DNA from: Utricularia gibba
Lineage: Eukaryota; Plantae; Magnoliophyta
NCBI GenBank assembly: GCA_002189035.1
Contig: NEEC01000017.1
Location: 2,356,001 to 2,420,000 of the forward strand
Reading direction: 5' to 3'
Length of the DNA: 64,000 nt
This document shows positions 1 through 64,000 of this stretch, piece by piece (the first letter of the stretch is position 1; each line of letters begins with the position of its first letter). Both the position numbers and the translations under genes were made by a program. The notes under the pieces were generated by a model. That model worked only from the letters and a program-made list of their open reading frames with translations. It was not told where the DNA came from and ran no database searches.

Positions 1-846
1 AAGCCTTCAGCTTGTCACCAGACGCAGCAACCCCCTTCAACTCTTTCGTAACATTGCTTTGTCTCCCAACTTTAGCTGCATTTGCTTCTGAAATTTTCAT
101 CTGAATCAGCTCTAAAAGTGATGGGCTTTTCCTAAGACGCAGACCCAGTGGACTTGGCTCCTCAAATGGATTGTATTCCGTCTGAGGAGCTGCCATACCA
201 CCCATTGTCATAATCTGCTGCAGGAGCCAGAGAGAGAACATAAATTAACATAACGAAACTAGGAGTGGACACTGGAAGGCTCCGCCCACAATTCAGAGCT
301 AAAAATGGTCATATCGTGCAGTTAGGGTCTTATAGAAAATAAACCCAAATGGTGGATGATAACTCCCCCAAGTACAGAAGATGAACAAAAAATAGTAGTG
401 AAAAAGATCACGTTTATCATTTCTATATCAACAGTGAGCCCGAAATCAAGTAGGAAACACACAGAAAGGAGCTTTCAGTACAGTCCCATTGAAAGTTGGT
501 CAAATCGAAAACTTGTTCCACATTTATTAAAGGAACAACAGGAAAAGCAACAGCCGAAAATTTCCATTCTCCACCCAGATTCTAAAAACCGAAATTTCCA
601 TTCTCGCACCCCAATTCAGCACATACACAAACTAAAACACCCCCAAAGACGAACTCCCCAGGAACCAACAACTGAGTCACACCAACCCAACATGAAAACT
701 AAAATTAAAAATTTTGGAGGTTACTCTGGGCGCTTATTGAGAGGGGCGTATTCTTCTTGCAAATAATCCTCAATCTCCACCTTGACCGCCGCGGTCCTGT
801 CACCGCCTCTACACCCAGATTCCCTCCCCATCATCATGTACACCAT
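1..846 (-). CDS. ASG1-like (At2g24100/At4g30780 family) plant protein, 5' part only; runs off the window start
   Basis: Exon 1 from ATG 846 reads MVYMMMGRE...VKVEIEDYLQEEYAPLNKRP. A downstream exon (~1-222) reads YNPFEEPSPLGLRLRKSPSLLELIQMK...DKLKA, matching family motifs as recalled. The splice phase between exon 1 and this exon is not cleanly resolved. Confidence 0.75.
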
Positions 847-1228
847 AGATTAACCGAAATATTTGACTTGACAAGCTTCGAACTTCCCCGGATCAAATCC
901 TTAAAGGAGTACCAAAAGAAGCAAGTATTCCACTTTCACGTTGCCTTCTCGCAGACCGAAGCGACGGAATAATTGAGGGAGAGGGGGAGAGAGAAGTGAC
1001 GTACCCTGTTTCTTCTCCTCTCTCAAGGCTGATTCCCACGTGCCCTATTTCACTGCCCCTCCCACGGACCTCATGCAAACGTTATTTACAAATGTAATTC
1101 TGAGATATAAAGTGACACGGAAATCAGCGCAAGTGGTTTTTTTTCTTGGTTTATTTATCTTTTTTATTATTATTAAAGGAGATATCTGCTGTATTTAGTG
1201 GCACCAGTCTTCTCATTCACGTGAAAGG

Positions 1229-2734
1229 ATGGGGCTCTGGCTTCTGGCGGTTGCATCTGTCTGCATTGCCGCCGTGGTGGGCGCCGCTGTCGGTTTTCCC
1301 CGCCGCAGCAAGGGTCTTCCACCTGGGCCGCCGAGCTTCCCCCTCGTCGGGAACCTGGTATGGCTCTTGAAACCCCTATCCGAACTGGAAGTGATCCTCC
1401 GGGAACTCAGGAAGCGCTACGGCCCAATAATCACTATGAGAATCGGCCGTCGCCCGATCATTTTCATCGGGAGTCACGCATTCGCCCACCGCGCCCTCGT
1501 CCAAAAGGGCGCTGTATTCTCGGACCGCCCCGGCCCGCCGCCGGGGTCCAATTTCATGAACAGATCTCAGTTGAGAATAAGCTCTTCCCCCTACGGCGCG
1601 ACGTGGCGGCTCCTCCGCCGCAACCTCACTCAGGAGATCCTTCACCCTTCCCGCGTGAAGTCCTACTCCGATTCGCGTCGCTGGGTTCTCTCACTCTTGA
1701 TCAGCCGCCTTCGGGTTTCCGTGCGAACCAATACGGCTGTGCGCCTGATCGATCACTTTCAATTCGCTATGTTCAGCTTGCTGGTGTTTATGTGCTTCGG
1801 CGATCGTCTCCCGGAGTCGCAAATCAAGGAAATTGAGAGCACCCAGCGAGCCCTTCTTCTCGCATTCCGCTCCTTCAATCGGTTGATGTTCTGGCCGCGC
1901 CTCGGCCGGTTCCTTTTCCGCCGGACATGGAAAAAGTTGTTTCAACTGCGAGAAGAGCAAGACAGGGTGTTGATTCCTCTAATCAGAGCTCGGATTTCCC
2001 GGAAAGATGTTCGGAATTTGGCCTACGTCGACACTTTAGTGGATTTAGAGCTCCCGGAGCAGGGCCGGAAGCTGAAAGAAGAAGAAATGTTGACCCTTTG
2101 CAGTGAGTTTCTTACAGCAGGAACTGACACAACCTCCACAGCTCTTCAATGGATCATGGCCAATCTGGTGAAGCATCCCCAACTGCAGGAAAAGCTTTAC
2201 CAAGAGATAACCGGAGTTGTTGGCGGAGCCCCATCTGCGGCTGAGGTGGAGAAGACAGTGGAAGAAGAGGATTTGGAGAAGATGCCATATCTGAAAGCTG
2301 TTGTGTTGGAAGGACTGAGACGACATCCACCAGGCCATTTCGTGCTAACCCACAAGGTAAAAGAAGATGTGGAACTGGACAGCTACAGAATCCCCAAAAA
2401 CACACTGATAAACTTCATGGTAGCAGACATGGGTTGGGATCCGGAGGTTTGGGAAGATCCTATGGAGTTTAAGCCGGAGAGGTTTTTTGGGGAGGCGTTG
2501 GATTTCGATGTAACAGGGACTAAAGAGATCAAGATGATGCCTTTTGGAATAGGGAGGAGAATATGCCCAGGGCTGGGGTTGGCACTGCTGCATTTGGAGT
2601 ACTTTGTAGCTAACCTGATCTGGTACTTCAAGTGGGCACCAGTGGAAGGAGATGAAGTTGATCTTACTGAGAAATCGGAGTTCACCACTGTCATGAAGTA
2701 TCCCCTCCAAGCTCGCATTTCTCCAAGGAATTAA
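1229..2734 (+). CDS. CYP89A: Cytochrome P450, CYP89A subfamily, intronless, 501 aa
   Basis: N-terminal anchor, LPPGPP hinge, I-helix AGTDTT, EGLR (ExxR), PERF and heme loop PFGIGRRICPG. Confidence 0.93.
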   Translation: MGLWLLAVASVCIAAVVGAAVGFPRRSKGLPPGPPSFPLVGNLVWLLKPLSELEVILRELRKRYGPIITMRIGRRPIIFIGSHAFAHRALVQKGAVFSDRPGPPPGSNFMNRSQLRISSSPYGATWRLLRRNLTQEILHPSRVKSYSDSRRWVLSLLISRLRVSVRTNTAVRLIDHFQFAMFSLLVFMCFGDRLPESQIKEIESTQRALLLAFRSFNRLMFWPRLGRFLFRRTWKKLFQLREEQDRVLIPLIRARISRKDVRNLAYVDTLVDLELPEQGRKLKEEEMLTLCSEFLTAGTDTTSTALQWIMANLVKHPQLQEKLYQEITGVVGGAPSAAEVEKTVEEEDLEKMPYLKAVVLEGLRRHPPGHFVLTHKVKEDVELDSYRIPKNTLINFMVADMGWDPEVWEDPMEFKPERFFGEALDFDVTGTKEIKMMPFGIGRRICPGLGLALLHLEYFVANLIWYFKWAPVEGDEVDLTEKSEFTTVMKYPLQARISPRN

Positions 2735-3048
2735 CGTTTGTGTTCACCTGTAAATGTAATAATGAACCAGCAAGTGTGGTTCCTCCTGCCTTTGGAAATA
2801 TGAACATCTCTGCCATTCCCTTAGTTGTGGGCAGGAATCAAGATATGTTCAAACAGTAAAACACTGCAGATATAAAACAGTAAAAGAAAAGCTTCGAGTT
2901 AAAAGTAAAGGTTACTGTTTGGAATCCAATGTACTCCACTGTATTGTATCACCAGCATTTGGAATTCATGTTCACCATTGCGACATGAATGAAAATTGGT
3001 CCAAGAGTGTCTGTCCATCTGAATGAGTATATCGCCTTCTTGTAATGG

Positions 3049-9210
<6,162 letters not shown>

Positions 9211-9633
9211 CTATCATCTGCATCCCTTAATAAATAGCAGGTCATCAACGGTCACTCGTGCGCGTTAACAAGGAAAGCTTTTTCACTTCGTTAATCAATA
9301 ACGGTACACAAGAAAGTTTGAAATTGAGAGAAGATTGCGCAGAATAATTTGCTGTTTGGACAAGCAATCCCCTTGTCCTAAAATTTAGGAGTTAAGTTTT
9401 ATTTCCCGACAGCAACAACATCGCTCGCCCGGGACTAGAAGCCTAATGAGGCAAAGTTTCAGTCTTTCGATTGCTCGTCTTCTCTGGGTTTCGTTCATTT
9501 TGTAAAAAATTCCGTGCCAGGGTTAAGCTATCACAGCATTATTTTGCTTCATTTACAGCCTTACAGATTGAGTTGAATCACGATGAGGCACCACCGTTGC
9601 GCAGTCAGATGATCGGCGGCGGCAGAGGAAACG

Positions 9634-9835
9634 TAGGGTTTACCTGCTCGGATTTTGTTTCAAGAAGGTTTGCGCAGGTTCAGGCCCATTGGGCTTATCT
9701 AATACGGCCCCTTTCTTTGTGAGCCAACTGACCAAACGTGGTGCCCATTTCATATGGGCTAATGGCCCAATTTACGGCTACGGAGGCCAACTCGCGTGGT
9801 CCAGTTCAAGGCTTTTCGCAGCCCTATGGCCCACC
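9634..9835. promoter_or_regulatory. Telo-box plus site II (TGGGCY) cluster in the divergent AlaRS / AIPP2-like promoter
   Basis: TAGGGTTT at 9634-9641 and several GGCCCA/TGGGCT hexamers between 9683 and ~9835. This motif pair is known from plant translation-machinery promoters. Confidence 0.6.
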
Positions 9836-11057
9836 CTACTTAAATAAAATTTTCAAACAATTATTTTTAATTTCCCTTTTACTTGAATAAAATTTTGTAG
9901 ATGTCGATGTCGTAAGCAGTAGTAGCAAATTGCAGCCCCTTCCGTGGACGCAGAAACGTGGAAATCAGAAGAAAATAGGCGAAGTCTGAATTTCCTCTCG
10001 ATAAGGAGTATTTCCGATCATTGCTGGCGGAGATTTCAAGGTCTTTTAATGGAGATTTTGTTCGGATTCAGATCTCGATGCTTTGTGTATGCGCAATTAT
10101 TCAGTCCAAGGCTCTGTTCTCCTCGTGATTTTGGTTGACTGTGTTTTTTTTTTTTTCATTTCAAGAATTGGAATTATGTGTCTTTATTGGCTGGAATTCC
10201 GTTTCGAAGCTTTTTAGATTAGCGTTCTTGTTTTATTTTTACTTTTTTCGGTTTGGCAAACTGGGGATCATTCTGTTTGATCAAATTGCAGCAGTTAGAC
10301 CTTTGAATAAGCACAAGGATGCTGGCGACGTGAACTGCAATATCTGATTGTGCGATTCTACGCATGCGCCCCAGGTAGTTAGGGGTTGCTTAAATGCTCG
10401 ACTTCAAGTCGTCTTGAAGTGTGTTTTCTTCTAATTTTTGTTTGTTTTTTGCAGCTTCCTTACGCTTCCTTGGTTGATTTTGTCATGTAAAATTGCTATC
10501 ACCTGCGCTTAAAAGTTTCAATGGTTATCTCATTTTTCATTGAAGGATGAGATATCTGTCAGTATCTCAGTCTCTTGTGCTTTGGTTTACTCTTCTGCAT
10601 CTTTATGTGAACCTTTTCATTTCTCTAAATCTATATTAAATGGTACTTGTCTCATTTAGTTTTCCTGGCTTTCTGTGTTTCTCAGATGAACAAAACGCTG
10701 AGAAATTCACGTTTGCAAACAAGAAAGGAGAAAGAAAATTGCGACTCCCTAGCCCATAAGGTGAGATCCGGGTAATAAGTACTATCATTTCTGTGGTTCT
10801 AGTGCGTGCAATACCCCATGTCATTTGTAGTGACATGTAGTAGTCTTTTCGTTTCCAATCCCTTTCTGTAATGGTGATTTCATTTGTCGTAAAAATTGTG
10901 TTTTTGCATTTGGTTTTACTTGTGTTATCTTTTATGTTTACTCCTGGTGGACTTATTTTAGGTAATCTAATTTTGATGCATTTGTAGATAGTGATGTTTC
11001 CTTATTTTTGTTTTATTGGTTCAGGAAAAATCTTTAAATAATCGCTTTAGCAGATGC

Positions 11058-14000
11058 ATGGATAAAAAGAAGCAGGCGGACCAGAGGGGGGAGTCAGGGA
11101 AGTGCAATGTCTGCTCTGCTCCCTGCTCTTCTTGCTTTCATAATGGTAAAGAATCAGTAAAACCAGGAGACGAGTCTTCTGGAGAAAACTATACAGAGAA
11201 TACTGAAACTGGACCAAGTGAACTGTGTTCTATGACTGGAATAACCTCAATATCAGATTCTTTGTCTGATAGTGCATTGCTCAAGGGATCTTCTAGGGCA
11301 TCAAATTTGTCTGCATTAGATGCTGGCATACCTCATTCACAGTCTGGATGTCAGAGGCTTCCAGAGGTTCATGATGATTGTATGTCAGGGGCTAGTGAAA
11401 CAGAGGAAAATGCAATCAAGAAATCTCACCTTGATGATGGCATATTCAACGAAAAAAGCACTGGGGAATGTGTTGAAGGGACACTTCAGGTTACCTCGCT
11501 AGCTGGTCTGCATTTAGTTGATACAAGCTTGGGCCCAAGTCCGGGCAATGAAACTATGGAAGAGGCTTCCAACAAGAATGATGACCCTCAAGAAAAGCAG
11601 AAAGAGGATAATTCTGTTGGTGCAAAGAATGAAAATTTGAGGAACCCAGAAGAGCACATTGGTATGCTATCACACACAATTGCTCCTGCTGATGGTGATA
11701 CTCTGGCTTTGCCACTTATTTCAACGGAAATGAAAGAAGATATGCCCGTGGAAACTCACCATGCTGATGAGAATGAGGACTCAGATATGGTGGAGCAAGA
11801 TGTAAGGATGCAGTGATTGCTTTTGCACTATGTGGTTCACTCTTATCTTATTTTGCATTAATTGCCAATTGTGTAGTGACAATGCTGATTGTGATTGTGC
11901 TATCGCATCCAGATGTTACTTTTACCGTATGAGGAATCACTTCTATATTTAAAAGCATCGGCAGTTCAAAAGTTTCAGTTTGGACAGTCCCAATTTGTAA
12001 CTGCCCCATGTAGTTAGCCTTTTTCTCTTTTTGGTTGATGAAATATCTGTTGTTCTACAGGTGAAAGTCTGTGATATTTGTGGGGATGCAGGGCGTGAGG
12101 AATTGCTCGCTATCTGTAGCCAATGCAGTGATGGTGCTGAACACACGTATGTATCAGATGTTTGGAGCTTGGAACATCTATGTTGCTCCCTTTTTATTTT
12201 ATATTTTGACACGCTGCATCCATATCTCAGGTATTGCATGAGAGAAATGCTGGATAAAGTTCCTGAAGGTGATTGGCTTTGTGAAGAATGCCAGAATATG
12301 GAAAAGGTGGATTCTGAAAGGGTTAAAAAAATTGGTAAGGTGGCCGAAAATGAGAAAAATATTTCCTATGGTCACACAAGTGGTGAGTATGCAAACGACA
12401 CTGATATTGTGGGCGAAAAGAGAAAAGACAATTTAAAATTTCCTTCTAAGAGAAATAGAGATGACACCGATGCTGAAATTTCTTCAAAACTTAAGAAGAC
12501 AGCTATAGAGTCAATAGTTGGGTCACCAAGGACACCTCGTCCAGGCATGGCAGTAGCAACAGCTGCTCCCGCCCTTACCAGGACAAATTCTTCTAGGATT
12601 TTAGAAAAATCTTCTGCAGAAACCATCCAGGTGAATGAGATAACAGAATCTTCAAGCTCTGCTTTAGATTACAGGCAGCAGAAGGCTCAAGGTAATGATC
12701 TCTAGCTGTATTTCTTTTTATGGTTTCTTGCAGTTTTCTTGGTTTCATTTCACTTTCTAAATTGTTATTTGATGTTCTTTTGTTTTTCTATGATAACCTG
12801 TGTCTTGACCAAGTTGCTCCTAATGTTTCAGGTAGTTTCTTAAAATCCAGTTCATTTAATTCATTGAATTCAAAACCCAAAGTCAAGCTTGTGGATCAAG
12901 CTGTCATAAAGAGGCAAAAATCAGTGAAGGAGCATGCTTCAGGCCACCGAAATGAGGATGGCTTCAGATCCATTGGAAGATCTGCTTCATTTAAATCATC
13001 CAACTCTGTCCGCAGTGAACCAAAAGTAAAGATGCTGTCTTCTAGACCGTCTGACATTCAAGTTGTGAAATTTTCAAGGCAGAGAACTCCTTTTGAACGC
13101 CAGAAATCTGTTAAAGCAGAACATTCGCCTATTACTCCTCAAGCTTCTTCGTCAAAGATTGATAAAAGATCAGCAATTGGTGGAGAATCATTGTCAAAGA
13201 TTGATAAAAAATCAGCAGATGGTGGGGAATCGTCATCTTTAATTGCTGTTTCTTGCAAGCAAGAAGCAAAGCCTTTACAAACTGAAATTGCAACTGCATC
13301 ATTATCCAGTTCCTATAGCTTTCAATTTCAAAAGGCTGTGGATCCTTCTACTTCAGCAGGTAATGTTTCGTCTGATTGTCTGAGCTGGCCATCAAAAGGC
13401 TTCCATTCAAAATACATGTTATGCTAATGCAACTATTCCTGTTTTTTCCAGGTGATCTCAGGAGACCGTTGTTGTATGCCAATAGTAGTGTTGGGGTCTC
13501 CTCTGGGAGTGGAATAAACAAAAATGACAAACGGAATTCATCTTTACTAAATATGGATGGAGGTCTGCCTGATGGATTAAATCGGGAAGGTGATTCCATT
13601 GATTCCAATGAGCAAACAAAAGTATATTCTGGGAGCCACTTTGCACGATCATCTACCAAGGCTTCCAAGGATGAGACGCCCAATCATAGAGCTGCTTCTT
13701 TTAAAAAACCTGTGACATTTCTAAGGAATAGACACATGGGTCAGTCTGATGCCTCAACAATAACGGGCACAGTATGTGAAGTAAGTTCACAACAAGATAT
13801 CCAAGCTGATTCATCTGAAAGAAAGAAGGTGGTTTCTGATACCGAACAGGCTGAAAAGACGGTGGTGTGCCAGAATTATAATGCTGACAGTGTCAATAAC
13901 CTAAAGCAGTCCTCTGTAGTTACTATGAAGGATAACTCTTCTTCAGGGAACCATGCTGCCTTTTCTGGAGATTCCTCAAGAGACCATTTGCGCAATATTC

Positions 14001-16140
14001 CAGTGACAGTGACTTCTTTTACGAAACGCATGGCATTCCCTGAACATGAATGTGTTTGGCAGTATGGACTCTACATTATGCTGTCTCTTTGTGATTGATT
14101 TGTTTAACATCTGCATTCTTTCTGTTGGTGGTTATTTATTTTGATGTGCGGTGAAGTTGAATTACTGTCTTAATTTTTTTCATCTTATGTGTAGAGGAAG
14201 CTTTGAGGTTTTCTGGAGTGGTAAAAGTGTCAAGTTAATTAATGGAATCCAAGCGCATTTATCATCTGTTGCATCACCCAAAGTCATCGAAGCAGTGAAC
14301 AAATTCAAAAGCAGAATTGTACTCCATGAAGTGCCTCGGGTGAGCTCCTGGCCGATGCAGTTTCGGGCACATGGTGTGAGAGATGATAACATTGCACTCT
14401 TCTTTTTTGCTAAAGACCTTGAAAGGTAACCTCTTCAGAGTTTGATCGCCTTGATAAATATTCGGTGCTGAGTGCACCATTTTTGTTCAGCTTCAGAATA
14501 ACTTTTTTTTCAATGATTTTACAGCTATAACGATGTTTACAAGGTTACACTTGACAATATGATAAAGAAAGACATGGCTTTCAAGGGAAGCGTTGATGGG
14601 GTTGAGCTTCTAATATTTCCCTCCAATCTTCTTCCTGAGGTTTCGCAGAGTAAGCTGAAAAATTTATAGTTCTTAATTCTTATTCCCCATCGTGAAGCCA
14701 AAGTCTATAATTTTCTCATTTATATTTGCCTTTTTTTCAGTGGATTAACTATCCCACGCCAGCCATTTTCTGCAAGAACAGCTTTTCTTACGACATTTTT
14801 GTCTTATTGCTGCTATTACATGGTATAAAACAATTTACCCCCGTTCTGCAGGATGGAATATGCTATTTTTCCTGTGGGGTGTTTTTAGAGCTAAGAGAGA
14901 AAGTTGTCTGCAACACAATTCTGAGTCGTCAACCCAAGTTCCCGCTGCATATCAGGTTGTTCCTCCCAAACCTAGAGTGTCCTTACTAGATGATGGATGC
15001 TCAACAAGACCTACCAGTGAAGCTTCGGTTCAGAATCAAGCAGTGATCGGAAGACTTTCAGAAGAACTTCCATCATTAAAAGTTACTAACTCACTTAAAA
15101 GCGTAGAAATGTCTCCTGATGATGTGCAAGAACACAAAATGAATTCTACCTCTGAAATCGAAATGCCTAGTGCAAGTCAAGGTGTGGTGGTTACTTCTCA
15201 GGTAAGATCTTCTATTTCCATAGATATAGGTTTCCCTTTTTTTTTTTCTTTAGGCCTTTCTCTACTTTTGTTTGAGATGAAGTTTACATGCTTAGTACAT
15301 CATTTTTCTTGCTCTTGCTGCCTGTAGAAAGAGAGAGACAGCACTCAACATAGTCCGCCTTGTGGTTCAACTGCCGATTCTGGGGTACCACACATTCCAG
15401 TGAAGGATGTGCCATTTGCTACGGAATTGCTGCGCCATCCTTCCAGAGAATCAACAGATGTCTCTCGTGGGGCGGATGTCGATGGGGCAACTCATCCATC
15501 AGTGAGGCTCGCTGTCGATGCTGGAGTAACACCGGTGAACCAAATGCCCACTAAGAAGTATGATGTATTCCCTAGAGATTTGAATGTAGAGCCTGAGGTA
15601 TGTCTTAGTGACGATGATGAATCTGAGCCTCCTGGAACCAGCGAGTTGCCACTAAGATTTGGTTCTCCGCTTGATGACACATGCAATCCAGTCAGACAGG
15701 TACGTATTATGAGCCTTCAACAACAGCTCAGTGAAAAGCATCTGCAGTTACAAGTGTCTTTCTCAGCATACACATTCCTTAACTAGTCGCATGCTTTGCA
15801 GGTTGCAGCATTTGACACCGAAAGATACTTCTTTCCGATCAAATCATCGCCCACAAACGTCACAAGCTTGGCATTTGGATCACCAAACTCTCCAAAAGTG
15901 CTCATGTCAGAGCAGGGCGATGCCTTTAATCAGCCTCCGACGCTGGAGCTGGCTCTCAGTACAGAGAGTATTCGCTCCTCCCAGTGCAGCATCTGGCCGG
16001 CTCCTCTTTTATCATCTTCCGGCGAGGGGAAGGTAACTGATGGGGGGGGACTCGGTCATGAAGAAGCCAGTTCCGATCCCGGCGACGTAGCACTGTCGGC
16101 AGCGTCTCTTTCACTCTCGTTATCATTCCCATTCCCGTAG
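11058..16140 (+). CDS. AIPP2: AIPP2/PAIPP2-like PHD-finger and SPOC-like chromatin protein, multi-exon
   Basis: N-terminal CNVCSAPCSSCFH; PHD VKVCDICGDAGREELLAICSQCSDGAEHTY/CMREMLDKVPEGDWLCEEC; SPOC-like PEHECVWQ...AHLSSVASPKV...ALFFFAKD...WNMLFFLWGVFR; C-terminal PTLELAL and LSLSLSFP. The start codon is approximate because 5' UTR introns lie upstream. Confidence 0.85.
13151..13234 (+). repeat. In-frame 42-bp tandem duplication in an AIPP2-like exon
   Basis: Two copies encode SKIDKRSAIGGESL and SKIDKKSADGGESS. Confidence 0.9.
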
Positions 16141-16833
16141 CACTGTCAGCAGCATCTCCCTCGATGTCGCTGCTGTTCCCATTCTCGACAAAACCAGCTG
16201 CACGGCAGCGGTTTTTCACTAGGGAATGTGCCATCACTATGGAGCTTCTCCTTGGACACCAAAGAGGCAAGTAGTGACTCTGTAAAGCAAGGTTTTGTTT
16301 ACTGCAAACGTTCCATGTGTACATATTGTGAAAGAAGGGTAGAGTAGAGTAGCTTTTGAGCCAGGCACAAGTCAGCGTGCAGTCAGGGTTCTCAGGCTTG
16401 GGCCGGATATGGATCCTGTTTTTGTGAAGACGTTGGGCCAGAATATGGAGGTTTTGGGGTCCGATGCTTCCGTTCATCCGAATTTTAGTTCATAATTAAT
16501 TAACAATTTAATATAACACAAGTTGTTGGGCTCTGCTACTCCGCCGGCGGTCGGAATCGGCGGATGGCGCACTGCGTTGCGTTATCGGCAATTTCTTTGT
16601 ACTTCGTTTCCAAGGTAAGGATCAAGAAATCCATTTTCTTCTCGTTGCCTGGATCGCCGTTCATCCCTCCCTCTCTTTCTTATTGTGCTTCTTCCGATAT
16701 TTCTTTTTTGTTTTGTGCTCATTGAATCCAAATTTTATGTTTATTTGGAAGTGTTGATCCTAGGCGAGATTTGCAGGTGAATTGTGTTCGTGGATGTGAT
16801 CAGGGTGTTTTTTTCTTTGGCATTGACTTTCAG

Positions 16834-17503
16834 ATCCGTGTGCTGAAGCCTATGTCACTCTACCTCCTCGGGTGCAAGAGCAGCCTTAGTATGACATCTC
16901 TGTTCGAAGTTCTTCAGATGTCTTCAGATGAACACTCAATGTCGCATTGGATGTTGCGAGAAACAATCTGGAGCTTCTGAACAATGTTCTGTCCTCTTCT
17001 CCTCAGCAAGATGCTTTGGAGTTACATTTAATATTGTTTACGCTCAAGTGATAGGTGCTACTTGATTGAAAATCTGCTGTACTGTATTTTCCTAGACTCT
17101 AACCTAACAGCTATTTGTGTGCATCATCTTGACTTTTTACCGTATGGTTTTACCAGGCCGCATCTTTTTATGCATCCCTGATCACATGCTACTCACCTCT
17201 GTGGCCAAAGTTCAAGATTCCTGCTGCTAGTTTAATCGATCCCACTCTGGTCAAAACTGAAACTGAATTTCATGACTGTGCAGGATGATTTGGTAACAAC
17301 CCTGCTACATCAATGCCGTGAGTCCCAATAAACCCGTTCAAAGAAGATGTCCTCAGGAAGCAAGAAATCCAGGTTCCAGAAATGTTGGAGCGAATAGCGG
17401 CGCCTTGATGGATGATCTCGATGAGATGATATTTGTAAGAAACCTGAGAGCAGCAACAGCACATGCAGAGGATGCTGAACACAGGGATGTAGTAATGATT
17501 TGA
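16834..17503 (+). pseudogene. TOL1: TOM1-like (TOL1) relic: GAT-domain and C-terminal fragments only
   Basis: Fragments read ALDVARNNLELLNNVLSSSPQQDALE, DDLVTTLLHQCRESQ and MDDLDEMIF. In-frame stops at 16887 (TAG) and 17329 (TAA); 10-bp duplication TCTTCAGATG x2 at 16911-16930. No VHS domain is visible. Confidence 0.85.
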
Positions 17504-17793
17504 TTGATAATCCCTATGAAAAAAAAAGTAGGAGAGACCATGCTCTACGGAATTTTTTTTCTGCACTCCTTGTACATACACACGCATTCTTGAAGACCCA
17601 TGTTTCTTTTCAAAAGAACTTCCATCGATGGGCGCTTGTTTTACCTGAAGGATCGGCTGTGTTGTACTTTTTGGGACATGAAAAAGCTGATGAATTTCCA
17701 TGTGATGGGAAAAAAGCTTTTCTAAATGAAGCATGGGATGACGGGATGCTGTTTTTTCACAGGAAAGAAACCAAATTTGACTCCACAAAGAAA

Positions 17794-17927
17794 GTTAGGT
17801 GCGCAGGGGATGCTGTAAGCGGCAACAAACATGTACATGGCCAGCCCTGCGTCAACCACAACCCCACAGCTACAACTAGAAGTCCACTTCTCTTTAGCTT
17901 CTTTATACACCAAACCTGCCACCTAAC
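17794..17927. promoter_or_regulatory. AC elements (R2R3-MYB sites) upstream of 4CL
   Basis: GTTAGGT at 17794-17800, ACCAAACC at 17909-17916 and ACCTAAC at 17921-17927. AC elements are typical of phenylpropanoid gene promoters. Confidence 0.6.
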
Positions 17928-18010
17928 TTTCCATCACTCCTATTTATTTATTAATCCTTCTTTCGTTTTCCTGCATTCCAAGTCCAAGTCTTGATCTTGC
18001 AACTACCAAG

Positions 18011-20230
18011 ATGCTCTCGGTCGCCGCCGTCGAATCCCAGACTACACACGACCCGGCCGTCGTTTTCCCGGCGGCGGCGGCGGCGGCGGAGGAGGGGGTA
18101 GAGAAAGAAGACCATATCTTTGTATCCAAACTGCCCACGATACCCATCCCCAACCATCTCCCACTCCACACCTACTGCTTTGAAAACATGTCGAAGTTTG
18201 CAGAGAGGACGTTTCTCATCGTGGGTAACACCGGGAAAACGTACACCTTCTCGGAAACGCACCTCATCTGCCGGAAAGTTGCGGCGGGGTTGGCGAATCT
18301 CGGAATTCAGAAAGGCGATGTGGTGATGGCGCTTCTCCAGAATTGCGCTGAGTTTGTCTTCACTTTCATGGCGGTTTCCATGATAGGGGCTGTGTTGACC
18401 ACCGCCAATCCGTTTTGTACGGGGAAGGAGATTTTTAAGCAGTTTAAAGCTGCCAAGGGGAAATTGATCGTTACCCAGGAACTCTACGTGGATAAGCTGA
18501 GGGAGAAGAAGATGATTCTCTTGTTTTTGGGGAGCATTTTAAGGTAGTGGCGATCGACGGTGAGCCGGAGGGATGCCTGCGATTCTCCGACCTCGTCGCG
18601 GCGGGCGGCGAAGATGGTGATTTGGAGGAATGCGAAATCGATCCAAACGACGCCGTCGCCTTGCCGTTTTCTTCAGGGACCACCGGGTTGCCGAAAGGCG
18701 TGATTCTCACTCACAAAAGTCTGGTCACCGGTGTGGCCCAGCAGGTCGACGGCGAAAACCCCAACTTGCATCTGAACGAGAAAGATGTCTTTCTCTGCGT
18801 CCTGCCCTTATTTCATATTTTCGCCTTGAATTCGGTTCTGCTATGCTCCCTCCGCGCCGGCGCCGGCGTGCTGCTGATGCCCAAATTCGAGATAGGTGCC
18901 TTTCTCGAACTCATACAGAAGTACCACGTGACCGTGGCGGCGGTGGTGCCGCCGCTAGTAAATGCGCTGGCGAAAAATCCGATGGTGGACAACTACGATT
19001 TGAGTTCCATACAGAAAGTACTCTCCGGAGCGGCGCCGCTCGGAAAGGATCTGGAAGCCGCACTCCTCCGACGTCTGCCGCACGCCGTTCTTGGACAGGT
19101 ACATAGCCCCCCGCTTACCCAGCCAACTAACCATCTTTGAACACCGATCTATCTCCAGCCACGAATAATGTTAATTAAATGGCCACTTAAATTATATTTA
19201 TATTTTTCATTTACTTTTAAAACTAATTCCTAATGTCACGAAGACTTGTAAATTATAATGTGAAGGGGTACGGCATGACGGAGGCTGGGCCCGTGCTGTC
19301 GATGTCGCCATCCTTGGCGAAGCAACCGATGCCGACGAAGTCCGGCGCATGCGGCAACGTCGTCAGGAATGCGGAGATGAAGGTGGTGGATCCCGAGACC
19401 GGGCGGTCCCTTCCCCGCAACCAGCGCGGAGAGATCTGCATCCGCGGCCATCAAATCATGAAAGGTTGGTTAATCGTTAGGGTTTCACCTCCTAACCTTC
19501 GCCAATAAAACACCCAATCAACTCCGCTAGGTTACCTGAACGATGTGGAGGCGACGGCGAGAACGTTGGATGTCGACGGGTGGCTCCACACGGGCGACAT
19601 CGGGTACGTCGATGACGACGACGATGTCTTCATCGTAGATCGCGTCAAGGAACTCATCAAGTTCAAAGGTTTCCAGGTAAAAAAAAAAACAAAAAAGAAA
19701 ACTTAATTATTAAAATAAAAGGAAGATGAATAATAAATAGATGTCGGTGGCATTTAATGTGTAGGTCCCACCCGCAGAGCTGGAAGCGTTGCTGATCAGC
19801 CACCCCAAAATAGTGGACGCCGCCGTTGTGCCGTGAGTAGTCGTCCACCCAAACCCTTTTTCTTTTTTATTAGTAAATTCCAAATACTAATAAAAAAATA
19901 TGGATGGATGAGTTGGTTGGTTGGTTGGTTGGTGGGTGCAGGCAAGTAGACGAGGTAGCTGGGGAAGTACCGGTGGCGTTCGTGGTCCAAAACGGGTTCG
20001 AATTAAGGGAGGAGGATGTGAAGGAATTCATTTCCAAGCAGGTGGGGGAGTTGCCACATGAAATATTATTATTATTATTTACGGAATTGGGTACTTATTT
20101 TGGATGCCTGGGTGGGTAGGTGGTGTTCTACAAGAGACTGCACAAGGTCCACTTCGTCCACGCCATCCCCAAATCGCCCGCCGGGAAGATCCTGCGGAGG
20201 GAGCTCAGGGCGCGCCTGCCTGCACCCTGA
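18011..20230 (+). CDS. 4CL: 4-coumarate:CoA ligase, class II (flavonoid type), 6 exons, with an apparent -1 frameshift at ~18501
   Basis: [10 protein letters not shown], box [21 protein letters not shown], box [18 protein letters not shown] and [11 protein letters not shown]. The two ORFs join if GGG at 18501-18503 is GGGG. Confidence 0.93.
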
Positions 20231-21165
20231 CCGGATCCTCATTGTGTTGGGTGGGTCCGGGTCGGGTCGGGTCGTGCCCCAGCCAACAGAATTATGTATT
20301 TAGTCTTTTTGAATGTATGTAATGTTTAAAGAGTACTCACTATCTGTGTATTTAGTTTGGTTTCGAATTTATTGAAGCCATGCCCAATAAACATAATCTT
20401 ATTAAATTACATATATATGATACATATATACTCTAGTAGTTTATAAAAAACTTATACATGACCAGTTGAACTCTATTTTTTTCACTAAATAGGAATGAAT
20501 TAAAGTAATCCTAACACAGAGAGTGTGCTATCCTATCCCATCCCATCACTATCATCGTTGTTATAAATTATTGTGTCCATGGAATTTATTGGCCGCTGAC
20601 GTCCACGTGATCTACGGTGTAGCAGCTGCTGCCTCAACTACTACTACTACCACTAGCACGTCGAGGAGATATACAGATGGACGTTAATGCAACCGCCACG
20701 TGGTGCGTGGGGGCGCTGCACAAAGAAAAGGGCCGCCCAATCCGCCATAGGGGATACACGACTGGGGCCTGGGGCGTTTTGTTGGGCCGGGTCTCTAACA
20801 CCGCAGGCCCAGTACCCAGAGCCTCCCAACCCGCTCGGCCTAGGAGGTTTTGTTTGGGTTGGGCTCAAATAAGCGTTGATTTTCCGTTTATTATTATATT
20901 ATATTATATTAGGAGAGAGAGAAAGAGAGGTGACTGACGTCTCTCACCCCCATCTGCTGCTTCAATTTGAAGCTGTCTCTCATTTGAAGTTTCCAATTCA
21001 GCCCCTCCCTCCTGCAGCTTCATCCTTCGCTTCTTCGGGAGGAGGAGCCGCGCCGCAACGCACGCCGCCCCTTCGTTCCTCACTCCTAGGGTTCTTCTTT
21101 CGCGCTCGCGCTTCTTTTCTTTGAGCTAGGGTTTCGATCGGAGCAGCGGGTGATCTCTTGTTTCC

Positions 21166-24100
21166 ATGGCGGCTGAAAAGTTGAGGGATTTGAGTCAGCC
21201 CATTGATGTTCCTCTCCTGGACGCCACTGTCGCTGCTTTCTATGGGACTGGATCCAAGGAGGAGGTTTGTTGTGCTCTTCTCTTTTCTTGCTTCACTCAT
21301 TCGCAGAGGTTTTTCGTGTGGTAATGGGAGCCGAATTTTGTCCGTTTCGTTCATGGGAACTGAACTCGCTTGGGATTGGTATTCCTGCATTTGTGTTTTT
21401 AGTGCATTGATTCGAACCTCGCCAACATCCTAAACCCTAAACCCAATGCCGCAAAACCGTGCACCTTATTGTTTCCCTATTTTCTTGTCACTTTCTCTGC
21501 GGTGTATTTCTTAGGCGTATCAGAATCGGTATGGGATGGAACCGCCTGCCTTGTCAACCCGGCCTCCCACGCCGCGCGAGGCATCACCTTTTGTTTCGGT
21601 ATCACTTTTGCAGGGTCAGTGCTGGCACCCCGCACTGCCCCGTTCTCGCCATGCCTTATCCAGGCTCGGGACGTCTTGTTTTTTGCACGTGGTACGAGGA
21701 TGCGATCTAAGGAAAAAGGTGATTCTTTGCGGCGTGGAAGGCTGGTTGACGAGCGCGTTTTTAAGCGCATGAAGGGAATGATGGACGGTGATGTTGTTAA
21801 TGTGCCTCTTGTCTGCGGCACTGCCTTATAGTTCGGGATTTTATCGCTTCTTGAGTAGTTGTTTTTTCTTGTACATTTGGTGTGATCGAAACTCTTAATG
21901 CTGCCATCATTTATTAACAATGACTACGCGTCCACATTCTTGTTGATTTTTGTGTTTGTAACTAGAAGTGGTTATTTAAATGCGTTCATATGTGTCGATC
22001 GTGTCTGAAATTTGAGCATGCTGAGTTTTGAAAGGGATGTAAGTGGTGTATTTTTTTGGCTATATGAGAATCTTTGAGAATATGACTTGTTTGCTGTGTG
22101 CATCTCTAAGCATATTCTCACTTTTTTGAGCCTGTGCTGGCAGAGGTCCGCTGCTGACCATATTTTGAGGGATTTGCAAAGTAACCCTGATATGTGGCTT
22201 CAAGTGGTTCATATTTTATCTAATACGCAAAATTTGAACACCAAATTCTTCGCATTACAAGTAAGCTTCTTTTTAACTGGAGTTTTCTTTCAAATGCCAT
22301 TTTCTGCGTTCAGCTGTTTTAAAAATATTTACTTTGATATGGGAAAAAGTAGTTTGTTTTTCATGGATTTGTTTGCTATGTATAGGTTCTAGAAGGTGTT
22401 ATTAAGTATAGATGGAACGCTCTACCCACAGAGCAACGGGATGGCATGAAAAACTATATTTCTGAAGTTATAGTAACGGTAAGTACTTTCAGGCCTTTAT
22501 ATTTTGCTTCTCTTAGCATGCTTTCTTCTGACCGAAATTTTCATGTTTCCTCTTTAGCTTTCAAGCGATGATATCTCCTTTCGGAGAGAAAGGCTATACG
22601 TCAATAAGCTCAACATTATATTAGTTCAGGTAATTATTACTGTGATCACACTAGCAATGTAGGATTAAGGTCATTGCATCTCGCTTCATTGTACATATTC
22701 TAATCTTTCATTTTCCATTCATTAGCATATAAATAACTGGGTCATTGCAATCTCTTTCTGGTTTATTTCTCGTGCAACAGATCTTGAAGCACGAGTGGCC
22801 CGCTAGATGGAGGAGTTTTATTCCAGATTTGGTAGCAGCAGCGAAAACAAGTGAAACCATCTGTGAAAATTGCATGGCCATTCTGAAAGTAACAAAATTT
22901 CATCTCTTATCCTTTTCATGAGCTTTTCCTGACGTTTGAGTGGCTTTTTTCAGCTTCTAAGTGAAGAAGTGTTCGATTTCTCCAGAGGAGAAATGACTCA
23001 GCTGAAGATTAAGGAGTTAAAACAGTCTTTGAACAGGTGACCATTCTGAAAACCCTCTGGAACCGCATGTTGGTGGATGTACATTATTTATTGTCCATGG
23101 TTCACCACTCGTGTAAAATGTACTTCTTTGCGTGCTGATTTTACCATCTGTTTGTTGTAAGCTGTTGCAGATTCTGGTTTGGTTTAACAACCTTTTCTTG
23201 TATGCAGTGAATTCATGCTCATTCATGAGTTATGCACTTATGTATTGGCTGCATCTCAAAGGGCTGAACTCATTCGGGCAACATTAGCCACATTGCATGC
23301 TTTTCTGTCCTGGATACCTCTTGGCTACATTTTCGAGTCACCCCTGGTTTGTTTGTTTTTAGGAGTTATCCTTTTTTTTTCATAGTTCCTATTCATGAAT
23401 TACATAATCAGATTTGTTGCTGTCTTCTACTAATATGGATCGCCTGCCCATTTGCAGCTCGAAACTTTGTTAAATTTCTTCCCAGGACCAGCCTACCGCA
23501 ATCTCACTTTGCAATGTTTGACTGAGGTTTTTTTTTCTTCTTGTAATCTTATGAATGGTGGCTTGTTTGCATATTTGAAGAGTTTGATATTTTCCGAATA
23601 TGTTTTTTGTTCAGGTTGCTGCTCTCAAGTTTGGGGACTTTTATGACGTGCAGTATGTCAAAATGTATACCATATTCCTCGGGCAGTTGCAGGTAGTGGG
23701 GATCTTTATGCAGTTTTTTTTTTGTTTGTTTGTCCTCTTTGTTACTTTTAGATTTAACATGGTAGTGCATTTTGGTTTTTATCAGTTTTTTGGTTTAGTT
23801 GTTTTTTTAAAATTACACTCTTTTTTGTAAGGGGTAGTCGCTGATATTGTTAATGGTTGTTTCATATTACGTCTGTGATTAGGCCATAGTGCCACTTACT
23901 ACCAACATTGTAGAGGCTTATGCAAATGGAAATAGTGAGGAGCAGGTGAGCTTCTAAATTATTTGATGCCTATTTTGTTTGGTCATTCAGACAGCAAGCC
24001 TGTAGTTATTCTGGCATTTATTTGCAGGCCTTCATTCAAAACCTGGCTCTTTTCTTCACATCATTCTTCAAGGTAAATCACTGTCTGGGTTCATTGAGCA

Positions 24101-24524
24101 TACCAAGTGATAGATGTAGGAATATTTCACTGGGCTGATGTTCCCTTGTTTAGGTCCTCAAATATTAAACTTTTATCATACTCAAATTTGTTCGTTCATA
24201 TAGATTTCCTGATTCACATTTCTGTTATTGCAGAATCACATAAGAGTGCTGGAATCTTCTCAGGAGAACATAAATGCATTACTAATGGGTTTAGAGTATC
24301 TCATTAACATTTCATATGTCGATGATACTGAAGTTTTTAAGGTGATTATCAATTCGTCATTTTGGTATTCCTTTTCATGTGATGGAATGCCATAATCTGA
24401 TGCTTACATCATGCAGGTTTGCTTGGACTATTGGAACTCCCTGGTTTTGGAACTCTTTGAGGCTCACCTCAACCCAGACCATCTAGCATCTGACATCACA
24501 ACTGGAATGCAGGTGAATTAATCG

Positions 24525-24563
<39 letters not shown>

Positions 24564-27500
24564 AACACATCTTTGATCTGTTTGTCGGGTTCCTTTTACA
24601 TATCTGCCAGCTGGGTCTGCACGAATATTGTGCCAGAATAGGTCAGCCTATGGACATGAACATGGTAGACTGTGAACTAGGTTGTCCCTCGATTGGGTTT
24701 GGGTTTTATATCATCTCTTCATTTTCATATGCCCTTTGTCGTCTGGATACAAACACCTCCTCCCCCTCCCCACCTCACCCCACCTGTAATTAGGAATACC
24801 CAACTGGTGGAGGTGCACTTTTTATTTTATTAGGTCTCAAGTAAATTTTTAGTCCTACTCATACCTCTCTGAATTTCAAATGAATCATGCAGGCGCAGAT
24901 GATTCCAGGAATGGTAGATGGTCTTGGTTCACAGCTTTTGCAGAGACGCCAACTTTATACTGGCCCGATGTCAAAGCTGAGACTCTTGATGATCTGCCGC
25001 ATGGCAAAGCCAGAAGAAGTTCTTATTGTGGAAGATGAGAATGGGAATATTGTTCGTGAAACAATGAGAGACAATGATGTGCTCGTCCAGTATAAGGTGA
25101 AATCTTCATCGTGTAACATAAACGACTGTCCCCTCAACTTTTCACCATTTCCTTTTGGAATTTTCGCTGCTCGTAATAACTATGTTCCCTTGTAACCAAC
25201 TTGTAGATTATGAGGGAGACACTTATCTATCTGGCACATCTTGATCACGAGGACACAGAAAAGCAAGTGAGTTCTATCCTTAAAATTTGCCCTTCCCCTG
25301 GCCCTTATCCCAATATGTACATTTGTTTTTTTTTTTTTTTGGCATTTGTGATTTCTTTCCCACGTTGGATTGGAAGCCAGCTTGGACTGCGATGAGTGGT
25401 TTTTATTTCTTTATGCTGTTGCAGATGCTAAGTAAGCTTAGCAAACAATTAAATGGAGAGGACTGGTCATGGAACAACCTCAATACATTGTGCTGGGCAA
25501 TTGGATCAATATCTGGATCGATGATGGAGGATCAGGTACAGAGTTTCGTTTTCCCATTCTTGCTCTTAGTTTTGTTGTTCAACTTGTCATTCTTCTTGTT
25601 TGGGCATGCAATCTCTTCAATGTATTGCTTCACGTAACCCCTCAGTTTAATCTAAATACTCATGCGTCTGATTCATTTTGCAGGAGAATAGGTTTCTGGT
25701 GATGGTAATCCGTGATTTGTTGAACCTATGCGAGATTACAAAGGGAAAAGACAACAAAGCCGTTATTGCAAGTAATATAATGTAAGTCAAATGAATCCAC
25801 TTGGTATCTTAGAGTGCCTTTTATCATTCTCCATATGAAGGTTCCCTAAGTGTTACATTTGTTAAAACATGGCGAAAGGCTTTAATTTTTCATATGGTTT
25901 CATAAGTTGATTCTCCTTATTTTCATCTTAGTAATCTGCAAAAGAGCACATTTTTGTTTTACATTCCTTTAAGTGTGGAGAAACTTTATTTTTAAAATAT
26001 ATATAAATAAGCCAGCAACTTCATGGGATATGCCATGCTTAGGTTGTGCAGTATAATTTTTTTGGTTGTTGTGATTTATGTTTCTGTCCATGCAGGTATG
26101 TCGTGGGGCAATATCCCAGATTTTTGAGGGCCCACTGGAAGTTTTTGAAAACTGTTGTGAACAAATTGTTTGAATTCATGCACGAAACCCATCCAGGAGT
26201 TCAGGTTAAGCTTTAGCGGAGTGTTTTTTTTTCTACCACTACATTTAGGACTACTGTTCTGTAAACAAGGATATTTATCTTCATGTTTATTGTCCGTGCA
26301 GATGATTATGATTAAATAACCTGTCCACCAATGTTGCTATCAACCTTCTGGTCTTGTAATTTTCTAATATCATTTTTTTCTTGTTGTGATTCATCTAGGA
26401 TATGGCTTGTGACACTTTCTTAAAAATTGTTCAAAAGTGCAAGCGCAAATTTGTGGTTATGCAGGTTAGAAATCTGCTGTCATTTTTTCCTTCTTGTGAT
26501 CGAGTGATAATTAGAATTTTTGAGAGTTCCATTTCTCTCTTTTAGATTGGAGAAAACGAGCCTTTTGTGTCAGAGCTACTGACAACTCTTCCTGCTACAA
26601 TTGCGGACCTTGAGTCACATCAGATCCACTCATTCTATGAATCTGTATGTCCCGCCAATTTTTGACATATTGGGCTATTGATGATTTATGATCTGTGTAA
26701 GAGCGCATTCTGACCTTTATTTCTTTTTGTTCAGGTGGGTCATATGATCCAAGCAGAGTCTGAGCCAACTAAAAGAGATGAGTATTTGCAGAGATTAATG
26801 CAGCTTCCTAACCAGGTTTCCAAATTTATAGCTGGTTTGGGCATGCCATCTGGTTTTTGTCCATCTATTTTGACAAGAGTGTGATACAAAAGCACGGCTT
26901 TCAAATTGTCTAATTCATGTTTTCGCAGAAATGGGCTGAAATTATTGGTCATGCTCGTCTGAGTGTGGATTATTTGAAGGATCAAGATGTGATACGGGCA
27001 GTTCTTCATATACTTCAGGTTTGTTTTTTGGTTTTTATATACTTCCCCGATTGGCATAATTCACTGTAGACTACTGATGATTGAATTACCCTAAATATTT
27101 ACACAGTATTTATGGTGTATTTTTGCAGACAAATACCAGCGCAGCTACTTCTCTTGGAACATATTTCTTGCCGCAGATTTCTTTATTGTTTCTGGACGTA
27201 CTCAATGTGTACAGGTCTCTTTTCTGGTGAAGGATTAAACTGTTATCAGTTTTAGCCACATCTGTTTCATGTGACAAGTTTTAGTTGCATCTACAGAATG
27301 TATAGCGAACTCATATCAACCACCATTGCCCAAGGGGGACCCTATGCTTCCAAGTCTTCATTGGTGAAACTGCTGCGGTAAATTGATCTTGTACACGCAT
27401 ACTGATTAGTCTTTGTATAGGTTTTACTATCCTTTTTTCATTTTCTTCCTTGGAAACAGTTCTGTGAAGAGGGAAACATTAAAGCTCATTGAGACATTCC

Positions 27501-29359
27501 TGGACAAGGCAGAAGATCAGCCACATATTGGCAAACAGTTTGTTAGTCCAATGATGGACCCGATTCTTTGTGATTATGCGCGCAATGTTCCTGATGCGCG
27601 AGAGTCAGAAGTTCTATCTCTCTTTGCGACAATTATAAACAAGTTAGTTCGCATACTGGTTTCCATACCTATTCATCTTTCACATGTATATTTTGCAGTC
27701 TTGGATCCCAATCCCCATTGCGGCAATTCTTATTGGCCTGATTGTTGTTTAGGTACACAGGGACAATGATTGAGGATGTTCCAAGGATATTTGAAGCTGT
27801 TTTCCAATGCACACTGGAGGTACGCTAATTTTTTCCCTGTTTACATCTTATAGTTTATATTTACCCTGGAAATTTGTTGATTTGGAATTTATGATGAAAT
27901 CACTGAACATAGAGTTTTTTGAGCAAACATGCAAATTTTTCTCATTTAACTTTGTAACCTGTGCCAGCTTCATGATGTGCATCAGTTGGTGAATAATGAA
28001 TGTTCTTATCACATTTTTTTTGGAATTTCAAGTTACTACTGTTTGAGGTGATCTTGTGCGGACCATCGGGCTATCACAGGCTTTTGGAAAATTTTATCCT
28101 CCATATGTGTGATCCCTAGCTTTTTTGTGTTGACATTAATGTCTGTTTGGTTGCTTGTATTCCTGACTTTCATCCCAGATGATTACCAAGAATTTTGAAG
28201 ACTATCCCGAGCACAGACTCAAGTTCTTCTCACTACTTCGGGCCATTGCAACTCACTGTTTTCCTGCATTAATCCGCTTATCAAGTGAGGTATGACTTGT
28301 AAACTTGGCCTCAGTCATTGCCTTCTGGGTATCTTATTGAAGTGTATTTTGTTATTCTGATGGATCTGTGCAGCAACTTAAACTTGTCATGGATTCCATA
28401 ATATGGGCTTTCCGGCATACTGAGCGCAATATTGCAGAAACTGGACTCAACCTGCTACTGGAGATGCTTAAAAACTTTCAGGTTAATTCTAATCTCCGAG
28501 TCCATTTTAAGAGTGAAAGGGAAATTTAGGCATTAACGAACTTGTATTCTATGGTCTTTCAGGCATCCGAGTTCTGCAACCAGTTCTACAGGACTTATTT
28601 TTTAACCATAGAGCAAGAAATATTTGCAGTATTGACCGACACATTCCATAAACCTGGCTTTAAACTGCATGTTCTTGTACTGCAACACCTGATCTGCCTG
28701 GTAAGTTAATATCCTTTATCTTCGCTTAAAGTTTTATGAAACCTTGTGGAGTGTTTATGCGCCTGCAGTGTCATATTGTACCGCATTCTATACTTTTTTC
28801 ATGACGCTAGCTTTGGTGTTGACATTTACAGGCGGAATCAACTATTTTGACTGAGGCCCTTTGGGACGTAGCAACAGTTCCTTTCCCTTATCCAAGTAAT
28901 GGCGTGTTCGTTCGCGAGTACACAATCAAACTTCTGAGCTCTTCCTTCCCGAACATGACACCAGTTGAGGTAGTGGACCAATGGGGTTCGCATCGTTAAG
29001 CCAACTGCAGTACGCATCCAGTACAGTGACTCGGTTTTTGAATCTTTCAGGTCACCCAATTCGTGAATGGGCTATTTGAATCCAGACTTGATCTTGCATC
29101 CTTCAAGAACCATATCCGAGATTTTCTCGTGCAGTCCAAAGAGTTCTCAGCTCAGGTGGGTATCCATCCGGAGGATTGAGCTATTGATGCCCCCTTCCCA
29201 TTTCAGGCTCTCAAGTCCGTACTTGTGATGATGCAGGACAACAAGGACCTCTACGCAGAGGAGGCTGCTGCACAGAGGGAAAGGGAGCGACAACGTATGC
29301 TGTCGATCCCTGGGCTGATCGCACCTAACGAGATCAAAGACGAGATGGTGGACTCATGA
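21166..29359 (+). CDS. XPO1: Exportin-1 (CRM1), ~32 exons
   Basis: [22 protein letters not shown] start, CRIME-like [46 protein letters not shown], and end [17 protein letters not shown]. All introns traced are GT-AG. Confidence 0.98.
24525..24562. repeat. Compound microsatellite (TC)9(AC)10 in an XPO1 intron
   Basis: Read directly from the sequence. Confidence 0.9.
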
Positions 29360-30117
29360 GTGGGGGCTGCTTGCTGTTTCAAGAAACCGTATGGAGGGGG
29401 GTGGTGCTTCCCAAAGTTGTTATGGAGCTCTCTCCCTCCCTCCCTCCCTCTAGCCCTAACTGACCGCCGTGATTGATGATTGTAGATCTTTACTTAGCCA
29501 TCCAGTAGTCAAGAGGTCATCACTGATGTGTAGGAGGAGGTAAACTCTGCACCGGCCAAGCATGGGATTCCATTTGTGATTGCTTTGTTTTTCTTTGTTT
29601 TCCTTGGTTTTTTGGGCAGGAGAGTAGTAGATAAAAGGAGATAGGCTTTCATTTTGTGATTTTGCTTGTGCAGCTGCTGTATACTGTTGACTGCTACCAT
29701 TTTGAAGCCTCTGTTTATTTATTTTGGGACTGGAGTTGTTTTGTTTTTTAATTATTATTATTATCATCATCATTTGAATTTTGATGCCTCTCATAGTTAA
29801 AAAGAGTTTATTTAATGTATTCATTGTTGTCCACGTGTCGTGGTGCGTGTTGGGCCATGCGCTAGCTACTATTTGGTGGGCCTGCTGCCACGACCAAGAT
29901 TCAGGCGATTCTCTCCTCGTATTCTTCCCGCAGAAGGGCATCTTGAAAATCTCTACTTCTGCTTCGGAGCTTCTATGGATTTTCGCTCTGGTTCCTTGTT
30001 TTACACGCTGCTTGCGTTTGTTTTTCGGGGAATTTCCTTCTCGTTGTTCCTAAGAAACAACTGTTTTCTAGCGTTTCTGACGTTGATAGTTTTTTTTTTT
30101 CACTGTTACTTCAACAG

Positions 30118-31349
30118 CATCTCGTCTGAATCTTTAAAGAAAACCAGATTGAGATTCCAGAAGCAAGAAGAGCTTCTGCATCTAAGAAATGCACGGGAGA
30201 ATGTAATACAATTTTGCGTTTTCTCTGTTATGTTTAAATGCCTTTAGGTCTTTCGAATATTTGATGTTCATTAGCATTGTGTATCAAATGCTAATGAATT
30301 GTGATCCGTTACCGTGTTCACTCCAATCTACATCCGATGAGTACTAGGATTTTACTGTACTGTGGCATCGGTAACGTTCTTTCCATTGCTCTTGGGTATA
30401 CGTTGTACTTGTGGGATTCTTCTGATGAAAAAAATGGTCCAGTTAGAAGTGTCAAATGGGCTCTTGATGAAAGGCATGTTGCTATTGGTCGTAATAAGTC
30501 TGAGGTTCAGCTTTTTCATTCCACTGCAACTAACCTGATGGGGTCTTCTTATTAATTCGGTTGTGGATGAGAGTGCTTATGTTCAATCTAGTGTTTATAG
30601 CTTCACTCAATGCTCCTATTTTTCTAGCTGAGGACGCTAAGAAGAGGGCATTTATCACGCTTTGGTGCATTGGAATGGAACGACCATATTTTGTATACAT
30701 CAACAATTACGTGAGAGTAAGGGCTCACATTGTTGGAGATTATCAGGGTAATCATCAAGAAGTTTGTGGTCTCAAATTGTCAGCATCTGGACAGCAATTA
30801 CCAAGTGTGGAAATGATGATATTCCGCATATATGGGATGGTCCATCTCATCGTCCAATGCTCCATCACCTTGGCCTCATAGACTTGACTTAACATACAGC
30901 TGCTGTGAAAGCTCTTTCATGGTAACCTTTTCAGGGTAATTTGTTGGCATATGGTGGAGCAGATAGAACGATAAATTTCTGTAACACACACTAGTGCATG
31001 CTTAAATCCTGTGGACACCGGTTGTGCTCTTCTCTGGAATAAGAATGAGCTTGAACTACTCAGCTCTCATGGCTTTACTCAGAATGAGCCCGCACTCTGA
31101 AAATACCCTTCAATGGTGAAGATAGCCGACCTTACAGGCCACACGTCCGGATTTCTTTTCATGGCTCAGGTATATATGTTGTTTAAGCTTGGCTTCTTAT
31201 ATCCAACAGTGTATACTGAATTTCATGTTGCGTCTGCTGCTAGAGATGTAACACTTCGATCTTGGAATATTTTTGGAAAACCAGAAGTCGCAAGGCCTAC
31301 ACCAAAATCGGTATCCGAACCATTTGCTCATTTGAAATGCATTCGATAA
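30118..31349 (+). pseudogene. CDC20: CDC20 (fizzy; APC/C activator) pseudogene
   Basis: Fragments read [81 protein letters not shown] and [10 protein letters not shown]. Stops at 30923 and 31098, plus frameshifts and internal deletions. Confidence 0.9.
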
Positions 31350-32520
31350 GCCTGTTTTACATCTTAGAGCTGGTTTGACAACACAAGGTGATATGAACGC
31401 GAAAGGAGCGTTGATTTCACTGGCTTATGGCTAGTTCATAGATCCCATTTTCTCGGAACTACCTGTTGCAGTGAGCTGGAGCTGCTATCCATGGACATGA
31501 ATGGAGTTCATCATAAATCACAATTGGCTCTTTTACCACCTGGGGGACTCCCACAGGGAATCGGGTTACGCCATCCTCCATCATCAGCCCTACAGCCAGG
31601 TTTGCTTTTCCTATATTTTCTCTATAAACATTCAAGCCCCTTTTCTTAGCATTACTTGCTCTTCATTGTTAAGATGAGCCACCCAACAAGTAAGGAAGCA
31701 TCTAAGAAATCTCATTTTGATAATCAGGAGGAAAATGCAGGAAAACGGAGCCTGAGGTCAGGAAGCACACATCCCAAAATGTGGAGCAGGTGCTCTCTCA
31801 AAGTCAACAAGTTACTTCCAGGGCCATGAACCTAACCGCTTTTTTTAGTGGGCAAGACTGTAAAATGGACACAAGCTGCTGCTGTGGTGATCAACCCATC
31901 CAATGTGCTGGTTTGGGGGGTGGATTCAACATCAGGCTGAGGAATGATTCGAAACCCTAGACTCCTACGGTCAATGAAGATGGCTCCTCCAACAAAATCC
32001 CAACTCATGTACCGACCGGTACGGGACTGGATAAGACCCACCGTGAACTGCCGGCATCTTCCAGAAATATTCCGGTATCTTTTACTTGTTGGACCCCCGC
32101 AATAAAGTGCGCCTTGTGTGGGGACCACCTCAACAAAAACGTAATTAGCGTCTGTCTATATCTCCTCTAATTGTGTAGATGGAGAATATTCCCGTTTTAT
32201 TGTGGGGGAAAGGCGGTTTTCAAGTTCGGTATATTTATTTATTTATTTAAATTAGGAGTAACGCCGTTAAAGACGGGAAGGATGATGAGGAACGGCAGTT
32301 GGGGGAGGTGGTGACGGCGTCCGTAGTACGGCTCCGGAGCAGGTGGAACTGGTGAAGAGCCACGGTGGGTGGGTAGAAAAGGGAAATTATGCGGAGAGAG
32401 AGAGCAGGATGGCGCCCGCTATAAATACCTCCCCCGACCCGGTTGCGGACTTGCTCCCTCTTCCACTACATTTCCTTCTGCTTCTGCTTCACCGAGAAAC
32501 GACTGAGCTTCACTTGTTTT

Positions 32521-33460
32521 ATGGCCTCCAACTCTGGACTTGCGATCGTCGGGAAGCGTTTCGTCCCTCGGATCCGGCCCTTCCTCTCCCTCAGGTTCTA
32601 CTTTGAGTGTGTTGCTATGTCGCTTCTACTGTTTCGTGTGCAGCTCGATCATCGTTCACGATCTCATCTTCTCAACTGTTTCTCGTCGGAGAATTGATGA
32701 TTCTGTGTAGTAATTGGACGAAGTATCGCGTACTCGTATCTGAATATTTTTTTTGTTTTTTTATTCGCCTGGAGTTGAATCGTCATAATCTGTAGTTAGT
32801 TAGATCTCGAGGTTTCTTGAAAATCGCTGGCGTTTGCTTCTGCATCGGCGTTTGTTGAACTAGACTAAGGATTTTTGAGGTGCATTGGATCTGGAGTGAT
32901 TTTTGTGGGCCTGATGCTTATCTTACTTTAGTACAAAGCAGAGACTTTTTTAGGTGGATCTCACTCATTCCCTCTCCCTTTCTACAGCTTATTCGGATAT
33001 TTGTGATTTTTTTCGAACTTTTGGTGAGATGTCTTTGTTCGAAGTTGATAAGCAGCGATTGATAATGACATGAAGATGTAGGCTTAATGTAATCACAAGA
33101 GCGAAAATCACAGTCGTCAAGGAAGCAGCTACATCTCTGTGTTTGTGTTCTCTGGATTCCGCTGATGAAGGCGGAGTATGTATTCACGGTGATTGATGTT
33201 ATGGATGCAGGAGGGGAGTTCATGTTTCGGTGTACGACAAGAACGTAGAGGAGCAGCACTCGAGCGTAGTCCCGGATGAAGTGATTCCTCCCCAGCCGGA
33301 AAATTACTGGGCTCCTCACCCTCAGACCGGAGTCTTCGGTCCGGCCACTGATCAGAAACCAGCCTCTGGCAGCACCAACGGCCCCGCTGCCGCGCAGTCG
33401 GTGCTCGAGCAGAAAGCCTTCTTCCGTTCCGTGGAGGACTTGGACAAGCCCGCCATCTAG
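32521..33460 (+). CDS. Small LEA-like protein (At5g17165 type), 2 exons (32521-32594, 33211-33460)
   Basis: Spliced product MASNSGLAIVGKRFVPRIRPFLSLRRGVHVSVYDKNVEE...YWAPHPQTGVFGPA...SVLEQKAFFRSVEDLDKP; GT-AG intron in the correct phase. Confidence 0.85.
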
Positions 33461-33947
33461 AGCAGCACCCCTCCGCTACCACTACTACTGCTACTACTAC
33501 ATAAATAAGATACTGTGCCGCAGATCGTGCTGAGGCAGTTGATGTGTTAAGATGTGCAAGTATTGTGAGTGGACCAGGAGTTGGTATCCCAGACACCACA
33601 CTTCTTCTCCCAAGCAAATCTTGACTCTTCTCAGAAAAATCAGTTACCAGAATTTGACCAATTCTGGTTCTTTTTTATCAACATTGGCGAGAGGACAAAA
33701 CAACACAAACTGGGTCGCAGGTGGAAAAAATGAAAAAGGAATTACTGCATGCACATAATAAAACACACATGCACAACGAAGGAAACCAATGAGGGGGGAG
33801 GCATGTGAATGATTACAGAAAACTACCGTGGAGTGGAGTCGTCTGAACCTTTCCCTTTATTCGCCAACGGCGCCATCAGCAGCAGCCGGTGCGGCTGATA
33901 CCCCGGTGCAAGAAGCCATGAGCGGTGACACGATCAGGCTGTAGGCT

Positions 33948-36543
33948 TCACAGTGGCTGGGGTTCGGATTCTGCTGGTGCAAGTTGGGCGTGGCTTTGGG
34001 TTCTCTCAGCATGGTGAAATTTGACAACTATGCAGGTGATATTATCTGCACTACCATGGCTGAATGCAGTCTCTGTCAACTTTCGGGCCGCCATTTCCGC
34101 GTCTTCCTCGCCCTGTCCAATCAGAACAGCTTCCTGCAAGTGGTGTCAAAAAATGCAGTTGTGAGCCTGACAGCCTTCATCGGTTGTCTTGGCTTTCTGT
34201 TCTATGGTAGATGGATGTCAGAGAACACTCCAAAAGTTTTTTCAGCAGCAAACATGGAAGTTTACTAGCATAAGGCTACATTCTAAGATAGTATTCAGAC
34301 ATTGTGAACTCTCGGGAGGCAGATTGATGTACTGGGAGGGAACCAGAGATAGCACCATCCCATGATACGATGGGATGAAATAATGCAAAAAATCCAATGA
34401 TGGAAAACTTTCCAAAAAGGAGCAGGCACAATGAGTATCAGACACTATAGTACCTCATTGGGTACAACATCCCACAGCCCATCACTGGCAAGTACAAGCA
34501 GTTCAAGATCCTGGTCAACCTCCTGTTCCTGTAGGATACAAAAAATAACATGATAAACTTCAGGAATAGTGCCTACATTACTAGAGACTCAAATCACCTG
34601 GATCTCAGGCTCAGCTACGACAAACTGCTTAAGCATTCGATTTCCAAAAGCACGAGACATAGCCAGGACACCTCCAACCCTCCATGTGCCTGAAACCATA
34701 GCATGCGTATATACATCTATATAAGTACAGACATGCAAACCGTAGCACATGGAAAGCCAAACCTGCCCACATCACAACACCTCCTGCATTTTCAATCCTC
34801 TTCCGCTCATCAATCCTATTTGGTTTATGATCCTCAGAGAGTGGAATTGCTGTCAAGTAGCCAGACAGGTGAGTAACTAGAACATCATATCTGATTACAA
34901 GAAATATTCAGTGGTAAATTCCAACTAAAATTCTGAAGTCTCATGTCAGCACATAAATTCTAGCACAACAAGCAATAGATATTAAGGATTTGTATTTTTC
35001 CAGTCAGAACTAACGGGAAGAAATATAATTAGTTTAAAGAGAAACTAAAAGACTATGTGATAATGGATAAAAGTGTGCATTATCGAGCTTAAGTATGTTA
35101 GATCAGTTAAAAGAACGCAATGTATTTGTACCTTTCCCGGTCTTAGACATGATAGTTCGGGAGTCCCCAACATTAGCAACATATAGGTGATTGCCGACAA
35201 GAACTGCTGTTGAAGCGGTTGAACCATCATCACGTAAGGTATCCTTTTCCGATTCCAAAAACGCCCTATCAGTCTGCTGATAAGTATCACCTGAAGTACT
35301 TTATCAGTGAGTCTGGATCAACATCAAGAGGGAAATAGCGAAAACATTTTAGATATCAAGACTTGTTGCCCCAAGTACCACTGCTACTAGATTCACACAT
35401 GTAAATATAGTAGTGCACTGCACAAAATCGAGAGCACCTGCCTAGATCAATCGTAGGGGATCAAAACTAAAGTGCAGCATATTAAGACTAACAAGTAATC
35501 CATTTAGTGCAATCCACCAATGATTTGTTAAACCGCATAAACAGAATCATGGATATCATTGTATGATGCCTTGAAGGCTAATTAAGAAAGGAAAACAAGA
35601 ACGTTTTCCATTTAAACAAACACTGACGAAAACTAGGGATCCACTCACTGATGGCCAACTTTGTATTTGAAATGAAATTTGGGTGTTTCATGAGATTATC
35701 AAAAAGGTGTTCCTTCAAGTATTCTGCCGCACGAGAGCCACCATGACCTGTATAAAGATGAAAACAATAAATTGCGGATGTTTATGCATCCCAGTAACTG
35801 CATTCCAGTTCATTTGACTGTCATCAGCAGATTTATTCAACGCATGCATGTTTTAAACTCTTGAATCTTTTTTGGTCATTGCATATTAAGCTGCAATAAC
35901 GGTTCATATGGCACAAACATACCATCAAAAATTCCAAAGAGGCAAACTGGCTGCCCATCGATTTCAGAGAACTTTATGTCAAAAAAATCCTCCATGGTAG
36001 CTCGCTTCCCTTTGAAACTGGAATAGCCACAACTTGGCCTTCCATATTCCCTGCCAGAAAAGCATTTGCGGTCAACTTCAGTTAATGTGGACAACATAAC
36101 AAACACAATACGAAGATATAATTCATGGCCTCTGTGATGCCAACACGCCGCATGCGAAGAGATCATTAAAAATAAAAGAAATATGAGCATAAAAAAGAAA
36201 ACTATTACTAACGAATAACATACACGTACAACCATCTAATAAAAAAAGAGTAGGAAACTGAATAACATACGGTTACATAATTAATTTCACAATTTCCTGA
36301 CCTCTTCCATCCCCCGCTTGAAAAGCCTCCAGCCGCATCCCTTTGCAGAATTAAGTCAGGCATGGACTCCTTTGCAGTAGAACCACAATCTACCATCATA
36401 CTTCTCGTTCTAAAGAAGATTCGATTCGTCCAATAAGCTACAAGGTTGGTAGGCTTTGAAGTCCCACAGACACAGACCGAATTCCCGACTTCAGCGTACC
36501 TCCCAATATATCCAGCCCAACGACTTGCAGATCTCAATAGCAT
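33948..36543 (-). CDS. Protein phosphatase 2C (clade F, At5g53140-like), 8 coding exons
   Basis: [46 protein letters not shown]-like, ASDGLWDV and [11 protein letters not shown] motifs. Confidence 0.93.
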
Positions 36544-37361
36544 CTAAAATGGCGCAGTTTGATCTCAAACCTGAATCTGACCAATTACCAACATAAACCA
36601 AGAACATAGAAGAAAGTCAGCCACCGCTTCTCTTCTCATGTTACACTGCGAAACCAGTGGAATTAAATGGTAACCAGTCATCACACCACTGGGGCACAGA
36701 ATTCCAAAAAACGTTATTTTAGCAAACTTTTAACAGAAACTACGAAAGGTCGCGCGGTACAGAAATAAAACATAAACAAAAAAGAAGACAGGAAGCGGAA
36801 TTCGATCACCATTTTAAGAGATTGGTCCATGATAATGAAAACCAATAATTTCACGTCAGACGACCACTGGAGCTCAAATTCGAAACATGAATCGTGTGAA
36901 ACACATGATCTCGGATGATGCGGGTCCATGGGATCGCATCACAGAACTAGATGAAACTTAAACTCATTTCACCCAAACCCTAAAAGTGGGTTGAGGGCAA
37001 GTGGATCGAAGGTGATGGATGTTACGAAACTGCTGAGAGCCAGTGGGAGGCCGAGAACAACCGCTGACACGTGGCACTACACGAAGAGTCTAATACTTCG
37101 TTCGTGCTGGTAGCCCATTAGGCTTACAAAGCCCATATACACTCGGCCAATATCGGCCCATGGGCTTCCATACACCGTGTTATCAAGCTGGATTTCCGGG
37201 TCGGGTTTGAAAATTGATCGGTTCGAAAAGGGCATCATGTCATCATCCTGCGCTATGATACCCGGACAGAGACTACGGTACGGACAAACGACACAGGGAC
37301 ATTGCAGCGTCTGGGTTGTAACAGTATCCGTGGATCATAGAAGCTAACAGTTGGATGATTT

Positions 37362-38772
37362 CTAAGTACAAAGATTAGGTACGCTGACTCCAGTGTCTGA
37401 ATTCTGCTGTTCCTTGGATATTCTTCCGGTGACTCTGAGCTTGAGCTCTTTCCTGTCGCCACCGGAGAAGAAAAGCGCCATGCTTCGTTGGATGATCAGG
37501 CCATCATGACTATCCCTCACCTTTCTGTGGCTGTCTCTAATGCTCCGTGGAGTACCTTCCCAGATGAGCTTCCTGCCGTTGCCACCAACCTCTAGACTGT
37601 AGGTGTAGTTGCGAGCTTCCACTTCGTCTCCCATAAAACGAAGAAATGCCATGTACACAGGGGCCATTCCAAGTTGAAATGCTTCAAAATGAAGGCAGAA
37701 ATATTGGCCAAAGCAGTTGAATACCTAGTGGAACAGAAGCAAAGAGTCAGATGGAGCAGCGGGATGCAAACCACTTCTACAAGGAGAAGTTAACTCACCG
37801 GTAAACACGCATTTTTTTAACTACACAACGTAACTATCAGAACTCCATAACCACAAAGGAAAAAGAGAAAACATATAACAAAGCAGCTGAGCCACAGGCA
37901 TATGGTAAATCGCTCCAGCCCCATTATTTCTCAAGTCACAGAGTACCATCATCAAAAGGCATATACAGGCAGCGAAGTACTCTCAGGATGCTCTAAGGTA
38001 CATCATATAAAGTAAAGAGGTAAACATGGCACTCACGGTTAACATCCATGTAGCATTTTCCACTTCACGAGGATTTGACTTAACATAGCGATGATTAAAT
38101 GTGCAGCCACTGTGCATGTCCACTTTATGGTCATCTCTTAAATGGGAAACAAGATAAGGAATGTTGCCAGTAACTGCACACTCTGATCCAGCGTAAGGAC
38201 AGCTATACGGCCTGAAATTGCAAATTGCCTCATGATTGAGCTTGCTGTAGTAAGGAAAAATTTCCAAGCAACCCAAGGAATAAAATTTGCAAGGTAGCTC
38301 TAGTGACTCTGCAACTTTTTCTAGAGCCAAACATCTAATATCCCCCAATTCTTGTCTGCAGGTAGGGCATCTATTATGCACCCTTGTCTTGCAATTTGCA
38401 CAAAGAGTGTGGCCGTTGGGACACTGAAAAAGAAAATCCAACCAGTCACTTCTTTATAAAAAGGTAAATTTTAAAATATGAAAACCAAATAAATACTAGT
38501 TCAGTAGAAAGGAATAAAAGAAGATGGGCATCGCAGACCTGATGAATTGGAGGGTACATGGAGTTCGTGCAAACAGGGCACTCCAGCAATTCATGGACGC
38601 CTTTTGGGGTAATTCCAGAGGAGACTAGCCTACGATGCTTCACAGAAAACTGTTGTGAGAGACCATTGGAGGTGCTATGAATGCTTGAGGACACCGGCGC
38701 CTGGATTTCCTCTTCGTCCATACCATCCGATAGCAAGACACTCTCAACACTTTCCAAATCCCTGGACGTCAT
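37362..38772 (-). CDS. SINAT: SINA-type RING E3 ubiquitin ligase (SINAT4/5-like), 3 coding exons
   Basis: LLECPVCTNSMYPPIHQ/CPNGHTLC...RCPTCRQELGDIRCLALEK, TRAF-like FNHRYVKSNP and LIWEGTPRSIRDSH. Confidence 0.95.
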
Positions 38773-40451
38773 ACCATTAAAAGCACCAAAAAAATCCCAA
38801 ATTCAAAGATCCAGCCAATCTGCAGAAAATACAAAATTCCCACTCCAATATTTGCGACCGATCCTGTGAATGAGAAACCCAGTTGCCAAGATTCGAAATT
38901 TAGAGCTACACGTCTCAGATTCGCGCTCGGGAAATCAGATCTTAAACATTACTGCAGGAGCAACGTGAATAGCTGAAAAGGGAGGCACCTTCACGCGTTC
39001 ATATCTCGAGATTTACGTTCCCACGGCATCAAACCTAGATCGTTAAACAAAATCCGAGACTTCCATTCCCCCAATCCTAATCAAAAGCTCAATTCCAAAC
39101 GAAAAAAGGGTTTCCACAGGCGGAGCAAACGGGAACCAGAATTCCCTTAACCTGAGAGCGGAGGCACATGACGCATACAACCACAGAATCCCCAATCAAT
39201 CAGGAAGAGAGAGGGATGAGGAGCATCGCAAGCTTTCAAATGACTGAACGCCGTTGGATCCGGAACCCACGGCGGATTAAAATATTAATAATATATTTGT
39301 TAATCATGCCAAGCGTGTATTAATAAAATCATCATCCAATTAATCAGTAATACCCAATTTCTTGAAAATGTGTTTACCCTCTCTTCCTGACGCGCCTACT
39401 CTGAAGCAGATTGATAAAGACGTCTTCGTGCTCGCGGTGGCGCCGCCATGGACCTCAACCACAAATATCGCCATTGCCCGATAGTGAGTGAAATGCTTCA
39501 CCATCACTACATTGTGCAAGATACATCTCGAAAGGTTCTTTACTCAGTACCCGATGCAGTTAGTCCCTCGTGCTCAACCCTTTTTACCTTTTCGTAGCAT
39601 AGCTTCCATAGTGGCCTGGATTGATGAAGACACTACTATAGTCGGCTGACGGGGCCGTTACCGAATCCCGGCAAATGGGTTGTCAAAATTCGGTAATTAA
39701 TATAGGGAAAATCATGGAAGATATATTTTTAAATTATTTTATTGTACCTCAGTAGGTAGGTTGCAGGTTTGTAACTGTATCCCGCCAGCTTACCGCATCA
39801 AACCTGCATCCAGAATATCCTAATAATTAATCGAATTAATATGATTAATCCAGAATATTTAACAATACTTACTGGAGGCCCTCCCCCCGGCCCCCCAAGG
39901 ACCTCCTAACACAACACCAACCAACCATGTTGCCTGAAAGATCATATGGTTCAAAGCACTAGTACGTGTCTCTCTGATATACGCAATACTTGTTCATCTT
40001 GTACCTAGCCGTGATATCCCAAAAACAGGACCAACATCGAATGGGGATTAGGGAGATTCTACATATTTAGTGCTGCATGATAGTCAATAATGGTGATTGG
40101 GAGAAGACAAAGAAGGGAATGGAGTAAAGCTCGAGAGGAGGATAAAGAAAGGCATTCCACAGGGGGGTACCAGCATTGACCTCGACAGGAGGCCAACCAC
40201 TGGAAGACTTTTATCGGCCATTTAAGGCAGCTATGATCTGACCTTAGACAAAAGAGCCAATGAACCGGAGAACCAAGCACCCTATGCAAGAAGAATAAGC
40301 TTTGATTCAGATTCGGCAAGCCAGCAGTAAAGGCAAGGCTTTAAGAGTGTGAGAGGTAAGAGGGCTATATAAGATAAGCTTGGGCCTTTGCGGTTACCTT
40401 CCCCCGTTCGCAGGAAAAAGTCAGATTTCAGTTGTCCCAAAGTTTTGGAAG

Positions 40452-41973
<1,522 letters not shown>

Positions 41974-42262
41974 CTCGCCGGGGTTTCTGATTGTAGAACT
42001 TCCCATTCAAGCTATCAGAATAAGCAACTCTGTAGCTTACCTGCAGTGTTTAGCATTCCCTCGAATCCTATGGAAGTATCTTAAGACATTTTATTCATAC
42101 ATTGCGACCAGTAGCTATAATCAATCCACTATTCTCTTCACAATTGCCCTTCCAAGTGCATACAAAAAGTGTTGCAGCCAAGGAGACAGAGTTACCGTAG
42201 ACCTGTGCTTTTGAAGCCGCATAGGCATCGCAGGAGAACCGGTTTTCCGTTGCATAAGCATG

Positions 42263-43772
42263 TCACCGTTTTCGAATCTTGATATTGAGGATCCACTCCA
42301 TCCCTGTTGGTTTTGGTATGGCGTTTGGAAGGCGAAGCGGGACCTTGTACTCGCCCAAGTTTGACAGAGGGGAAGGCAAATGCAAATTGTCAGGCTCAAT
42401 GTGCACCTGAAGCTGCCTAGCTACCTGCTTGTTGCGCAAACGAGAAAGGGGCGGTGATCCTGCTGTACCAGTAAACTAAAAACAAGAAAAACTCATGGAA
42501 AAGACTCTGCTCAGCTTGAAATACTTCAGCAGAGTCACACATGGTGGATGGTTGAATCCGGGGAAAGGCAGGTGATGTGATTGCAAAATTGTGAAAGACT
42601 GGGAGCCTCTAATCCTCGGAAATTGAATCTCCAACTTAAAATTGAGGAGAAATTTACCTCAGACATAATCTCTTCTTTTGTCACTGGTTCACGTAACTCC
42701 TCTCCCTTGCCCTCAATGATAAACTTTCTGAGAGTCTGAAAGAGACAGAACATAATCAAGACATGTGAAAAGCAAAATTGGGAATACTCTTAAACACCTT
42801 GTCATTATGTACCACCAGGAGGCCTTTGAATCAAAATGCATCATAGGAAAAAACCTAGTAACATGAATCAACTACCCAATATTTTGCCCATAACTTGCAG
42901 CAATCCTGAATCGGGTCAAAGTGCAAGGACTCGATTAAGTCAAGCTATCATAGGTTAAGCATCTCATTCAGAGAATAATGCTGATTATTTACATAACGGT
43001 TGGGAAAAGAAGTCAGCAAGCACTTCCATGATCTAATTCATGGGGCACCACAAAGCATCCAATAGCCAAGAGATGAACTACGGATCATATTAGGAATTGT
43101 GAGATTACGCGAAAAAGGCCAAAAGATGCTACCCAAGCACGTCAAATTATAAAGAAACAAGGGGCATGCTACGTTCAAAGAACAATATTTGCTTCATACA
43201 AGAAGTATTTACCAGCCGGGTACTACACAGACGGGCTGCTGCTGTTTCATATTCCTTGATGCTACTCCCCTCTGTTTTTGCAGCTACCTTAACTTCTTCG
43301 TCCTCCTTGGGAGGGTAAATCTGTTGAAATCCGCTCAAAAAATGAGTGAATCTCCTCCAATATACGCAAGGAATTTATTGGAATGAACAACCAAAACTTC
43401 TCTCAGGGTAATCGTGGATAGCAGAGAGTATAATTACCTTCCGCTGCTCGTCGATCAGATACCGAAACTTGTCGATATTTGGTAATGCAAGCATCTTCGG
43501 CATCAAATAGTTCCGGAAATAGCCAGGCGCTACCTTCACCGTTTCACCTGCTTTACCGAGCTTATCGATTGACTACATCACAACATACGCATAATTTTAG
43601 AATTCATATCCAGTGATTAACCAGGCTACGAGGCTAAAATTCGAAGGATGCATACCGTGGTGAGGATAACTTCCAACTTTCTCTTGTAACGAAGACCTTG
43701 GATCGCATGTAACAGCGGGTGCCGCATCGTGCTCCGCCCAAGGACATTTTTCCCAGAACTCATGAATGCCAT
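42263..43772 (-). CDS. RPL9: Organellar (likely mitochondrial) ribosomal protein L9, 5 exons
   Basis: RKLEVILTT/SIDKLGKAGETVKVAPGYFRNYLMPK (bL9 N-domain), preceded by an Arg-rich presequence; C-terminal LGEYKVPLRLP. Confidence 0.9.
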
Positions 43773-44289
43773 TTCTTCCACCAACGGAAACAAAAAGAAT
43801 GGTCGACTGGATGAAGGAAATACGATGGAAACCGCCAGAAGACGGCGGCGACGGTTAGGGTTCAGACGTTAGCACTACTTACCCCACGGCATCCGCAGGT
43901 AATACGCACGCGCTGGGCCTTGTATAGGCGCGGCGGTCCAACTATTTCTGGGCCAATCCGGTTGGAGCTCAACAGATTTAGGCCGGATGCGGCTCGTGGC
44001 CATATTTCTCGTTCCCCTTCCCATTCGCGGAGTCTTAACTTCAATGACTTCAACAAAGTCATAAACTTTAATTGAGTAGCTTGTAGCCGGGAGTGAAATC
44101 AGATTAGACGGTGCAGGAGTGAAGGTAAAGGAAACTAGGCATGGTATAGATCGAACACAAGGCATCATCAACTCATAAAAATCAGAGACAGAAACAGAAC
44201 AGAAGAATGGTGATCGTGAATCTTGACAAACAAAGCAGGAACAGTGGTGTCCTCCCCGGAGCAAAAAACACAATCTTCAATAGACAATC

Positions 44290-45134
44290 TTAGTAGCCTC
44301 CTTTGAGATCATTGACAACATCATAGGGAATAGGTGTCACGGTTTCCATGGTGGCTCCTTCGACCATAAACCCGGGTTTGGGTCCTTCTGGCTGCCTCTT
44401 GGTGCTGATGATCTTTCCTTCAGCTTTGGCTTCGGCCTTCAACTCATCATTTTTCCTTATCCTCTGCAGAAACTCCTCGTGGCACCTAGACGGCTGGACG
44501 TGCTCCACTCGGACATGGATCCTCTTCCTTATTATCCTATTCCCCACCTGCAATATTTGCAAAACTCCATCACTGAACATCAATGATGCAAAGCTCATAT
44601 GTTCGGCCATTCATTTAGACAAAGATACCAATCATAAAGGGGTTGAAGTCCATCTACACTTATCAAATGACCCGTGCAAATAACACAGACTTAAAGGTAT
44701 GCAATTCACAAACTTTCTCAGAATTTTCATTAGTCACACCCTAAAGACAAATTTGAACCAAGGAACATCAAATTACCCTATATTCTTCTATGCTGAACAA
44801 ACCCCAATTGCAAAAGAAGAAAAAGAAACCGGCCTAATTTGCAGCTAAAAACCACGTATGCAGCAATATATGCAAGAAAGCGGCAAAAATGACGTGCCTG
44901 TTTGTTGACTTCAACACCAACAGCCCTCTTAGTTACGTTCCATACACGACCTGTGCGGCCATGGTAGAACTTGTGAGGCATGCCCTTGTGGATGGAACCA
45001 TTAACCTTAACATCGACATAGTCTCCGATTTTGTAGACCCTCAAGTAGGTCGACAAATGAGTAGGACCCTTCTTACGGAAGGGCCGGGCAAATAGATCCC
45101 TCGTCCGCGACCTCAATCCGTGACCCGCCGGCAT
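44290..45134 (-). CDS. RPL21: 60S ribosomal protein L21 (eL21), 2 exons, GC-AG intron 44897-44548
   Basis: [15 protein letters not shown]...[18 protein letters not shown]...[21 protein letters not shown]...DLKGGY*. Confidence 0.97.
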
Positions 45135-45185
45135 TCTGATTCGTTGAGTCTCTTCCCGGTGGTGGAACAGAGGCGAAGTGAGAAT

Positions 45186-45255
45186 TAGGGTTATTTCAGT
45201 GAAAGAGGCCGCAAAATGAGCCATCTAAATTGGGCCATCCGAAAGCTTATGGGCT
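45186..45255 (-). promoter_or_regulatory. Telo-box and site II motifs of RPL21
   Basis: TAGGGTT at 45186-45192, TGGGCC at 45231 and TGGGCT at 45250. Confidence 0.65.
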
Positions 45256-45351
45256 AGGCCTATCAGATTCAAGGGCCTATATCGCATAAATCAATTATTT
45301 CAATATTTTTTATTTTCAATTAATTATGGGTAACATCAATATTGTGTCATT

Positions 45352-46494
45352 CTAACAGCATGATATTATTCCGAGATACAAAAGAGTCAATAGACTAGCA
45401 CTAGACCAGGTGCGCCGCCCTGCTCCGGTGGCTCCGCTTACTCTAAGTTCCACTGGTTTGAGAATTCCTATGTCATATATGGGCGTAAAATCACTCTCGA
45501 AGAGCCCGAAGTTCCTCTCGCAGGTCGGCCCCGGCTTAAGGTCTTCATTGAACAGCGCAAAAATGTACGTCTCGAATGTCCTGTTTGGCCGGAGGGGCGT
45601 CCCGATGCCGGAACTCACATGCCTCACCACCTTGAAGTTGTACTCCGCCGCCTTCTGCGCATCGAGCCCCACCTGCCCTTCGTCCCCTCTCGACGGCCAT
45701 CCCGTTTCCGCGATCACGATATCCACGTCGGGGAACCCGATGCGCGCCATCGCAAAAAACACTGCGTCCATCTGCGCGTCAAGCATGTTGGTGTAGGTGA
45801 GGTTGGTGCCTTGGTCGAGGAAGCCGGCGTTGGGCCGGAACAGAGCGTAGTCCAAGGTGTCCGTGTCGGTGCATTCGAGGTAGGGGTAGGGGTTGATCAT
45901 GAACGGGGAGCCCGAGTCGTTCAGGAACGCCAGAAGCGGTTGCAGGACGTGGACGTCGTAGCCCTCCCTGAACCTCCCCTGAGACGGGGGACTCGAGACG
46001 GAGAGTACGGCCAGTGCGTGGGTCGTGGAGACCTTGATCCTTCGGTCCAACGACTCGCTCACCAGCGCTTCGTGCAACGCGCGCATCGCGGGGACGAGGC
46101 TGGAGATCAGGACCCGGCTACCGCTGGAGATCACCTCGTTCCCGACGAGTATTCTGATCACATCGGTGTCGTGGGTGTACGGAATGATGCTGGATCTGAT
46201 CCATTGAAGGGCGGAGTCAGGGGTTATGAGCTGAGGGATCTGCTGGTTCGGCACAGTGACCATCACTTCGACTCCCGAGCCTCTGAATGCTGTTAACATG
46301 GTTGGGTTGGTGTTGAAGAAGCGGACACGATCGACCCGGGTGTATTCCGATAGAAATCGCGCCACCTCCGCCGCCGGGGGAAGGTTGCTGGCCAATGTGC
46401 CGTAGTTGATGCCGATGTGACTGACCTCAGCAACGCCTTGGGAGAAAAGAAGGAGCGGGGGGAATATGAGGAGACCGAGAAAAGGCTTCCCCAT
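45352..46494 (-). CDS. Glucan endo-1,3-beta-glucosidase (GH17), intronless, no X8 domain, hydrophobic GPI-like tail
   Basis: Signal peptide from Met at 46494, IGINYG, catalytic VGNEV and IAETGWPS, FMINPYPY, YIFALFNEDLKPGP. Confidence 0.92.
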   Translation of the reverse strand: MGKPFLGLLIFPPLLLFSQGVAEVSHIGINYGTLASNLPPAAEVARFLSEYTRVDRVRFFNTNPTMLTAFRGSGVEVMVTVPNQQIPQLITPDSALQWIRSSIIPYTHDTDVIRILVGNEVISSGSRVLISSLVPAMRALHEALVSESLDRRIKVSTTHALAVLSVSSPPSQGRFREGYDVHVLQPLLAFLNDSGSPFMINPYPYLECTDTDTLDYALFRPNAGFLDQGTNLTYTNMLDAQMDAVFFAMARIGFPDVDIVIAETGWPSRGDEGQVGLDAQKAAEYNFKVVRHVSSGIGTPLRPNRTFETYIFALFNEDLKPGPTCERNFGLFESDFTPIYDIGILKPVELRVSGATGAGRRTWSSASLLTLLYLGIISCC

Positions 46495-46971
46495 TGAAGA
46501 CGGAGAAGAGGCGACGGCCTGCGGAGTGATGGGGACATGATCTCCGGTGAGTGGAATGCTCTTCAAAAGTTGGTGTTCTTTCCTTGTGCCGGGAGACCAA
46601 GAATACCACATATTTCCCCCTTTTTTATTTTTTTAAAAATAAGAATATTATTTATTAATTTTTTAGATTAAAACTGATTATTAAATATTTTTGTATTATG
46701 AGCCCATTACAAGGTCATAATTAATTTAAAAATAATCAAAAAAATTTTCTTTCTTTTTAAAAATTAAATTACATTTATTTTGTCAAGTAATTGAGATATT
46801 GTAACCAAGCGACTGTGAATTCTGCTCACCGGGTTTGCAATTTCTGCAATGTGGAGCTTGATGGAGGATAAAGCTTAAATCTGATAATAATGGCGGAGTC
46901 AAAGAGGTTAGGACGCCAGCTCCCTGCATTACCCATTTACCATACTGGTTAAGAGCACCCCCAATTCTGAT

Positions 46972-47002
46972 TTTGCCGCGAAACTTGGGCTGTCGCGCCA
47001 AA
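46972..47002. promoter_or_regulatory. Cluster of three E2F sites upstream of ATXR6
   Basis: TTTGCCGC at 46972-46979 (+), TTTCGCGG at 46976-46983 (-) and TTTGGCGC at 46995-47002 (-); all fit TTTSSCGS. Confidence 0.75.
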
Positions 47003-47117
47003 TCGATTCCCGTTAGTGCCTGAGGCACGGAACCCTTCATTTTCCCCCCACTATCGCCCCCTCTCCTTCTCTTCCGCACGCGTGCTCTGAAGCTAGTTTG
47101 CTTATCGATCTTTGGGA

Positions 47118-48914
47118 ATGCCGTCGCTCAGGAAGAGGACAAGAGCTCCCAGTCCGATGGCGTCGGACCCTGAGCTACTTTCCGATGAGGAAGAAGATTA
47201 CAGCGATTTGTGTTGCCAGAAATGTGGATCGGGCCAACGCCCCGCGGAGCTTCTCATCTGCGACAAGTGCGATTGTGGGTTTCATACATTTTGCCTCCGC
47301 CCAGTTCTCACCGCCGTTCCCAAAGGACAGTGGTTCTGCCCATCCTGTTCCTCTCACAGAAATGTCACCAGTACGCACTTTCTGGGTTTTCTTCACTGAT
47401 TTTTGTGATGTTTTGTTTCGCGCTGCATTTTATTTTTGGGAGGTGATTTGTATCGCATTCTGTCGATTGAGTCGCATAACTTATTCCAATTGCTTGCAGC
47501 TTATTATCAATCTGGCGGTTTTGTTTTGCGCATTCTGTCAAACCAAAATTTGACATTCTGAAAACCAAAGTTTTGCGTCTTTCGTTTGCAGGCTTCCCTC
47601 TCGTTCAAACCAAAATTGTTGATTTTTTCCGCATTCAAAGATGCTCACAAGTATCTGAAAATCTTTGTTCAGGTAAGAGGCATCTTCAATATATCTGGTA
47701 CATAAAAATTCACCCATTTCCGGTTTGAATAACATATCATGCGTTATCTCAAGAGGGTGGGTGTTAAAGCACTATGACTTGTTGGCTGTTGAATGATCGC
47801 ATTTGTTATCTTGACTGCTCCACAGAATTGAAAAAAAGGCGAAAGCGAAATACTGTACTTGTTATGTCGAAGAAACGAAGAAAGCTACTGCCTTTCAATC
47901 CAAGTGAAGATCCTCTTCGGAGACTAGAGCAGATGGCGTCTTTGGCCACAGCACTTACAGCAACTGGCACAGCGTTCAGCAATGATTTAACTTATGTTCC
48001 TGGCATGGCCCCCAGATCTGCAAATTGTGCTGCCCTTGAAAGAGGTGGAATGCAGGTGCTTATCTAACCGTTTCCTCTCTCTGTTTCGAGTCAATGCATT
48101 CGGTTCGAGTAGTGGAGTTGTTTGGGGTTGTAAAGGCTTATTGTTGCTTGCTTTGAATAGAATGCTAGGAGAGAATCAAGTTAGTTGAATGAAGTAGAGG
48201 GAACTGGACATGGTGTTTGCAGTAGTTTAGCTGCTTCTTGTTCAGTTGCTCGATCAGACGATTACGCACTTTGCAGGTTCTGCCGAAGGATGATGCTGAA
48301 ACGTTGAAGCTCTGCAAGCAGATGATGGAGCGGGGAGAATGGCCTCCTCTTAACGTTATTTTTGATCCTGTAGAGGGGTTCGATCTCTCCCCCGCCATAT
48401 TCCCCATGTTGATAAGCTTCTCCATTCTATGTATCGCTTCTGTAACTTCCTGTTGTCCCGCAGGTTTACAGTGGAAGCAGATAGATCGATACGGGACCTC
48501 ACGATAATCACAGAGTACGTCGGAGATGTCGACTACCTGAGGAATAGAGAACACGACGGTGGAGATAGCATGATGACGCTTCTAACCGCCACGAACCCCT
48601 CAAAGAGCCTAGTCATCTGCCCCGATAGGCGCAGCAACATCGCCCGCTTCATCAACGGCATCAACAACCATACCAAGTACCTGATATCCATCCCTTTTCA
48701 TACGTATCTGCAATCAAGGGAACTCATTCTCAAGCATCGGTCTTTTTGATGCAGGGGAGGGAAGAAGAAGCAGAATGTGAAGTGTGTGCGGTTTGATGTG
48801 GATGGCGAATGCCGAGTTCTTCTCATTGCGAGCAGAGACATCCGGAAAGGGGAGAGGCTCTACTACGACTACAACGGATACGAGAACGAGTATCCGACGG
48901 AGCACTTCGTATGA
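47118..48914 (+). CDS. ATXR6: H3K27 monomethyltransferase ATXR6, 6 exons
   Basis: PHD CQKCGSG...CDKCDCGFHTFCL, PIP box QTKIVDFF, RRLEQMASLATAL, SET EYVGDVDYL...NIARFINGINN...LYYDYNGYENEYPTEHFV*. Confidence 0.95.
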
Positions 48915-49377
48915 TCCTGAACAAAACACAGTATCTTCTAAAGGCGTAGACTTACAGTCAGCTCATCCACATCTATTTTGTCGATGATTTGTCATAGATG
49001 GAAACCATGGTTGATTTTCCTCTGAAAAAATGGAGGTTTAACTTGGATAAATGTTGCCAAAAAACCAACTCCTGCTGCGACGAGCCTTCTCCTGTATCGG
49101 TTTTTGAACTCCGGAAGACAAGTGTAAATAAATCCTGGTTAAACCCTAGCTGATAGTGTTTTGCTTTTACCCACAGTTTTTCTCGCGAGCATTGAGTGGG
49201 TAGTGTGGGTCGAGGGTTCAGGAACATTTTGCTGCCTGCAGTTGCACGACAGGAAACAGTGTTGAATCTCTTGGTTTTGCTTTTAAAAACAAATGTCTAG
49301 AGTTTTGACTTCCCATCACACAGAGTGATGTATACAAACAAACCTCAGTTTTCTGAAGAGCAATCCTGGTTCCTGGT

Positions 49378-49734
49378 TATGACGTCACCCCATTCATGGA
49401 TGATCATCCTGGGGACGATGAAGTTTTGTTATCTTCCACTGGTAAACCGAGCAGCATCCCACTGTATGAACTTTTTCTCCTGTGAACGTAGAATCAGATG
49501 ATGCTCTTCTATTTCTTCGCATTCTGCAGGAAAAGATGCAACCGATGACTTTGAGGATGTTGGCTACAGTGATTCAGCAAGGGAGATGATGACCAAATAT
49601 TACTCAGCAACCGTACCACAGAGTTTGTCATAAAGATATTGCAGTTCCTTGTACCTCTCTTGATCTTGGGGTTGGCCCTTGCTGTCCAACACTACACCAA
49701 GGAGAGGAAAGACTGGATATCCTCGTCATGTTGA
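49378..49734 (+). pseudogene. CB5: Cytochrome b5 relic
   Basis: YDVTPFMDDHPGDDEVLLSST/GKDATDDFEDVGYSDSAREMMTKYY across an intact GT-AG intron (49442-49529). After a frameshifting deletion comes the tail anchor EFVIKILQFLVPLLILGLALAVQHYTKE. Exon 1 is not recognisable. Confidence 0.88.
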
Positions 49735-49746
49735 TGGTGGTTCTGT

Positions 49747-52210
49747 CTATCCATTGTTGGGATTTCTATTGACAGCATCATGTGCTTGCCACGAAGGTTG
49801 ATTGCCACTGGTTGAAATGGGCATGATCGAAGCCTTTTGGTACCTTAGCTTCTCAATTTCCCTTTCCAGATACTCAAGAGTTGTATCAGTCACATGATTG
49901 GGTGCACATCCAGCATCCAGCATCATCTTCAAGAACTTGTTAGCCTCCTTGAGCTTACCCGCTTTGCTGTGAACTTCAATCAGAGTATTGTAAGTCACTA
50001 CATCAGGATTTGTCCCACTGCTCCTCATTTGCTGAAAAAGCCTACCTACATCTTCGAGTCGGCCTGCCTTTCCAAGACAATGGATCAATGTGTTATACAT
50101 AACTATATCAAGGAAACCGCCATCCTTTTGTAACTTGTCGAGGACAGAACTTGCAAGATCTGCCCTCCCTATCTTTCCAAGTCCCTGTATGATCAAATTG
50201 TAGGTAGCTATGTCTGCAGGATAGGTGTTCTCACCCATGGTTTGAAGAACACCCCACACCTCCTTGAAGTACCCTTTCTTTATGAATGAACTCATCATTG
50301 AATTGTAGGTGTAACTTACAGGAGTCACTCCCATTTTGCTGAAAACCTCAAAGAGCTTGCAAGCTAAGCTCAACTTCCCCTTGGCCAAGAAAATAGATAG
50401 AAATGTGTTCACCATGTCGATGTCGAAAAACTGTTCGCCTTTCGACATGACCCTGATTCCTCGAGAGCTCTCAAAAAATTGGGAAGAAGAAGCATAGTCT
50501 TGGCCAGATGACATCTCTCTGGCCAATTGATCCATGTATGGAGAAGATGACCACTCATCCCATCCTGACCATTGCCATCTTCACCGACGCTGCTATCATC
50601 TGGTCGGGTGTCTATGGAATTGGTGAGTTCCAAGACTTTGGTAACATCAGGTACCGGTGGAAACATGGGAGTAAAATCTTTATCTTTGCTCTGTGAACTC
50701 TTCAGTGCACTTTCCATCTTAGATTTCCAGTTGAAAACATTTGGAACCAAATTCCCATCTCTGATATGCTTCATTAGCCTCTCTGTCCAGTCCCACTTTC
50801 CCGTCCTGTGTAAAGCTATCAACAATGAAGTTACAGTAACCAAATCAACCACAAAACCTCGAGCCTCCATCTCTTCCACCAACTGCAATGCTTCTTCGAG
50901 CCGATCCTCACGACAAAGGTTCAGAATGACGATACTGAAACTGATCCCATCAATGAAATCATTGCCCTTCCGTTTAAGATCAGTAAAAAGACAATAGGCA
51001 GCTTCAGGTCTCCCATTTCTGTACAGTCCATTCAAAAGTATGTTATATGTTGAGCATGAAGACCTTACTCCATTTTCGACCATCGTCTCGAAAAAACTGC
51101 AGGCCTCCGTCAGCTTCCTTGACTTGAACAAACCATCTAGGAGAGAATTATATGCTACAGTTTCTGTTTCTACACCATTATAATGCATCTCCCTGAAAAT
51201 CTTCATTGCATCGTTGATCCTATAGGATTTAGAACAGCCCTGAATCAGTATTCTGTATGTGAATGAATCAGGCTCATGACCTGATGAATCTTTCAGCTCC
51301 TTCCACACGACAAGGGCATCGTTCACCTTCCCGAGCAAGCAAAGCACTTGGATCAAGCTGTTGTATGTACACAGATCAGGATAAACTGAACCTCCCTTGT
51401 CTTTCATCTCCTTAAACAGACACAGAGAAGTCTTCAGGTCACCCCATGATCCAAATGCATGAATGCAAATGTTGTAACCCCATTTATCTGATGGATAAAG
51501 CTTCGTCTCCCGCAGCCTCTGAAAAACATCCCTGAACTCATCCTTCAATCCCCCTTCTTCAGGCCAGCAAGTAACTCATTACATGCAAAAGCGTCAGGAA
51601 TGGAACAAGTATCAAGGAGCTTGTAGAAAACCGACAAAGCTATGGAAATCTGATTCTTCCTAACAAGAGCTACAACAACAGGGCAATACACATCCGGGCT
51701 CAAACATGTGTTCATCAATTCTTTCTCAGCGTAATCCAAAACTTGTAGAGCAAACTCAAATTTTTGTGCCTTGATCAACCCACTGAGAATCAGCTTCAAG
51801 GTACCCGAATCAAGCGTCAGCCCATCACGTTTCATCATGGAAAGAAGCTCGACAACGTGGTGGTTGTACCGGTGAGGGAAGAAGAAGATTGCTTTCAGCA
51901 TCTGCGAATAGGTCGTGACAGAATGCTTGTAACCGGGAAGCGAAGATAGCCATTTGAAAAAAGCCAACTTCCTGGACACACCAACAGAACCCCGGCGAAT
52001 CACTTGGAGAACGACGTCTTCAGTGAAGGTAATGGAACCCACATCCTTCGACAGAGAATTTAATCCCCCATTCTCCGATAAAGCCTTGGTTATGGAGGCA
52101 ACTACTAGAACGTCACAAAGCTGGGCGGTCGCCGCCTTCGCAGACACCGTGGAACAGAATCTAGGGCAGAAGCGCAGGGGCGAGCCAAGACGATACCCAA
52201 GCATACGCAT
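49747..52210 (-). CDS. P-class pentatricopeptide-repeat protein (At4g01570-like), intronless, with two apparent -1 frameshifts
   Basis: Tandem PPR motifs (e.g. PDLCTYNSLIQVLC, DIATYNLIIQGLGKIGR, PDVVTYNTLIEV) are spread over three consecutive ORFs. These join if one base is added at C-runs 51550-51554 and 50559-50561. Confidence 0.9.
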
Positions 52211-52677
52211 TCCTCTTCGCCCTCGATCATGATGATCAGAAACAAAAGCGCATCACTCAAGTCGTTCCACCGGAATTCTTCGCAAAAGCACACCTTGGAA
52301 GCGGTAAGAAAATCGACAAGGCGGGCGGCGACAAGAGAACGGGGTTGTAATATTTTGTCGAGTTTTTACAATTTTATTAATTAATGAATAATCAATGAAT
52401 AATATTATGAAGGGGTTTTGCAAAAATAAAGAATAGAAAAATGGGTGTAATTTGGAGGTCCTCCTGCATGAAAGCAATGTAAGAAGAAGCATTACGCACA
52501 ACTGTAGCGCTAAGTCACCTCCCTCCAATGGCGTCTGGATGGATATCCCGCCTCAGCAGAAGCAGCAGCCATCAGCTACCCACCACATAAATGGAGCATA
52601 CAACTCACTCAACATGAATCAGACAGGCGGGGGCTTGCTGGACAACCCCGCCGTCTCCGGAATCCATGGAAAACAGT

Positions 52678-55600
52678 TCAGTGCCGGACCCGGGGGTTGG
52701 CGTTGCGGATGGTGACGCCGTGCAGGAACTTCGTGAACCCGAGAAAACTCAGGTGACCATCGGAGGGCCTGATCCAGTCCTTGAGCTGGGAGTAAGCTGA
52801 GGCACCTAAATTGAGTTCCTGAGATGGGATTTTTGGATGTGAGAGAGGAAAAAAAAAAGGCAGTGATATCAGTTCCTTGGAGCTAAGTAGACCTGTGCCA
52901 GTTCCTTGACGGAGATGATGCGGTTGCCTTCTCGCTCGAAGGCCTGAAATGCAGCACTCGCGATCTCCTCCCATCTTTCAAGTGCCTCGAGCTGGTGAGG
53001 GCTGGTGGATGCAGCGCAGAACTCTTCCCAGTCCATGATTTTATGAGACAGTGGCTCCATCTGCGTTTTTCAAGACCAAAGATGAAGATTTCTCAGTAAC
53101 TAGTGCTAAGGGAATCAACCAACAACCTTTTCCTAGATCTTACTTAACGTACAGATCATGCAAAGCTATCCTCAAAAGATTTTACCCCGAGAAAAAATAA
53201 AGGAACTGATTCTTTGCCATCCTCGACAGACAAAAGTAACAAAGTGATCATCAAAAGAAAAAGCCATTACCATGTTCAGAATATCAGCGACCCTCGATTC
53301 CTTCATGGCATCTGTTGCGTTTCTCACAAGGCCCTTGAAATCAAAACAAGAGTTGCTGGTCAGGGAGCTGCTGAAAGAAACAAAGAGTGGAGATAAAAAG
53401 ACTGCACACCATCCGAAAATTGTCGAGGGAGACATGCCCATCTATTGGTTCTAAAAGCTCAAACTGGGCCCGGAGATAAAGTAGCTCCTCTTCAGTCAAG
53501 GCTTTTGAGAGTGCCTGCACGACAGGCACACATTCCTTAAAGAACAGTTCAACAACAGGAAAGGTAAAAGGTTGCAGTAGTAGACAAAGAGGAATGATGG
53601 TCTTATGATAGAATGCCGCATCACGAATTGGGAACATATATGTGCCTTATGAAGGATAAAACTTGAACATGATATTGGTGGTCGTTCAGAGCACTTACTT
53701 TTAGAGCATCACGCCTCAAGGGTGAGGCTCGAATATAGGATTTCACTAGTCTGTATATCATGATATCCAAAGGAATACTGCAGTTTAAATCCCTTAACCA
53801 TGGATGGGCTGAAGATCACAGAGATAAGTCAGCATTATCACCCTATATGAGTACTTTTACAAAAGAAAAACTCACTCAATGCTTGTGCTGCAGTCATTCT
53901 TTTCCTGTGGTCCCTATTGAGAAGCCTTTTAACAAAGTCCTTGGCTTGTGGTGATACTGAGGGCCATGGTGCATCGTGAAAGTTGGGATCAGCTCTGAGG
54001 ACAGAACGGAAAATCCCAGATTCTGTGCGAGCCCAAAAAGGCCTGCTTCCACATAATAAGATGTATGTTATCACACCAATGCTCCAGATATCTGCTTCAG
54101 TGCTGTATGATCTGTGAAGTACTTCAGGTGCCACATAATATGCACTGCCGACGATATCATTCAGACGCTCATCTGCAATTATGGATCAACAGATCTGTGT
54201 TATCCACAAAGATCATCGAAAAGGGCAAAGAAAAAGCCATGGTTACAGTGCAATGGCAGTTCCAATGAGCTAGGAGAATTTCTGTTTATATACTCAAATG
54301 AAAAGGATTGAGATGCACCTGGACGAATAAAATCAGATAGACCGAAATCTATGACCTTCATGGGAGCATCTTCATCTTTCGTTGCAAACAGAAAATTCTG
54401 CAAGAAATACAGAAAAAAGAAATCCTAAAGGGCCGGAAGCTACCAATCAACATTACTCTACATTATTGAGTCATTAGGAACCATTCACTCAGTATGAAAT
54501 CCTTTTTACCTCGGGTTTCAGGTCCCGGTGGACAACACCTTGTAAATGACAAAAGGCAACAACACTCAGCATCTGTGCAACTATAATTTTGGCGTCCTCT
54601 TCTGTGTACCTTCCACCTCTGCACCAGAGATGCAGTGACAAATCAAGAGAAACCATAGAGTGGTTTTCGCATATCCAGTGTGATTACCTCGACAAAATTC
54701 TATCCAGCAGTTCACCTCCTTCACACAATCTATCAAAAAGAAAACTTAATTAAACGCTTGTCAATGACAAATGTACTCTTAGTAAGAAGCGTAAAAGGAA
54801 AGAACTTACTCCATTACTACATAGACATTATTTGCATCTTCAAATGCATCATAAAACTTTATCAAGTTAATATGTCCAGATAAAGCCTTCAAAATCTTGA
54901 CCTCCCTTCTAACATCCTCAATAGCTATTGCTGTCGTCATCTGTACAAGAAATGGGAAATGGCAAAGGTCATTCACCCCCTCAAACACATAAAAATGCAG
55001 CTCAGTGGGTTGCATCGAAGTAGGAGAACTATTAAGAGAACGATTTGGATTAAGCTAGGCAGCTCTGGACAACCATTGAACTTCCTAAAATAAAAATGCT
55101 ACTTGAAGTTCCAATCACGGAAGGGGCAGCACTTGTCAGCAAGTGGTGGAGCAACGAAGATCCGGGAAGTCTCAACCCGCGAAGATGAATGGCGCGCGAC
55201 CTCTGTTCCTCCCATGAGAAGCAACCCTCAATTAGATTGGGAAAAAGGCCTTATCATACTTGGGCCTCAACATTCCAAACTACTGGCCCAAGAAGAAGCA
55301 TCTGAAGCCCAGTCCATGAAAGAAGTCCTAGTAAATTCTGGCTGCTACACAGTAGATGAACAAGAGGACTAATCTACAGACTAAAGGCAACGGTCATATT
55401 TTAGGCCTGATATGATCCAACGGGCAACTCTCCTCATCTATATAAATCCCTGTTTGCTTTATGAAAAAAAAAAAAAGTTCTTTTCGATCCAAAAACAATA
55501 GTCAATATCCACAAACTTCAACATTCTCTCAACGTTCAACCAAGTCTCCAACAAAATCAAGCAGCCAAAAATACTTTTATGGTGAACCCGACGTGAAGAT

Positions 55601-58600
55601 ACTTCACCGACTCCCATCTCCTCTTATCATTGCAGTCTCTCAGAATGGCAGCCCTCCAACAAGCTCCTCCAATCTTCACTGGTCAGCGCTACGCTTCTTG
55701 GGCAGTACGAATGGAAAGTTACCTGCAAATGAACGACTTATGGTCTGTGGTGGATCCTGTACGTCCAGACTCCTCTGAAATAGCCACAGCAGAAAGTCTC
55801 AAACTCACAGATGCTCAAGTAAAGAAAGCTAAGTATGCTCTGGATCAAGCCTTATCTGAAGAAGTGTTCAACCGTGTTATGCTACTGAAAAGTCCCAAAG
55901 ACATCTGGAAAAAATTGGAGGAATTCTACGGAGAGGATACGGAAGCCCGTGAGAGCCGCATTCAACGTCAATGGGAGCTCTTTGACAACCTGAAATTCTT
56001 ACCAGGTATGAGTATCTCTCATTTTTCAGAAACGCTAATCAAAATTGTCACTGAGTTACAGACCTTGGAGAGCCCTTGGAAGACAGAAGAATTAAATCAA
56101 AAATACTCAGTTCCCTACCGCGGTCCTTTGCCCCTGTAGTCACTACTTTGCGGGTCACAGGCATTCACTCCATATCCTCCAGAAAACTACTAGAAAGACT
56201 CAGTGAATCCGAAGTTGAAGTCGGACTTGGTGAAGGCCAGGAACTTGCCTTCAAGGCAACAGAAAATCAGAAAGGCTATGGTTCTCAATCATCAAATGAA
56301 CCGGTGATCTTTCAAGCAAAAATTGAGAAACCAAGTACTGGAGATTCATGCCCATTCTGCAAGCGAAAAGGCCATTCACCAACACAATGTTTCTGGAGCC
56401 CTGACGCCAAATGCCTGTACTGTTCTCTCCAAGGTCATGTGGACAAAGTGTGTCCCCTGAAAAAATACCATCAGATTGGAGGAAAGGCTGCAGATCCTAA
56501 GGACAAACTTACTAGCGCTATGAATGATGTAAATCTCGCAGCTGAAATGAATAAGAAGAAGATTGATATTTACTCTCTGCGCCGCAAAACTCTAATCACA
56601 TCATTTGTGGATCTAAGGAAACAAGACATCTGGTTTATCGATAGCGGATGCAGTCATCATATAACCAACGACAAGAGTCTATTCACAACCTTCATCGAGC
56701 TAACTGGGAAAGTAATCGAAATTGCTGATGGAAATCACTTACAGGTCATCGGTCAAGGAACAGTTTGCCTTGAAACTGTCCAGAAATTAATCAAGATCAC
56801 AGACGTGTATCTGGTGCCCCAGGCCTACCACAATCTACTAAGCACTGGCCAGCTGGTTGAAAAGGGGATGAAAGTTCATCTGGAAAGTAATGAGTGCAAA
56901 ATATTAGATGAAGAAGATAATATACTCCTTACGGTTGCTATGACTGATAGGGTCTTTCCACTGCTTCCGAATGCTACATCCATCGATTACAACATTTGCC
57001 TCAAGTCCCTAGAATCATCTGAGATTTGGCACCAACGGTTAGGTCACCATCACTATGCCTCCCTTATATCCATGAAGAAGAGAAACCTGGCAGAGGGGAT
57101 TCCTAATATAATTCCTGAGGGAGAACACTGCAGAATATGCTTTCAAGGGAAGATGAGCCGAACACCACTCCCTAAGTCCAGCATTCATTCTCAGAAAAAA
57201 TTGGAAGTTGTTACCAGTGACGTCTGTGGGCCCATGGCCTCTCCTACTCGAGCCGGCAACAAATATTACGTGATCTTTATTGACGAATATTCAAAGTATA
57301 CCTGGATCTATCTCCTGAAGCATAAATCAGAGGTTTTGCACCACTTCCAAGTCTTCAAGGTCCTTGCAGAAACTCAAAGCAATAGTAAGATTCTAACACT
57401 CCGGTCAGACAACGGAGGTGAGTACAAATCAACTGAACTGAGACACATTTGTGAGACAAATGGTATTACTCACCAGTTTACAACGCCATATACGCCAGAG
57501 CAGAACGGCATATGTGAACGAAAGAACAGGACAATAGTCAATATGGCTCGGTGTCTACTCTATCAAAAACACTTACCTCTAGAATTCTGGGGCGAAGCAG
57601 TCAACACAGCCGTGTATCTGTTGAACCGCCTGCCAACCAAAGGAAATAAAGACTGTAAAACTCCTTATGAGCTATGGTACAACAAAATTCCAAGCCTAGA
57701 TCACATGAAGGTATTTGGATCACCCTGCTATATATACATTCCAAAGGAGAAGAGATCAAAATGGGACAAAAGATCTGATGAAGGAATTTTCCTGGGATAT
57801 AGCAATACAAGTAAAGCCTACAGGGTACTGAATCTAAGAACAAATGAGGTGGAACTCAGTCGTGATGTAACAGTAGACGAGACTAGAATTTACAACTGGA
57901 GTTCCTCGACAACACATGACAAAAATCATTCTTATTCAGAAAATATATGGAATTTATTCCCTCAACAAGGACATGATGCAACAACCGAACCCCTCAGCAT
58001 CCACCCAGCGAGGAACAGTCCTAGTCAAGACTCTATTCAACAAGAAATGACAGCCTCAGGAACAAATATGTTAAGGGTCCAAGCAACCCTAGAAGATCAA
58101 ATCACAAACTCAAATGATCGAGCCTCAAACTCAACAGATTTAAGAGGACACTCGGTGTCAACGACAGACATCCTAGAAGTCTCTAATAGCGAAAATTTGC
58201 CACCACCTAGTCCTGATGTTCCGAGAACAATTGAGCCCGAAAGCCCCTGTACAACAGAAGATCCTGTTAATACCCAACAGTTTCCAGAAGGCTCCTTGGC
58301 CACTACTATCGAAGACATGAGATATGAGGATGCAGACTCAGAGCACATACCTGAACAAACTCTAGAATGTCATGAAACCCTCATCAACAGCATCAGAAAT
58401 CCAAAGGAAATCACTGAGCTATCATCAACCGATACATCAGAAGAAGAAAACTCATCAGGAGAAGATGAAGAAACTCAAAACCGAGGACCCAACCTAGCAG
58501 CAAGAAATCCTATACTCATTCCCTCACCTCAAAGGCAAAGTTACCTGGAAGATTACGGACAAGAAGGGGTTCCTTACACCCCACATCATCTATGTATGGA

Positions 58601-61249
58601 TCTGAAACAAAATGAAGACAGCTCACCTGTGCGAGGATATGCACCAATCAACGATATCTATGATAGGGCATTGAGCACCTATGAACCAGCAAGCGTTCAG
58701 GAAGCTCTCGCTGACCCAGATTGGAAGAAATCCATAGACGAAGAATTCAACTCCATCCAGAAACACGGCGTTTGGACAGCAGTGCCTAAGCCGAAGCAGA
58801 AAAAACCTCTGGACCTAAAATTCATATTCCGTCCCAAGTTAAATCCTGATGGCACTCTGAACAAAAGAAAATCCAGACTGGTGGTAAAGGGATATTTACA
58901 GAAAGAAGGGATTGATTACCTGGAAACCTTCGCTCCGGTGGCAAGATTAGACACCATTAAGCTGATTATTGCACTTGCGGCCTGCAACAAGTGGTATTTA
59001 CATCATCTGGACATAAAAACGGCCTTTCTGCATGGAGAGTTAAGCGAAGACATATATGTGAACCCCCCTCCAGGTTTCATCATCCGAGATAATCCAGAAT
59101 ATGTACTGAAATTAAATAAAGCTTTATACGGACTCAAGCAGGCCCCAAAGAATGGTATACTACCATTGACACTTTCTTTCTAGAGCTGGGATATACAAGA
59201 AGTCAAAATGATACTACATTATACATATCTGAGGATATCCAAGGAAAAGTTATTGTCTCCTTATACGTAGACGACATTCTAATCACAGGCAGCAGTGAAG
59301 AACGAATTTCTGAATTACAGAAGCTATTGCAGCAAAGATTTGAACTCACCAATCTGGGACATGCACGTTATTTCCTAGGAATGGAGATCATTCAACATAA
59401 AGACTTCATATTTTTGAACCAACGTAGATATACAGAGGAACTACTCAAAAAATACAGCATGGAATCATCAAAAGTATCTACTACTCCTTTCTCACCAGAA
59501 GTTAGAAAGAAATTATCTGACCTTAATTCTCATCCAGTTGACTCTCATAACTACCAGAAACTCATTGGCGCTCTGATGTATTTAACTGCTACTAGACCGG
59601 ATATAACCTTCGCCGTATCATTTCTGGCCAGATTCATGCATCAGCCACACAACACACACCTGGAAATAGCAACACGTATCCTGAAATATTTGAAGGCCAC
59701 AACTTCCTTTGGTTTATATTACAAGAAAGGTACTAACCCTATTTTGCAGGGATTTGTTGATTCAGACTTTGCTGGCGACGAACAAGATTGTAAATCTACC
59801 ACAGGCTATCTATTCAACTTAGGATCAGCGGTATTTTCATGGAACAGCAAGAAACAAGCCGTCACTGCACAATCATCGGCAGAAGCCGAATACATCGCAG
59901 GAGCTGCTGCTGCCAACCATGCGCAATGGTTGGTGAAATTATGCGATGACCTGAAAATTCAAATTACAAGACCGATAATACTCAAGATAGATAACAAATC
60001 TGCCATTAGCATCGCAAAAAATCCTGTGATGTTCGGTCGGACCAAGCACATCAAGCTTAAATACCATATACTCAGAGATTATGTGAAGGAAGGACTGATT
60101 AAACTTGAGTACTTACCATCGGATGAGCAACCTGCAGATATTCTCACCAAATGCTTATTCCCAAGGAATTTCAACAGAATCAGAGAAATGCTGGGAATTC
60201 GGAGAAATCCTCTTGTGACAACAGCCGGATCTTCATTACTCCCTCAGGGAGGAATGTCAGCAAGTGGTGGAGCAACGAAGATCCGGGAAGTCTCAACCCG
60301 CGAAGATGAATGGCGCGCGACCTCTGTTCCTCCCATGAGAAGCAACCCTCAATTAGATTGGGAAAAAGGCCTTATCATACTTGGGCCTCAACATTCCAAA
60401 CTACTGGCCCAAGAAGAAGCATCTGAAGCCCAGTCCATGAAAGAAGTCCTAGTAAATTCTGGCTGCTACACAGTAGATGAACAAGAGGACTAATCTACAG
60501 ACTAAAGGCAACGGTCATATTTTAGGCCTGATATGATCCAACGGGCAACTCTCCTCATCTATATAAATCCCTGTTTGCTTTATGAAAAAAAAAAAAAAGT
60601 TCTTTTCGATCCAAAAACAATAGTCAATATCCACAAACTTCAACATTCTCTCAACGTTCAACCAAGTCTCCAACAAAATCAAGCAGCCAAAAATACTTTT
60701 AGCACTTGCCTTAGCTTTTGAAATGATCTTCACGGCCACTTGCTGATTCTTGAGCTCCCCCTTTTTGACTTTGGCCCAACATGTATGACCAAAATGCCCA
60801 CGACCCACTTCTTTCCCAAGCTCGTACTTCGCCCCTATGTTCTTTGAATATCCGAAGCTCTTATCGAGCTGTTGCTCAATTCCATCTGCACGGCCGGTGC
60901 CTGTTGTCTCCTCAGGTATAGGAATAGTAGGGTGTGCCGATTGCCGCCGTCTCAAAAGCGCCGACATAATGGGTTTCGCCGGGGATGGAGGAGGCAAGGG
61001 CCATCGAAATTTTCTAGCCGGAGTCCCCGAAGGCGATGGCGACGGTGCAATACCACTGGGGTAGGGGCTCTGGAATGGACTTCCTGTGATGTATTGAGGC
61101 GGAGTTCGAGCTGCCCCATTGACTGAAGTCGACGGCGTGTGCGATCCCGGTGAGGCGGCCTGACGCCGGCGGGTGTCGGGATCCGCAGAGGAGGTGAACT
61201 CGTTATTCTCTAGAGAAGCCGCAACGTTCTTGCTACAACAATGCCCCAT
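52678..61249 (-). CDS. CRK: CDPK-related kinase (CRK4/6-like), 11 exons; intron 1 holds the retrotransposon
   Basis: MGHCCS acylation motif, [65 protein letters not shown] and degenerate EF-hand C-terminus. Confidence 0.95.
55134..55579 (+). repeat. 5' LTR (446 bp), TG...TA
   Basis: Matches the 3' LTR except A13 versus A14; TATA box TATATAAA at ~55439. Confidence 0.97.
55580..55597 (+). other. Primer-binding site complementary to the 3' 18 nt of cytosolic tRNA-Trp
   Basis: TGGTGAACCCGACGTGAA is the reverse complement of TTCACGTCGGGTTCACCA, the plant tRNA-Trp(CCA) 3' end as recalled. Confidence 0.85.
55639..60493 (+). CDS. Gag-Pol polyprotein of the Copia element, split by two apparent -1 frameshifts (~56067, ~59150)
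   Basis: Gag [16 protein letters not shown]; two CCHC knuckles; protease [10 protein letters not shown]; integrase WHQRLGH...[29 protein letters not shown]; [24 protein letters not shown]; RNase [30 protein letters not shown]. The start codon is approximate. Confidence 0.95.
60246..60254 (+). other. Polypurine tract AGGGAGGAA
   Basis: Purine run immediately before the TG of the 3' LTR. Confidence 0.85.
60255..60701 (+). repeat. 3' LTR (447 bp), TG...TA
   Basis: Follows the PPT; followed directly by TSD GCACT. Confidence 0.97.
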
Positions 61250-63174
61250 TACTTAACTAAGAGGTAATTCGAAATCAAGCACCAGATCAAGAACCACTCA
61301 ACAAACTCTACTCATCCGCGAGTCAACAGACGAATCAGATCCAAGACACCACCACCTCCAACTTCTCCGGACTCTGTGCATCCGGATATCAAGACTCCGG
61401 TCATCCGCCACGCGGTCAACGGAAACAAAAAAACAAGGCGGATTCCGGTGTGCTCAACCTGGGCCGGATTCTGCTTCAGCAGACAAACAATCACAAATAA
61501 CCCCTTTTGAAAAACGACCAAAAAAACGAATCTTTCAACTCACTCAGACGCAAAGACATCCACCCACATGCGTGATTCTCCGATTTATGAAAAAACCGGA
61601 ATTTCACTTCACTCCAGAGAAGCAAAAAAAAAAAAAAAAAAGATCTTTCGTTGTTTTTTCTTCAAAAAATTTTATTCCTCTGGCCCCGAGGTTTTTTCTT
61701 TTTTCCCTTCTCCCCCTCCCCCTTCAAAAGGAAACCAGAAACAAGATGATTTCCCTTTGAATTTGCTCGTAATATTCTCCAGGCTGGGGCTGGTAGCCTA
61801 AACACGCTAACCAGAGTCTTTCCCCTCTCTCCTCCGTTCATATGAATTTTTTAACATTTGATTTTCAACGCCTTCGTTTGATTCTAACACAACAACACAC
61901 TTCTTCTTGGCCTTTAATTATTAAATAACACGAGATGTAAAAATCCCCTACACCCAGAATTACCTGGAGATGATGTATAAAAGTCTTTTATCTCATTTGA
62001 ATTTTCTTAACTCAACAAATGTTAATATTTTCCATTTATTTCAAATAAATTATTAATTGAACTATAATACAAAAGGTACCATTTCCAAACAATTATCGAT
62101 ACCCTTTTGTGCTCCACACCAAATGTTGCTAATGAGTATAATAAATGTTTCACTGGCTTTTTTTGGATCATTATAATTATTAAAAAATGATAGTCTCAAT
62201 TCCAATAAATGATATAAAGAAGTGCAGAACAAATAATTGTCCCTACGTTGACTCCACAAATTAATTTATTAACTAAAAAAAACGAGTACATAAAAGTAAA
62301 CGGAGGGGCATTCTCGTCTTCACCTCGACGCGGAAGTACGTGTACCCTTTCCTAAAGGGCTGAATTCATAGGGCCGGTCAACTCTCGAAAAACGTTATAT
62401 TATCCATCCGCTTCCTTTATTTATTTATTTATTTATTTTATTTTTAACTATTAAACGTAAGTTAATTAATCACAATAAAAATCAATGTTAAAAAGAAGCT
62501 GGGGGAGGGGGTGGCTGCCCCTACATGCACCGCCACTGGTTGGGGTATTTTGAAATCGGAATGGGGGAGACTGGAAAAGTCAAAAGATGGGGAGCATTCA
62601 GTATTTGCTTGGTGAGCGGCCTGAGGAAATGGAGGCAGGAGGGTGGGGTCTCGGTTTACCATTCGGTCAAATCAGGGATGAGTATGCGTGCGCATCAGGC
62701 CGGCTGATCTGATCTGAGCCCTAGAAATCAACCAACTCGCACTAATTATTGCCCAAGCATATATTCTCGCTACGATCAAGACGGAATCTTAGACTCAGCT
62801 GGTTGCGTAACCGCGGCTGCGGGTGGAAAATCAGGCGGAGGTTTCGATGCTTCTCCGCCGATCGTCAAGTGGAGGGACGCGCAGGGGGCGATCGCGGGGA
62901 GCAAACGCGTGATTGATGATGGCGCAACTGACAGGAATCATTGATGAAGATGAGGAAGAAGGGCGCGCCTTCAACGACCCATTCATCAAGCACGCTATCA
63001 ATGCGGTTGCATATCCCCAATAATCAAGCTTCAACCACACTAGTTCCAGAGATTCTTTTAAAAAAAATAATAAGAAAATACTTTTAAATTTATAAAACTA
63101 TAATTAAATTATTTGTAAAACGTAATCTAAAAACAAAAAAACTTTATATGTAAAAAATGGATAAGTTTATATGG

Positions 63175-63247
63175 TGGGCTGGGCCTCTCTAATTTGGGCT
63201 GATGGGTTATGGAAAACCCGGCAACTGCAGGGGTCGTGACATGGGCC
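63175..63247 (+). promoter_or_regulatory. Site II (TGGGCY) cluster upstream of RPP1
   Basis: TGGGCT 63175, TGGGCC 63180, TGGGCT 63195 and TGGGCC 63242. Confidence 0.65.
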
Positions 63248-63349
63248 TCATTGGGTATTATATATACGGTTTGTGGTGGTGTAACCCTACGCAATCACCG
63301 ATTCCTGAGCCGCAGCCGAAGAACCGAAATCCTTGATTCAAGATTGAAG

Positions 63350-63720
63350 ATGTCGATCGGCGAAACGGCGTGCACCTACGCTGCTTTGATTCTTCACGAT
63401 GACGGCATCCCGATCACGGTATATTTTGTTCTTTCTTGATTTCTACGCAGTTTGGTATCTGGAGTGTTTTGTGGTTACGTTTCGACCTTCTGTTGTAGGC
63501 GGAGAAGATCGCTACGCTTGTGAAGTCTGCTAATGTGACGGTGGAGTCGTATTGGCCTAGCCTTTTCGCTAAGCTTTGCGAGAAAAGGAACATTGAGGAT
63601 CTTATCCTGAATGTCGGTGCCGGTGGAGGCGGTGCTGCAGTTGCAGTTGCCGCTCCTGTCGGTGGTGCCGCCGCTGGTGGTGCGGCCGCCCCCGCTGCCG
63701 CTGCCGTTGAGGAGAAGAAA
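63350..63720 (+). CDS. RPP1: 60S acidic ribosomal protein P1; exons 63350-63418 and 63499-63720, last exon beyond the window
   Basis: [49 protein letters not shown]...Ala/Gly hinge...EEKK. Confidence 0.96.
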
Positions 63721-64000
63721 GTACGCACTCTCTCGAATGCCGCATTCTTTCTTTATTGGCTTCCATCATACGTTATCGGTTTTTTTTTAGAATTGCATAA
63801 TTTAATAGGCTCCTTTATTGGAAAATACAAGAACGTGTTGTTATGCCTGTGATGGCTCAATGCTTGTTGTTATGCCTGTAATTTTTGCGTAGCTGGGGTT
63901 CGTGTTTTTGAGTTTTAAGAATCGGGTTTGTGCTTTCAGCCTTTTTAAACAGCAGGTGCATTGTTAAATTGTTTGTGGATCACTGAAGATGTATGCTGTG

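Follow-up and report, generated by a model that had tools for sequence, protein, structure and literature searches.

Initiator tRNA-Met is the usual primer of plant Ty1/copia retrotransposons. In the accessible part of the REXdb survey, which covers 5,410 plant copia elements, tRNA-Met is dominant in all lineages using a whole tRNA but one, the gymnosperm group Gymco-III (tRNA-Leu in 2/3 elements), and tRNA-Trp is listed only for the Ty3/gypsy groups TatI and Phygy (PMC6317226). This part of the survey agrees with the sequence-only reading of the locus described below, which had taken initiator tRNA-Met as the common copia primer. Primer changes within Ty1/copia are exemplified by Gymco-III and also by Bianca (half tRNA-Ile), TAR (self-priming) and the Puccinia Copia families (anticodon loops of tRNA-Tyr, Ile and Asp); tRNA-Trp is not among the primers of these elements, for which a full 18-nt primer binding site (PBS) for a tRNA 3' end has not been described either.

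The use of tRNA-Trp is known outside copia, Rous sarcoma virus (RSV) being primed by it. RSV and the avian sarcoma-leukosis viruses resemble the element reported here both in the primer and in the 18 contiguous nucleotides that reach into the T arm; however, RSV belongs to an unrelated RT lineage (Retroviridae), has an animal host, and possesses an additional pairing of U5 with the T arm, which was not found in our element. Between animals and plants, the tRNA-Trp 3' end differs in two bases. Among LTR retrotransposons, the gypsy groups TatI and Phygy and the animal CsRn1/Boudicca-like elements also carry a PBS for the tRNA-Trp 3' end, but these groups have the RT-RH-INT order and mostly a 4-bp TSD, whereas the present element combines RVT_2 and the copia domain order with a 5-bp TSD. 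The PBS is typically 18 nt long in retroviruses and only 10 nt in Ty1 (PMC3592414). Since primer changes within copia and tRNA-Trp priming in other retroelements are already known, the mechanism considered here is not new. A text search of the literature for tRNA-Trp together with copia returned gypsy cases only, and a search for the PBS string returned only unrelated matches concerning mouse metabolism; rare tRNA-Trp copia elements may already be on record in the REXdb per-element data or in Repbase.

The window, i.e., the whole analysed stretch of 64,000 nt from Utricularia gibba, contains a complete Ty1/copia LTR retrotransposon at 55134-60701 (Table 1). We consider it likely that this element represents a young multi-copy eudicot copia family whose minus strand is primed by cytosolic tRNA-Trp(CCA) after a switch from initiator tRNA-Met.

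Table 1. Features of the element and of its insertion site; positions are those of the window
Feature	Position	Strand	Remark
Left TSD copy, GCACT, 5 bp	55129..55133	+	repeated at 60702-60706
5' LTR, 446 bp, ends TG...TA	55134..55579	+	direct repeat with 60255-60701
TATA box in the 5' LTR	55439-55446	+	
PBS, 18 nt	55580..55597	+	complements the cytosolic tRNA-Trp(CCA) 3' end including CCA
Small hairpin, 6-bp stem and 3-nt loop	55593..55607	+	overlaps the 3' end of the PBS
gag, first ATG to the end of the frame	55645..56136	+	Pfam Retrotran_gag_2 and DUF4219
pol piece 1, second frame	56055..59180	+	protease-like beta-barrel, integrase, N-terminal half of RT
pol piece 2, third frame	59120..60493	+	remaining RT (YVDD) and RNase H region; C-terminal part of Pfam RVT_2
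Polypurine tract, AGGGAGGAA	60246..60254	+	adjoins the 3' LTR
3' LTR, 447 bp	60255..60701	+	direct repeat with the 5' LTR
Right TSD copy, GCACT	60702..60706	+	

The assignment to Ty1/copia is clear: the direct LTRs, the 5-bp TSD, the PBS, the polypurine tract and RVT_2 are all present, and the Pfam matches follow the copia order of gag, protease-like barrel, integrase and RVT_2. The first pol piece matches Pol_BBD, gag_pre-integrs, rve, SH3_retrovirus and RVT_2, while the RNase H region has no Pfam match of its own. The region 55580-55625, in which the hairpin lies, has a predicted fold energy of -8.0 kcal/mol. Two peculiarities of the termini can be mentioned. Both LTRs end in TG...TA instead of the usual TG...CA, with the PBS adjoining without a spacer; and the final pol frame (ORF 59327-60493) runs on without a stop across the polypurine tract and 79 codons into U3 of the 3' LTR (60255-60493).

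The coding region is spread over three frames, which change within 56055-56136 and within 59120-59180; the element at 55134-60701 thus lacks the uninterrupted gag-pol frame of an autonomous copy and, given the two breaks, cannot itself supply all proteins. Contigs from four public runs were compared with the element. In those that represent other copies we observed one-letter length differences near both frame breaks, which makes both breaks appear specific to this copy or its assembly. The runs X6 and X8 are guessed to be RNA; in their contigs, 2 other bases stand in place of 75 at the gag-pol junction (55991-56067), and this deletion variant of the family is the form present in the RNA-like runs.

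The PBS, TGGTGAACCCGACGTGAA, occupies 55580-55597 and directly follows the last base of the 5' LTR. Even when 3 mismatches were permitted, the window gave no other match to this sequence, the chance expectation being 0.02. The usual copia PBS, TGGTATCAGAGC, was not found in the 64-kb window at up to 1 mismatch, and no relic of an initiator tRNA-Met PBS was found in the leader of the element at up to 3 mismatches; the element therefore has no PBS of the initiator tRNA-Met type (TGGTATCAGAGC type). The claim of the sequence-only reading that a non-standard site directly follows the 5' LTR is borne out by the position of TGGTGAACCCGACGTGAA and the absence of TGGTATCAGAGC. A search for tRNA genes in the window found none.

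The tRNA 3' end was looked up by scanning public metagenome contigs with the 20-mer TTCGATTCACGTCGGGTTCA, which returned at least 120 loci. ARAGORN placed a tRNA-Trp(CCA) ending at the 20-mer match in all 40 loci scanned, and one identical 72-nt gene (e.g., L044:2038-2109) holds 116 of 124 among the matches listed. The plant tRNA-Trp(CCA) 3' end given in the sequence-only reading is thereby confirmed. Once CCA is added, the PBS complements exactly the final 18 nt of this tRNA (18/18 bases), so that it fits tRNA-Trp and not initiator tRNA-Met, as had been proposed; the pairing ends at nucleotide 19, where A58 of the T-loop faces a non-pairing base of the element, and the earlier statement on the length of the match and on its break holds against the metagenome tRNA-Trp genes. 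From conservation across plants, the host tRNA-Trp(CCA) is predicted to end in TTCACGTCGGGTTCA. A long core of the tRNA-Trp gene is identical between plants and humans. The break at nucleotide 19 would reflect the stop of RT at m1A58, with which the arithmetic agrees, and priming by tRNA-Trp in the particles is predicted from the complementarity. Additional pairing of tRNA-Trp with U5 or the leader amounts to one 7-mer, i.e., the chance level. Separately, a 15-mer of the tRNA end gave 31 matches in viral contigs; they are attributed to chance, since not one of them is located in a tRNA or follows a TGG.

The closest relatives of the element are rather distant. Best identities to the pol piece are 38-46%, and neither the word-index search nor the exhaustive HMMER search of 1.84 billion representatives yielded a relative above 46%; viral contigs searched with the same piece contained no related loci. 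Both trees (FastTree with 191 rows, IQ-TREE with 58 rows) gave the element a long branch of 0.86-0.96, the median being 0.42-0.55. The branch is nested in a clade with good support (SH-like 97; SH-aLRT 98-99), and every named member of that clade is an angiosperm. IQ-TREE further places the element as sister, with an SH-aLRT of 91, to a Malvales-rich group with many Gossypium, Hibiscus and Shorea members.

The DNA of eight relatives was fetched and the PBS was read in seven of them, Centaurea P0164 being left out as a nested element. In the sister clade the sites are TGGTATTCAGAGCC in Gossypium anomalum, TGGTATCAGAGCA in both the ENA contig P0001 and Shorea, and TGGCATCAGAGCA in Hibiscus; the other three are TGGTATCAGAGC in Rosa, TGGTATCAGAGCAGG in Mikania and TGGTATCAGA in P0255. 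Each of these seven sites belongs to the initiator tRNA-Met type and has 10-13 contiguous bases. These tRNA-Met-primed angiosperm elements (about 4.7-6.5 kb; Gossypium, Hibiscus, Shorea, Rosa, Mikania) share with ours the clade (SH-aLRT 98-99), the domain order and Pfam families, the 5-bp TSD, the short LTRs, a polypurine tract ending in GGAGGA-like purines, and a PBS located 0-3 nt past the LTR; in size and LTR length they resemble the Ale/Ivana-type elements of REXdb. They differ from it in the site itself (10-13 bases of the TGGTATCAGAGC type against an 18-nt tRNA-Trp complement), in protein sequence (38-46% identity) and in the LTR end, which in our element is TA and not CA. The observations support the tRNA-Trp PBS as a derived state; initiator tRNA-Met being the primer of its nearest relatives, the switch took place along the long branch that leads to the family. 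The suggestion that the family changed its primer tRNA is thus upheld by all seven relatives, and also by the REXdb survey, where the accessible part has tRNA-Trp in gypsy only; that tRNA-Trp priming might be the norm of the clade, an objection that the sequence-only reading had itself raised, is not borne out by these relatives.

If the element is primed as we presume, the final 18 nt of tRNA-Trp (the acceptor stem, the 3' side of the T-stem, two T-loop bases and CCA) would anneal to 55580-55597 on the RNA, directly 3' of U5, and RT would extend the tRNA into U5 and R. The remaining cycle would proceed as in any LTR element, with the plus strand started from the polypurine tract at 60246-60254. 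As to the route of the switch, the most economical one would be a single event of priming by tRNA-Trp, with the copied 18 nt fixed in progeny DNA; a PBS that ends exactly opposite A58 suggests such an event. In retroviruses the copied primer nucleotides are fixed in progeny DNA. Ty1, the model of the superfamily, does not inherit the sequence of its primer, which weakens the mispriming route for copia. We therefore propose only tentatively, and regard as rather unlikely, that this family inherits its PBS from the primer, i.e., that plus-strand strong-stop DNA copies tRNA-Trp up to m1A58 and the copy is fixed in progeny. Should it be true, primer inheritance would explain the exact 18-nt PBS, the switch would have needed just a single mispriming event, and the family would be a natural and still active system in which to study how plant retrotransposons choose and switch their primers.

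A different origin of the site, to which we assign a low probability, is the gain of the PBS (possibly together with the leader) by template switching with a co-packaged tRNA-Trp-primed RNA, for example that of a Ty3/gypsy element; the present function would be unchanged, i.e., it would still be tRNA-Trp priming. It is favoured by the long branch of the family, by the atypical TG...TA ends of its LTRs, by the presence of tRNA-Trp PBSs in the plant gypsy groups TatI and Phygy (according to the accessible part of the survey), and by the gypsy targets that small RNAs named 'miR894', discussed below, have in Cryptomeria. However, neither a further tRNA-Trp PBS nor any donor-like sequence lies in the window, gag and pol are of the ordinary copia kind throughout, and direct copying of the tRNA would by itself produce a site that is exactly 18 nt long and ends opposite A58.

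Priming by the full tRNA-Trp, which we prefer, also needs to be considered in view of the fragments of this tRNA. According to the literature, the 18-mer ending in CCA that corresponds to the tRNA-Trp 3' end occurs widely in plants as a small RNA, for which 'miR894' is the usual annotation; such strings are reported in studies of conifer, grass, legume, Brassica, orchid and olive (Lamiales). In Cryptomeria, in the single table where both fragments are compared, the 18-nt tRNA-Trp fragment reaches 13,001 cpm against 854 cpm for the 18-nt initiator tRNA-Met fragment, i.e., it is about 15 times commoner (PMC5846777). The sequence-only reading had supposed that the new primer frees the family from silencing by tRNA 3' fragments; this benefit is not supported, because the matching tRNA-Trp fragment is itself an abundant small RNA in many plants. 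The other benefit that it proposed, less competition for initiator tRNA-Met, would be conceivable. We also noticed that 'miR894' reads extending past position 58 carry U where the tRNA-Trp gene has A, as expected from the misreading of m1A58.

It could be proposed that the free 18-nt fragment, and not the full tRNA, is the primer: it covers the PBS exactly, its length equals that of the PBS, in Cryptomeria no other form of the small RNA is as common (13,000 cpm), and it is reported from many plants. We find this very improbable, since the 18-nt class may be an artefact of small-RNA libraries caused by the RT stop at m1A58 (reads running past 58 have U for A), tRNA 3' fragments are reported to block priming and not to prime, and we know of no LTR element primed by a tRNA 3' fragment.

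The contigs of the public runs bear on the state of the family. In run X1 a single 4.7-kb contig spans 55550-60284 at a depth of 141.8, compared with 7-11 in the flanks, which suggests roughly 13-20 copies of the family; the LTR edges are joined to several different sequences, i.e., to other insertion sites. Contigs of X1 and X10 connect 55127 straight to 60701, the empty site, so some chromosomes lack the insertion. The sole difference between the 5' and 3' LTRs is one A in a poly-A run; as the LTRs are otherwise identical, the insertion is very young (at 1.3e-8 per site per year, about 0.09 Myr would be expected to bring less than 1 substitution). The PBS is unchanged across the contigs of all four runs, including an X10 variant that is 90-99% like the window, in which the next base after the PBS differs. 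A chance match or a mere relic, in a family that is mobilised otherwise (by self-priming or a half-tRNA) or is no longer mobile, is hardly credible: the two frame breaks in the copy at 55134-60701 would agree with it, but not the perfect 18-nt match at the first base after the LTR (0.02 expected in the window even with 3 mismatches), the retention of the PBS in the diverged variant, the polymorphic insertion with identical LTRs and about 13-20 copies, or the scan for tRNA-Trp complementarity outside the PBS, which gave nothing above chance.

Primer choice ranks among the best-conserved features of plant Ty1/copia elements, initiator tRNA-Met being the whole-tRNA primer in every lineage but one of the largest survey, and this family shows the rule to be breakable in a flowering plant. 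The family offers a tractable case for the questions of how primer switches arise, whether copia elements ever inherit the sequence of the primer, and whether tRNA fragments matching a PBS, here miR894, restrain such elements. In practical terms, the family may be missed or mis-scored by annotation pipelines in which copia elements are expected to have an initiator tRNA-Met PBS.

Some observations concern transcripts over the element and the neighbouring genes. On the minus strand of 55774-60115, at least 11 contig joints in X6 and X8 skip GT...AG introns of 78-540 nt, which points to multiply spliced antisense RNA over the element; a coding role of this RNA was rejected, as it contains no open stretch longer than 87 codons. 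The RNA-like contigs also link one and the same foreign sequence to 55103, a minus-strand GT donor, and to 60710, where the minus-strand donor GCAAGT is of the GC type and overlaps the right TSD copy; because the foreign sequence is shared, the host gene around the insertion seems to use these two positions as alternative donors. A weak protein-kinase match of the host gene is located on the minus strand at 60518-61249. A PPR-repeat gene (50409-52210, minus strand) is orthologous to At4g01570-like proteins; the search for its orthologues points to a host in Lamiales or the asterids, and its best matches, 60-66% identical, come from diverse eudicots.
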